Positions 1-58,307 are shown, counted from the first letter of the stretch. The stretch: 58,307 nt of DNA from Gammaproteobacteria bacterium (GCA_045561295.1 JBJKYD010000014.1:1-58307); one strand, 5' to 3'. Notes: generated by a model from the letters alone, not told the origin. Numbers and translations are program-made.

Positions 1-404
1 ATCAATGGTTGTATTTCATCAATCAATTCATTTAATTGATAATACTCTCCTGGATTATCATTTGATACATTCACTTCATTTAGACAACTTTCTGCTGAAA
101 TAGTTTCTTTTTCATTACGTTTTTCCCTAGAATTTATGTAATTAAGACAAGTGTTTACAGCAATTCTATAAATCCATGAGTAAAATTTACTGTCAAATTT
201 AAAGTTTGAGAGATTCTGAAATGCTTTTAAGAATACTTCTTGAGCTACGTCTTCTGCATCATTAATGTTTTTTGTATACTTATAACATGTATTGATTATA
301 CGAATTTGATACTTATCAACTAGATTTTTATATGCACCTGTGTTGCCAGATAAACATTCCTGAATAATTTCGTCATCATCTTTAATAATAATATTTCTAG
401 TCAT
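1..404 (-). CDS. rpoE: ECF sigma factor RpoE (3' end runs off the window)
   Basis: Manual translation from ATG at 404: MTRNIIIKDDDEIIQECLSGNTGAYKNLVDKYQ...DAEDVAQEVFLKAFQNLSNFKFDSKFYSWIYRIAVNTCLN (ECF region 2); divergent from nadB as is usual in Gammaproteobacteria. Confidence 0.9.
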   Translation of the reverse strand, partial: MTRNIIIKDDDEIIQECLSGNTGAYKNLVDKYQIRIINTCYKYTKNINDAEDVAQEVFLKAFQNLSNFKFDSKFYSWIYRIAVNTCLNYINSREKRNEKETISAESCLNEVNVSNDNPGEYYQLNELIDEIQPL

Positions 405-429
405 TACACATTGTGATATTTTATATTAT

Positions 430-2033
430 ATGAATACAAGGCTAAATACTGAAGTTTTAATAGTTGGAACAGGAATCTCAGGATTATTATCAGCAATTGA
501 ACTATCTAAAACATATTCTGTAACCATGCTAACAAAATCACGAACAAATGAATGCTCAACTTCATGGGCACAAGGTGGAATAGCTGCTGCTATGGATAGC
601 AGCGATATTCATGCGCATGTCAATGATACGATTATAAACGGTCATGAAATATGCAATCCAGAATCTGTCACAAGAGATAATAGAGCAAGGTAGGAAAAGT
701 ATTGACCTTCTTGTTAAACACGGTGTTAATTTCAATACTGATGGAACTAAATTACAACAAACTTTAGAGGGGGGTCACTCTAAAAGAAGGATTGCATATC
801 ACAATGATAATACCGGCGAAGAAATACACACATCACTTTTAAAGAAAGCAAAAAAAAATAAAAAAATTACAATCAAAGAAGATATTATGGCTATTGATTT
901 AATTGGAAGAAAAGATGCACTCTGTGATGGTTTATATGCGTACGATGAATCAAATAAATCTGTTATCACTATTAGAGCAAATATAGTCATACTAGCAACA
1001 GGTGGAGCGAATAAACTCTATCAGTACACAACGAATCCAGATACATCAACAGGTGATGGAATAGCGCTAGCTTGGAGATTCGGCTGTACAATTTCAAACA
1101 TGGAGTTTATGCAGTTCCACCCGACATGTTTGTATCATACTAGCGATAAAAGTTTTTTAATCTCAGAATCTTTAAGAGGTGAAGGTGCGAAATTGATTAA
1201 TCCTGATAATGAATATTTTATGAAAAAATATGATAAAAGAGCTGAGCTTGCCCCGCGTGATGTCGTAGCGAGAGCCATAGACATTGAAATGAAAAATAAT
1301 AATTTTAAGCATGTTTATCTAGATGTCTCTTTTAAAGGCAAAGAGTATATCCTTCAAAGGTTTCCAAATATTTATAACCGATGTTTGAGAACTTGGCATA
1401 GATATAACCAAAGATCCAATACCAGTAGTTCCTGCAGCACATTATACTTGCGGAGGCGTGAAAACTACTATTTCGGGTGAAACAGATTGTTCCAATTTAT
1501 ATGTAATAGGTGAAGCGGCACATTCCGGCCTGCATGGAGCTAATAGATTAGCTAGCAACTCATTATTAGAATGTTCGGTTATGGCCATGGAATGCTGTAA
1601 AAAAATAAATGAAAAAAATATAACTTATAATAAGAAAGAGCTGCCTTTATGGGATGATAGTTATGTTTCAGATTCGTCTGATGAAAATATTTTAATTTCA
1701 CACAACTGGGCCGAGATAAGAAAAATTATGTGGGATTATGTCGGTATTTTACGGTCTGATAAAATGTTAAACAGAGCTAAAGATAGACTAGAAATCATCA
1801 ATAATGAAATTAATGAGTTTTATCATACACATCGAATCAGTACAGATTTGCTAGAACTGAGAAATATCATAGATGTAGCTAAGATCATTACTAAATCCGC
1901 TATTTCTAGGAAAGAGAGTCGCGGCCTCCACTACAATAAAGATTATCCAGAGGTCAGCCATAAATATAATAAATCTACTGAATTAAATAATACTGAAAAA
2001 GATTTTATTATGAAAATTGTATCTAAAGCTTAA
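430..2033 (+). pseudogene. nadB: L-aspartate oxidase split into three ORFs by two +1 frameshifts (real lesion or sequence error)
   Basis: GTGISG FAD motif, WAQGGIAA, EGGHSKRRI, QFHPT, ESLRGEG, GLHGANRLASNSLLEC, ESRGLHY; removing one base near 671 and one near 1388 restores a 533-aa frame. Confidence 0.9.
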
Positions 2034-2565
2034 ATATAGTTTTCCTGTAATAACGAAGCTCATCTATGGAATCTCTTATGTCATCTAGTGCTCGATGGTT
2101 AGAGTTTTTTTGAAAGTTATCCATATCTTCAAAATACCATCTCTTACCAAGTTCACGTATTGAACTAACATCTATACTTCTATAATGACAAAAAGATTCA
2201 AGGTCTGGCATACATCTAGCAAGAAATCTTCTGTCTTGACAAATGGTGTTGCCGCATAAGGGTGATTCTCCTTTAGGAACGTATTTAGAGAGAAATTCAA
2301 TAGTTTTTTTCTCAGCTATCGATTCAGTTATATTACTTTCTTGAACTTTTTGTACTAATCCACTTCTGTTATGATGATCAGTATTCCATTTATCCATTCC
2401 ATTAAGTATCTCATCAGGTTGTTTAATAGCTAAATTTGGACCCTCTTCAAGAATATTTAAATTCTTATCGGTAACAATAGAGGCAATTTCAATTATATAG
2501 TCCCTTTGTGTATCTAGGCCTGTCATTTCTAGATCAATCCAAATCATGTTACTTCTATCTTTCAT
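2023..2565 (-). CDS. orn: Oligoribonuclease
   Basis: [34 protein letters not shown] DEDDh motifs. Confidence 0.97.
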
Positions 2566-2611
2566 CCGCTAAGATTAGTATAATTGGAGTATAAAGTAAA
2601 ACCACAAAAAA

Positions 2612-3839
2612 ATGATTGAAGTAACCATAATTCTTTTTATTTATCTATTTGCAAAACTAGCTTTAGACACATTGCAAATCTATACAATAAAACATTCAAA
2701 AATAGATGCCAAATCAATGCAATTACTCGATATAAGTGAATGAAAATGATAAAAAATCTCGCGAGTATAACATTTCAAAATTACATCTGTCGATAATCAA
2801 AAATATTTTTTATGTTGGATATATATACACACTTTTATTAGCTGGGCTATTCAAGTATATAAATGAATCTCTTAATAGTTATGATTTAAGTTTATATTTA
2901 ATTGATTTATCGAGTATATTAATAACATATCTTATTGTTCATATTTCTATGCTTCCATTCTCTTTTTACTCTAATTTTGTTATTGAGAGTAGGTATGAAT
3001 TTAATACATCTACAAAGCTATTATTTTTTAAAGATAATTTAATATCGCTATTATTAACTCTTATAGTTGTCTCTCTTTTGAGTTTAGTTTTTTTCTATAT
3101 AGTTTCTTTTCAAAATCTTTGGTGGTTATTAATGTCATTAGCTATGTTTTCAGTAATTATAATAAGTATGTTTATATACCCTACTTATATTTCACCAATA
3201 TTTAATAAATTCAAAAAATTACAAAATGAAAATATAAAAGATGAAATTAAAGATTTATCTGAAAGAACAGATTTTTCTGTTGAAAATTTGTTTGTTATGG
3301 ACCGATCAAAAAGATCAAAGCATCCAAATGCATATTTCACTGGTTTTAGTAAAAACAGAAGGATAGTTTTTTATGACACGCTTATTGATCTTCTTTCGCC
3401 AAAAGAAATTAAAGCAGTTTTAGCACATGAAATTGGCCACTATAAACATAACCATATAACTAAATCACTTGGAATATCTACTTTTATAATTTTCATTGGA
3501 ATGTTTCTGATATCACAACTTGTAAATAATAGTAATTATCTTGAAATGTTGAATTTAAATAATAGTGCAAGCTCTCAACTCATAGCTCTGTTTTTCACCT
3601 ACCAAATAATAAGTTTTTTTACTGATCCATTTTTCTCTACACTATCTCGGAAAAATGAATATGAGGCAGATATGTTTGCGTCGAAACAAGTTCAAAAAGA
3701 GCACTTGATATCATCATTAGTGAAACTTTATAAATCTAATCTTTCATTTTTAATACCAAATAAGTTTTATGCCATGTTCTATTTTTCTCATCCAACAGTT
3801 TTAGAGAGAATCAATAATCTTAGGAGTAATAATGAATGA
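2612..3839 (+). CDS. M48 family (Ste24-type) membrane zinc metalloprotease, apparent +1 frameshift near 2741
   Basis: NAYFTG, AHEIGH (HExxH), EYEAD, SHP; upstream ATG at 2612 gives a hydrophobic N-terminus ending at TGA 2741-2743 in the adjacent frame. Confidence 0.85.
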
Positions 3840-4170
3840 TCTAGATAAAAAGAAATGTTTACCATGCGAAGGTGGATTGGACCCACTGTCAAAAGATAAG
3901 TGTCTTAGATATTTAGAAAAACTTGACAAGGACTGGTCATTGAATGCCGATGTAAAAAGCATACAAAGAATATTTACATGTAAGAATCATCATGAAATTA
4001 CATCTTTAGTTAATTTAATAATACATATCTCTAATAATGAAGATCATCATCCAGAAGTAACATTTGGTTATAATACTGCTGTAGTAAAATATTTTACTTA
4101 TGCAATTGATGGCCTATCAGAGAATGATTTCATTTGTGCAGCAAAAGTAGATAAGATTACATCTATTTAG
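3832..4170 (+). CDS. Pterin-4-alpha-carbinolamine dehydratase
   Basis: CLPCEGG N-terminus, EDHHPE, GLSENDFICAAKVD. Confidence 0.92.
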   Translation: MNDLDKKKCLPCEGGLDPLSKDKCLRYLEKLDKDWSLNADVKSIQRIFTCKNHHEITSLVNLIIHISNNEDHHPEVTFGYNTAVVKYFTYAIDGLSENDFICAAKVDKITSI

Positions 4171-4787
4171 AGTATTTTTCTCTCATTAAAAGCATGAGAT
4201 ATTGTTTCGTTATCTAAAAATCCAATCTCTCCGTTAAGTGGTAGACCAAATGCAAGTCTTGAAACCTTAATACTATTTTTAGTAGCCATATTTTTTATAT
4301 AATGGGCGGTAGCTTCACCCTCTATTGTCGTGTTAGTAGCTAAAATTAATTCCTTGATATTTTTTTCTGAAAGTCTTTTTTCTAGTTTATCTAAACCAAT
4401 TTCTGAAGGACCTCTACCATCAATGGGAGAAAGATTGCCTTGAAGTACGAAGTAATATCCATTGTAATTCGTGCTTTCATCAATTGTGTAGACATCGCTT
4501 GCTGATTCTATTACACAAATTATAGAAGTATCACGATTTTGTCTTTCGCATATATGACAAGAATTATATGATTGTTTTTCAACTTCCTCAATATCCATAA
4601 AAACTCCACATACTAAACATTTAGATATTTTTGTATCAATATTTTTTAATTCCTGTGATAGATGAAGAGATTTTTCAGGATTAGTGTTTAAAAGCTGGTA
4701 AGCCATCCGTTGAGCACTTTTTCTTCCTACACCCGGAAGTATAGTTATTGCATCAATCAAGTTCTCAAGATATTTAGATTTAATCAT
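4167..4787 (-). CDS. recR: Recombination mediator RecR
   Basis: LPGVGRKSAQR HhH, C4 zinc finger, LSPIDG, EGEATAHY Toprim; follows dnaX-ybaB. Confidence 0.96.
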   Translation of the reverse strand: MIKSKYLENLIDAITILPGVGRKSAQRMAYQLLNTNPEKSLHLSQELKNIDTKISKCLVCGVFMDIEEVEKQSYNSCHICERQNRDTSIICVIESASDVYTIDESTNYNGYYFVLQGNLSPIDGRGPSEIGLDKLEKRLSEKNIKELILATNTTIEGEATAHYIKNMATKNSIKVSRLAFGLPLNGEIGFLDNETISHAFNERKIL

Positions 4788-4790
4788 ATG

Positions 4791-5099
4791 TCAAAAAGGG
4801 AGTTTCATTCCACCTGGTAAGTTCATAACACTACCCATTTTATCTTTTGTTTCTTTTTCAAGCTTGTTCATTGCATCGTTACATGCAGCGACGAGATAGT
4901 CTTCAAGAATCTTTTTGTTACCAATATGTGTATCATGATCTATCTCTATGCTTACTACCTGATGATTGCCCTTCACTGTTACTCTAACTGCTCCGGCTCC
5001 AGCAGATCCTTCAACCTTTATTTTATTAATTTCGTTCTGAGCCTTTTTAATGTTGCTATACATATTTTTAGCGTCTTTCATCTTATCAAACATTCCCAT
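4791..5099 (-). CDS. ybaB: YbaB/EbfC nucleoid-associated protein
   Basis: GSAGAGAVRVTV, LEDYLVAACNDA, C-terminal KLPF; between dnaX and recR. Confidence 0.93.
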   Translation of the reverse strand: MGMFDKMKDAKNMYSNIKKAQNEINKIKVEGSAGAGAVRVTVKGNHQVVSIEIDHDTHIGNKKILEDYLVAACNDAMNKLEKETKDKMGSVMNLPGGMKLPF

Positions 5100-5114
5100 A
5101 AATATTTCTCCAGT

Positions 5115-6662
5115 TCAAAGTTTACTAATATTATCTTTATCTATTTTAGCACCAAATACACTCTCTATTTCTTTGAGATCATTATTATCTTTGATAGCCT
5201 CGTACATATCATTTTTTGATTTAATACCATCAGTGATTGATTTTTTATATAGTGTGTTTATATTTTCTCTATATTCTATTGTCAACACATGATCGCTTTT
5301 GAAATTTGAGCATATTAATATACTAAAATCCGTGATACATTTTTTTGGATAAGTATTTTCTTTGGATTTATCTATAATCAAAATCATTGCATCTTTTTTC
5401 ATGTCTAGAATAGAATTATTAGCAAGATCAAGCATTAGTCCTTGTAATTTAAAACTATCAATAGTTTTTTTCCACGTAGATATATCAACAACACTTTGAG
5501 AGATATTATCTTCAGCTACAGTTTCAATTTTTTTTTTAGAGTCAGTTAAAATAGCAGTATCTTTGCTTTGATTTTTAATATTAGATTTAATTTGATCAGG
5601 ATATTCAGTAAATAATGATATACGAAGAAGTATCATCATTAAGTGATCAGCCTTAGATACAGCATTGAACATTTGCTCCTTAGATTGCATTAAAATAGAA
5701 TACCAAAGCTGGAGATCTTGAAGACTAATATCTGTATTTAGAAAATTATTAGGTAAGTTAAAATCATTCTTATCCAATGATCGTGATATTGAAATCTGGA
5801 AAATACGTTCAATTAAACAATCGAGCAATTTTGAATAATCAGATATATTTGAAGACTTTAATACATCATTAATTTCTGAAATAGAGTTCTCATAAAGATT
5901 ATGAATAATTTGATCAATGAGAGTGTTTTCAATCAATCCAAGTAGTTGAGAAATTTTATCTTTTTTAAGATTACCATTGGTATAAGAAATACATTGTTCT
6001 AATATACTCATGGAATCTCTTGCGCTACCTCTGGCTGCATTTGAGATTATTTCAGGAACATCTTTTTCAAAATTAATATTTTCAGACTCTAATACATTTT
6101 TAATATGTTCTCCAAGTTCTTCATTAGTGATAGGTTCAAGTTTAAAATGTAGACATCTTGATATAACAGTTTCTGGAAGTTTATCGGGTTCAGTAGTGGC
6201 AAGTAAAAATTTCACATGTTCAGGTGGCTCCTCAATAGTTTTAAGCAAAGCATTGAAACTTTTGGTTGATAGCATATGAACTTCATCAATCAAATATATT
6301 TTAAACCGTGAGGATGTAGGAGCATATTGAACATTTTCCATAAGTGTACGTGTATCCTCTACTTTTGTTCTTGATGCTGCATCAATTTCTATAAGGTCAA
6401 GATTATTGTTATTATCAATTCCCAGACATGAATCGCATTTGCCGCAAGGGGTAGCGCTTATACCCTCCTTACATAATAAAGATTTTGCAAATATTCTTGC
6501 AATAGTTGTTTTTCCCACACCTCTTGTACCTGAAAATAGATAAGCATTGTGTAGTTTATTAAGATTAATGGAATTACTTAGTGATTGTACGCAAAACTCT
6601 TGTCCTACAACCTCATCAAAAAAATGAGGTCTATATTTTAATGCTAGTATTTTATCGTTCAT
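5115..6662 (-). CDS. dnaX: DNA polymerase III subunit tau/gamma
   Basis: LALKYRP, GTRGVGKTT Walker A, EIDAAS, IDEVHML, SRC motif. Confidence 0.97.
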   Translation of the reverse strand: MNDKILALKYRPHFFDEVVGQEFCVQSLSNSINLNKLHNAYLFSGTRGVGKTTIARIFAKSLLCKEGISATPCGKCDSCLGIDNNNNLDLIEIDAASRTKVEDTRTLMENVQYAPTSSRFKIYLIDEVHMLSTKSFNALLKTIEEPPEHVKFLLATTEPDKLPETVISRCLHFKLEPITNEELGEHIKNVLESENINFEKDVPEIISNAARGSARDSMSILEQCISYTNGNLKKDKISQLLGLIENTLIDQIIHNLYENSISEINDVLKSSNISDYSKLLDCLIERIFQISISRSLDKNDFNLPNNFLNTDISLQDLQLWYSILMQSKEQMFNAVSKADHLMMILLRISLFTEYPDQIKSNIKNQSKDTAILTDSKKKIETVAEDNISQSVVDISTWKKTIDSFKLQGLMLDLANNSILDMKKDAMILIIDKSKENTYPKKCITDFSILICSNFKSDHVLTIEYRENINTLYKKSITDGIKSKNDMYEAIKDNNDLKEIESVFGAKIDKDNISKL

Positions 6663-7351
6663 TTTATTTTATTAAGTAAATGGCCCGTTTTAACAAATAT
6701 TAATGCGCCATCACTCAGTGTGAAGGGTTTATGCTTGCTCATATGAGGACTTCTTATCCAAGTTTGTTCTGGATATTTTCCAAATTCATCATAGAAAGTT
6801 CCTTTAAGTACAAATATTTCTTCTCCACCGTGATGCTGGTGGTAACTAAACTCTGTGTTTGAGTCCCATTTGACAAGAGCTGTACTCTCATATTCATAAT
6901 TATGTAAAGGCATGACTTTAAGGCCTTGAACTAGACCTGGAAGCCAAGGTTCATTGTTCGTATTTATAATAACTTGTTTATTATCCATAGGATTAAATTG
7001 TCTTAACTTTACTAGAAGCCTACAGCCATTTTTACTGAAAGGACTATGTTTAGTATTATGAGGATTCCTAATATATGTTCCAGCAGGATAATCCCCAAAC
7101 TCATCTGAAAAAGTTCCTTCTAACACAAGTAGTTCTTCTCCTGAATCATGGACATGTTCATTAAAAAAAGAATTTGGTTTAAATTCTACAATCGTTGTAG
7201 ATATGGCATATTCTGAATTTTCATTTCTCTCCAGAAGAGTCCTCTCAACTCCGTCACATGGCGAACTAACGGGTGTCAATTGTGATGACTTTAGTACGAC
7301 TTTTTCATGAAAATTTTGATTCAACATTATGCTAATCTTTTCTGTTATCAA
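6659..7351 (-). CDS. Tandem-cupin protein, ChrR-like cupin family (start may be ATG 7327)
   Basis: Two repeats HxHxxGEExxVLxGTFxDEFGxYPxxTxIRxPH; C-terminal VKTGHL. Confidence 0.85.
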   Translation of the reverse strand: MITEKISIMLNQNFHEKVVLKSSQLTPVSSPCDGVERTLLERNENSEYAISTTIVEFKPNSFFNEHVHDSGEELLVLEGTFSDEFGDYPAGTYIRNPHNTKHSPFSKNGCRLLVKLRQFNPMDNKQVIINTNNEPWLPGLVQGLKVMPLHNYEYESTALVKWDSNTEFSYHQHHGGEEIFVLKGTFYDEFGKYPEQTWIRSPHMSKHKPFTLSDGALIFVKTGHLLNKIK

Positions 7352-7664
7352 CTAAATGAACTGTAAGTCCTTCATAGACATCATAAATATCCATTTGGCA
7401 ACATAGCCTGCTTCTGTTTTCATCATAATGTTCAGATCTCTCTAACATGAATAGTTCCATGGAGCCAGTATCCATGGGTTCAATTTTATCGACCCATTCA
7501 GGATCAATATGAACATGGCAAGTTCCACAATTGCATGATCCATTACAGATAGCTGGTATTTCCGGTATGTTAAGTTTTTTTGCAGCATCTAACATAGTGC
7601 GTCCGACACTCATAGTTGTTGTTAACACTTCATCCCCTCTGACAAAGTTAATTTTGACTGACAT
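7332..7664 (-). CDS. [2Fe-2S] ferredoxin, adrenodoxin/putidaredoxin type
   Basis: CNGSCNCGTCHV (C-x5-C-x2-C) and SRLCCQ. Confidence 0.9.
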   Translation of the reverse strand: MSVKINFVRGDEVLTTTMSVGRTMLDAAKKLNIPEIPAICNGSCNCGTCHVHIDPEWVDKIEPMDTGSMELFMLERSEHYDENRSRLCCQMDIYDVYEGLTVHLVDNRKD

Positions 7665-8833
7665 TAGTTTTCTCCATATATATCTCTTGTATAAATCCTT
7701 TTTGACACTTTTTTAAGTCTGCTCGATAATCTATTAGTTACAATAAGGTTCACTTTTTTCACAAATAAATCAAAATCATTGATTAAAGTACAGCCATAGA
7801 TTTTACTTTGATTGGTAATCAAAGGCTCATGGATATAAATATTTTTACCTTTATTTTTAAGTAATTTTATTATATCAATAATACTCGAATGTCTAAAGTT
7901 ATCAGACCCCTTTTTCATAGCTAGTTGATATATCCCAATATTTTTTACTTTAGTTTTTAATAAATCATCGACAATGCACTTTTTCCTAAGTTGATTTGAT
8001 TTATTTAATGATTTGATCATTGAGTTTGGGATAGAATCAAAGCTGGCTTCAAGCTGTTTGGTATCTTTAGGGAGGCAGTAACCGCCATATCCAAATGATG
8101 GATTATTATATCCATCACCTATTCTTGGATCAGAACAAATACCATCAATTATTTGTTTAGAACCAAAATTATTAGACATAGAGAAAGAATCAAGCTCATT
8201 AAAAAACGAAATTCGTGCCGCAAGATAACTATTTGAAAAAAGTTTTACAGTCTCAGCCTCACTACTATCCATGAATAGAGTTTTTATATTTTTTTTTAAA
8301 CTAGAATTTTTTAACAAATTAGCGAATTGTTTTGCACCTTTATCTTTACCACCCACTATTATCCTAGATGGGTAAAGATTATCATACAATGCTTTGCCTT
8401 CTCTAAGGAATTCCGGAGAGAAATATATTTTAAGTTTTTTATATAAACTATTAACTTTTTTTGTATATCCGATAGGTAATGTAGATTTAATAATAATATG
8501 TGCTGTAGATTTTAAAGAATTTAGTTTTTTTAAAATTACATCAATAGACGAGGTATTGAAAGTCTTCTTCTGAACATCAAAGTCAGTTGGTGTTGAGATA
8601 ATTATAAAGTCTGATTTCGACATTTCTTTATTTATGTACTCTGATGTAGTTAATCTTAGTTTTTTATTTTTAAAGTAACTGGAAATTAAACTGTCTTTTA
8701 TTGGTGATATACGTTTATTTATGCAATCAAGCTTTGAAGTGTCAATATCATGACAGACAACATTATTCTTTAATGATAGCAATACTGCATTTGACAGCCC
8801 TACATAGCCCATTCCAATAATAGATACTTTCAT
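7664..8833 (-). CDS. ugd: UDP-glucose 6-dehydrogenase
   Basis: GMGYVG, FSPEFLREG, GYGGYCLPKD, YTRDIYG. Confidence 0.93.
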   Translation of the reverse strand: MKVSIIGMGYVGLSNAVLLSLKNNVVCHDIDTSKLDCINKRISPIKDSLISSYFKNKKLRLTTSEYINKEMSKSDFIIISTPTDFDVQKKTFNTSSIDVILKKLNSLKSTAHIIIKSTLPIGYTKKVNSLYKKLKIYFSPEFLREGKALYDNLYPSRIIVGGKDKGAKQFANLLKNSSLKKNIKTLFMDSSEAETVKLFSNSYLAARISFFNELDSFSMSNNFGSKQIIDGICSDPRIGDGYNNPSFGYGGYCLPKDTKQLEASFDSIPNSMIKSLNKSNQLRKKCIVDDLLKTKVKNIGIYQLAMKKGSDNFRHSSIIDIIKLLKNKGKNIYIHEPLITNQSKIYGCTLINDFDLFVKKVNLIVTNRLSSRLKKVSKRIYTRDIYGEN

Positions 8834-9288
8834 ATAAAGTTTTTCCCTTGTGTGATAAATTCTTTGTATGTATCTGTAACTAAATAAGGACTTTTATAGT
8901 ACTTAAGGAATTGGTTCATAATTTCGTTAGATATATGTTCATTTCCAGAACTTAAATCATCATGAATATTCATGCCTTTATTTGTTTCCATGTAAACAAA
9001 GCCAATAAAGTTATCATAGCCGGCAATTTTTAAGACAAAACTTCTAGTGCCAGTGTAGAGAAGAGAAAAATCAAAATTATTATGCTTAGCAGAAGCCTCA
9101 ATACGACCACGATCTTCTGAGTCTATGGTGAAGTATAGATTTCTTATACCTTCTTTAAATTTATCAATTGGCATATCAACTTCGGATGATATTTCTACAA
9201 TTGAGTGTACATAAGGAACAAGAAAGTCTACAGCAAGATTAACGCTTCTTTGTTCATTATCATTAAGCTTTCTTATTGACTGATTCAT
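8830..9288 (-). CDS. Hypothetical protein (152 aa)
   Basis: ORF overlaps the ugd start (ATGA); upstream TGATAAAAT extended -10-like motif; family not recognised. Confidence 0.75.
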   Translation of the reverse strand: MNQSIRKLNDNEQRSVNLAVDFLVPYVHSIVEISSEVDMPIDKFKEGIRNLYFTIDSEDRGRIEASAKHNNFDFSLLYTGTRSFVLKIAGYDNFIGFVYMETNKGMNIHDDLSSGNEHISNEIMNQFLKYYKSPYLVTDTYKEFITQGKNFI

Positions 9289-9355
9289 CTATTGACGTAT
9301 ATTTTATCATGCCTTTCAAGTGTTGTTATAGCAATTTACTAGTACGCTATATAAA

Positions 9356-9442
9356 AGGTAGGTAAGGGATTCGAACCCTTGTAACGATTACTCGTTAACC
9401 ACCTTTCCAAGGTGGCGCATTCGACCACTCTGCCAACCTACC
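9356..9442 (-). tRNA. tRNA-Ser (GGA)
   Basis: Acceptor GGTAGGT/ACCTACC, anticodon arm CCACC-TTGGAAA-GGTGG, long variable arm, GGTTCGAATCC; no encoded CCA. Confidence 0.96.
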
Positions 9443-9444
9443 AT

Positions 9445-10650
9445 TTACTTATTAATCGTTCTTGAAATATTGAAGAGTATTATACCAGTAATGAAGAATA
9501 AACCTATGCTAAGCATACCCAAGCGAGGATCATGTGTTAAGTAGGTTATTAAGCCAACTATTAAAGGTCCAATTAAAGCAGCAAATTTACCTAGCATATT
9601 ATAAATACCAAAATATTCTGAGTGTTTATTGTTTGGGATAAGTCGCGCATAGTATGATCGACTCAAAGCTTGAATCCCTCCTTGTACTAAACCTATAAGA
9701 GATGCAATTAAGTAAAATTCAAAAATACTATCTAAACTATATGCAAGGATAGTTATTACTAAATACATTATTAGACAGCCTATAATTGCCAATTCACATG
9801 TAAAATGTTCAGATATCTTATTTATCATTAAAGTTCCTGGAAATGCAACGAATTGTGTTACTAATAATGCGATAAGTAAGTCTGATGAGCTAAATCCGAG
9901 AGTTAAGCCATAATTAATAGCCATCCTTATGATAGTATCTACACCATCTATGTATATCCAGTAAGAAAGGAGAAATAAAAAAATAGGTTTGATAGATCTA
10001 ATTTCTTTAAAAGTGTCAAGCAGAGATGTTGATTTAGAATCTATTTTTTGTTCTGGCCAGTATAAAAAGAGAGGTATCATAAATATCAGCCACCAAGAAG
10101 CAGCAAAAATAAAAGATATTTTATTTGATGAAATGATCTCAATTGGAGAATCTGAATTAAAATAAAGAAACATTAATGTAAATACAAAAGCAAGGCCGCC
10201 ACCTAAATATCCTAGCGCATAACCCATTGAAGATATTTTATCGTATTTATGAGATTCAAAATTTAATAACATTGAATCATAAAATACATTAGACATCATA
10301 AATCCTAGAAGTGAGATAGAAAAAAATATTGATGCTAATACAAAGCTATCCTTAGAAATAAACGATAATATTAATGTAGAGATAATACTTAAGCTTGCAA
10401 ATAAAAGTAAGAATAATTTTTTATTTGAAAATTTGTCAGCCATTAGTCCAAATAATGGCGCTAAAAGTATAAGTATTAGGCTTGCTGATGAATTAGAAAT
10501 TCCAAGGTATAATGTTCTTTCAGAAGCTGGGATGGATGATGCAAAATATTCAGCAAAGATTATAGGAAAGAAACCTGCAAGTACTATAGTTGCATAAGCA
10601 GAGTTAGCCCAATCATAAAGTACCCAACTATAATATTTTTTAGAGTCCAA
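9445..10650 (-). CDS. MFS transporter (UMF1/BtlA/Atg22-like)
   Basis: YDWANSAY, GYALGYLGG, GGIQALSRSYY, GKFAALIGP; about 12 hydrophobic segments; TTG start. Confidence 0.88.
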   Translation of the reverse strand: MDSKKYYSWVLYDWANSAYATIVLAGFFPIIFAEYFASSIPASERTLYLGISNSSASLILILLAPLFGLMADKFSNKKLFLLLFASLSIISTLILSFISKDSFVLASIFFSISLLGFMMSNVFYDSMLLNFESHKYDKISSMGYALGYLGGGLAFVFTLMFLYFNSDSPIEIISSNKISFIFAASWWLIFMIPLFLYWPEQKIDSKSTSLLDTFKEIRSIKPIFLFLLSYWIYIDGVDTIIRMAINYGLTLGFSSSDLLIALLVTQFVAFPGTLMINKISEHFTCELAIIGCLIMYLVITILAYSLDSIFEFYLIASLIGLVQGGIQALSRSYYARLIPNNKHSEYFGIYNMLGKFAALIGPLIVGLITYLTHDPRLGMLSIGLFFITGIILFNISRTINK

Positions 10651-10660
10651 AATCTTATTC

Positions 10661-10747
10661 AGGAGACGGTGGGATTCGAACCCACGAGAGCTTTGACACC
10701 CTAACGGTTTTCAAGACCGGCCCATTCAACCACTCTGGCACGTCTCC
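10661..10747 (-). tRNA. tRNA-Ser (TGA)
   Basis: Acceptor GGAGACG/CGTCTCC, anticodon loop CTTGAAA, long variable arm, GTGGG-TTCGAAT-CCCAC; no encoded CCA. Confidence 0.95.
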
Positions 10748-10778
10748 GTAAGACGCTATTATAGATGAAAAGTAGAAA

Positions 10779-12032
10779 TTATGATAATTCAATGGTCTTA
10801 AAATCTAAATATTTATGTAGGACACTAGGAATAATAATTTGTTTACCATCAAAGCAGTTTTCAACAAGTGCAGCTAGTGTTCTACCTACTGCAAGTCCAG
10901 AACCATTTAAAGTATGTACAAAGTTTTTTTTCTTATCTTCTTTGAATTTAATATTAAGCCTACGAGATTGAAAATCACCAAAATTACTACAAGATGATAT
11001 CTCTCTGTATTTATTCTGACTAGGAAACCACACTTCAAGATCATAAGTTTTTTGTGATGAAAAACCAAGATCTCCAGTACATAGTTCTACTATTTGATAA
11101 GGAAGTTCTAGTTCATCTAATATAGATCTTGCTTGTAATGTAATATCTTCTAGTGCTTGTTGAGAATGATTTGGATGGACAATTTGGACAAGCTCAACTT
11201 TCTCAAATTGATGTTGTCTAATTATACCTTTTGTATCTAAACCATATGATCCAGCTTCAGATCTAAAACATGGGGTATGTGCAGTCATCATAATGGGTAG
11301 GTCTTTAAATGATATAATCATATCTCTATATATATTAGTTAAAGGAACTTCTGCCGTTGGTATTAGGTATAAGTTAGAATTTGATATTTTAAACAAGTCT
11401 TCTTCGAATTTTGGTAACTGCCCTGTTCCTGTAAGGCTCGCAGAATTACATATATATGGAACATTATGCTCTATATATTTTTTTTTGATGTGTGAAGATA
11501 ACATAAAATTAATAAGCGCCCGATGAAGTGATGCAACTTTATCCTTGAGTACCACAAAACGTGATTGTGTGATTTTTACACCCTCTTCAAAACTAATCAT
11601 TTGAATGGATTCTAAAATATCTGCATGTTCTTTGGTGTTAGCACCTTTTGGCTCATTAACTTTTTCTATTAAACTATTATCCTTATCAGAATCTCCAATA
11701 GGACAAGAAGGATGAGGCAGATTTGGAATATGAAGTAGATGGTCATTTAATACATCTTCTAACTTCTCAAGAGATGATTTTAATAATTGTACTTCATCAT
11801 CAATCTTTTTGGATTGATTCATTAATTTTTCTTTTTCTTCATCAGATGATACTGTTCGAAATGAATCAGATATAATATTTTTATCTCCAGCAAGCTGTTC
11901 TTTTTTTTGTATAATTTTCTTTCTTTCTTGAGCTTTATCTTCTATAAACGACAAATCTAACTCATAACCCCTGGTTAATAATGCATTAGACACATCTTGT
12001 GGATTATTCAGAATGTTTTTTAAATCAAGCAT
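10779..12032 (-). CDS. serS: Serine--tRNA ligase
   Basis: GTGQLPKFEEDLF, LIPTAEVP, FRSEAG, RQHQFEKVE, EISSCS, HTLNGSGLAVGR. Confidence 0.98.
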   Translation of the reverse strand: MLDLKNILNNPQDVSNALLTRGYELDLSFIEDKAQERKKIIQKKEQLAGDKNIISDSFRTVSSDEEKEKLMNQSKKIDDEVQLLKSSLEKLEDVLNDHLLHIPNLPHPSCPIGDSDKDNSLIEKVNEPKGANTKEHADILESIQMISFEEGVKITQSRFVVLKDKVASLHRALINFMLSSHIKKKYIEHNVPYICNSASLTGTGQLPKFEEDLFKISNSNLYLIPTAEVPLTNIYRDMIISFKDLPIMMTAHTPCFRSEAGSYGLDTKGIIRQHQFEKVELVQIVHPNHSQQALEDITLQARSILDELELPYQIVELCTGDLGFSSQKTYDLEVWFPSQNKYREISSCSNFGDFQSRRLNIKFKEDKKKNFVHTLNGSGLAVGRTLAALVENCFDGKQIIIPSVLHKYLDFKTIELS

Positions 12033-12037
12033 GTTAT

Positions 12038-14239
12038 TTATAAAATTTCTCTATTACCATTGCTTTGCGGTTCTGACAGAATACCTTTTGCTTCCATAGC
12101 TTCAATTAAATTAGCTGCTCGATTATAACCAATTTTAAGCTTTCTTTGTAAGAAAGATATAGATGTCTTTTTAGTCTCCTTAACAATATTTACTGCCTCA
12201 TTATATAATTCATCTGATGTCTCATTTATTTCAGTTTGTGCCTCTGGCTCATCATCATCTAGAAGAATAGATTCAATTTCTTCATTACGTTTCTGGTCTC
12301 TAAGAAAATCTGCAACTTTTGTTATTTCTCCTTCACTAACATAAGCTCCATGGATTCTCTGAAGTATATTTGTCCCAGAACCTCTAAATAACATATCGCC
12401 AAGACCAAGAAGTTGCTCTGCCCCCATTGAATCTAGAATTGTTCTTGAATCAATATTTGAAGATACTTTAAGCCCAATACGTGTTGGGATATTAGCTTTT
12501 ATGAGGCCAGTGATTACATTAACAGATGGTCTTTGCGTAGCAAGAATAAGATGTATGCCTGCGGCACGAGCTTTTTGTGATAAACGTATTATCAAATCCT
12601 CAACTTTTTTTCCGACAGTCTGCATCATATCCGCAAATTCATCTACAACTACGACGATATAAGGTAATTTTTCATGAAATCTCTCATTATTTCCCTCAGT
12701 AGGTCCATAAACAGAATTAATGCCCTCTTCTTTGTCTTTCTTAATTTGTTTATTGTAGGATTGGATGTTTCTTACATTTAGATCCATCATATACCGATAT
12801 CTTCTGTCCATTTCTTGGACACACCAATGAAGAACGCTTTTTGCTTCATTCATATCTGTAACAACCGGATGTAATAAATGTGGTAAGCCTTCATAAGTGC
12901 TTAACTCCAGCATCTTAGGGTCTATCATAAGAAACTTTAAATCATCTGTATCATGTTTGTAGAGTAAGCTTACAATCATTGAGTGTACTGCTACAGATTT
13001 ACCTGAACCTGTAGTTCCTGCAACTAGCAAGTGAGGTAATTTATGTAAATCAACACAAACTGGTTTACCCTGAATATCTTTTCCAAGAGCCATGGTAAGA
13101 GAAGCTTTTGAATTTTCATATTCTTTTGAACTAATTATATCTTTCAATGACACTGTCTCTCTATCATCATTAGGAATTTCAATACCTATATGTGCAGTAC
13201 CTGGAACTGTTTCAACAACTCTCAGGCTAGGAACTGTCATTGTTCTAGCCAAGTCTTTACTTATAGTATTTATGGTTGCAGCTTTTGTCCCAGCTACAGG
13301 CTCAATTTCAAATAAAGTTACGATTGGACCTGGTTTAACAGCTTTAACTTTTGCAGATATTCCGTAATGACTTAGATTTTGTTCTAACATTTCCGACATT
13401 AGTTTTAAAGATTCTTCATTATGATTAATTATTTCAGAATCATGTTGTTCAAGAAATTCTAATAGAGGAAGTTTACTGCTTGAATCACTAAAAAGAATTT
13501 GCTGCTTTTCTTTGAACGCCCTTTTACTTTCAATAGGCTTTGGTTTTATAATTTCAACTTCAGCATCATTTGATTTTTTCTCAACTTTGTTATTAAGGTT
13601 AGTCTTTTTCTGTTTAGCTAGCTGCATTCTTAAATTGATTTGTTCATACATAGAGGTAACTTTGTACTTTGTCTTTAAATATATATATGTGGATATTTTG
13701 ATAGCTTTATTTATAGTACTTGATACTGAAATATCGAAATAGTAAGTAAAAGAGTATATAAGGCACATTACAGAGGCTAGCAAAGAACCGTAAGTGCCAA
13801 TGTAGTTAGATAAATGGTAAAACGATATATGACCTAGGTATCCACCTGACCCAGCTTGTATATATTCTGAAATCATAGAGAGACTAAAAAGAAGTATTAC
13901 AATTAATGATATTTTTTTAAAAGATAAAGACTTTTCATTTGTGATTAAAATTCTATATTTCTGTAAAGCTAGATATATTAGTAGAGCTGTAAGAAAATAA
14001 GAAGTTTTTCCAAGTATCATAAAAGTAATATGAGAAATATATGATCCAAATATACCAATGTAGTTATTTATTGTATTTCCAAGGCCTGTTTTAAAAAAAT
14101 TAGGGTCTGATGGATCATGAGAGATAATAGATAATGCAAAAAGGAGAGTGAATGCTAGAAAGAAGAAATTGTATATTTCTTTCGGCAAATAACTCAATTT
14201 TGTTTGGGTAAACTTTTTGTTTCTTTTTATTTGAGCCAA
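12038..14239 (-). CDS. ftsK: DNA translocase FtsK
   Basis: N-terminal TM domain, AGTTGSGKS, DEFADMM, ATQRPS, gamma domain LQRKLKIGYNRAA. Confidence 0.97.
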   Translation of the reverse strand: MAQIKRNKKFTQTKLSYLPKEIYNFFFLAFTLLFALSIISHDPSDPNFFKTGLGNTINNYIGIFGSYISHITFMILGKTSYFLTALLIYLALQKYRILITNEKSLSFKKISLIVILLFSLSMISEYIQAGSGGYLGHISFYHLSNYIGTYGSLLASVMCLIYSFTYYFDISVSSTINKAIKISTYIYLKTKYKVTSMYEQINLRMQLAKQKKTNLNNKVEKKSNDAEVEIIKPKPIESKRAFKEKQQILFSDSSSKLPLLEFLEQHDSEIINHNEESLKLMSEMLEQNLSHYGISAKVKAVKPGPIVTLFEIEPVAGTKAATINTISKDLARTMTVPSLRVVETVPGTAHIGIEIPNDDRETVSLKDIISSKEYENSKASLTMALGKDIQGKPVCVDLHKLPHLLVAGTTGSGKSVAVHSMIVSLLYKHDTDDLKFLMIDPKMLELSTYEGLPHLLHPVVTDMNEAKSVLHWCVQEMDRRYRYMMDLNVRNIQSYNKQIKKDKEEGINSVYGPTEGNNERFHEKLPYIVVVVDEFADMMQTVGKKVEDLIIRLSQKARAAGIHLILATQRPSVNVITGLIKANIPTRIGLKVSSNIDSRTILDSMGAEQLLGLGDMLFRGSGTNILQRIHGAYVSEGEITKVADFLRDQKRNEEIESILLDDDEPEAQTEINETSDELYNEAVNIVKETKKTSISFLQRKLKIGYNRAANLIEAMEAKGILSEPQSNGNREIL

Positions 14240-14332
14240 ATGTACCTCTATCTATAAGAATTATACAAATTTTTCTTAATAATATATACATATATAATGG
14301 AAACAAATTATTGTGTATAATACTCAGATTAA

Positions 14333-15298
<966 letters not shown>

Positions 15299-15299
15299 T

Positions 15300-15470
15300 T
15301 TATATACTATTTCCCATAAAATGCATTCCAAGAATATACACAAAAAGTACAATCAATACATAATAAGCTAACGATAAGATATAGTGTATAAATTCATACT
15401 TGGGGTTAATTTTTTTTCGAGAAAATGCAAGTACTAAAATACCAAGAAATAATATCAGAAGAATTCTCAT
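15300..15470 (-). CDS. Small two-TM membrane protein (56 aa), absent from the ORF track
   Basis: MRILLILFLGILVLAFSRKKINPKYEFIHYILSLAYYVLIVLFVYILGMHFMGNSI; ATGA overlap with the thrC stop, AGAAGG upstream, fills the trxB-thrC gap. Confidence 0.7.
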   Translation of the reverse strand: MRILLILFLGILVLAFSRKKINPKYEFIHYILSLAYYVLIVLFVYILGMHFMGNSI

Positions 15471-16867
15471 GATACCTTCTTGTTAATTATATCTTTTATC
15501 TCTTCAATATTATTGTTGGCAATCATCATATTTTCTTCCATAGTATCAAGATTTTTAACTTTGTCTGTAATAAATGAATCATTAGATATAATCTTAGATA
15601 CCGTATCTTTAAATTTCGCAGGATGAGCTGTAGAGAGAGTCACCAGTATGTCATTAGCGGTGGATTGTTTTTTTCCACATGATACTCCAACAGCAGTATG
15701 AGGATCTAATGTAATATCATGATCAACATAGTATTGAAGCATAATATCTTTTACCTCATCTTCTGTGGCAGTATCAGAAGAAAAGTAATTGTTTATATAT
15801 GATCTACTTTTTTCTGATAAATTAAATACCCCCTCTTTTTTCAGACTATGCATTATTTCTTGAATATATTTTGAATCCTTACAAGAATCATAAACTAATC
15901 TCTCAAAATTACTTGATATTTGAATATCAATACTTGGAGACGTTGTGCTCACTACACCTTTAATAGAATGATCGCCTGATCGTAAAGTTCTATCTAAAAT
16001 ATTATTCTCATTTGTTGCTATATTTAGTTTTTTAAACTTTAAGCCCATTTTTTTTGATATATACCCAGCCAAAATATCGCCAAAATTGCCAGTTGGCACT
16101 GAATAAATTATATTTTCATTATCTTTGATTCTACTAGCTGAGTAAAAATAATATGTGATTTGACACATTATTCTGGCCCAATTAATAGAATTAATGGCGC
16201 CTAAATTATTAGATTTCTTGTATTCTTCATCAGAAAATATTTCTTTAATTATATTTTGACAGTCATCAAAATTACCTTTTACCGCAATATTGATTATATT
16301 TTCTGAATTAATAGTAGTCATAAATTTTCTTTGTGTTGGAGAAATAAGATTATAAGGATGCAATATAAAAACATTTGATGATTTAATATTTTCAAAACCA
16401 TATATTGCAGCAGATCCTGTATCTCCCGACGTCGCACCAAGGATGTTAATATGACTATTATCTTTAGTTAAGTAATAATCCATTATTCTCGATATAAACT
16501 GCATAGCAATATCTTTGAAGGCATAAGTCGGGCCATGAAATAACTCTAATAAATATTCATTATTATTGATTTTTCTTAATGGAGTAATTTCATTGTTAGT
16601 AAAATTTTTATATGAGTGATGTATTATCTCCTTAAGGGTATCTTCAGAAATAGTTTCATCTAAGTAAGGCTTAAAAACATGATATGCAATTTCTTGATAA
16701 GACATATCGGAAAATGATTCAATAAGTTTTGAATCAAGTACTGGCCAAGAACTAGGTACATATAATCCACCATCTGATGCTAATCCCTCAAAAATAACAT
16801 CTTTGAAGCCAAGCTCTCTTGCTTTTCCACGAGTACTTTTATAAATCATTGAACTAGATTCAGTCAT
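15467..16867 (-). CDS. thrC: Threonine synthase (start ATG 16867 or 16849)
   Basis: STRG, DGGLYVP, ELFHGPTYAFKD (PLP Lys), ATSGDTG, NSINWAR, TAHPAKF. Confidence 0.96.
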   Translation of the reverse strand: MTESSSMIYKSTRGKARELGFKDVIFEGLASDGGLYVPSSWPVLDSKLIESFSDMSYQEIAYHVFKPYLDETISEDTLKEIIHHSYKNFTNNEITPLRKINNNEYLLELFHGPTYAFKDIAMQFISRIMDYYLTKDNSHINILGATSGDTGSAAIYGFENIKSSNVFILHPYNLISPTQRKFMTTINSENIINIAVKGNFDDCQNIIKEIFSDEEYKKSNNLGAINSINWARIMCQITYYFYSASRIKDNENIIYSVPTGNFGDILAGYISKKMGLKFKKLNIATNENNILDRTLRSGDHSIKGVVSTTSPSIDIQISSNFERLVYDSCKDSKYIQEIMHSLKKEGVFNLSEKSRSYINNYFSSDTATEDEVKDIMLQYYVDHDITLDPHTAVGVSCGKKQSTANDILVTLSTAHPAKFKDTVSKIISNDSFITDKVKNLDTMEENMMIANNNIEEIKDIINKKVS

Positions 16868-18149
16868 TATCATTAAAGACACGAATTAGATTAACCTTAC
16901 CGCTTATATTATCTAAAGATTCAATTGTATTGATAGAAGAAAGAATAGATTTATATGATACAGAATTCGTAATCATTACTATTGGGATTAATTTATCATC
17001 TTTCAATGGTTCATGTTGTGTAACAGCTTCTATACTAATTTTATGAGATGCAAGAGTAGATGTTACTTCAGCCATTACTCCTGGGACATCATTTGCGAAT
17101 ATTCTCAGATAGTATTGACTGCATATATCATTAATATTCATAACGCTAACTAATTCATCATTAGTGTCTTTTTTAGAATCGCGATCCAAATCTTTATGAC
17201 TATAATTACAATAGTCTGAAATGTTTGAAACAACTGCTGATGCTGTAGCATCACCACCAGCTCCATGTCCATACAGAAGTGATGTGCCAAAACGATCTCC
17301 TCGTGTACTTACGGCATTCATTACTCCATCTATATTAGATAAAATATTAGTCTGGTGTATCAAAACGGGATGTGCTCTGCATTCTATTTGTGAATTAGTT
17401 CTTTTTGCTAGTGCAATATGCTTTATCTTATAACCGAGCTCTGTTGCATAATCTATATCCATAGTCTCAATAGATTCTATACCTTCGATATGCATGTTCT
17501 TATATGGTGATTTAATATTGTATGCGAGCATAGCAAGAATAGATATCTTATGGGCTGCATCAAAACCGCCTATATCAAAAGTAGGGTCAGCTTCTGCATA
17601 ACCTAATTCTTTTGCATTCTTTAAGGCCTCAGAAAAATCTTTATTATCTGATGACATTTGATCTAAAATATAATTACAAGTTCCATTAACTATGCCACTG
17701 ATAGATAATATATTTTCATTTAACATATTATGTGTTAAAGCATTTATGATAGGCACTGCACCTGCAACTGCAGCTTCAAAACCAAGGTAGACTTTATTTT
17801 TTTTTGATAGCTCAAATAACTCATCGCCATGTTCTGCAATTAATGCTTTATTTGCAGTTATAACAGATTTTTTATTTTGAATAGCTTTTTTGACAAGTTG
17901 AAGTGCAATTTCACAACCCCCAATTAATTCAATTATTAAATTACAATCCGAATCAATAACACTCAGAATGTCTGAGGAAAATTCAATACTATCATGATTG
18001 AATTTTTTTTTATCTATAGATCTGTCAATGATTATAGCAATCTCTACATCTTGCCCACAGTTCTTTGATATTAAATCTTGATATTTAATAAAATGATCAA
18101 CAAAACTTTTACCAACAGTTCCTAATCCACACACAGCTATCTTAAGCAT
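16860..18149 (-). CDS. hom: Homoserine dehydrogenase with C-terminal ACT domain
   Basis: GLGTVG, TANKAL, EAAVAGAVP, NGTCNYIL, GYAEADP. Confidence 0.96.
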   Translation of the reverse strand: MLKIAVCGLGTVGKSFVDHFIKYQDLISKNCGQDVEIAIIIDRSIDKKKFNHDSIEFSSDILSVIDSDCNLIIELIGGCEIALQLVKKAIQNKKSVITANKALIAEHGDELFELSKKNKVYLGFEAAVAGAVPIINALTHNMLNENILSISGIVNGTCNYILDQMSSDNKDFSEALKNAKELGYAEADPTFDIGGFDAAHKISILAMLAYNIKSPYKNMHIEGIESIETMDIDYATELGYKIKHIALAKRTNSQIECRAHPVLIHQTNILSNIDGVMNAVSTRGDRFGTSLLYGHGAGGDATASAVVSNISDYCNYSHKDLDRDSKKDTNDELVSVMNINDICSQYYLRIFANDVPGVMAEVTSTLASHKISIEAVTQHEPLKDDKLIPIVMITNSVSYKSILSSINTIESLDNISGKVNLIRVFNDND

Positions 18150-18207
18150 TTATACTCCTATATAATGAGGATATAATATCATTAATATTTATTAATTTCC
18201 CGAGATA

Positions 18208-18570
18208 ATGGAACTAGTTGAAGACAAGCATAATAGTGACTTTAATATAAAAAAATATATTAATAACACGATCATAATTAATGATAATTCATATTCTGAA
18301 CCAATAATAATTTTTGACAAAAAAATCTCTAACTTTTCTATAGATAAACCAAATTTAATTAACATCAATGATATTGAGCAATATCTTGATTCGATTACAT
18401 TAGTACTTATCGGTACGGGAGAAAGTACAATCTTGCCTAATCAGGATTTAATAGAGTTGATGTACAAAAAAAATAAAGGGTTAGAGTTTATGAATACTGA
18501 TTCTGCATGTAAAACACATAATATATTGTTATCTGAAAGTCGCTCGTTTATCTCAATACTTTATCCATAA
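18208..18570 (+). CDS. Mth938-like domain protein
   Basis: LIGTG, GLEFMNTDSACKTHNILLSESR. Confidence 0.85.
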   Translation: MELVEDKHNSDFNIKKYINNTIIINDNSYSEPIIIFDKKISNFSIDKPNLININDIEQYLDSITLVLIGTGESTILPNQDLIELMYKKNKGLEFMNTDSACKTHNILLSESRSFISILYP

Positions 18571-19113
18571 AATCAAAATAAGTATTACAAATATTGCTAT
18601 AACCAATAAGTACTTATTAATAATCTTAAGAATAGATTCTCCGAATCGCATACATATAAATGATACGAGGAAAAATCTTGCTGATCGCCCGATAATTGAG
18701 ATGATGGTGAATAAGAGTATATTATAACTAAGCACTCCTGCACTTATTGTAAATACTTTATAGGGGATGGGCGTGAATGCTGCAATAAACAAAAAGATAA
18801 TACCATAAGTCTCGAACATTGATTTCGCTTCTAAATATTGGCCATATTTATTGAATTGATGAAGATAAGTCTCTATTAAATCAAATAGATAATAACCTAG
18901 ACAGTATCCAACTATTCCGCCTAATACTGACCAAAAAGAGGCAATGAGTGTTATGCGAATCCAATTATGCTTTCTGGATAATACCATAGGGGCTAATAAA
19001 GTATCAGTTGGTATTGGGAAGAAGATAGATTCAGTAAAACTAAGTATTCTTAGATAGACTAAAGATTTTGTTGAGCCACATTTATTTATAACATTAAGAA
19101 TAATGTTTTTCAT
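18553..19113 (-). CDS. YqaA/DedA-family membrane protein
   Basis: SFTESIFFPIP, FTPIPYKVFTISAG, GRSARFF; follows pcm. Confidence 0.9.
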   Translation of the reverse strand: MKNIILNVINKCGSTKSLVYLRILSFTESIFFPIPTDTLLAPMVLSRKHNWIRITLIASFWSVLGGIVGYCLGYYLFDLIETYLHQFNKYGQYLEAKSMFETYGIIFLFIAAFTPIPYKVFTISAGVLSYNILLFTIISIIGRSARFFLVSFICMRFGESILKIINKYLLVIAIFVILILILWIKY

Positions 19114-19778
19114 GTATTCTCAACACCTTTAAGCATTGGGACAAATACTACATCCTCAATAATCTTTTTTATAATTCCATTTTTAGTATTCTTTAATTTA
19201 GTAAGTTTTTGTTCGCCTTTATGCATAAGCGGAAGTACAATTCTTCCTGTTGGTGAGAGCTGATTAACGAGAGTCTCTGGTAAGTCATCTGCAACTGCTG
19301 TAATGATAATGGCATCATAGGGAGCATTATTAAGAAAGCCTAAGTGTCCATCTCCAAGAATGAAAGAAATATTCTTAAAGCCTAAGTGATTTAATTTCTT
19401 TTTTGATTGTTCGTGTAAGGTACTAATTCTCTCAATTGTAGTAACTTTTTTAAAAAGCATAGACAATATAGATGTTTGATAGCCAGATCCTGTTCCAATT
19501 TCTAATACATGATTCATGGAATTCGTTTCATGTAATAATTCAGTCATCTTTGCAACCATGTATGGCTGTGATATTGTCTGCTTGAAACCAATTGGTAACG
19601 ATACATTTTCATATGCTCTATTAGCTAATGCCGTATCAAGAAATAGGTGTCTAGGCATATTTGAAATCAAGTTTAGAACTTCAGGATTTTTAATACCTAA
19701 CCCCTTAAGTTCATGAATAAGTTTTTCTCTACTAGATTGTGAAGTTAATCCTGTTCCTTTTATACTGTTTATATCCAT
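19110..19778 (-). CDS. pcm: Protein-L-isoaspartate O-methyltransferase
   Basis: QTISQPYMVA, LEIGTGSGYQ, APYDAII, FVPM. Confidence 0.96.
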   Translation of the reverse strand: MDINSIKGTGLTSQSSREKLIHELKGLGIKNPEVLNLISNMPRHLFLDTALANRAYENVSLPIGFKQTISQPYMVAKMTELLHETNSMNHVLEIGTGSGYQTSILSMLFKKVTTIERISTLHEQSKKKLNHLGFKNISFILGDGHLGFLNNAPYDAIIITAVADDLPETLVNQLSPTGRIVLPLMHKGEQKLTKLKNTKNGIIKKIIEDVVFVPMLKGVENT

Positions 19779-19781
19779 AAA

Positions 19782-20504
19782 TTATTTTATTTTGTTGTAT
19801 ACTTCGCTATTAGTCATATCGATTGTAAGCGGTGTAATTGAAATAAATCCTTTCTCAATTGCATGAAAATCATTTCCTTCTGCCGAAATACCCTTTCCTA
19901 CTCCTCCAATATTAAAATATCTGTTTTTATTTTTTTTTAGAGGTAATGCTTTGAGCGGCTGCTTCCTTTTACCAAGCTTAGTGATTTTAAAGCCTTTAAT
20001 TTTAGAAAATGGAAGGTCAGGTATATTTATATTAATAATGGCTTTCTGAGATATTAATTTATGAAATATATACTCAATTATATACTTAAGTTTGTAATTG
20101 AGATCAGTGATGTGCTCTGGATTTTTTGATGCGATTGATATAGCAACAGATCCATATTTAGAGTGTCTTCCTTCAATTGCTGCTCCTACAGTGCCGGAAT
20201 AAATAACATCATCACCCATGTTAGAACCAATATTGACTCCACTAAATACAATGTCAGGATTTTTTTTCATTATACCTCTTGATCCAATATGAACACAATC
20301 AGCAGGAGTACCATATATTTTATAAAAATTTTTTGATATTTTTTTAATCTGAACAGGGCTATGAACACTTAAGCAGCTGCTGGACGCACTTATATCACGA
20401 TGGGGAGCAACTGTAGTAACATCGCCATATTCTTCTAATACGTTTTTCAGAACTTTCAATCCTGATGACTTATAACCATCATCATTAGATAACAAAATAT
20501 TCAC
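19782..20504 (-). CDS. surE: 5'/3'-nucleotidase SurE
   Basis: ILLSNDDG, GTPADCV, YSGTVGAAIEG, ISITPL. Confidence 0.96.
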   Translation of the reverse strand: MNILLSNDDGYKSSGLKVLKNVLEEYGDVTTVAPHRDISASSSCLSVHSPVQIKKISKNFYKIYGTPADCVHIGSRGIMKKNPDIVFSGVNIGSNMGDDVIYSGTVGAAIEGRHSKYGSVAISIASKNPEHITDLNYKLKYIIEYIFHKLISQKAIININIPDLPFSKIKGFKITKLGKRKQPLKALPLKKNKNRYFNIGGVGKGISAEGNDFHAIEKGFISITPLTIDMTNSEVYNKIK

Positions 20505-20556
20505 AATTACTCCATATATGGCTATGATTAGTGTACATAATATCTCTTAATGTAAT

Positions 20557-21051
20557 ATGAAAAAAGATAAAAAAATAAAAGAATTAGATGATTGGCTTAA
20601 AAATTCAAATGATGAAGATTTTGCTCACCATGACGTATCGACATTAAATGAGCATGATCATGAAATATTTGATTATGATTTTGATCAAATAATACTAATA
20701 GATAATAATAAAGGAATTTTTGAGTATAAAAGAAACGGAGTTCAAGACTATGTTCTTAATAAGCTCAAAAGGAAAAACGTATCAGATATTCCAATTGAAA
20801 TAGACCTTCATGGAGAAACAGTAAAGGATGCAATATTGAAACTTGATGATTTCTTCTCAAATGCATTTGCAGATAAAGCTGAATTTATAAAGATAATTTG
20901 TGGCAAAGGTACAAATAGTATTGATAATATCCCAAAGATTAAAATTACAACTCAAGCATATATTAAAAAATCTTTAATTGTTAACGCAGCTTGTACAGCT
21001 AGAGATAAAGATGGTGGTACTGGAGTTATCAAAGTTAAATTAAAAAATTAG
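20557..21051 (+). CDS. Smr domain protein
   Basis: IDLHG, ICGKG, DGGTGV. Confidence 0.85.
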   Translation: MKKDKKIKELDDWLKNSNDEDFAHHDVSTLNEHDHEIFDYDFDQIILIDNNKGIFEYKRNGVQDYVLNKLKRKNVSDIPIEIDLHGETVKDAILKLDDFFSNAFADKAEFIKIICGKGTNSIDNIPKIKITTQAYIKKSLIVNAACTARDKDGGTGVIKVKLKN

Positions 21052-21739
21052 ATATATCATCCTTTGTCAAATAACGATACTCTCCTTCACTCATATCATC
21101 TAACTCTAAAAAAGAATATTTAGTTCTGTGAAGTTTTAAAGTTTTAATTTTCAGAAAATTTAGGGAGTTACGAATCTCTCTATTTTTCCCAGAAGATAAT
21201 ATCACTTTGTATATATTATTATCTAGTTTTTCTATATTTTCAAACTTCCCTATATCATCATCATTGATAGGAACACCTTTGAGCAAATGAATTATATCAT
21301 TCTTAGTCAAAACCTTATCGGTATGAACTATATATTCCCTTTTAAATGAAAAAGATGGATGCATTAGTGTATTTGCGAGATCACCATCATTTGTGAATAA
21401 CAATAAGCCAGTTGTTTCAACATCTAGTCTTCCAACATTAATCCATTTACCATCTACATCAGGGAGACTATCAAAAACCGTTCTTGCATTGTGCGGATCA
21501 GATCTGCTAACAATTTCACCCAAAGGTTTAAAATATTTTATAACTTCAATGTTTTGATAAAGTAAATTATCTACATCAATATCTTTACCCTTTATACTTA
21601 ATAAGTCTCCATGTTTCCATTTATCACCAACTTTAGCTATAGAATCATTTACTTTTATATATCCTGACTCTATTAATTTTTCTGCTGATCTTCTTGAGCA
21701 GATACCTATTTTGGAAAGAAGTTTTTGAAGTCTATACAT
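21035..21739 (-). CDS. rluB: 23S rRNA pseudouridine synthase, RluB-like
   Basis: S4 domain RLQKLLS...SRRSAE, VGRLDVETTGLLLFTNDG; follows scpB. Confidence 0.85.
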   Translation of the reverse strand: MYRLQKLLSKIGICSRRSAEKLIESGYIKVNDSIAKVGDKWKHGDLLSIKGKDIDVDNLLYQNIEVIKYFKPLGEIVSRSDPHNARTVFDSLPDVDGKWINVGRLDVETTGLLLFTNDGDLANTLMHPSFSFKREYIVHTDKVLTKNDIIHLLKGVPINDDDIGKFENIEKLDNNIYKVILSSGKNREIRNSLNFLKIKTLKLHRTKYSFLELDDMSEGEYRYLTKDDISNFLI

Positions 21740-21769
21740 CTTGTTAATAATTGATTATATTAATTATTC

Positions 21770-22270
21770 ATGAAAATACTTAACATAGCTATAATAATTG
21801 TATCTAATACAAGAACACATGAGACTGACAAGTCTGGGAAAAAACTATCTGAAATGATTTCTAATGAGGGTCATGTAATTGTAACTAAAGAAATTGTTAA
21901 GGATGATGTCTATGCTATAAGAAAAGTCGCCTCTGACTTTATTTTAAATAAAGAAATTGATTCCATCATCTTAAGCGGTGGAACAGGTATTACAGGTTCA
22001 GATGGAACACCGGAGGCTATAGAACCTCTACTTGATAAAATAATAGATGGATTTGGTGAATTATTTAGGCTTAAATCGTTCGAAAAGATAAAAACATCGT
22101 CATTACAATCTAGAGCCCTTGCAGGTGTTGCTAATAAAACTTTCATATTTGTATTACCTGGATCAATAGATGCATGTAAAACAGCGTGGAATGAAATAAT
22201 TTGCCATCAACTCAATAGTGAAACAAAGCCATGTAATTTAGTTATGTTAATGCCTAGACTAAAAGAATAA
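21770..22270 (+). CDS. moaB: Molybdenum cofactor biosynthesis protein B
   Basis: DKSG, GGTG, GFGELFR, QSRA, LPGS, PCN. Confidence 0.92.
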   Translation: MKILNIAIIIVSNTRTHETDKSGKKLSEMISNEGHVIVTKEIVKDDVYAIRKVASDFILNKEIDSIILSGGTGITGSDGTPEAIEPLLDKIIDGFGELFRLKSFEKIKTSSLQSRALAGVANKTFIFVLPGSIDACKTAWNEIICHQLNSETKPCNLVMLMPRLKE

Positions 22271-22792
22271 CTAAATGCTCTCAACGTCTGATATTTCAGG
22301 CAAATCAGATAATTTATTTTTATTGAAATAATCAAGAAATTTCGGAGTCGTGCCAAATAATTCAGGTTTTCCTGGTGACTCTTTATGTCCAACAATCTTT
22401 ATCCATTCTAACTCTAACAAAGTTCTTATGATATTTGTGCTTACAGCAATTCCTCTTATCTCTTCTATATCTCCTCTCGTTACAGGTTGTTTGTAAGCAA
22501 TAATTGCAGTTGTCTCTAAAAAAGCCTTAGAAAATTTATTCATACCTTTATCTTTCAGTTTAGATATATAAGTATCTAACCCGTCTTTTGCTTGAAATCT
22601 AAATCCACTAGCAACCTGACAGATATGAATTGCTTTATTTGCATAGTCATGGTTAAGCTCATCAATAGCATGACTAATTTGTTTTTTATTTAGATTTTTA
22701 TCATCTAAGATTTTGGCAATTTGAGATATAGATAATGGCTCATCACTCACAAGTAATAAACATTCGATTATATTTTTAAGTGAATAATTCAT
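22271..22792 (-). CDS. scpB: SMC-Scp subunit ScpB
   Basis: IIAYKQPVTRGDIEEIRG, PGKPELFGTT. Confidence 0.95.
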   Translation of the reverse strand: MNYSLKNIIECLLLVSDEPLSISQIAKILDDKNLNKKQISHAIDELNHDYANKAIHICQVASGFRFQAKDGLDTYISKLKDKGMNKFSKAFLETTAIIAYKQPVTRGDIEEIRGIAVSTNIIRTLLELEWIKIVGHKESPGKPELFGTTPKFLDYFNKNKLSDLPEISDVESI

Positions 22793-23580
22793 TTTTTAAG
22801 GCCTATATAAATTCTTGACATTGGTTCGTTTTGAATTACATCAATCAATGACTCTTTAACAAGCTCTAGAAGTGCAAGAAATGTTACTATAACGCCTAAT
22901 CTACCCTCTTGAAGATTAAATAATTCAACAAATTCAATATTTTCATGATCTTTTAGTTTAGATAGCATTGAGGACATTCTTTCACGAACTGATAATGTTT
23001 CAGATAATATATTATGTGTAGATAATATCTCTGCTCGTCTAAGCACATCCATCAAAGCAAGTTTCAGTTGCTCAATTTTTATATCAGGTAAGTCAATAGT
23101 ATTTCTTTTCTTAGTTTCAATAGCATTTGATACCACATAAAAGTCCCGATAATTTCTAGGGAGATTTTCAATTTGCTCAGATGCATTCTTATATTTCTGG
23201 TATTCTAATAAACGTTTAATAAGATTTGCACGAGGGTCTTCCTCATCCTCAATTTCAGTTTCAACAGGTAATAAAAGTTTTGACTTAATTTCTGTCAAAG
23301 TTGAAGCCATAACTAAATAATCAGCAGCTAATTCGAAATGCATTTCCTCCATTAGCGAGATATAACTCATATACTGTTCAGTGATCGGTAATATAGGCAA
23401 ATCGGTTATATCAATATTTTGCTTTTTAATAAGATATAAAAGTAGATCTAGTGGACCTTCAAAGTCCTCTAAAATAATGCGCAAATGCTCTGGCGGTATA
23501 AATAAATCCTCAGGAATATCAGAAATGGCCTTACCGTTATATATTGCAGTAATTTCAGTCAAAATTAAATCCCATGACAC
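22789..23580 (-). CDS. scpA: SMC-Scp subunit ScpA (start may be TTG 23562)
   Basis: FEGPLDLLLYLI, IKSKLLLP, EDPR, TFLALLEL. Confidence 0.95.
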   Translation of the reverse strand: MSWDLILTEITAIYNGKAISDIPEDLFIPPEHLRIILEDFEGPLDLLLYLIKKQNIDITDLPILPITEQYMSYISLMEEMHFELAADYLVMASTLTEIKSKLLLPVETEIEDEEDPRANLIKRLLEYQKYKNASEQIENLPRNYRDFYVVSNAIETKKRNTIDLPDIKIEQLKLALMDVLRRAEILSTHNILSETLSVRERMSSMLSKLKDHENIEFVELFNLQEGRLGVIVTFLALLELVKESLIDVIQNEPMSRIYIGLKK

Positions 23581-24559
23581 TGTTTAGCTCTAAGATCATT
23601 TTATTGGCTCTTTCACGAGCCTTTAATGAACCATTGTTTAGAGTCTCTTGTAAATATTTTTTATCATTCATTATCTTTTGAATCTCCTTTGATATGGGCT
23701 CAATCAAATTTATTACAACTTCTTTCAACTCATTTTTAAAAGATGATATTTCTTTATTTGCAAAAAGAGCAACTACTTTATCTTTTTCAATGTTAGATAT
23801 TGAACTATAAATTGTAATTAGATTATTAATTTCAGGTCTATTAGCAAGTTGATCAGAAGAAGTTGGCATCGCAAGTGAATCAGATTTTGCTTTATTAATT
23901 TTTGCTGAAATTTCATCATTGGAATCTGTCAGAAGTATTCGTGAATACTTAGAGATATCTGACTTACTCATTTTATTGTTAGCATCGCGTAGACTCATAA
24001 TTCTAGGTGCAGCTTTATTTATAATAGGTTCTGGTAATTTGAAAAATATTTTTTTGTAATCTGTATTAAATTTATGTGCAATATCTCTTGTCAATTCAAG
24101 ATGTTGTTTCTGATCATCACCAACAGGAACTTTATCAGCATTATAAAGAAGAATATCTGCTGCCATCAACACTGGATATGCATATAATCCCAATGATGCA
24201 TTATCACGATTTTTTCCTGCCTTGTCTTTAAACTGTGTCATTCTGTTTAACCAACCAACCCTAGCAGTACAACTGAGGTACCAAGATAAAACGCTATGTT
24301 CTCTTACAGCTGATTGATTAAAGAGAATACATTTTTTAGGATCCAAGCCGCAAGCTAGAAATATTGATAAGACACTATAAACATTTTGTTTTAATTCTTC
24401 TGGGTCTTGAAAGACGGTTATAGCATGTTGGTCTACTATACAAAAAATAGAATCGGTATCATTTTGAAAATTAAGAAATTGTTTTATAGCACCGAGGTAA
24501 TTTCCTAAGTGAATATCACCTGTAGGTTGTACGCCTGAAAAAACTGTATCTTTAGACAT
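23555..24559 (-). CDS. trpS: Tryptophan--tRNA ligase
   Basis: SGVQPTG, HLGN, YPVLMAADIL, VPVGDDQKQH, KMSKS. Confidence 0.97.
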   Translation of the reverse strand: MSKDTVFSGVQPTGDIHLGNYLGAIKQFLNFQNDTDSIFCIVDQHAITVFQDPEELKQNVYSVLSIFLACGLDPKKCILFNQSAVREHSVLSWYLSCTARVGWLNRMTQFKDKAGKNRDNASLGLYAYPVLMAADILLYNADKVPVGDDQKQHLELTRDIAHKFNTDYKKIFFKLPEPIINKAAPRIMSLRDANNKMSKSDISKYSRILLTDSNDEISAKINKAKSDSLAMPTSSDQLANRPEINNLITIYSSISNIEKDKVVALFANKEISSFKNELKEVVINLIEPISKEIQKIMNDKKYLQETLNNGSLKARERANKMILELNSVMGFNFD

Positions 24560-24647
24560 ATAATGAGTGATTCATGTATGATTATTTTAACATAATGATC
24601 TAATTTAGATACTGTATAAATTTTTTTAAATTTTATATACTACGCTT

Positions 24648-24914
24648 ATGACTAAAGAGAGAATTAGAATGATTGAAGAGGGATTGGCTCTATTAAACCC
24701 TTTGAAAATTGAAATAGAAGATGAAGGCCATCTTCATGTTGGTCATGCGGGCGCGAAATCCGGCGGACATTTCAAATTATATATTGTATCTCAGTCTTTT
24801 AATAACATGACCCAAATAAACAGACATAAGCTGATATATGAAACATTATCAGAATTATTGAAAACAGAAATTCATGCTCTGTCTATAAATGCAAAATCTC
24901 CTGAAGAGTTATAA
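24648..24914 (+). CDS. bolA: BolA family protein
   Basis: HVGHAG, GGHF, RHKLIY, IHALSI. Confidence 0.92.
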   Translation: MTKERIRMIEEGLALLNPLKIEIEDEGHLHVGHAGAKSGGHFKLYIVSQSFNNMTQINRHKLIYETLSELLKTEIHALSINAKSPEEL

Positions 24915-25370
24915 ATCTAGCTTAAGCACATACGCATCTTCTCGACCATTTTCAGATTCATAGTAATTTTTTCTTGTGCCAATTATTTGAAAGTTTAATT
25001 TTTCATATAAAGACTGCGCTTCAATATTACCTACTCTTACCTCTAATAATATATTTTCAGAATTTCTAAGTCGAGCTTCGCTAATTATTAGTTCAATAAG
25101 AGATTTTCCAATACCTTTTTTTCTAAAATTTTTTTTAACTGTAAGATTTAATATATGTGTTTCTGGATATGTAATTTTAGCTATTACGTAACCTACTAGA
25201 TTTTCATTAAAAAAAACCGAGAATGAATCATACTTATATAATATACAATCTCTTAGTATTTCTTTAGTCCATGGAAAATTGTATGATTCAAGCTCGAGAT
25301 CATAAATTTTATTCAAATCTTTTATGCTCATAGGAATAAAATTATACAAATCTGATTTTCTAACTGACAT
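24909..25370 (-). CDS. rimI: Ribosomal protein S18 alanine N-acetyltransferase
   Basis: PWT, RKKGIG, LEVR, RKNYY, REDA. Confidence 0.9.
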   Translation of the reverse strand: MSVRKSDLYNFIPMSIKDLNKIYDLELESYNFPWTKEILRDCILYKYDSFSVFFNENLVGYVIAKITYPETHILNLTVKKNFRKKGIGKSLIELIISEARLRNSENILLEVRVGNIEAQSLYEKLNFQIIGTRKNYYESENGREDAYVLKLDL

Positions 25371-25995
25371 TGATATTTTCTTTCATAAATATTAGATCTT
25401 CCCAAACTTTCCTCTTTTCATTAGGGCTTCTCAAAAGATAAGCTGGGTGATAAAAAACAAGTGTTGGTATATTAGTATTCTTATAGAAATGAATTTTTTG
25501 CCTTAATGATGCCATAGGTTCAGAAGAATTAAGTATTCTCTCAGCTGCAATTTTTCCAAGTAAAATGATTACTTTAGGGGATATCAATTCAATTTGTTGA
25601 TCTAAATAACTTGCACAAGATTTAATTTCTTCATTACTGGGATTTCTATTTTCAGGTGGACGACATTTAACTGTATTCGTAATATATACATCATCTCTAG
25701 TAAGTTTGATAGATAGAAGGATTTCTGTTAAAAGTTTCCCTGCTCTTCCAACAAAAGGTTCTGCTGTTAGATCCTCTTCTTTTCCTGGTGCCTCACCAAT
25801 AATTAATATTTGAGAATTATTATTGCCTTTACCAAATACAACCTTATTTCTAGTTTTTGCTAATATACATTTTTGACAATTATCAGCATCTAGTTTTAAA
25901 TCTTCAAAACTTAATATATTTTTTCCTAAACCATCATCATTAAGCCAAGACACATCTATATTCATAAGAGTTAATAGCTCTTTTTTCCTAGACAT
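25360..25995 (-). CDS. Uracil-DNA glycosylase family 4 ([4Fe-4S])
   Basis: CQKC, GEAPG, FVGRAG, KCRPPENR, YHPAYLLR. Confidence 0.93.
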   Translation of the reverse strand: MSRKKELLTLMNIDVSWLNDDGLGKNILSFEDLKLDADNCQKCILAKTRNKVVFGKGNNNSQILIIGEAPGKEEDLTAEPFVGRAGKLLTEILLSIKLTRDDVYITNTVKCRPPENRNPSNEEIKSCASYLDQQIELISPKVIILLGKIAAERILNSSEPMASLRQKIHFYKNTNIPTLVFYHPAYLLRSPNEKRKVWEDLIFMKENINVS

Positions 25996-27539
25996 TAAAT
26001 ACCTGATAGTTTTTTTGATTCAAGATTTGGATTATGATAAATCTTGTTAATAGCATTCAGATAAGCCAAGACTGAAGCTTTAACAATATCAGTGTCTGCA
26101 CCATGTCCATTCACTATGACTTCACCTTTGAGAACCCTTACTGTCACTTCTCCTTGCGCATCTGTTCCTGATGTAATGTTATTTACAGAATAAAGTTTTA
26201 AATCAATATTTAAATCAATTAGATTGTTAATAGCATTAAATGCAGCGTCAACAGCTCCATCACCTTCTGCAGATGAAGTTAGTTCTTTACCCTTGATGTC
26301 CAGTGTAATTTTCGCATGTGGCTTTTTAGAGGAATCACATACTACTGTCATGGATATTAATTGAATATCATCACCTGATAGTTGGACATTATTAGATAAT
26401 TGAATAATATCCTCATCATATATTTCATGCTTCTTATCAGCTAATTCCTTGAATCTAGAAAAGAGATCATTAAATGACTCTTCAGATTCATACTGTAGAT
26501 TTAACTGATCCATTTTCTGCTTGAGAGCATTTCTTCCTGAGTGCTTGCCTAAAACCAATGAATTACTGACAAGACCAATATCTTCGGCTCTCATAATTTC
26601 GTAAGTTTCTCTGGATTTAATAATGCCATCTTGATGAATACCAGATTCATGGGCAAAAGCATTTTTACCAACTATGGCTTTGTTAGGTTGAACTGGAAAT
26701 CCTGTGATGCTTGAAACAAGCCTAGAGCAATTCATAATTTTTTTTGTATTTATTCTTGTATCGCATGAAAAAATATCTCGTCTAGTTTTCACGGTCATTA
26801 CTATTTCCTCTAAAGCAGCATTTCCAGCTCTTTCACCTAGACCATTAATCGTACACTCTACTTGTCTCGCACCGTGAAGAACAGATGATAGCGAATTTGA
26901 TACTGCTAGTCCCAAATCATTATGACAATGAACTGAAAATATAGCATTACTAGCATTAGGTACATTAGAAATAATTTTTTCTATCAATTCACCAAATTGG
27001 TGTGGCATATTATAACCAACCGTATCAGGAATATTTATGGTTGTCGCGCCAGCATTAATTACTTGCTCTATAATCTCACATAGAAAATTGAAATCTGATC
27101 TGCCAGCATCTTCTGGAGAAAATTCTACATCTTCAGCATTATCTTTAGCAATGTTAACAGCATTAACTGCATTTTTAATGACCTGCTCAGGAGTCATTTT
27201 TAGCTTCATTTCCATGTGTATAGGGGATGTAGCAATGAATGTATGAATTCTTGAAAGTTTTGCATTTTTCAAAGCATCAGCTGCTCTTAAAATATCTTTT
27301 TCCAAAGCTCTAGCTAAAGCACAAATCCTTGATGTTTTGATACTATCCGCAATTTCTTTGACTGCAGTAAAATCTCCTTTGCTAGCAATTGGAAATCCGG
27401 CCTCTATAACATCGACATTAAGATCATTTAGTGCATTAGCAATTTGTATTTTCTCTTGAATGTCCATAGATGCGCCAGGACTCTGCTCACCATCTCTAAG
27501 GGTTGTATCAAAAATTATTAATTTATCAGTACCAGTCAT
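25995..27539 (-). CDS. leuA: 2-isopropylmalate synthase
   Basis: DTTLRDGEQ, HCHND, GERAGN, HESGIHQDG, regulatory domain. Confidence 0.98.
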   Translation of the reverse strand: MTGTDKLIIFDTTLRDGEQSPGASMDIQEKIQIANALNDLNVDVIEAGFPIASKGDFTAVKEIADSIKTSRICALARALEKDILRAADALKNAKLSRIHTFIATSPIHMEMKLKMTPEQVIKNAVNAVNIAKDNAEDVEFSPEDAGRSDFNFLCEIIEQVINAGATTINIPDTVGYNMPHQFGELIEKIISNVPNASNAIFSVHCHNDLGLAVSNSLSSVLHGARQVECTINGLGERAGNAALEEIVMTVKTRRDIFSCDTRINTKKIMNCSRLVSSITGFPVQPNKAIVGKNAFAHESGIHQDGIIKSRETYEIMRAEDIGLVSNSLVLGKHSGRNALKQKMDQLNLQYESEESFNDLFSRFKELADKKHEIYDEDIIQLSNNVQLSGDDIQLISMTVVCDSSKKPHAKITLDIKGKELTSSAEGDGAVDAAFNAINNLIDLNIDLKLYSVNNITSGTDAQGEVTVRVLKGEVIVNGHGADTDIVKASVLAYLNAINKIYHNPNLESKKLSGI

Positions 27540-27630
27540 ATCAACGAAATCCTACACTCTATAAGTCTAGTGAGCATTATAACCTAACAGATAGCAGGAA
27601 GTAGTGAAAATATATTAAACTTTACTCAAC

Positions 27631-28404
27631 TTATTGATTATCTTTTGCAGATATATCATTGGGATTCAATTTACTCCTTTTAAATCTTCGAAAAAAGTAT
27701 AGCCCGGGACCTGAGAGACCATAGAATAAAAAGAAAATAAATAATACTTTTGGTGGATCAAATGATATGAAAGAAATAGCCAATGAGATTACAAAAAGCA
27801 TAATATAAGGAATCTTCTGCCTAAAGTTAATGTCTTTAAAACTCATATAAGCAATATTACTTACCATTAGAATTGATAGTGAAACAGTCAAAATAACTGT
27901 CAAAGTGACGTATGATTGAATAACGACTCCTAAGTCTTGCATTAACCATACATAACAAATTAAAATTGCTGCTGCGGCTGGACTAGCTAAACCCATAAAA
28001 TATTTTTTGTCGGTAGTTTGATTTCTAGAGTTAAATCTAGCTAATCTTATTGCTGTTGAAGCGATATAAATAAAACATGCAATATAGGATAACTTAGCAA
28101 GATAACCAGTAGTAAACATGGATAAACTTGAAAGATAAATAAGTAATGCTGGTGCAACACCGAAACATAACATATCAGATAAGCTGTCAAAGTACTCCCC
28201 AAATGATGTCTGTGTATTTGTCATTCTTGCCACTCTGCCATCAAGGCCATCAAGAATCATTGCAAACAAAATATATATAGCAGCTAATACATAATTTCCG
28301 CCAATAGCTGTGATGATTGAATAGAAACCACAAAATAAAGCCCCTGATGTCACAAGGTTTGGTAGCAGATATACTCCAGGTAGTTTATTTCTTTTCTTTC
28401 TCAA
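27631..28404 (-). CDS. pssA: CDP-diacylglycerol--serine O-phosphatidyltransferase
   Basis: LPNLVT, DGLDGRVAR...G..FDSLSD CDP-alcohol motif, RLARFN. Confidence 0.93.
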   Translation of the reverse strand: MRKKRNKLPGVYLLPNLVTSGALFCGFYSIITAIGGNYVLAAIYILFAMILDGLDGRVARMTNTQTSFGEYFDSLSDMLCFGVAPALLIYLSSLSMFTTGYLAKLSYIACFIYIASTAIRLARFNSRNQTTDKKYFMGLASPAAAAILICYVWLMQDLGVVIQSYVTLTVILTVSLSILMVSNIAYMSFKDINFRQKIPYIMLFVISLAISFISFDPPKVLFIFFLFYGLSGPGLYFFRRFKRSKLNPNDISAKDNQ

Positions 28405-29931
<1,527 letters not shown>

Positions 29932-29935
<4 letters not shown>

Positions 29936-31662
29936 GCTAATTCGATATCTTCATTTGCTGAAGGAGCTAAATGCATTTCGTGATGTCCTTTACCGTTCAT
30001 TATCATTGGGTAAACGTTTTCGGTTTCATCAGTAATTACATCTACAAATACTAATCTATTCTTGAGGCTAAGAGCATGAGTTAGATCTTTTTCTAAATCT
30101 TTTGGCTTATCTATTACCATACCGATATGTCCAAAGCTTTCAGCAAGTTGTGCAAAGTTTGGAATAGCATCCATATATGACATTGCATACCTACCCTCGT
30201 AAAAAAACTCTTGCCATTGTCTAACCATACCCATATATCTATTGTTCAAAGTTATAATTTTAATAGGTAATCCATATTGTAAGCATGTAGATAGCTCTTG
30301 TATACACATAAGAATACTAGCTTCACCAGTTACGCAAAGAACTTGTTCTCTAGGATAAGCTAATTGTGCCCCTATAGCTGCTGGTAGGCCAAACCCCATT
30401 GTTCCTAATCCCCCCGAATTAATCCACCTATTAGGTTTATCAAATTTATAATATTGAGCAACCCACATTTGATGTTGTCCTACATCAGAAGTCACAAATG
30501 ATTTTCCTTTTGTAATTTTATGAAGAGTCTCAATTACAGATTGAGGCTTGATCACTTTAGTGGATTTTTTATAAGATAGACATTTCTTTTTTTGCCATGA
30601 ATTTATTTTTCTCCACCATTTACTCAAAGCATCTTTATTGATATCTTTTTTAAAGTGTTTTGTATGATCTAAAAGTTTTTTCAAAATCTGTTTAGTGTCA
30701 CCTATTAAGGAATGATCTACTTCAATAATTTTTGAAATTGATGATGGATCAATATCAATATGAATTATCTTTGCTTTTGGGCAAAATTGATTCGTATCGC
30801 CCGTTACCCTATCATCAAATCTAGCGCCAATAGCGAGCAGAACATCACAGTCATGCATTGCCATATTAGCTTCATATGTCCCATGCATTCCAAGCATACC
30901 TAAAAATTGTTTATCCGATGAGGGATATGCCCCTAATCCCATCAACGTATTAGTTATAGGAAAATTAAGATGTTTAGTTAATTTAACTAGATCATTACTT
31001 GCTTTGCCGAGAATCACTCCGCCTCCAGCGTATATCATAGGTTTTTTTGCAGAACAGATTAGCTTTGCAGCCTCTTTTATTTTTTCATCAGATTCTGATT
31101 TTTTAACATTATAAGATCTAATTTTTATATTTTTCTTATATTCAAAATTAATTTTTACTTTTGGATCTGTTAAGTCTTTTGGAATGTCAATTATTACTGG
31201 ACCAGGCCTTCCAGTCGTTGCAATTATAAAAGCTTTTCTAAATGTTTCTGCAATTGACTCTCGATCATTAATAAGAAAGTTATGTTTACATATTGGCCTT
31301 GTAATACCTGTGGCATCAGCCTCTTGGAAGGCATCACTCCCAACATATTGTCTTGATACTTGTCCAGAGATTACAATCATAGGAATAGAATCCATATGTG
31401 CTGTTGCAATTCCTGTAACACAATTCGTTATACCAGGGCCTGAAGTGACTAAGACAACTCCGGGTTTGTTACATGCCCTCGCATATCCATCCGCTGCATG
31501 TGTTGCGCCTTGTTCGTGCCTAACCAAAACATGTTTAATTTTTTCAGCTGCAAATAATGCATCATAAATATGTAGGACAGCTCCACCAGGATAACCAAAA
31601 ATATATTCTACTCCCTCTTTTTTAAGAGATTCAATAATTATTTCTGATCCGCTAAGTTTCAT
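29932..31662 (-). CDS. ilvI: Acetolactate synthase large subunit
   Basis: FGYPGGAVL, RHEQ, RFDDRVTG, DVGQHQMW, SGGLGTMG, GMVRQWQ. Confidence 0.95.
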
Positions 31663-31685
31663 TCCCTGTCTCTTTAAATAGTTAT

Positions 31686-31916
31686 TTAATTCTTTTTTAT
31701 CATAAAGAAGAATTTATTATCTTTTTCTTCTGATGAAAGTATCTCATTGCCAGTTTGAGTTGCAAAAGATTCAAAATCCATTACTGCGCCTGGATCTGTT
31801 GAAATCACATGGAGTACTTGTCCAGCATCCATAGTATTTATCTCTTTTTTAGCTTTAATAATTGGAAGTGGACAATTAAGGCCACTTGTATCAAGTTCTT
31901 TATCAAAATCGCTCAT
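31686..31916 (-). CDS. tusA: TusA-family sulfur carrier
   Basis: LDTSGLNCPLP (CPxP), TDPG..DF. Confidence 0.85.
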   Translation of the reverse strand: MSDFDKELDTSGLNCPLPIIKAKKEINTMDAGQVLHVISTDPGAVMDFESFATQTGNEILSSEEKDNKFFFMIKKN

Positions 31917-32011
31917 TATCTATTACCTCTTGCGTTATAATTATATATAGAGAACTATATTAGTACATTTGGATAATTTAATATAGAAAAACATACATTG
32001 CGAACTAATAA

Positions 32012-33433
32012 ATGTCTAAATATTTCATAGGTATAATCATGGTACTCTCTGTGGGAAGTGCGGCCGCACATGAAGATATTCCTGCACCCAATCTTGGTGA
32101 CACATTAAATAGAACAATAACGCTCTACGATGAAGAGAGAATAGGAAGAAATATTTACAAAAACCTTCAAAAAAATAACTATATTATTGATGATTTTCTA
32201 GTCAATGACTACATCACATACCTAGGAAATAGATTAAGCAGGAATATATCAATGGAAAGGGACTATTTCTTTTTTATGACAAAATCTAATGCTGTAAATG
32301 CATTTGCTGTTCCTGGAGGTTTTATGGGCTTTAATGCTGGCTTATTTACCCTTACTCAAAATGAAGCTCAACTTGCAGGAGTTGTTGCACATGAATTAGG
32401 ACATGTGGTTCTTCGTCATAGCGCAGAAATGATGGCAAGTAGTAATGTCAATTCAATTCCAATGTGGATTGGAATCTTTGCAGGACTTCTTGCAGGAGAG
32501 ACAGAAGCGAGTATAGCTGCTATTCAATCAGGTATAGGTTTCTCAGTTCAAAAAAATATTAATCTTGTTAGAGAAAATGAAATTGAATCTGACAACTTTG
32601 CAGTAATGCTAATGAATAAAAGTAATTATGATCTAAACGAGATGGCAAACTTTTTCCTTTTAATGCAAGGAGACTCAAACAACCAAGAAAATTTAAATGA
32701 ATACTTTATGACTCATCCACTTTATAAAAACAGAATTAGTACTATTAAAAAAAGAGCTCGTGAACAAGTTAATCCTATAAAAAATAGTACTGATGATTAT
32801 TTTTATGTAAGAAATATTCTAGAAAGTAAAATGAGAATATTGAAGAATATGAAATATAAATTTTCAGATGATCCAATACAGAATCATCGCTATGCATTGA
32901 GTTTAGTCAATAGTGGTAAATATACTGAGGCTAGAAAAATTCTCAGTCAAAGTTTCAGCAAGGATCGTTTCAATATTTATCTAGCATCATTGATGTCAGA
33001 GATATTATGGCTTGAAGGCAAAAAATCTGAGTCAAAAGAAATTTTAAAAAAAATACTAAGTATTTATCCAAATAACAACGCTATAAGTCACCAATTATTT
33101 TTTTTCAATATTAAAGATCAGGTAGATCTAGAACAAAGCATCTCCGGAGTTGAATATCTAATGAAATATAACTCTTATAATCCTCAAGCATATAAGATAC
33201 TTGCTGAGGCTTATAGTAAAACAAACAGATTTTATAAATCAAAACTAGCTCTGATAAATTATTATAATCTCAAAGGTAATATAACTATGGCATTTAAGGT
33301 AATAGATGATGGTAATAGTTCAGATAAGCTTACTGATTATGAAAAAGGATACCTTCAAAAGCTAAAAAACAGTATCTTATGTACAACTAATCCGCCCTTA
33401 GAGCCTATATTTGGCAATAAAACCTGTAATTAA
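32012..33433 (+). CDS. bepA: BepA/YfgC-like periplasmic M48 metalloprotease with TPR-like tail
   Basis: Signal peptide, NAFAVPGG, AHELGH, ENEIESD, THP; divergent from tusA. Confidence 0.8.
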   Translation: MSKYFIGIIMVLSVGSAAAHEDIPAPNLGDTLNRTITLYDEERIGRNIYKNLQKNNYIIDDFLVNDYITYLGNRLSRNISMERDYFFFMTKSNAVNAFAVPGGFMGFNAGLFTLTQNEAQLAGVVAHELGHVVLRHSAEMMASSNVNSIPMWIGIFAGLLAGETEASIAAIQSGIGFSVQKNINLVRENEIESDNFAVMLMNKSNYDLNEMANFFLLMQGDSNNQENLNEYFMTHPLYKNRISTIKKRAREQVNPIKNSTDDYFYVRNILESKMRILKNMKYKFSDDPIQNHRYALSLVNSGKYTEARKILSQSFSKDRFNIYLASLMSEILWLEGKKSESKEILKKILSIYPNNNAISHQLFFFNIKDQVDLEQSISGVEYLMKYNSYNPQAYKILAEAYSKTNRFYKSKLALINYYNLKGNITMAFKVIDDGNSSDKLTDYEKGYLQKLKNSILCTTNPPLEPIFGNKTCN

Positions 33434-33474
33434 AAAATGTTTTAATAAAATTGATTCATCTATATAATGGAGCC

Positions 33475-33810
33475 ATGAAATATATAGTAGAATTTCTCTT
33501 AATTATTGTACTGGTTTTACCAAGCTTATCTTATGCAGACAACATTGCAGAAGGTAAAAGTCTCACATTCGACAGGAAGAAAGGTAACTGTTTAGCCTGT
33601 CATATGATAGATGACGGAGAACTTGCTGGCAATAATGGTCCTCCTCTCCTTGCGATGAAAGCGAGATTTCCAGACAGAGAGGTTCTATTTCAACAAATCT
33701 GGGATCCTACAGAGAGTAATCCGTATTCTTTCATGCCACCATTTGGAAAACACGGCGCTCTAACTAGAACTGAAATTAATAAGATAATGGACTATCTGTA
33801 TACATTGTGA
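33475..33810 (+). CDS. soxX: SoxX c-type cytochrome
   Basis: GGAG then ATG 33475; signal peptide, KGNCLACH, GPPL, MPPFG; first gene of soxXYZA. Confidence 0.93.
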   Translation: MKYIVEFLLIIVLVLPSLSYADNIAEGKSLTFDRKKGNCLACHMIDDGELAGNNGPPLLAMKARFPDREVLFQQIWDPTESNPYSFMPPFGKHGALTRTEINKIMDYLYTL

Positions 33811-33817
33811 GGAAAAA

Positions 33818-34279
33818 ATGAAAAGACGAAACTTCATAAAAAATAGTATGCTGTTTGCAGGGGTACTAACAACCTTGCCATCGGTATTATTTGCAAAAAA
33901 ATCTTATGCCGCTTGGCCAAAAACATCATTTGATATTAAAGACCTTACAGATTCTGTAAAAAGTGTTTATGGTCATAATAATTTAGAAGAATCTTCAAAG
34001 GTTAAGTTAAAAGCTCCATCTATTGCTGAAAATGGTGCTATTGTTCCGATAAATGTATCTACAAGTCTAGAAAATGTAGATTCAATAATGATATTTGTTG
34101 AGAATAATCCTCAGCCTTTATCAAGTGGATATCAACTTACTCAACTAGCAGAGCCGTCTATTGGTACGAGACTAAAAATGGGTAAAACATCAAATGTAAT
34201 GGCTGCTGTAAAAAGTGGAGATAAAGTCTATACATCTACTCAAGAAGTAAAAGTAACAATCGGAGGCTGTGGAGGTTAA
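33818..34279 (+). CDS. soxY: Sulfur carrier SoxY
   Basis: Tat signal KRRNFIK, APSIAENGAIVP, C-terminal VKVTIGGCGG swinging arm. Confidence 0.98.
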   Translation: MKRRNFIKNSMLFAGVLTTLPSVLFAKKSYAAWPKTSFDIKDLTDSVKSVYGHNNLEESSKVKLKAPSIAENGAIVPINVSTSLENVDSIMIFVENNPQPLSSGYQLTQLAEPSIGTRLKMGKTSNVMAAVKSGDKVYTSTQEVKVTIGGCGG

Positions 34280-34281
34280 TC

Positions 34282-34590
34282 ATGAGTACTATTAAAATGA
34301 GATCAAAAGAATCGAATGGCGTTGTGACCGTTAAAGCTCTTATTAAACATCCAATGGAGACTGGTCAACGTAAAAATAAAAAGACAGGTGATATGATACC
34401 TGCGCATTACATACAAGAAGTTCATAGTAAAGCCAATGGAAAGGATGTAATAACTATACATTGGGGCCCTGCTGTTTCAAAGAATCCATATCTTACCTTT
34501 AAATACAAAGGAAACAAAGGAGATGATGTTGAAATTTCATGGGTTGATAATCAGGGTAATAAAGATACAAAAATAGGTAAGGTAAAATAG
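34282..34590 (+). CDS. soxZ: Sulfur carrier SoxZ
   Basis: HPMETGQRK, IPAHYI, VSKNPY, WVDNQG. Confidence 0.97.
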   Translation: MSTIKMRSKESNGVVTVKALIKHPMETGQRKNKKTGDMIPAHYIQEVHSKANGKDVITIHWGPAVSKNPYLTFKYKGNKGDDVEISWVDNQGNKDTKIGKVK

Positions 34591-34592
34591 TA

Positions 34593-35420
34593 ATGTTTAG
34601 AAAAATTCTTGCTGTCATTTTGCTTCTACCAGCTTTATCGGTATTAGCTAGTCCAGAGAAGGATTTTGATAAATTCGTTAGTTATTTCAAAGATAGGTTT
34701 CCTAATACGCCATATGAAGATTATAAAAATGGTGTTTATTCTATTGATGCTTCAGCAAGAGAACAATGGGAGGCCATGGAAGAATTTCCACCATACGAAC
34801 TTAATGTAGATAGAGGCGAGGAGCTATTCAATAAGCCATTCAAAAATGGAAATACATATGGATCATGTTTCGAAAATGGCGGAGTAGGAATAAGGCAAAA
34901 TTACCCATATTTTGATACCGATCGTAATAAGGTAATTACACTTGAAGGTGCGCTGAATGATTGCCGTTTGAAAAATGGTGAAAAACCACTCAGCTATTTC
35001 AAGGGCAAGGAGCTAGCTCATGTATCTGCTTACATGGCTTATACGTCCAGAGGTAATGTCTTTAATGTGCAAATACCTAATACTGAAGGAGCTCTAAATG
35101 CTTATGAAGATGGAAAAAGGCTATATTTCACCAAGAAAGGTCAGCTCAACTTTTCATGTGCAGATTGTCATGTATATCAGACAGGTACTAAATTAAGAGC
35201 TGATATTCCAAGTCCAGCTATTGGACATCCTACTCATTTTCCAGTCTATCGTTCTGGCATGGGCAGACTAGTGACACTCCATGAGAGATTTGCAGGTTGT
35301 TTAAATCGTATAAGAGCGAAAAGCTTCAAAGGCGGGAGTGATGAATTAAATAATTTAGAATTTTTCACTACATTTATGAGCAATGGCCTTGAAGTTAATG
35401 GACCTGGCTCTAGAAAATAA
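34593..35420 (+). CDS. soxA: SoxA c-type cytochrome (single CXXCH)
   Basis: Signal peptide, GQLNFSCADCH, FPVYR, ERFAGCLNRIRA active-site Cys/Arg, GPGSR. Confidence 0.96.
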   Translation: MFRKILAVILLLPALSVLASPEKDFDKFVSYFKDRFPNTPYEDYKNGVYSIDASAREQWEAMEEFPPYELNVDRGEELFNKPFKNGNTYGSCFENGGVGIRQNYPYFDTDRNKVITLEGALNDCRLKNGEKPLSYFKGKELAHVSAYMAYTSRGNVFNVQIPNTEGALNAYEDGKRLYFTKKGQLNFSCADCHVYQTGTKLRADIPSPAIGHPTHFPVYRSGMGRLVTLHERFAGCLNRIRAKSFKGGSDELNNLEFFTTFMSNGLEVNGPGSRK

Positions 35421-35444
35421 ATTCAAATAAGCTATACTCATTTC

Positions 35445-35945
35445 ATGACTAAGATTAATGTTTCTAAGTTCATAGCAGTAACTGCTGGACTAATACTGCT
35501 CTCCTCATGCGCTAATATGCAAGCCATGATTGAAAATCAAGTACAAGAAGAAAAAGAGATTTCTGTTGATCAAAAGCTTCAGGTATCAATACCTATCCCA
35601 GATAACTCAAAATATCTTACAAACAAGACTGTCATATTTGGTGAAGGTAATAAGTTTTCTGGAATACTGTATCTACAACATGATCAATCTGCAGATGACA
35701 TTGCAAGCTTTTATAGAAAGAATATGATTGCTGATGGATGGTCTGAAATCGGTATAGTGAGATCACAGTTTATTCTTGTTAACTTTGAAAAGGAGAATAG
35801 ATTTGCAACAATCAAAGTGATTAGAACAATGTTCGAAAAATCTGACTCAGAAATTAGCATAGGACCTAAATCCTCAACACAACTAGAAAAAAGTTTAGAT
35901 ATAGATAGCGGAAGTGTATCTGATGAACCTTTTATTGTTGAATAA
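35445..35945 (+). CDS. Hypothetical lipoprotein
   Basis: Lipobox LLSS-C; FYRKNMIADGW; function not recognised. Confidence 0.8.
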   Translation: MTKINVSKFIAVTAGLILLSSCANMQAMIENQVQEEKEISVDQKLQVSIPIPDNSKYLTNKTVIFGEGNKFSGILYLQHDQSADDIASFYRKNMIADGWSEIGIVRSQFILVNFEKENRFATIKVIRTMFEKSDSEISIGPKSSTQLEKSLDIDSGSVSDEPFIVE

Positions 35946-35949
35946 CCGA

Positions 35950-36930
35950 CTATTCAATAATTATATCTATTACATCCTCTAAGTATAAGTCTCTAAAAAA
36001 ATGTCCGCCACCCTCGAGGATAACTGTTCTAACATTTGATTTATTAATTTCTCCATAACTTTTATAACTATCTAATAATATTTCATCTTCTGTTCCAGAA
36101 AATATAGTTATGGGAGATTTACTGTTATCTATTAAATCAAAAATATTAAATGAAAATGGGTATGCTGATTTATTTTTAGAAAAGTCCAAATATGATTTGA
36201 ATGTTTTAGATGAAACAATGACATTTTCACAAAATAGAAAGTTAATTCTCCTATATCTATCTGCTAAATTATAATTCTCATTACTATTAATAATAAGATC
36301 ATATGGAATACCTAATTCTTCTTCATAATATGCTTTAGTTCCTTTGTATGTATCAATAACTGGGGCTAGAAGGTAGCTTTTTATTTTCTTGTTATCAATT
36401 ATTGATAAGGCTTGCATGACATTTAACCCACCTCTTGAATGACCAATAAAATTTATTTGGTTATATCCTTTTTTAATTAGGTAATTGTACCAGGTAATTA
36501 TTTCTTCGACTGATTCATGCTCATTGTGATTATGGTTAATATCACAAGCTAAAAAATCATCATGTCTATTACTAAACCCATAGCTTAGGTTTATCGATAA
36601 AATATCATGACCTTCTTCAAATAATCTAGAAGAAAGAGTTTGAATTATCTCCATTCCTTTATGAGCTCTCGTTCCATGTACTATTAAAAAAGCAGAGGTA
36701 TTTTGATTCGAGCTTGAAAGTTCTCCAGTAAGCTTTATATTGTTTTTACTTGATATCGTAACTTGTTTTCCAGCAGCAAAGGATAGGCTAGTAATAATAC
36801 AAAAAAGAGTTAAGGTGAAAAAATGGATAGCTAATTTAGGGCGTACAGGATTCGAACCTGTGACAAATGGCTTAAAAGGCCACTGCTCTACCAACTGAGC
36901 TAACGCCCCAAATTTATTAAATCTTCTCAA
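35950..36930 (-). CDS. Secreted alpha/beta hydrolase (start uncertain; frame runs through tRNA-Lys)
   Basis: Signal-like KLAIHFFTLTLFCIITSLSFA, HG oxyanion motif (IVHGT), GHSRGG nucleophile, GTED, GGHFF. Confidence 0.85.
   Translation of the reverse strand: MRRFNKFGALAQLVEQWPFKPFVTGSNPVRPKLAIHFFTLTLFCIITSLSFAAGKQVTISSKNNIKLTGELSSSNQNTSAFLIVHGTRAHKGMEIIQTLSSRLFEEGHDILSINLSYGFSNRHDDFLACDINHNHNEHESVEEIITWYNYLIKKGYNQINFIGHSRGGLNVMQALSIIDNKKIKSYLLAPVIDTYKGTKAYYEEELGIPYDLIINSNENYNLADRYRRINFLFCENVIVSSKTFKSYLDFSKNKSAYPFSFNIFDLIDNSKSPITIFSGTEDEILLDSYKSYGEINKSNVRTVILEGGGHFFRDLYLEDVIDIIIE
36837..36909 (-). tRNA. tRNA-Lys (TTT)
   Basis: GGGGCGT-TA-GCTCAGTTGGTAGAGC-A-GTGGC-CTTTTAA-GCCAT-TTGTC-ACAGG-TTCGAAT-CCTGT-ACGCCCT-A. 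Confidence 0.96.
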
Positions 36931-38116
36931 GAGTTCTTAGTTTTCCTGGTAATACTTTTAAATCTATTAAAGCATTTTTAAGAAGTTCTATGAAACTGCT
37001 TTCCTCATATACTGCTTTATAATACTCGATTTTCATCATTAATGAAGCTCCAAATATTATTGAGAGTAATGTTATAATTGATCCTATAGCAAGAGTTGAA
37101 ACTCCGGATACACCTTGTCCTATCGTGCAACCAAGGGATAATACACCTCCGATTCCAATGAGAACTGCTCCAATAAAATGTCTAAAGAAGTCATGTTTAT
37201 TAGCAAACCATTCTATTCTAAGATTATTACTGATTAATGAATAAACGAAAGAACCTACTATAGTTGAAATTAATGCTGTTACACCAAAGGTAAGATAAAA
37301 ATTATCGAAGACGCTAGAGGTATATATTAGTACCTCTCCCATTGGATTTATAAAGGTGAATGATTGAACTCCTACTGATGGGTAAGGAGTGTCTAAAAAG
37401 TCATTATTTTCAATCCATGCTTGCCCGAGTTCACCGCCTGATATGAGCCATGCAAGAGTAACTACCAAACCTACAACGACACCTGATAATATATTATCTG
37501 ATGACAAGCTTGTGTATGAAGAAAAAATATATTTCAACAAAAAAAAACAAATTAATAATGGTATAAATATTGTTATTAATATGTTTCCAGCATCTATATT
37601 AGTTAATGAAGAAAAAATTGTTTGAACAGACTGGTCTGGTATGCCAAGCTTCGCTAAATCTGGACTTATTGGACTCATCCAACTATGAAAAATTAGTCCA
37701 TAAAAATCGGTCCTGGTCATCAACAATGCCATTAATCCTGCAATAAGTAACACAAAGATAGATTTAAGGTTGCCCCCTCCAATTCTAATTAGTATTTTAT
37801 TTCCACACCCACTGGCAAGAGTCATGCCTATGCCAAACATTATGCCCCCAATTATATACCGCGGCCAGAAAAGGACAGAATTTCTATAAGGTATTCTAGA
37901 TTCACTTACATCAACTATGCCTAAGTATTCGAGTGAAGTAACACCCACAATTGCAGTTGTTATGGCCAACAACCAAGCTTTGAGTCTTGATGAGTCTCCT
38001 ATGTTTACTAAGTCTGATACCGCACCCATGGTACAGAAATTAGTTTTATTCACAACGTATCCAAGAATAAAGCCTAATATCGATGTATAGATTAAAAGTG
38101 TGGTTGTTATATCCAT
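36917..38116 (-). CDS. YeeE/YedE family sulfur-compound (thiosulfate) transporter
   Basis: TNFCTMG, LASGCG, LSLGCTIGQG Cys motifs; multiple TM segments. Confidence 0.92.
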   Translation of the reverse strand: MDITTTLLIYTSILGFILGYVVNKTNFCTMGAVSDLVNIGDSSRLKAWLLAITTAIVGVTSLEYLGIVDVSESRIPYRNSVLFWPRYIIGGIMFGIGMTLASGCGNKILIRIGGGNLKSIFVLLIAGLMALLMTRTDFYGLIFHSWMSPISPDLAKLGIPDQSVQTIFSSLTNIDAGNILITIFIPLLICFFLLKYIFSSYTSLSSDNILSGVVVGLVVTLAWLISGGELGQAWIENNDFLDTPYPSVGVQSFTFINPMGEVLIYTSSVFDNFYLTFGVTALISTIVGSFVYSLISNNLRIEWFANKHDFFRHFIGAVLIGIGGVLSLGCTIGQGVSGVSTLAIGSIITLLSIIFGASLMMKIEYYKAVYEESSFIELLKNALIDLKVLPGKLRTLEKI

Positions 38117-38156
38117 AGTACTACAAAGACACAGTTTATATATTTTTTATAATTTT

Positions 38157-38831
38157 TCAATTTTTATATCTAGTAGGATCTTCTAGTCCTGCTAGTAAAA
38201 ATCCTTCTTTCCTCAGCTTACAAGCATCACAATGTCCACAAGCATTTCCCTCTCTGTCCAATTGATAACATGATACAGTTTGTGAGTAGTCAATGCCCAT
38301 ATTATGTCCATATTTTATTATGTCCTTTTTAGACATGTTTATTAAAGGTGTATTAATTTCAAGTTGTTTTCCATCAACTCCAGTTTTAGTGCCCAAGTTA
38401 ATAGTCTTTTTAAATGAATCAATAAAGTCTGGGCGACAATCAGGATATCCAGAATAGTCAATTTGATTAACGCCAATGAAAATTTGATCAATAGACATTT
38501 TTTCAGCATATGCAGCTGCAATAGATAAAAAAATTGTATTCCTTGCTGGTACATATGTAACAGGGATTCCAGGATTCATTTCTGTTGGAACATTTATTTC
38601 TTTGTCTGTGAGTGCAGAGCCACCAATTTGAGTAAGATCTATTTTAAAAATATGTCCTTTTAAATTTATTATTTTAAGATATTTCTGACTCGATTCTATT
38701 TCATAGCTATGGCGTTGACTATAGTCAATGGTTAGAGGTATGCAAGTATATCCTTTTGAAATTGCGTGGTGCAAAACGGTTGTTGAATCAAGACCGCCAG
38801 AGAAAAGCACTAAGACTTTTTTATTTTCCAT
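38157..38831 (-). CDS. queC: 7-cyano-7-deazaguanine synthase
   Basis: SGGLDS, TYVPARN, YPDCRP, SCY...CGHCDAC. Confidence 0.97.
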   Translation of the reverse strand: MENKKVLVLFSGGLDSTTVLHHAISKGYTCIPLTIDYSQRHSYEIESSQKYLKIINLKGHIFKIDLTQIGGSALTDKEINVPTEMNPGIPVTYVPARNTIFLSIAAAYAEKMSIDQIFIGVNQIDYSGYPDCRPDFIDSFKKTINLGTKTGVDGKQLEINTPLINMSKKDIIKYGHNMGIDYSQTVSCYQLDREGNACGHCDACKLRKEGFLLAGLEDPTRYKN

Positions 38832-39462
38832 TAACTTCGCCCCATATTGTTTTGTGAAGTTGTGTCTGCAATCTAACATTAAGGGAGTTTTTGAGTATTA
38901 AGTCTGCAAGTTCAGATAATGGCATTTGATTATATGAAGGAGAAAATATAATAGGGCAGATTGAAGAAAGATTATTTTTTTTTATATAATCAACGGCCCA
39001 TTCAAAATCTTTTTGATTACAAATAACAAATTTTAGTTCATCAGATTTCTTAAGTATAGAATAATTGGAAATTAAATTTTTATCTGATTCCAGTGATCCA
39101 GGAGTTTTAATATCTAAAATAATTGAAACCCTTGAGTCTACATCCTCGATAGTAATGGCGTTGCTAGTCTCTAATGATACAGAATAATTTAAATCACATA
39201 GTTCTTTCATAAGGCTTTGAACATTTTTTTGAGAGAGCGGTTCACCGCCCGTAATTGTAATATACTTTGTAGTATCTCTATTAAGCTTAGATAAGATTTC
39301 TTCAAATGACATTTTAGATCCAGCATTAAATGCATATCCTGTATCACAGTAAGTACATCTTAATGGACATCCTGTTAATCTTATGAAATATGTTGGTAAA
39401 CCAGATCTAGATGTTTCACCTTGTATAGAATAAAATATTTCATTGATTATTAAGCTCTTCAT
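38821..39462 (-). CDS. queE: 7-carboxy-7-deazaguanine synthase (radical SAM)
   Basis: SIQGE, GCPLRCTYCDT, TGGEPL, QLHK. Confidence 0.95.
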   Translation of the reverse strand: MKSLIINEIFYSIQGETSRSGLPTYFIRLTGCPLRCTYCDTGYAFNAGSKMSFEEILSKLNRDTTKYITITGGEPLSQKNVQSLMKELCDLNYSVSLETSNAITIEDVDSRVSIILDIKTPGSLESDKNLISNYSILKKSDELKFVICNQKDFEWAVDYIKKNNLSSICPIIFSPSYNQMPLSELADLILKNSLNVRLQTQLHKTIWGEVNGK

Positions 39463-39470
39463 TCTAGATA

Positions 39471-39968
39471 CTATATAGCTTTAATTTCTTCAGGGGAATC
39501 AATACTAGTAATTCCATGGCATAGTGCTACGCCTAGAGCATCTGATGCGTCAATTTCTAATTTTCTTCGTATACGTAGTTTTCTCTTAACAAATTTCTGG
39601 AGTTCGTCTTTATCTGCTGCACCATTACCAGTTATTATCATTTTGACTCTTCTTGGACTATATTCATAAATAGATCTGTCATCACCGCAACACGCAGATA
39701 AGGCAGCACCTCTAGCTTGACCAAGTTTAATTGCTGTTCCTGCATTCACACTAAAAAAAACTGACTCCAATGCAATCTCATCTGGTTTATATATTTCAAT
39801 TAAACGTTGTGTATTTTTATGTATTAAGGACAACTTAGTTGTATAAAGATTTTTGAGTCCAGTTTTTATTATTTCATGGTGAATATAAGATAAATTATTA
39901 TTCTCTGAATTAATAATTCCATAGCCTGTAATATTAGTTCCTGGATCAATACCTAATATGACTGACAT
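39471..39968 (-). CDS. ruvC: Holliday junction resolvase RuvC
   Basis: ILGIDPG, KLGQARG, GNGAADK, DASDAL. Confidence 0.96.
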   Translation of the reverse strand: MSVILGIDPGTNITGYGIINSENNNLSYIHHEIIKTGLKNLYTTKLSLIHKNTQRLIEIYKPDEIALESVFFSVNAGTAIKLGQARGAALSACCGDDRSIYEYSPRRVKMIITGNGAADKDELQKFVKRKLRIRRKLEIDASDALGVALCHGITSIDSPEEIKAI

Positions 39969-39973
39969 ATTAA

Positions 39974-40687
39974 TTATAGAATATTGATGTTTGTATAAAT
40001 ATTTTGAACATCATCTAATTCCTCAAGGTTTTCAGTAAATAGTTCTACTTGCTCTATGTCGGTTTCATCAATATCACACATTGTCGTAGGCTCTAAAATT
40101 ATTTCTTCATCTTTTGTTTGAAGTGATTTCTCTTCGAAGAAGGATTTTACTTTAAATAAATTAGCAGGCTCTGTATTAACAACACAGTTATTATCAATTT
40201 GTTCATAGTCAAGTATTTCTATTTCATCAATATAGTTAATCAAATCATCCTCTGAAGTATCTAGTAGTGTAAGAATACCTATTTTCTTAAAAAGATGTGC
40301 TACTGAACCCTTGGTTCCAAGACTTCCATTATATTTTGTCAAAGCATGCCTTACCTCTGAGACAGTCCTATTTTTGTTATCAGTAAGACATTCAATAATA
40401 ACTGCGATACCTTTAGGGCCATATCCTTCATATGTAATTTCCTCGAATGAATCACTACTTTGTCCTGAACCTTTTTTTATTGCTCTCTCTATCGTATCTT
40501 TAGGAACACTATTTTTATTAGCTTTAGACATAGCTAACCGTAGTCTAGAATTACTAGATATATCTGGTCCTGCTAGTTTGACAGCAACTGTAATTTCTCT
40601 AATAATCTTTGTAAATACTTTACCGCGTTTATTGTCTTGGGCTTTTTTTCTATGTTGTATATTTGCCCATTTACTATGTCCTGCCAT
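39974..40687 (-). CDS. yebC: YebC/PmpR family protein
   Basis: MAGHSKWANI, YEGYGP, TDNKNRT, DDVQNIY. Confidence 0.95.
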   Translation of the reverse strand: MAGHSKWANIQHRKKAQDNKRGKVFTKIIREITVAVKLAGPDISSNSRLRLAMSKANKNSVPKDTIERAIKKGSGQSSDSFEEITYEGYGPKGIAVIIECLTDNKNRTVSEVRHALTKYNGSLGTKGSVAHLFKKIGILTLLDTSEDDLINYIDEIEILDYEQIDNNCVVNTEPANLFKVKSFFEEKSLQTKDEEIILEPTTMCDIDETDIEQVELFTENLEELDDVQNIYTNINIL

Positions 40688-41676
40688 TATGAAACCTTCT
40701 TTTTTTCTTGATAATATTTATCTTCAAATTCAATCATTCTGTTTATAGATTTTTTTGCAGATTGAATTATTGAATTACTTAATAGTATTTCATTATCACT
40801 TCTAAATATATCAATTAATTTTTGGGATGTGTTTAAATTCATCCAAGGACATCTTCCACAGCTTTTACATGTTGCCCCTTCGCCTTCAGTTGGTGCTTCA
40901 TAAAAGTTCTTATCGGGTGATAGTTTTTGCATTTGATAAAAGATACCTTTTTCTGTTGCAACAATGATATTTTTTGATTTACTATTCTTTGATGCATTTA
41001 TTAATTTTGTTGTAGAACCTACAACATCAGCAAGTTGAATAACACTTCTAGGCGACTCAGGATGCACCAAGACTTCACAATCTTCAAGTTGCTTCTTGAG
41101 CTTTTTCAACTCTATAGTTTTATATTCTTCATGAACTATACATGAGCCATCCCAAATCTTCATATCTATACCAGTTTGATCTTCTATATATGCACCAAGG
41201 TATTTATCTGGCGCCCAAATAATTTTTTTTCCTTTTCTAGCTAAGTTTTCTACGAGAGGAATTGCAATACTTGATGTTACAACCCAATCTGAAATAGATT
41301 TTACTTCCGCACTTGTGTTTGCATACACAACAACTTCTCTATCAGGATAATCACTACAAAATTCTCTAAACTCATCAACCTTACAACTTTCATCTAACGA
41401 ACATGTTGCTTCTTTATCAAGAACATATATATTTTTTTCTGGATTGAGTATTTTTGCAGTTTCTCCCATAAATTTAACACCTGCAATTATAAGGTTGGCT
41501 TCTTCCTGCTGTGAACCAAATTTTGCCATCTGCAGAGAGTCCGCAACACACCCTCCTGTATCTTCAGCGAGTTTTTGTAATTCTGCATCAACATAGTAAT
41601 GCGCTATAAGCTTAGCATTATTTTTTTTCAAAAAATCTTTAACTAGATTTAACTTTTCGTTGTAATGACTATCCAT
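40687..41676 (-). CDS. nadA: Quinolinate synthase
   Basis: AHYY, ADSL, TCSL, YANTS, CIVH, HPE, CPWM. Confidence 0.96.
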   Translation of the reverse strand: MDSHYNEKLNLVKDFLKKNNAKLIAHYYVDAELQKLAEDTGGCVADSLQMAKFGSQQEEANLIIAGVKFMGETAKILNPEKNIYVLDKEATCSLDESCKVDEFREFCSDYPDREVVVYANTSAEVKSISDWVVTSSIAIPLVENLARKGKKIIWAPDKYLGAYIEDQTGIDMKIWDGSCIVHEEYKTIELKKLKKQLEDCEVLVHPESPRSVIQLADVVGSTTKLINASKNSKSKNIIVATEKGIFYQMQKLSPDKNFYEAPTEGEGATCKSCGRCPWMNLNTSQKLIDIFRSDNEILLSNSIIQSAKKSINRMIEFEDKYYQEKKKVS

Positions 41677-43436
41677 TATTTAGGTTTATTTATTTTAATG
41701 CTTAATTCTCTCAACTGATCAGAATCAATCTCTGTAGGAGCATCAGTCAAAAGACAAGCAGATGATTGTGTTTTAGGAAATGCAATAGTATCCCTTATTG
41801 AGGTAAGATTTTTCAAAATCATTACAATCCTATCTAAGCCAAAAGCTATACCTGCATGAGGCGGGCAACCATATTCAAGTGCCTCTAGAAAAAAACCAAA
41901 TTTATTATCAATATCTTCGTTTGTGAGATTAAGTGCTTTGAAAACATCCATTTGAAGAGATTTTTTGTGTATACGTACAGAACCTCCACCTATCTCATTC
42001 CCATTAAGAGTAAGGTCATATGCTCTTGATAGTGTCTTATCACTAAAATTTGATGCCTCATCATCAGATGGTGATGTAAAAGGGTGATGAAGTGATGTTA
42101 GTTGATTGCTGTTTTTTTCATATTCAAACATTGGATAATCAATTATCCACAGGAATTTAAAATCATTAGAGACTAAATCAAGATCTTTACCAATTCTTGA
42201 TATAAGCGTAGACATAGAGCTATTAACGATATCAAGTGTATCTGCTGAGAAGAATATTAGATCACCAGACTTAGGTTTAACTATCTGTAAAATATTTTGT
42301 ATTTCATTTATGCTAAGGAATTTTTTTATAGGTGAGTTCACTCCAGATTCAATATCATCAGTATTATCTATCTTAAAATATGCTAGACCTTTCGCTCCAA
42401 AAGTTTTTACTAATTCTGTATAATCATCGATATTTTTCCTGCTCATTTGACTTCCGCCAGGAATATTAAGTGCTACTATTCTTTTTTTAGAATCATTGCT
42501 GCAGTCTTTGAAGACTTTAAATTCCGTATTTGTAAATATAGTTGTTATATCATTTAATACCAGAGGATTTCTTAAATCTGGTTTATCACATCCATATTTA
42601 TTCATAGATTCTTTGTAAGTCATCCTTGGGTAATCTAGTTTTATATTCTCTTGAATAAGTGATGAAAATATTTTATTCATGAGAGATTCAGATAATTCCA
42701 TAACTTGCTCCTCATTGTAGAAAGAACATTCGATATCCAATTGAGTGAACTCTGGTTGTCTATCTGCTCTTAAATCTTCATCACGAAAACATTTTGCAAT
42801 TTGAAAATATTTATCAAGCCCTGAGATCATTAACATCTGTTTAAATAATTGTGGTGATTGTGGTAGTGCAAAAAAGTTGGATTTATGTACACGACTCGGT
42901 ACTATGTAATCCCTAGCGCCCTCTGGCGTAGGTTTTGTTAATATAGGAGTTTCTATTTCATTAAATTCATTTTCACTAAGGTGATTACGAATTATGTTAT
43001 AAAGTTTAGATCTAAATCTAAGATTATCTTGCATTTTCGATCCACGAAGATCGATATATCTATATTGTAACCTAAGGTCCTCATTAGTTTTTTCATCATT
43101 TATTTTAAATGGAGGAGTTTTTGAAGTATTAAGTATTACTAATTCATCAGCTATTAATTCAACTTCACCCGTTAGCATTTCTTTGTTGGCTGTACCATCG
43201 AGTCTTTTTTTAATGCTCCCTTTTATTTCAAGAACATATTCTGTTCTAAGGTTTTGGGCCTGCTCAAATACTTTCTTATTATCAGGATTGAAAACGACTT
43301 GAAGAATACCAGTATGATCCCTCAAATCAATAAAAATTACACCGCCGTGATCTCTTCGTGTGTTGACCCAGCCATTAACTACTAGATTGTTGTTGATAGC
43401 TTTATTATCAACACTTCCGCAGTATGTTCTATTCAT
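41676..43436 (-). CDS. aspS: Aspartate--tRNA ligase
   Basis: RRDHGGVIFIDLRD, PEGARD, PQSPQLFKQ, FRDEDLRADRQPEFTQ, GLDR. Confidence 0.98.
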   Translation of the reverse strand: MNRTYCGSVDNKAINNNLVVNGWVNTRRDHGGVIFIDLRDHTGILQVVFNPDNKKVFEQAQNLRTEYVLEIKGSIKKRLDGTANKEMLTGEVELIADELVILNTSKTPPFKINDEKTNEDLRLQYRYIDLRGSKMQDNLRFRSKLYNIIRNHLSENEFNEIETPILTKPTPEGARDYIVPSRVHKSNFFALPQSPQLFKQMLMISGLDKYFQIAKCFRDEDLRADRQPEFTQLDIECSFYNEEQVMELSESLMNKIFSSLIQENIKLDYPRMTYKESMNKYGCDKPDLRNPLVLNDITTIFTNTEFKVFKDCSNDSKKRIVALNIPGGSQMSRKNIDDYTELVKTFGAKGLAYFKIDNTDDIESGVNSPIKKFLSINEIQNILQIVKPKSGDLIFFSADTLDIVNSSMSTLISRIGKDLDLVSNDFKFLWIIDYPMFEYEKNSNQLTSLHHPFTSPSDDEASNFSDKTLSRAYDLTLNGNEIGGGSVRIHKKSLQMDVFKALNLTNEDIDNKFGFFLEALEYGCPPHAGIAFGLDRIVMILKNLTSIRDTIAFPKTQSSACLLTDAPTEIDSDQLRELSIKINKPK

Positions 43437-43437
43437 T

Positions 43438-43650
43438 TTATGTATCCGTTTTTTTTGTACTTGGTTTCTTAGTTTTAAAATCAGTCTCATACCAGCCTGA
43501 GCCTTTAAGTCTGAAACCTGATGATGATACTAGTCTTTGTACTTTACCATCGTTACCACACTTACAATTAGTAAGCTTATTTTCAGATATTTTTTGAATC
43601 ACTTCGAATGTCTCTCCGCAATCCACACATTTATATTCGTATATCGGCAT
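43438..43650 (-). CDS. FmdB family zinc-ribbon protein
   Basis: MPIYEYKCVDCG, FRLKGSGWYETDF; upstream of aspS. Confidence 0.93.
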   Translation of the reverse strand: MPIYEYKCVDCGETFEVIQKISENKLTNCKCGNDGKVQRLVSSSGFRLKGSGWYETDFKTKKPSTKKTDT

Positions 43651-43726
43651 AATTATTGACTAAAATCATTTATGATTATTGAAATATTATACAAAAAAAA
43701 TCTTCTTTTATCTCTTTTAAATTTAA

Positions 43727-43735
43727 TGCTATAAT
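43727..43735 (+). promoter_or_regulatory. Extended -10 promoter element for the cytochrome c pair
   Basis: Perfect TGnTATAAT (TGCTATAAT) 12 nt upstream of ATG 43748. Confidence 0.55.
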
Positions 43736-43747
43736 GCCACAAATTTT

Positions 43748-44053
43748 ATGAAAGCCATACTTAAAAGCCTTATATTATTAATACTCACTACATCACATAT
43801 TCATGCAGACGAATACACTGGTAAGGAAAAATCAGAGACTTGTGTCGGCTGCCATGCAATAGAAGGATACAATAATACTTATCCTACATATAAGGTTCCT
43901 AAATTAGGTGGTCAACATGCTGATTACATTATATCGGCACTCAAATCTTATCAAAATGGTGATCGCAATCATCAAACTATGCATGCTAATGCATCAGGAT
44001 TATCTGATCAAGATATCATTGATATAGCTAACTACTTTGAGTCAATTAAATAA
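43748..44053 (+). CDS. Monohaem class I cytochrome c (c553/c4 half)
   Basis: Signal peptide, CVGCH, PKLGGQ, distal Met. Confidence 0.92.
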   Translation: MKAILKSLILLILTTSHIHADEYTGKEKSETCVGCHAIEGYNNTYPTYKVPKLGGQHADYIISALKSYQNGDRNHQTMHANASGLSDQDIIDIANYFESIK

Positions 44054-44376
44054 TGAGAAACTTGGTTATCATATGCTTCACACTTTTAGTGAGTAACATT
44101 GTCATAGCAGATAGTAGTTATGATAGAGGTAAAGAAAAATCAGTAACTTGCTCGGCTTGTCATGGAACAGATGGTAATAATGATAATAAGATGTATCCCC
44201 GACTAGCAGGCCAATATAAAAATTATCTTATACATGCTCTTAATTCATATAAGAGTGGTGAGAGAAAAAATGCGATTATGAGTGGTTTTGCTGCAGGTTT
44301 ATCAAGTCAAGATATAGTAGATCTATCAACATATTATTCAAAACAGAAAGGTTTGAATATAATACCTAAGAATTAA
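44053..44376 (+). CDS. Monohaem class I cytochrome c (c553/c4 half)
   Basis: Signal peptide, CSACH, PRLAGQ, RKNAIM. Confidence 0.92.
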   Translation: MRNLVIICFTLLVSNIVIADSSYDRGKEKSVTCSACHGTDGNNDNKMYPRLAGQYKNYLIHALNSYKSGERKNAIMSGFAAGLSSQDIVDLSTYYSKQKGLNIIPKN

Positions 44377-47300
44377 TTATCTTTTTCTATTAGTAAATAT
44401 AATGCTGGTATTAAGTAGAGCGTGATAAATGATGCTAGGGCAATCCCTCCAAAGACAACTACTGCCATTGCAAAACGACTTTCTGCTCCTGCACCAGAAC
44501 TTATAATCAATGGTATTGATCCTAATAATGTTGATATTGTTGTCATGATTACTGGTCGAAATCTTATGATTGATGATTCAATTATAGCTTTTGATATTTT
44601 CACTCCTTCATCTTTAAGCTGATTGGCAAACTCTACAACCAGTATGCCATTTTTAGCTATCAGTCCAATCAGCATAAGAAATCCAATTTGACTATATACA
44701 TTCAATGATCCTCCTGTAACAAATAGGGAATAAATTCCAGCTGTCATAGTTATCGGTACGGTTAAGATAATTATTAGAGGATTTCTAAAACTCTCGAACT
44801 GCGCTGATAAGACCAGATAGACTACTAATATAGCAAGAAGAATTGTTAGTTCTAATTTATAACCTGTTTCATAATACTCCTTTGATGCTCCTGCATATGA
44901 TATTTTTGCGTTTGAGGGAAGAATATCAGATGAGGCTTTAGATAATTCATCTAGAATGACTCCAAGGGATGATCCTGGCGCTATGCTTGAAGATAGTGTA
45001 ACAGATGGTAATCTATTAATACGTTTAAGACTTTTGCTAGTGGCTTCAACAGAATTTGTAACTAAGTTACTCAGAGGTATAAGCTCTTTAGTAAGGCTAG
45101 ACTTAATGTAGATATTGTCAAGATTCGATACATCAACTAAATATTTATCGTCTGCTTTCACTACTACGTTATAAGTTAAACCGTCTTTAGAAAATTTTGT
45201 AACTTTGCGTGATGCATAAAGAGCATCTAATGTAGTTGCAATATCATCAGCAGATACACCAAGATTTGAAGCAGCGTCCCTATTGATTTTTAAATTTATC
45301 CGAGGTTTATCAACCTTATAATCGATTCTTGCACTTCGAAGACCAATATCTTCAGAAATATTTTTTATACTTTTCCCCCACTCTCCCACCTGATCATAAT
45401 TTGTTCCGCTTATAACAAAACGAACGGGGGATTTAAAAGGGCTTTGGCCAAGACTAGGTGGATTAATCGTAAAAATCATTGCACCAGGCATTGAAATTAA
45501 TTTTGGAAATATTTCTCTGACTATTTCTCTTTGATGTCTTCGATCTTCCCAAGGGGTTAAAGATGCGAATATAAATGCAGAATTAACATTACCAGGTTGT
45601 CCAGAAAATCCTGGTGCTACAATCGCAAAAACAGTTTTAATTTCTCCTTTGTTGACATATTCCTCTAAGACATTTTCAACTTTTTTTACCATGTTGTCTG
45701 TGTAATCTAAAGATGATCCCTCTGGGGCATTAACGGAAACTATGAAAATACCTCTATCTTCAGATGGCGCAAGTTCTTTAGGTAGAAACTGAAATAGTAA
45801 AACAGATATTATAATAAAAATTATTGTAACAGAATAAACTATTTTAGGTTTATTTTGTGAAGCGAGTAGTGATGCTTCATAAAATTTTTTAAATTTAATA
45901 AATAGCTTTCTTTCAGATTGATCTTCATCTTTTTTAAGAAGCTTGGAGCACATCATAGGTGTCAATGTTAGTGCAACAAAACTAGAGATGATCACGGCAA
46001 AGGATAATACGACACCAAATTCTATGAATAATCTACCTGTCTTACCTCCCATAAAAGATAACGGTAGAAATACACTTACAAGTACGAGCGTTGTAGCAAT
46101 TACAACAAATGTTATCTGTTTAGCTCCGTTAATAGCTGCTGTATAATTATCTTCCCCATTTTCTATTCTTCTTTTTATATTTTCCATTACAACAATGGAA
46201 TCATCTACAATTAAGCCTATAGCTAACACTAGTGCCAGAAAAGTTAATACATTAAGTGAATAACCAAAAACATGAATAATGAAAAATGTTCCTATGATTG
46301 ATATTGGAATAGTTACAGCAGGAATAATTGTTGCTGCCTTTGATGATAAAAAATAATAAACAATTAAAATAACTAAAATCATAGAGACCGTTAAAGCAAA
46401 CCTTATTTCATTAATCGATTCATTGACAAATTTAGATTGATCATAGCCTATACTCATATCTATGCTTTCAGGAAGGGAGGGTCTTATAAGTTCTAATTCA
46501 TCTTTAATATTATTCGCTACATCTAGAACATTAGATTTTGTCTGTCTTACGATCCCTAGACCAATAGCGCTTTTTTTATTTGCTCTTAGAAAACCCCTTT
46601 CAGATTCAGGTCCTATTTCTATTTTTGCAACATCTGACAAAAGAATTTTTGAATCCCCAAAATGTCTGATAACAATTTTACTATATTCATCTAAAGTTTT
46701 AAGTTTTGAGTCTAGCTTAAGCCCAACTTCACGTTCGTTTGATTCAAATCTGCCAGCGCCTCTTTCAATATTTTCATTTTTTATTGCTCTAATTACATCG
46801 ACGATGGTTAGTTGCCGTGAAGCAATTTGCTCCGGGTCCATCCATATCCTTATTGAATATTTCCTCTCCCCTCCGATGGTTATCGAAGCAACACCTGGTT
46901 GTATCGATAATCTATCAACAATATTTCTATCTAAATAATCATTAAGTTGAATAGATGTAAGAATATCGCTAGAGAAGCCAATCCACATGATTGCTCGAGC
47001 ATCAGAATCTGATTTAGCAATACGAGGATTATCAGCATCATCCGGAAGCAAAGCAGCGATTCTTGAGACCTTATCTCTTACATCATTGGCGGCGGTGTCT
47101 AAATTAGTTTCTAGAGTGAACTCTACTCGTATTTTAGATAATTCATCTCTACTTTCAGATGTAATTTCTCTAATGCCAGATATTCCTGAGAGACTATCTT
47201 CAATGATTTCAGTAACATCTCTTTCTAGTATCTTCGACGATGCGCCAGTGTAAATTGTTGTAACTGTTACGACTGGTCTATCAATATCAGGATACTCTCT

Positions 47301-47402
47301 GATAGTTAGTTTGTCATATGAGGCTAAACCAATCAAAATTACAAACAAACTTAAAACAGCTGCAAAGACAGGACGATTGACAGTGACTTCAGATATATGC
47401 AT
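44373..47402 (-). CDS. RND efflux permease (HAE1/AcrB family)
   Basis: REYPDID, GLIVDDSIVVMENI, GLIAKNGILVVEFA, RFRPVIMT. Confidence 0.95.
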   Translation of the reverse strand: MHISEVTVNRPVFAAVLSLFVILIGLASYDKLTIREYPDIDRPVVTVTTIYTGASSKILERDVTEIIEDSLSGISGIREITSESRDELSKIRVEFTLETNLDTAANDVRDKVSRIAALLPDDADNPRIAKSDSDARAIMWIGFSSDILTSIQLNDYLDRNIVDRLSIQPGVASITIGGERKYSIRIWMDPEQIASRQLTIVDVIRAIKNENIERGAGRFESNEREVGLKLDSKLKTLDEYSKIVIRHFGDSKILLSDVAKIEIGPESERGFLRANKKSAIGLGIVRQTKSNVLDVANNIKDELELIRPSLPESIDMSIGYDQSKFVNESINEIRFALTVSMILVILIVYYFLSSKAATIIPAVTIPISIIGTFFIIHVFGYSLNVLTFLALVLAIGLIVDDSIVVMENIKRRIENGEDNYTAAINGAKQITFVVIATTLVLVSVFLPLSFMGGKTGRLFIEFGVVLSFAVIISSFVALTLTPMMCSKLLKKDEDQSERKLFIKFKKFYEASLLASQNKPKIVYSVTIIFIIISVLLFQFLPKELAPSEDRGIFIVSVNAPEGSSLDYTDNMVKKVENVLEEYVNKGEIKTVFAIVAPGFSGQPGNVNSAFIFASLTPWEDRRHQREIVREIFPKLISMPGAMIFTINPPSLGQSPFKSPVRFVISGTNYDQVGEWGKSIKNISEDIGLRSARIDYKVDKPRINLKINRDAASNLGVSADDIATTLDALYASRKVTKFSKDGLTYNVVVKADDKYLVDVSNLDNIYIKSSLTKELIPLSNLVTNSVEATSKSLKRINRLPSVTLSSSIAPGSSLGVILDELSKASSDILPSNAKISYAGASKEYYETGYKLELTILLAILVVYLVLSAQFESFRNPLIIILTVPITMTAGIYSLFVTGGSLNVYSQIGFLMLIGLIAKNGILVVEFANQLKDEGVKISKAIIESSIIRFRPVIMTTISTLLGSIPLIISSGAGAESRFAMAVVVFGGIALASFITLYLIPALYLLIEKDN

Positions 47403-48307
47403 TAATTTTCAATAATTTTAATTTTAGAACCATCTTTGAGTTTTTCATGACCTAAAGTTACCACCATGTCGTTAGATTTTAGTCCACTAAGAATCTGTAT
47501 CATGCCATTACTGGTAATACCAAGATTTACTTTTTTTAGTTTTGCAACGTTTTCATCAATGACAAATACGTAGCTGTAGTCTTTAGATGTAAGGACTGAT
47601 TCTTCAGGAATCAACATAGTATCTTTAATTTCTTCAAGAATTATATCAATATTAATTAATAAACCGGGCCGAAGATTTTTATTTTTATTATCAATTATCG
47701 CATATGCTCTTATGGTACGTGAGTCTCTATTAACTCTTTGATCGATATTTGAAATAACACCAAAATATTTCTCTTCAGGGAAAAGTTTTGAGCTGGCTAT
47801 ATATTTAATATTTTGTGATATTTGTGGCAAGATTTTCTCAGGCAAATAAATAAATGCTTTCATGGAGGACATGTCATCGAGTGTTAACAAAAGATCACCA
47901 TTTTTCAATTTGTCACCTACTTTATAATCTGTTAGCCCTACATATCCATCGAATGGTGCAGTGATTGATATTTCACCGATTGAAGATGTAGATAAAATGG
48001 AAAAAAGTTTATCCCCTTTTTCTACAAAAGAGGATTCTTTGAAGAATATTTCATTAAGAATACCATCAGTTTTTGAAACAACATTGTATGATTTTTTTGC
48101 TTCTATAACAGATGTTGCTGGATAAATTTTATTTATTGAATCAATTTTGACCTCTTCTGCTGCAACCGATGTTATTCTAGTTTGATTTGCAAAAGATTTA
48201 TAAAATTGTATTTTTGTATAAAGATTAAAAGCTCCATATAAAAGACCAACAATTACGATGGCTGCTATTATTTGGAATGCTTTTAGTCTTTTAAAATAAT
48301 CTAGCAT
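47402..48307 (-). CDS. RND periplasmic adaptor (MFP), short form
   Basis: N-terminal TM, VEKGDKL / ITAPFDG lipoyl halves, LRPG, IPEESV, GLKSND.VV. Confidence 0.88.
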   Translation of the reverse strand: MLDYFKRLKAFQIIAAIVIVGLLYGAFNLYTKIQFYKSFANQTRITSVAAEEVKIDSINKIYPATSVIEAKKSYNVVSKTDGILNEIFFKESSFVEKGDKLFSILSTSSIGEISITAPFDGYVGLTDYKVGDKLKNGDLLLTLDDMSSMKAFIYLPEKILPQISQNIKYIASSKLFPEEKYFGVISNIDQRVNRDSRTIRAYAIIDNKNKNLRPGLLINIDIILEEIKDTMLIPEESVLTSKDYSYVFVIDENVAKLKKVNLGITSNGMIQILSGLKSNDMVVTLGHEKLKDGSKIKIIEN

Positions 48308-49026
48308 TATCTTTTAAACCATATTAAAGAAATAAATCTTCCTGTTATTTTATTTTTTCTATAAGAAAAAAGTCTGTTGTCCTTGCAAGTGCAAGCTGGT
48401 GATATTGTAACATCAGTTATCCCTATTTTACGTAAAATATCATAGGCAATATTTTTAATATCCATATTATATTTACCGCTTTTATTGTGCTTGAAATGTG
48501 AAGTATGCCCTGGGAAAGATCTTAAAATATCACTGTCGACCTCATACATATCTCTGCTAATAGATGGTCCAATAAGAACCTTCAAATCTGAGCATTTACT
48601 AAAAAAAATGTTATCAAAGAATTTCTCAATGATATTTGATTTTAAACCTCTCCAACCAGCATGGATACATCCAATGAAAGTACCTAATTTATCAGTAACT
48701 AATAATGGTATACAATCAGCGGTCAGCACAGCACATGCAATTTTCTTGTTTCTTGTAAAGATACCATCCGTATTTGTATAATTCTTATAATAGATGAGCT
48801 CTTTTGTTTTATTCGTATGCAACTGATTCATAAAAGCAATATTATTAATTGAGTACAAATTTTTTAAATCGTTGATATTTGATTTAACAGCATTTTCTTT
48901 ATCTCCGACATTAAATGAAAAGTTTGCATATTTATATTGATTTCTACTGTACCCCTTTTCATTAGAAGATATAAAGTATCCTATATTTTCAGGAATGCTC
49001 CAATGTGTTTTATATTCTTTAATCAT
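48307..49026 (-). CDS. pgeF: PgeF/YfiH family protein
   Basis: NQLH, TADCIP, HAGWRG, GPSI, FSYR; follows rluD. Confidence 0.93.
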   Translation of the reverse strand: MIKEYKTHWSIPENIGYFISSNEKGYSRNQYKYANFSFNVGDKENAVKSNINDLKNLYSINNIAFMNQLHTNKTKELIYYKNYTNTDGIFTRNKKIACAVLTADCIPLLVTDKLGTFIGCIHAGWRGLKSNIIEKFFDNIFFSKCSDLKVLIGPSISRDMYEVDSDILRSFPGHTSHFKHNKSGKYNMDIKNIAYDILRKIGITDVTISPACTCKDNRLFSYRKNKITGRFISLIWFKR

Positions 49027-49966
49027 TATTTTCTATAATCAGTTCATTCAATAGCAAACTATATTCTTTTGGATAATCAGCGGTATAAGTTTTTAATTTG
49101 TTCGTTTTAGGGTCATTGAAAGACAGTGAATATGAATGTAAATATTGCAAAAATAATGGGTCTATAGTTTTTGTAAGATTTAAGTTTTTAGTAAAAAAAT
49201 TTTTTTTATAACCGTACGTTGTGTCTCCTATTACAGGATTATTCAAATGAGATAAGTGGACTCTAATCTGATGAGTTCTGCCTGTAATAAGCTCGACCTC
49301 TACATGAGATGCTCTTTTAAATTTAGTTAATGGTTTTATTTTAGAGATTGCTTGTCTACCATTTGACTGGATAGACATTTTTTTTCTATTTACAGGATGT
49401 CTTCCAATTGGCTCATCTATTACAGTGGGTTTATCAATATTTCTTATAACCAAGGCATGATATAGTTTTGTAAATTTTTTATTTTGAAGTTGCTGACTTA
49501 AAAAATTATGTGACGCTAGATTTCTGCAAACCACTAATATCCCAGAAGTATCTTTATCAAGTCTATGGATAATTCCTGTTCTAGGTACTTTAGACAGTTC
49601 AGGATATTTATAATAGAGTCCATTTTGTAACGTCCCAGAATAATTGCCAGGAGCTATATGAGTTACAATGCCTGATTTTTTATTTACGACGATATAATCA
49701 TCAGTTTGATCTATAATATCAATATCCATTTTCTCTGCAGCTAAATTCATTGATGGTTGCGATTTTATAGAAATAGATACATTACAGCTCTCGGTCAATT
49801 TCTCCTTTTGACTACACGTTTTTCCATTAATTAAAATATCATTGTTACTTATCCATTTTTGTATGGTTGATCTCGAATATTCGGGAAAATGAATAGCCAA
49901 AAGCTTATCAATTCTTTCTGGCATGTCTACTTCTAATCTAAAATCGTAAATGTGAGAATCATTCAT
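49019..49966 (-). CDS. rluD: 23S rRNA pseudouridine synthase RluD
   Basis: S4 domain, HRLDKDTSG, TGRTHQIRVH; divergent from bamD. Confidence 0.92.
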   Translation of the reverse strand: MNDSHIYDFRLEVDMPERIDKLLAIHFPEYSRSTIQKWISNNDILINGKTCSQKEKLTESCNVSISIKSQPSMNLAAEKMDIDIIDQTDDYIVVNKKSGIVTHIAPGNYSGTLQNGLYYKYPELSKVPRTGIIHRLDKDTSGILVVCRNLASHNFLSQQLQNKKFTKLYHALVIRNIDKPTVIDEPIGRHPVNRKKMSIQSNGRQAISKIKPLTKFKRASHVEVELITGRTHQIRVHLSHLNNPVIGDTTYGYKKNFFTKNLNLTKTIDPLFLQYLHSYSLSFNDPKTNKLKTYTADYPKEYSLLLNELIIENND

Positions 49967-49974
49967 GCTATAAT
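49966..49974 (+). promoter_or_regulatory. Extended -10 promoter element for bamD
   Basis: TGCTATAAT 9 nt upstream of ATG 49984. Confidence 0.55.
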
Positions 49975-49983
49975 GATATAACG

Positions 49984-50826
49984 ATGAGAAAATATAATCT
50001 TTCATTTGTTGTCCTTATATTGCTGATATTACAGAGTTGCGCATACTTTAATAAGGTGACAATTGATCCATATAAAAGCATGAGCGAAGCTGAACTTTAC
50101 GAACAGGGTTCTGTATTTCTTGCAAATGCGGATATACCGTCTGCAGTTAATGTATTTGGAACTTTAGAAGCTAGATTTCCATTTTCAACTTATGCACAAC
50201 AATCTATATTAGATTTGGCATTTGCGTATTACGATTTTGGACAAAAAGATGAAACTATAGCGGAATGTGATAGATTTATTGATCTTTATCCAAACCACCC
50301 TAATCTAGATTATGCATTCTACTTAAGGGCATTATCAAATTTAGAAAAAGGACAACCATTTTTTCAAGAAATATTGGGGCAAGATGTTTCAAAATATGAT
50401 GTCACAAGACTTAAAGAAGCTTATGATGATTTTCTTCTTGTTACAAATAGATTTAAAGGAAGTAAATATGCGGAAGATGCAAGCAATCGACTAATTTTTC
50501 TCAGAGATAGTATGGCAAAACATGAAGTTTATGTAGCGAGTTATTATTTAAAAAGAGGCGCATATTTAGCCTCTAGTGAGAGAAGTAAATACATGCTTGA
50601 AAAGTATCCTGGTGCACCAGCAACCAAGGATGCATTGATTATTTTAATTGAAAGTTATAACAAACTTGAAATGATTGACCTTGCAAAATCAACTGCAGAT
50701 GTGCTGAGTCAAAACTTCTCAAACTATTCTTATATGATAAATGAAAATAAAATGGTTATTATCAAAGATAGTACTAAAAAGGATGTTATAGAGAAAAAAT
50801 CATTTTTTGACTTAGGTTTATTCTAG
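49984..50826 (+). CDS. bamD: Outer membrane protein assembly factor BamD
   Basis: Lipobox LQS-C, RFPFSTYA, DRFIDLYPNHPNLDYA, YYLKRGAY. Confidence 0.95.
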   Translation: MRKYNLSFVVLILLILQSCAYFNKVTIDPYKSMSEAELYEQGSVFLANADIPSAVNVFGTLEARFPFSTYAQQSILDLAFAYYDFGQKDETIAECDRFIDLYPNHPNLDYAFYLRALSNLEKGQPFFQEILGQDVSKYDVTRLKEAYDDFLLVTNRFKGSKYAEDASNRLIFLRDSMAKHEVYVASYYLKRGAYLASSERSKYMLEKYPGAPATKDALIILIESYNKLEMIDLAKSTADVLSQNFSNYSYMINENKMVIIKDSTKKDVIEKKSFFDLGLF

Positions 50827-51573
50827 ATTATCTTTTGGCAATTTGCATACAGGTATCGGGTTCATTTTATGAACATTATTTTTTCTTATAATTTCATATT
50901 TCTCACGATTCATTGAATCAGAATTTATCATTGCTTCTTCTAACTCATCATATGAGAGACCTAACTGTTTTTCATCTGTTCTGTCATCATCCCATAAACC
51001 ATCCGTAGGTTCAGCATCAATTATTCTTTGATCAATTTCTAATGTTTTTGATAATTCTTTAACTTCAGATTTCATTAAATCTGCTATTGGAGATATATCA
51101 ACACCACCGTCGCCATATTTCGTATAGAAGCCCACGCCGAAGTCTTCAACTTTATTTCCTGTACCTACGACAATTCCATTTTGAGAAGAAGCAACTTGAT
51201 ATAATGTCATCATACGAAGTCTAGCTTTTGAATTTGCAAAACCTAGTTCAGATGATTGTTCCATATCACTTAATCTTGAATGAAATACTTTGTAAGAATC
51301 TGTTAAATCAATATTTATATAAGTGGTATTTATAAACCTATCTCTTAACCATTTGCCATGAATACGTCCTAAATCAGAGGGATTTTGACTAGTAGATATA
51401 GGCATAGATATAGCTATAGTTTTAATACCAGTTAGAGAGGACAATGTACTAGAAAGTGCAGAATCTATGCCTCCTGAAATTCCAACTACAAGAGATTGTG
51501 CTGGATTCTCCATGGCATTGACATAGTTTTTAATCCATTTGGAAATATAATCAATTTTTTTTGTATTATTCAT
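50818..51573 (-). CDS. nadE: NH3-dependent NAD+ synthetase (no glutaminase domain)
   Basis: SGGIDS, NSKARLRM, GTGN, FYTKYGDGG, PTDGLW, DEKQLG. Confidence 0.95.
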   Translation of the reverse strand: MNNTKKIDYISKWIKNYVNAMENPAQSLVVGISGGIDSALSSTLSSLTGIKTIAISMPISTSQNPSDLGRIHGKWLRDRFINTTYINIDLTDSYKVFHSRLSDMEQSSELGFANSKARLRMMTLYQVASSQNGIVVGTGNKVEDFGVGFYTKYGDGGVDISPIADLMKSEVKELSKTLEIDQRIIDAEPTDGLWDDDRTDEKQLGLSYDELEEAMINSDSMNREKYEIIRKNNVHKMNPIPVCKLPKDNLE

Positions 51574-51622
51574 TATTGTTTTATTCAATATCACTTATTT
51601 ATGTGGAATAATTTCAAAACGT

Positions 51623-51811
51623 ATGAAATTCATAATCATTATTATAACTTTGGTTGCCCTCTATTTCATAGTTAAAATTGCTAAGAGTACAAAAGAAAAA
51701 ACAAAAAATACTAATAATATGATACTGTGTAAAAAGTGTGGTTATCATGTGCCGATAAATGAAATATGCGGTACAAAAAAAGAGATAGATATGTGCCCTA
51801 ATAGAAAATGA
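51623..51811 (+). CDS. Small TM-anchored Cys-motif protein (PP0621-like)
   Basis: Hydrophobic N-terminus, MILCKKCGYHVP...C...C; divergent from nadE. Confidence 0.65.
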   Translation: MKFIIIIITLVALYFIVKIAKSTKEKTKNTNNMILCKKCGYHVPINEICGTKKEIDMCPNRK

Positions 51812-51888
51812 AAGAAAGACAGCCCCTCCTTTTAACTCTGTTATTCATAATGCTATTTGGCATTGGACTAACATTATTATTTAAATAA
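51808..51888 (+). CDS. Putative 26-aa single-TM peptide, absent from the ORF track
   Basis: MKERQPLLLTLLFIMLFGIGLTLLFK; ATGA overlap with the upstream stop and TAATG overlap with the coaE start. Confidence 0.55.
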   Translation: MKERQPLLLTLLFIMLFGIGLTLLFK

Positions 51889-52448
51889 TGAATTACATAG
51901 TAACTGGACCTATCTGCTCTGGCAAAAGTACTCTTTTAAAGATTGCCGAAGAGTTTGGTTTTAAAACTATGAGGTCGGATGATCTAGTGTCAGATCTTTA
52001 TGATGATGAAGATGTAATCTCTAAACTTATGAGGGTTTTTGATGAGCATAAGTTTGAACCATCTCCTAAAGAGACTATTAAATACCTTTTTTTTGAATCG
52101 TACTCAAACAGAAAAGAAATAGAGAATATTTTTCATCCTAAAGTGCATGAAATAATAAAAAAAGAGTTACTATCTAATAATAATATGCTTATAGAACTGC
52201 CTCCATTGAAAAGTAATGTTAGTTTTATAAAAAATAATAAGTCAATTTTTATAAACTCTGATAACAAAACAAGATGTGAGAGATTTATAGAGAGAAATGG
52301 TACAGATTCTATCGATATTTTTCATAAGATGAATGAGTATCAAACTGATTGTTTGTTAATCAAATCATACTGTGACATCATTATACAGAATAACAAAAAC
52401 AAAGATATCATTACTGATTACTTTTATAAAGATATTATTAAATCATGA
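51888..52448 (+). CDS. coaE: Dephospho-CoA kinase (divergent)
   Basis: TGPICSGKST P-loop, IENIFHP, DIIIQN; upstream of zapD. Confidence 0.85.
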   Translation: MNYIVTGPICSGKSTLLKIAEEFGFKTMRSDDLVSDLYDDEDVISKLMRVFDEHKFEPSPKETIKYLFFESYSNRKEIENIFHPKVHEIIKKELLSNNNMLIELPPLKSNVSFIKNNKSIFINSDNKTRCERFIERNGTDSIDIFHKMNEYQTDCLLIKSYCDIIIQNNKNKDIITDYFYKDIIKS

Positions 52449-53206
52449 ATAATCTATCTGATTCGCATGCAGCAATATATGAAGAACCTGTTGATGAAAG
52501 GATAAGAAAATTTTTGAAACTAGAAAATTATTTTCTCAAGCTAAAGTATTATAAAGAACGTGATACTGCCTATGATTCATACGTAGCTCTCTATAACCTC
52601 ATTATGATATATAATACTCTATCTCGTGTTGAGGTAAAAAGTGAACTTATTCGAGAAATCGATTTTCATAAGCAAAGATATAGCGAATATATAAAAATAG
52701 ATAGCTCAGATAAGATTAAATTAAATTCAATAATGGAAAAACAAAATGTTATTTTAAATGACTTATATAATCTAAAATCTAACTATTTAAATGATCTAAA
52801 TAATGATGAATTCTTCCAGTTTTGCGTTAAGCATTACAATAGTTTAAATACTGAAATAGATTACTGGTTAACAAGAGATCACGCTATAAGGTTAAATCAA
52901 ATTGATCTATGGTTAGAGATTATTAAACCAATAGAAAGTTCGGTATATTTTTGTTTAGATATTTTAAGAAGAAGTTCGGAAACAACTGAGATTTGTGCTG
53001 AGAGTGGTTTCCATCTTATAAAATTAAGCCCAGAAAAGAAAATAAGATTATTAAGAATAACAATGCAATCAGATAATTATTATTTCCCTCAAATAAGTTT
53101 GGGGCCTCAAAGAGCAACAATTTCATTTATACTATTGAACGAAAATAATAGATATGTTCGAATCAAGGAAAACATAATATTTGTATTAGACCTGTGTTAT
53201 ATTTAG
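52445..53206 (+). CDS. zapD: Cell division protein ZapD
   Basis: YEEPVDERIRKFLKLE, EVKSELIRE, LLRI, YFPQIS; follows coaE. Confidence 0.85.
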   Translation: MNNLSDSHAAIYEEPVDERIRKFLKLENYFLKLKYYKERDTAYDSYVALYNLIMIYNTLSRVEVKSELIREIDFHKQRYSEYIKIDSSDKIKLNSIMEKQNVILNDLYNLKSNYLNDLNNDEFFQFCVKHYNSLNTEIDYWLTRDHAIRLNQIDLWLEIIKPIESSVYFCLDILRRSSETTEICAESGFHLIKLSPEKKIRLLRITMQSDNYYFPQISLGPQRATISFILLNENNRYVRIKENIIFVLDLCYI

Positions 53207-54103
53207 TTATATCTTGCTAATACCGGCTATACCAAATCCATTGTTCTTAATACATTGCTCATAATTCTCAGTTACAGAAGATAGACCTCCGAGAGCATAT
53301 GTTGGTAAGTATGAATGTTTGCTCAGTTTGGAATATCCTGACCAATTCAATATAGGATAATCATTATGTGAACTTAATACAGGAGATACTAATACGAAGT
53401 CAAAAAGTTTAGTATTACACAATTCTATATCTGCTAAAGTGTGACAAGAAGCTGAATATGTGATGAAAGATTCTTTTTTGTCTGGATTAAATTTATACAG
53501 ATCATTACTAGCAAAATGTACACCATGATAATGTTCCTTCCAATTGAGATTATGAGGATAATCAATGATGATATTACCTGAATATTTCTGAGAAATGAGC
53601 TCACTTTTTATATTATTCTTATAGAAATCATAACTTATGTCCCTGAGTCTCAAAGATGTAAGATATGTTGTATCAAGTTTATTCTTATTAAAATCATCAA
53701 CAGTAACGATTTTCAACAAACGAGGTAACTTGAGTAAATTAATTATTCTATTGTGAGTAGGTAATATTTTATGGCTATAGTTTACATCATAGTTGATAAT
53801 ATCGCGGCCTTCATTAGAATAAATTTCTCCATCATATTTAAATATCTTAAAGACATTAATTATAATCAATAAATCATTATAAAGATGTTTTAATGTGCCT
53901 ATGAACTTGTATTTCTTTAAATTTATATTAAGTTCCTCCTTAATCTCTCTTACAAGACAAATAGATGGAGTTTCTTTTTTAATCAACTTGCCTCCTGGAA
54001 ATTCAATATAATCTTTATAATGATTATTATCTCTGCGTAGGCATATGTAAGATGAACCATTCTGTATAAGTGCAACAGAAATAGTAATCTTTTTATGATG
54101 CAT
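53207..54103 (-). CDS. MutT-type Nudix hydrolase fused to a degenerate ThiE/TenI-like domain
   Basis: EFPGGK...E...REIKEELNI; ASCH, VSPV, YALGG, GIAGI. Confidence 0.88.
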   Translation of the reverse strand: MHHKKITISVALIQNGSSYICLRRDNNHYKDYIEFPGGKLIKKETPSICLVREIKEELNINLKKYKFIGTLKHLYNDLLIIINVFKIFKYDGEIYSNEGRDIINYDVNYSHKILPTHNRIINLLKLPRLLKIVTVDDFNKNKLDTTYLTSLRLRDISYDFYKNNIKSELISQKYSGNIIIDYPHNLNWKEHYHGVHFASNDLYKFNPDKKESFITYSASCHTLADIELCNTKLFDFVLVSPVLSSHNDYPILNWSGYSKLSKHSYLPTYALGGLSSVTENYEQCIKNNGFGIAGISKI

Positions 54104-55263
54104 TATGTGGTGTATGCAGAATTAATATGTACATATTCATGGCTCAAATCTGAGAAGTAAATAGTTTGCATCTCTTTCCCAGAATTTAAATCTAGTGTGA
54201 TTTCAATATTATTTTTTTTCATAGAGTTGGCTAATCTCTTTGAGCCTGAATCCGTTGGAGTACCATTATCAAAACATAATATTTTATTTATAAATAGTTT
54301 TACTTTTACTACATTAAAAGCATTTTTATTGATAGAACCTAAACTTGCAATAATTCTTCCCCAGTTAGGATCTTCACCATACATTGCTGTTTTTACAAGT
54401 AATGAATTAGAAATTTTTCTTGAAATTTCTTGTGCAAGTGTCTTTGTTTTTGCATTACAAATATTTAGTTTAATTATTTTTGTTGCCCCCTCACCATCTT
54501 TAATGATTTTTGATGATAGTTGTATAAAAAAGTCAGCTGCATATTCTAGAAGTTTTTTTTCATTTTTTTTATTTTTTAAATCAATATTAATAAGATTGGT
54601 GGATGTAAATGCTACGCAATCATTCGTAGACATATCTCCATCGACAGAAATAGCATTGAAAGATAAATTTGCACAATAATTAAGATATTTTTTTAGATTA
54701 CTTTTATTTATAGATACATTGGTTTCTATAAATGCAAGCATTGTGGCCATGTTTGGTTCAATCATACCAGCACCTTTACATAAACCAGAAAATATGACTT
54801 TCTTTGATCCAATTTTATATTCTTTAGATAAATACTTTGGATGATTATCTGTAGTCATTACTGAACATGCCGCATCCTTTAGAGAAGAGTATTTATTAAA
54901 TGTATTTTTTATAATTGATGCTTCAATATCATCAATTGGCAGTTGTCTGCCAATGATGCCTGTTGACATAATAATAATTTCATTTGAATTACATTTTAAT
55001 CTTTTTGCTAGAAGATTTAATATTCTTTTTGTATTAGTAAGTCCCTCTTTACCTGTGCATGCATTAGCATTACCCGAATTAATAAATATATATTTTGGAT
55101 TAGACTTTATAATATTCTGTTTTGATATGATTACTGGTGCTGCAGCAAATTTATTTAAGGTAAAGATAAGTGCAGTAGTGCTTGCCTTAAATAAACATAT
55201 TAATAATCCATCAGTTTTATTTTTCTTTATCCCAAGTTTGAGCGTAATTAATTTTGATTTCAT
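54103..55263 (-). CDS. argJ: Ornithine acetyltransferase ArgJ
   Basis: NSGNANACTG, MTTD, KGAGMIEPNMATML, DGEGATK, DPNWGR. Confidence 0.96.
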   Translation of the reverse strand: MKSKLITLKLGIKKNKTDGLLICLFKASTTALIFTLNKFAAAPVIISKQNIIKSNPKYIFINSGNANACTGKEGLTNTKRILNLLAKRLKCNSNEIIIMSTGIIGRQLPIDDIEASIIKNTFNKYSSLKDAACSVMTTDNHPKYLSKEYKIGSKKVIFSGLCKGAGMIEPNMATMLAFIETNVSINKSNLKKYLNYCANLSFNAISVDGDMSTNDCVAFTSTNLINIDLKNKKNEKKLLEYAADFFIQLSSKIIKDGEGATKIIKLNICNAKTKTLAQEISRKISNSLLVKTAMYGEDPNWGRIIASLGSINKNAFNVVKVKLFINKILCFDNGTPTDSGSKRLANSMKKNNIEITLDLNSGKEMQTIYFSDLSHEYVHINSAYTT

Positions 55264-57854
55264 GCTAGTTTCCCACAACATTGTTTAAATTTCATATTAG
55301 ATACAGGACATCGTTTATTTCTAGGTATATCACTCTCATTTGTATTTAATAAGCATCTTGGATCATCAACTTTTTTCAATTTTTTTTGCTCTGTTAATTT
55401 ATTTTCAGGTTTTGTATTATAGTTATCAATTTTGATTCTGCAACAAATCTTTAAAATCTCCTTACTAATATCCATTAGAATAAGATTAAACATTTCAAAT
55501 GATTCTCTTTTGTATTCATTTTTTGGATTTTTTTGAGCGTACCCTCTCAAACCAATGGATTGTCTTAGGTAGTCCATGGAACTAAGATGATTTCTATATT
55601 CTTCGTCTATAACTGCTAAGCATATATTTACTATCAAACTATTATATTCATCTGATGGTATGTTTCGTGTATTCTCTTTAATCTTATTAAGTAATAAAGA
55701 TTTAAAATTATTTTTAAAAATCTCTATGTTGAAAACATTATCCTTAATAAAATCATCAAGATTTATGTCAATTAGAAAATCTTTTTTTAATAATTCATTA
55801 AAAGCTGATAATTGTTTATCCATAGAATTCAACTCAACATTATGAGTATCTGTAAAATCTAAAGTATAGTTTGATATAATATTATCTAATAGAATGTTAG
55901 CTTCATTATTTAAAATAAAATTTCTCTGTTGGTAAATAAGTTTTCTTTGTTCATTAGAAATATCGTCGTATTCTAATAATGTCTTACGTATATCAAAATT
56001 ATGTGCCTCAACTCTTCGCTGTGCATTCTCGATAGATTTGGACACCCACTTGTGCTCTATAGCCTCGCCATCTTGCATGCCAAGTTTTTTCATTATTTCT
56101 GAGACTTTATCAGATGCAAAAATACGCATTAAATTATCTTCAAGCGATAAAAAAAATCTGGATACGCCAGGATCCCCTTGTCTTCCAGACCTTCCTCTTA
56201 ATTGATTATCAATTCTTCTAGATTCGTGCCGTTCAGTACCTAAAACATATAAACCGCCTAGTGATTTTACTTTTTTATTGTTTATCGACCATGCCTCATC
56301 CTCATTACTAAGCCTTTTCCCTCCCAATACAATATCTGTTCCTCTTCCAGCCATATTGGTTGCTATGGTGATTGAATTTAAAGCTCCAGCATCTTCTATT
56401 ATTTCGGCTTCTTTTTGATGATATTTTGCATTTAAGACATTATGTTTGATTTTATTTTTTTTTAAAGCTTTTGATATATTTTCCGATGAATCAACTGATG
56501 TTGTTCCTACAAGTATTGGTTGCCCCGTCTTGTTAATATCTATGATTTCTTTCAATATGTGATTATATTTCTCTTCTTCAGTTAAAAAAACTAGGTCTAC
56601 CTTATCTTCTCTTATTAGTTTCCTATTTGGTGGGATTTGGATTACCTCAAGGTTATAAATTTGATGAAATTCCTCAGCTTCCGTATCAGCAGTACCTGTC
56701 ATACCACAAATTTTATTGAACATTCTGAAATAATTTTGAAATGTAATCGATGCATACGTCTGATTTTCTTGTTTTATAGAAACATTCTCCTTAGCTTCAA
56801 TAGACTGGTGTAATCCTTCTGACCATCTTCTTCCTGGCATCTTTCTCCCAGTAAACTCATCAATAATTACAATTTCATTATTTTCAACTACGTAATCAAT
56901 ATCTTTTTTATATATGAGGTGTGCTTTTAGCGCAGAATCTATATGACTAAATAATTGAATATTATTAGTATTATAGATATCACCAGCTGATTCAATTAGA
57001 TTATTATTAAGTAATATTTTTTCAATAAGTGATTGTCCATGTTCTGTTAATGAAACAGATTTTTGTTTCTCCTCTATGGAGAATAAGTCGTCATTTTTTT
57101 CTGCCAAAAAGATTTTTATTATCTTATTGATTTTAGCATATGTATTATTAACTTTATTATTAGAGCCAGATATAATTAATGGTGTTCGTGCCTCATCAAT
57201 TAAAACAGAGTCGACCTCGTCGATTATTGCATAATTTAATAGAGATTGGTTTTTCTCATTGTTATCAAAAGCCATGTTATCTCTTAAATAATCAAATCCA
57301 AATTCATTATTTGTACCGTAGACGATATTATATTTGTATATTTCTTTTCTGTTTGACGGAGGTACAGTACTGTTTATATATCCAACGGAAAGGCCTAAAA
57401 ATTCATAAATTACTCCCATCCATTTAGAATCTCTTTCTGCAAGGTAGTCGTTTACGGTAACTATAAATACAGGATTCCCAGTAAGAGAGTTTAAATAAGC
57501 TGGTAATGTACTCACTAAAGTTTTTCCCTCACCGGTTTTCATCTCACTAATCTTTCCATGATGCAAAGCTATACCGCCCATTAACTGTTCATCAAAGTGA
57601 CGCATTCCTAAGGTTCGTTTCGAAGCCTCTCTAACTACCGCAAATGCTTCTGTTAAAAGTTCGTCAATATTTTTAGATTTTTTATATTTTTCTTGTAAAT
57701 AATTTGTAATATCTTTTAATTCATCATCAGACTTTTTTTCATACAAAGACTCTAAATCATTAATAGCCTTAATGTATACAGCATATTCTTTGATGATTCT
57801 GGAGTTTCTACTACCAAATATTTTTTTTAGGAATTTACCAATCATATTTTTCAC
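55260..57854 (-). CDS. secA: Preprotein translocase SecA (start GTG 57854 or ATG 57845)
   Basis: MKTGEGKT, DEVDSVLIDEARTPLIISG, TNMAGRGTDI, QLRGRSGRQGDPG. Confidence 0.98.
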   Translation of the reverse strand: MKNMIGKFLKKIFGSRNSRIIKEYAVYIKAINDLESLYEKKSDDELKDITNYLQEKYKKSKNIDELLTEAFAVVREASKRTLGMRHFDEQLMGGIALHHGKISEMKTGEGKTLVSTLPAYLNSLTGNPVFIVTVNDYLAERDSKWMGVIYEFLGLSVGYINSTVPPSNRKEIYKYNIVYGTNNEFGFDYLRDNMAFDNNEKNQSLLNYAIIDEVDSVLIDEARTPLIISGSNNKVNNTYAKINKIIKIFLAEKNDDLFSIEEKQKSVSLTEHGQSLIEKILLNNNLIESAGDIYNTNNIQLFSHIDSALKAHLIYKKDIDYVVENNEIVIIDEFTGRKMPGRRWSEGLHQSIEAKENVSIKQENQTYASITFQNYFRMFNKICGMTGTADTEAEEFHQIYNLEVIQIPPNRKLIREDKVDLVFLTEEEKYNHILKEIIDINKTGQPILVGTTSVDSSENISKALKKNKIKHNVLNAKYHQKEAEIIEDAGALNSITIATNMAGRGTDIVLGGKRLSNEDEAWSINNKKVKSLGGLYVLGTERHESRRIDNQLRGRSGRQGDPGVSRFFLSLEDNLMRIFASDKVSEIMKKLGMQDGEAIEHKWVSKSIENAQRRVEAHNFDIRKTLLEYDDISNEQRKLIYQQRNFILNNEANILLDNIISNYTLDFTDTHNVELNSMDKQLSAFNELLKKDFLIDINLDDFIKDNVFNIEIFKNNFKSLLLNKIKENTRNIPSDEYNSLIVNICLAVIDEEYRNHLSSMDYLRQSIGLRGYAQKNPKNEYKRESFEMFNLILMDISKEILKICCRIKIDNYNTKPENKLTEQKKLKKVDDPRCLLNTNESDIPRNKRCPVSNMKFKQCCGKLA

Positions 57855-57894
57855 ATATAGAAATATGGTTTATCATACAATAAATAGAAGCTAT

Positions 57895-58179
57895 ATGAAA
57901 AAGATATCGAATTTTATACCTGATAAAGTAATTAAGAAGAAGGAGACTATTGATAAGTTCAACTCATTGCTCAAAAATAATGTTGATCCTAATATTAGTT
58001 CAAAGATTAATGTTATCAACTATTCGGACACATCTATCACATTAGAATGCGATGACAGTTCCATCAGTAGTATTATTAAATTTGAGAGTGAAAAGTATGT
58101 CCAAATATTTAAAGATCACGGAATGTATAATATAAGAGATATTAAGGTGAAGCTTATACAGTTTCAGCGTTCTGAGTAA
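57895..58179 (+). CDS. Probable DciA/DUF721 family protein
   Basis: 94-aa ORF from ATG 57895, divergent from secA and convergent on lpxC (usual dciA position); weak motif support. Confidence 0.5.
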   Translation: MKKISNFIPDKVIKKKETIDKFNSLLKNNVDPNISSKINVINYSDTSITLECDDSSISSIIKFESEKYVQIFKDHGMYNIRDIKVKLIQFQRSE

Positions 58180-58307
58180 ACAATATAGGAGACTTACTCT
58201 CATCCTCGATGATGACCTCCTCCCAGGCGCTCTCATTATTAATTAATTCTCTAAGCAACAAATTATTTAGATTATGCCCAGATTTAAAAGCAGAAAAAGA
58301 TCCAATT
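58154..58307 (-). CDS. lpxC: LpxC deacetylase, C-terminal part (5' end off window)
   Basis: Manual translation IGSFSAFKSGHNLNNLLLRELINNESAWEEV...ETV*; KSGH motif; position next to dciA-secA. Confidence 0.88.
   Translation of the reverse strand, partial: IGSFSAFKSGHNLNNLLLRELINNESAWEEVIIEDESKSPILFTQNAETV

Follow-up and report, generated by a model that had tools for sequence, protein, structure and literature searches.

The stretch of DNA analysed here (the window, 58,307 nucleotides) carries a soxXYZA operon, and the locus as a whole is likely best explained as belonging to a lithoheterotroph that combines Sox with the reverse Dsr pathway (rDsr), in which the adjoining M48/TPR protease and lipoprotein are bystanders and a secreted alpha/beta hydrolase is a candidate helper of the SoxYZ carrier. 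The operon would be that of an abundant, uncultured marine gammaproteobacterial lineage with genomes of about 1 Mb, which would gain its energy from oxidising reduced sulfur and its carbon from organic matter. The arrangement is a truncated Sox plus rDsr, already known and not a new system. The hydrolase counts as a candidate for a new accessory enzyme of Sox, not a proven one, because relatedness among genomes could explain its co-occurrence with Sox.

The source genome comprises 1,026,543 bases in 19 contigs (completeness 92.38%, contamination 6.77%), and the G+C fraction of the window is 0.26-0.35. Pfam and NCBIfam profiles together with ARAGORN recovered the layout first described, tusA / M48/TPR protease-soxX-soxY-soxZ-soxA-lipoprotein / hydrolase-tRNA-Lys-yeeE, with every gene call of the initial annotation in its place (Table 1). 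All four sox genes score above the curated NCBIfam cut-offs, and SoxX and SoxA contain one CxxCH apiece. As listed, the 326-residue hydrolase reading frame runs through the tRNA gene, and the mature protein begins directly past it; the position of this tRNA gene is identical in 7/7 relatives scanned.

Table 1. Features of the sox locus, with positions counted from the first letter of the window.
Feature	Position	Strand	Evidence
tusA, sulfur carrier	31686..31916	-	PF01206, E 1.6e-23; CPLP by eye
M48 metalloprotease with TPR tail (BepA-like)	32012..33433	+	PF01435, E 1.8e-31
soxX, monohaem cytochrome c	33451..33810	+	TIGR04485, 91.7 bits (cut-off 61); CLACH
soxY, carrier with C-terminal GGCGG arm	33818..34279	+	TIGR04488, 162 bits (cut-off 125)
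soxZ	34282..34590	+	TIGR04490, 132.6 bits (cut-off 76)
soxA, monohaem form	34593..35420	+	TIGR04484, 214.6 bits (cut-off 110); single CxxCH (CADCH)
Lipoprotein, possibly of PA1624/DcrB-like fold	35445..35945	+	Lipobox LLSSC
Secreted alpha/beta (serine) hydrolase	35950..~36831	-	PF00561, E 1e-7
tRNA-Lys (UUU), between yeeE and hydrolase	36836..36910	-	ARAGORN
YeeE/YedE-family membrane protein (SoxT/TsuA-like)	36917..38116	-	PF04143, E 4.9e-53

The remainder of the sulfur pathway is encoded elsewhere in the genome. soxB lies on a separate contig (C5:2817-4331; 671 bits, cut-off 550), and its frame is broken near residue 500 by two one-base insertions relative to the related genome G007, leaving the final ~60 residues in another frame, so that the pathway may be impaired in this strain or the assembly may be wrong. 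No match to SoxC (TIGR04555) was found in this 92.38% complete genome. The dsrABEFHCMKLJOPN cluster is complete, dsrO being assigned by position alone: dsrA scores 611 bits with dsrB alongside, DsrE, DsrF, DsrH, DsrC and DsrK (591.6 bits) exceed their cut-offs, DsrM, DsrJ and DsrP match below theirs, and a DsrL-like protein (678 bits) and a DsrN-like amidase are also present. Profile searches of the genome likewise returned AprA (989.7 bits) and Sat (378.5 bits). The RuBisCO large subunit was found in 0/37 genomes of the family, including 0/17 high-quality ones, and with rDsr, AprA and Sat present this fits the sulfur lithoheterotrophy initially proposed. Truncated Sox (SoxXA, SoxYZ and SoxB, without SoxCD) joined to reverse Dsr and AprBA/Sat is known from Allochromatium vinosum and the SUP05/Arctic96BD-19 group. 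The present lineage shares with them the protein families, the overall logic, a soxXYZA operon with soxB apart, the dsrABEFHCMKLJOPN order, AprA and Sat, but differs in its missing RuBisCO, its ~1-Mb genome and the loss of soxB in one genus.

The module has indeed been retained in a streamlined lineage, as had been suggested, since it occurs in 34 of 37 family genomes, that is, in every one with the locus assembled. Of the three others, two break off where a contig ends, next to queC or yeeE; a search of the third recovered neither the locus nor queC. Among family loci the order ilvCHB-tusA / protease-soxXYZA-lipoprotein / hydrolase-yeeE-queCE-ruvC is collinear, and the same order is seen in 79/80 metagenome loci as far as their contigs extend. 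As the entire region is collinear, housekeeping genes included, neighbourhood alone says little about function. One genus (g3) departs from the pattern: soxB is found in 0/4 of its genomes, in two of which msrQ and glyA are separated by a clean gap, and the hydrolase is missing too, yet soxXYZA and dsrAB are retained. The M48/TPR protease reaches 212 bits against the BepA model NF052400, under the cut-off of 570, with positions 14-462 of 483 covered, and a second M48 protein, on contig C9, reaches 119 bits only. The protease is BepA-like in architecture and is probably housekeeping, and its placement next to sox is probably a matter of frozen gene order in the lineage.

The YeeE-family protein matches PF04143 over residues 24-357, falls far under the cut-off of the NCBIfam YedE model, hits the TsuA structure 6leo in the PDB (E 6.1e-11) and carries, by eye, cysteines in NFCTMGA, ASGCGN and LGCTIGQG. 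TusA scores 82.8 bits with PF01206 (cut-off 28.6) and 56.4 bits with the NCBIfam TusA equivalog, under its cut-off of 78. Following the published SoxT model, sulfane bound to SoxY would be handed to the YeeE-family protein, enter the cell and load TusA, from which it would pass to DsrEFH/DsrC and rDsr. The SoxYZ-to-YeeE-to-TusA relay of the initial annotation is that of the SoxT1A model, in which SoxT1A is required for sulfur import, and is not new (PMC11582611). The resemblance to the SoxT1A/SoxT1B system of Hyphomicrobium denitrificans extends to a YeeE-family gene beside sox, a nearby TusA and an oxidation that must finish in the cytoplasm; unlike in that organism, where sHdr-LbpA lies downstream, the downstream pathway here is rDsr, and the YeeE-family protein has 399 residues versus 330-350 for SoxT/TsuA (PMC11582611).

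The lipoprotein downstream of soxA matched no Pfam or NCBIfam family. Its model (pLDDT 85.1) returned nothing at E<=0.001 in Foldseek (best match E 6.4e-3), and alignment of its core (VIA-align) pointed to a similar core fold in PA1624 (6td9; Z 10.6, rmsd 3.5, 98 residues aligned) and DcrB (6e8a; Z 9.3, rmsd 2.5, 90 aligned) at a sequence identity of 4-8%. It is not Sox-specific but a member of a wide uncharacterised family also found in Sox-free genomes; it is probably co-transcribed with soxA, and probably owes its position next to soxA to frozen gene order only. Of the two candidate undescribed components initially put forward, the hydrolase therefore remains a candidate, with its co-occurrence with Sox and its predicted SoxYZ binding, and the lipoprotein, which has no Sox tie outside the family, does not. 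The outcome named beforehand as adverse, accessory genes that do not co-occur with sox and a standard soxB/soxCD set elsewhere, came out split along the same line: soxB does lie elsewhere, the hydrolase co-occurs with sox and the lipoprotein, outside the family, does not.

Several other readings of the locus have to be weighed against this picture. That the neighbourhood forms a new self-contained sulfur-oxidation system, as originally proposed, would accord with its compact arrangement, conserved in all assembled family genomes, but each core part belongs to a curated known family, soxB, dsr, apr and sat are located elsewhere and the housekeeping genes are equally frozen in order, so that we regard this claim as very improbable. 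The YeeE-family protein and TusA could instead serve housekeeping and not energy metabolism, through thiosulfate uptake for cysteine synthesis and through sulfur supply for tRNA thiolation and the molybdenum cofactor. Each is single-copy in a tiny genome (TusA being the sole tblastn match in the source genome, G000, at E<=1e-3, so that it must cover any housekeeping role TusA has), the two genes lie 5 kb apart within a frozen gene order, and TsuA/YeeE proteins with a TusA-like partner are known to import thiosulfate for assimilation (as cited in PMC11582611). However, the scores against the TsuA models are far under the cut-offs (94.6 bits versus 400 and 55.8 versus 645), an rDsr organism devoid of SoxCD needs an import route and has no other YeeE copy, and both roles are compatible; an exclusively housekeeping role is accordingly judged unlikely, though not extremely so. 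Less probable still is that the lipoprotein works as a Sox part in this lineage, for instance as a membrane tether or as a SoxK stand-in stabilising the monohaem SoxXA. It lies 24 bases past soxA on the same strand in 20/20 family loci and 33/34 genome loci, RNA-library contigs from two runs of two studies span both genes, SoxA is monohaem, and in genome G202, which belongs to another family, the end of soxA is likewise overlapped by a gene for a small lipoprotein, though an unrelated one. Against this, four genomes that have neither SoxB nor SoxY carry homologues (G435, G039, G069 and G430), the G435 orthologue being 50% identical in another gene context; only 3/7 matches among class genomes come with SoxB, which is background; the protein has no cysteine beyond that of the lipobox; its probable fold is common among periplasmic lipoproteins; and the region is collinear throughout anyway.

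The hydrolase matched no curated family. Across 18 sequences of its family, which carry signal peptides throughout, GHSRGG, D249 and H277 are invariant, and the serine of GHSRGG with D249 and H277 would form the catalytic triad. The alignment shows 21 invariant residues, and a pair of invariant cysteines, a C-x3-H-x-H segment and the motif HFFRD are further family features. In a survey of 397 sampled class genomes outside the family (homologues at E<=1e-10; reciprocal best hit in 17/17), the hydrolase was found in 44, of which 42 have SoxB (background 144/397) and all 44 have SoxB or DsrA. Of the two SoxB-less holders, one has SoxY, and in the other soxA and the hydrolase lie 1.6 kb apart; G202 is a holder with no SoxB or SoxY match. 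In a phylum sample it occurred in 2/72 genomes, one from another class, both with SoxB (background 11/72). These counts treat related genomes as independent and, sulfur oxidisers being concentrated in certain orders, lineage could account for the co-occurrence. Moreover, since only 42/144 SoxB genomes have the hydrolase, it is dispensable for Sox. Outside the family its gene shows no clustering with those of sulfur metabolism: within at most 9.5 kb per side, the 33 loci have a sox gene nearby once, dsr three times, and a yeeE-like gene and tusA once each, about chance level.

When folded together, the hydrolase and SoxYZ reach a complex score of 0.64, whereas three controls gave 0.00, 0.00 and 0.09. 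This score expresses model confidence and is not a measurement; its mark is reached by 58/80 solved complexes and 2/110 mismatched pairs, a calibration that holds only roughly here because the runs involved three chains and our own alignments. The runs agree in no fewer than 76% of contacts, with a partner pLDDT of at least 87. The predicted interface involves the family-invariant E61, R280 and D281 and adjoins His277, and the carrier arm of SoxY is absent from the confident contacts. Solved SoxY entries in the PDB list no such hydrolase partner. The predicted pose resembles the docking in 4uwq, which we take to be the SoxB-SoxYZ complex, in placing an enzyme on a conserved SoxYZ face, but SoxB is a dimanganese thiosulfohydrolase and the locus enzyme a serine hydrolase. 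That the hydrolase docks on SoxYZ via its active-site mouth has about an even chance of being correct. Once docked, it would have a carrier-arm cysteine adduct as its substrate and would either clear the arm of an adduct lying off the pathway or assist its unloading. A possible target would be SoxY-S-sulfonate, which is off-pathway and unusable by SoxB (PMC5336275); alternatively, the enzyme might help to unload sulfane sulfur where SoxCD is absent.

Taken as a whole, the proposal of an undescribed Sox accessory enzyme, widespread in sulfur-oxidising Pseudomonadota, docked on SoxYZ by its active-site mouth and working on a carrier-arm cysteine adduct is tenable but falls somewhat short of probable. 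It has to be set against a serious contender, itself rated a little below an even chance, namely that this enzyme is a periplasmic esterase unrelated to Sox, with envelope lipids or dissolved esters as its substrates, for instance. Its association with Sox would then stem from common descent among sulfur-oxidising orders, and the complex would be a false pass, of the kind that the mismatched pairs reaching the mark exemplify. Indeed, no sox gene is clustered in 32/33 loci outside the family, where the neighbours vary and include a radical-SAM DUF3641 protein (3/17 loci) and, in others, lipid-type genes; a VTT/DedA protein, a fatty-acid hydroxylase and a glycosyltransferase also occur next to it; the enzyme is present in just 29% of SoxB genomes; and profile matching to the PDB places it nearest, among solved structures, to cinnamoyl and chlorogenic esterases (E 7e-18). 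With these (3pf8, 8skm) and with Est1E (2wtm) it shares the alpha/beta hydrolase fold and a presumed Ser-Asp-His triad but, unlike them, its family is secreted, has the invariant cysteines, C-x3-H-x-H and HFFRD, and tracks Sox genomes. An unrelated esterase is also harder to reconcile with its occurrence in 0/239 class genomes lacking both SoxB and DsrA, which span many families, with its disappearance alongside soxB in genus g3 and with the low scores of the fold controls. Its retention in a 1-Mb genome devoid of RuBisCO further means that it is not tied to autotrophy.

The candidate role in Sox touches on loose ends of this pathway. Reconstitution of Sox with its purified components has been achieved, yet it placed unconjugated SoxYZ and SoxY-S-sulfonate outside the main cycle and left some dependencies among the Sox enzymes unexplained (PMC5336275), and sulfane release from SoxY in the absence of SoxCD is presented as unsolved in PMC11582611. 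These loose ends would become directly testable through a conserved periplasmic enzyme whose distribution follows Sox genomes and for which binding to the carrier is predicted. Beyond this enzyme, a lineage abundant in the surface ocean, with a genome of ~1 Mb that has no RuBisCO, has retained the full Sox/rDsr/Apr/Sat chain, and one genus of this lineage has dropped soxB and kept soxXYZA.

The gene arrangement described in the initial annotation was confirmed (see the table), and all four Sox proteins passed the curated NCBI cut-offs (NCBIfam models). SoxY ends C-terminally in GGCGG and SoxA and SoxX carry one CxxCH apiece. The sole Pfam or NCBIfam match of the hydrolase is the general Abhydrolase_1 family, and the lipoprotein has no family in either of these two libraries. 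The M48/TPR protease reaches 212 bits against the BepA model versus 119 for the second M48 protein of the genome, both below the cut-off of 570, and its position is its sole tie to Sox. A promoter and terminator scan proved uninformative (39 promoter-like sites versus 34.4 expected).

Features of the sox locus and related positions in the genome (G000), with the loci cited from other genomes
Feature	Position	Strand	Remark
Locus under study	C14:31686-38116		
tusA	C14	minus	Pfam family match
M48/TPR protease, soxX, soxY, soxZ, soxA, in this order	C14	plus	
Lipoprotein	C14:35445-35945	plus	166 aa; follows soxA
Alpha/beta hydrolase	C14:35950 to ~36831	minus	convergent on the plus-strand genes
tRNA-Lys(UUU)	C14	minus	convergent on the plus-strand genes
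yeeE	C14	minus	Pfam family match; convergent on the plus-strand genes
Stretch with hydrolase frame open across tRNA-Lys	C14:36831-36930		
RNA-library contigs over soxA-lipoprotein junction	C14:33592-35765; C14:35004-35987		one run; another run
RNA-library contig over yeeE 3' end, tRNA and hydrolase 5' end	C14:36707-37238		
Stretches bare of RNA-library contigs	C14:36020-36682; C14:32926-33367		hydrolase middle; part of protease
soxB	C5:2817-4510 (L085)		between msrPQ and glyA
dsrABEFHCMKLJOPN	C13		full cluster
AprA and Sat	C9		adjoining
Second M48 protease	C9:97981-99465 (L086:1981-3465)		494 aa; BepA-like in its protease half only
Lipoprotein orthologue of G435	L055:2641-3114		
soxA and small lipoprotein gene of G202	L134 (G202:C86):85-1322		

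With soxB, dsr, AprA and Sat all encoded on other contigs, the core is a known pathway and the proposal of a new sulfur-oxidation system does not hold. SoxC was not found in the assembly (1,026,543 bases, 92.38% complete), and the large subunit of RuBisCO was found in none of the 37 family genomes, 17 of which are of high quality. The pathway is thus the well-known chain of truncated Sox, reverse Dsr (rDsr) and Apr/Sat, in this case in a bacterium that lacks the Calvin cycle. Taken together, this chain and the absence of RuBisCO, whose large subunit was the only carbon-fixation marker searched, make sulfur lithoheterotrophy, as initially suggested, a fair reading. The family forms a whole order of 37 species genomes, each of about 1 Mb, in six genera, and DNA of the locus turns up across many marine metagenomes as well as in metatranscriptome libraries from four studies. 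As a side observation, compared with a 96.6%-identical copy (G007), soxB here carries two one-base insertions; its frame breaks near residue 500, the last ~60 residues lying in another frame with stops, which points to gene decay or to an error of the assembly.

For both yeeE and tusA, a single copy was found in the assembly. The relay from SoxYZ through YeeE to TusA that had been proposed here is not new: the same model has been published for Hyphomicrobium denitrificans and its SoxT1A, where sulfur oxidation stops without the YeeE-like protein and TusA is a proposed acceptor (PMC11582611). The two systems differ in their downstream route, rDsr here and sHdr there, and in the YeeE-family protein, which is longer here (399 aa). 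The latter falls far below the TsuA cut-offs of NCBIfam and matches the solved TsuA weakly (E 6.1e-11). YeeE and TusA may also serve a housekeeping role, which is compatible with one in sulfur oxidation.

Across the family, the order ilvC-ilvH-ilvB-tusA, protease-soxXYZA-lipoprotein, hydrolase-yeeE-queC-queE-ruvC is collinear. soxA and the lipoprotein were each found in 34 of 37 genomes, the set being identical for both; among the three without the locus, the contig ends beside queC or yeeE in two, and queC was also not found in the third. A metagenome scan for the hydrolase returned the same order in 79 of 80 loci, within the reach of each contig, nearly all from the same lineage, so that no independent contexts were gained. 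Since the whole stretch is collinear and housekeeping genes are no less fixed in position than the sulfur genes, this synteny proves little.

The lipoprotein had been put forward as a candidate Sox component. It starts 24 bases after soxA in 20 of 20 family loci and in 33 of 34 genome loci. The soxA-lipoprotein junction is bridged by RNA-library contigs of two runs, which fits co-transcription, although a contig is no proof of a single transcript; contigs stop at 35765, 35987, 35876 and 35878, with no common end. No contig from any of the four RNA-library runs covers the central portion of the hydrolase gene or one stretch of the protease gene, and because the data are contigs, these gaps are silent on expression. 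A profile search collected 461 lipoprotein relatives at E<=0.001, none in a Pfam family; Pfam searches with 10 distant homologues gave nothing meaningful, and cluster look-ups a single uninformative name. A first fold, built on 12 close sequences, was of poor quality (pLDDT 47.7) and was set aside, whereas a second one from 45 sequences was confident (pLDDT 85.1). It appears to resemble PA1624 (Z 10.6 over 98 aligned positions, rmsd 3.5) and DcrB (Z 9.3 over 90, rmsd 2.5), both lipoproteins of the periplasm; Foldseek found no PDB match at E<=0.001. The lipobox cysteine is its only cysteine. Outside the family, homologues occur in seven of 397 sampled class genomes, with SoxB in three of the seven, as in the background. 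Three strong homologues have no sox gene within 10 kb, and a fourth genome, G435, carries a 50%-identical orthologue in an unrelated context. Neither SoxB nor SoxY was found in these four genomes, nor SoxA above cut-off in G435, and the function of the lipoprotein therefore cannot depend on Sox: it is a frozen neighbour from a Sox-independent family, and no longer a candidate component.

In G435, a low-GC genome of ~1.1 Mb outside the family, the orthologue lies between genes for a MORN-repeat-like and an L,D-transpeptidase-like protein. G202, which belongs to an unrelated family, likewise has a small lipoprotein gene (138 aa) behind soxA, with its start overlapping the stop of soxA; its product was rejected as a homologue, as only the lipobox aligns (hhalign probability 21.8%). 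The hydrolase homologue lies farther along, 1.6 kb from soxA, beside lipA and lipB.

Regarding the hydrolase, its listed 326-aa reading frame reads through the tRNA gene, and the conserved protein starts just past the tRNA with a signal-peptide-like stretch. The frame is open across tRNA-Lys in the 12 loci nearest the window (L025-L036), where ATG is absent between the tRNA and this stretch and occurs within the stretch in two loci; other genera do have an ATG here. Gene callers place the start inside or before the tRNA (314 or 326 aa), and one RNA-library contig covers this region.

Within the family, the hydrolase evolves fast (32-66% identity versus 64-90% for SoxA) and one genus, g3, lacks it, yeeE there directly following the lipoprotein. 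Taken alone, these facts made the hydrolase look like an unrelated neighbour, a view that four results oppose. The hydrolase belongs to a well-conserved family of secreted proteins of ~300 aa with an invariant HGT motif, GHSRGG, D249, H277, HFFRD motif and a pair of cysteines; conservation extends to a C-x3-H-x-H stretch, in which the cysteine is invariant and the two histidines nearly so. A Protein Atlas search returned generic alpha/beta hydrolase clusters only. Homologues at E<=1e-10 were found in 44 of 397 class genomes outside the family, and 42 of these 44 encode SoxB, versus 144/397 in the background (Fisher odds ratio 52, overstated since kin are not independent). Moreover, SoxB or DsrA is present in all 44, and the hydrolase in 0/239 genomes with neither. 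The two holders without SoxB are G257, which has SoxY, and G202, where a short contig beginning 84 bases ahead of soxA has soxA and the hydrolase 1.6 kb apart. In a phylum sample, the hydrolase occurs in 2 of 72 genomes, both with SoxB (background 11/72); one of the two belongs to another class and matches strongly. Named relatives come from Thioalkalivibrio species, Sulfurivermis fontis, a Thiohalophilus MAG and one Nitrospinota MAG. Genus g3 (G023-G026; L095, L096, L018, L019) also lacks soxB in all four genomes, and in two near-complete ones the interval from msrQ to glyA is a clean gap; the genus keeps soxXYZA, the lipoprotein, yeeE, tusA and dsrAB, so that soxB and the hydrolase are jointly lost. 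As the family lacks RuBisCO, the hydrolase-Sox tie cannot come from autotrophy. Against it stand the facts that, outside the family, the gene shows no clustering with sulfur genes and its neighbours vary among genomes, and that just 29% of SoxB genomes have it. Among the neighbourhoods seen, a radical-SAM protein with a DUF3641 domain adjoins the homologue in 3 of 17 loci (L107, L110, L112; G169, G173, G235), and in L120 and L122 (G296:C8, G099:C6; one genus of another family) it lies ~4-6.5 kb from a dsrC copy and a dsrAB-EF cluster.

Folding SoxY and SoxZ with the mature hydrolase gave a score of 0.64 (median of three runs), and the highest of three controls scored 0.09. In the calibration, which is rough here (own alignments, three chains), 58 of 80 solved complexes attain the mark, as do 2 of 110 mismatched pairs. 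Runs shared at least 76% of contacts, with partner pLDDT of at least 87. No solved SoxY entry has an alpha/beta hydrolase partner, and the pass is therefore unlikely to reproduce a known structure. The confident contacts of the hydrolase (residues 60-61, 92, 280-282 and 285) include the invariant E61, R280 and D281, next to the presumed catalytic His277; those of SoxY are predicted at 67, 69, 71, 75, 77 and 118, and the SoxY carrier arm is absent from the confident contacts.

Of the two components initially proposed, the lipoprotein thus drops out and the hydrolase survives, on co-occurrence and predicted docking. In the portions of the literature covered, no paper was found describing a link between an alpha/beta hydrolase and Sox, and in a 2026 paper on Sox evolution the terms hydrolase, esterase, accessory, SoxK and lipoprotein are all absent. 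Weighing these lines, we consider the chances about even that the hydrolase works with Sox. By inference, its most likely substrate would be an adduct on the cysteine of SoxY. The enzyme might remove off-pathway forms, for instance SoxY-S-sulfonate, which SoxB does not use (PMC5336275), or could help to unload the sulfane in organisms without SoxCD, a step described as still open (PMC11582611). The core is a pathway already known, found here in a new and abundant lithoheterotroph with a tiny genome, and the hydrolase makes a credible candidate, open to testing, for a SoxYZ-binding enzyme that has not been described before.
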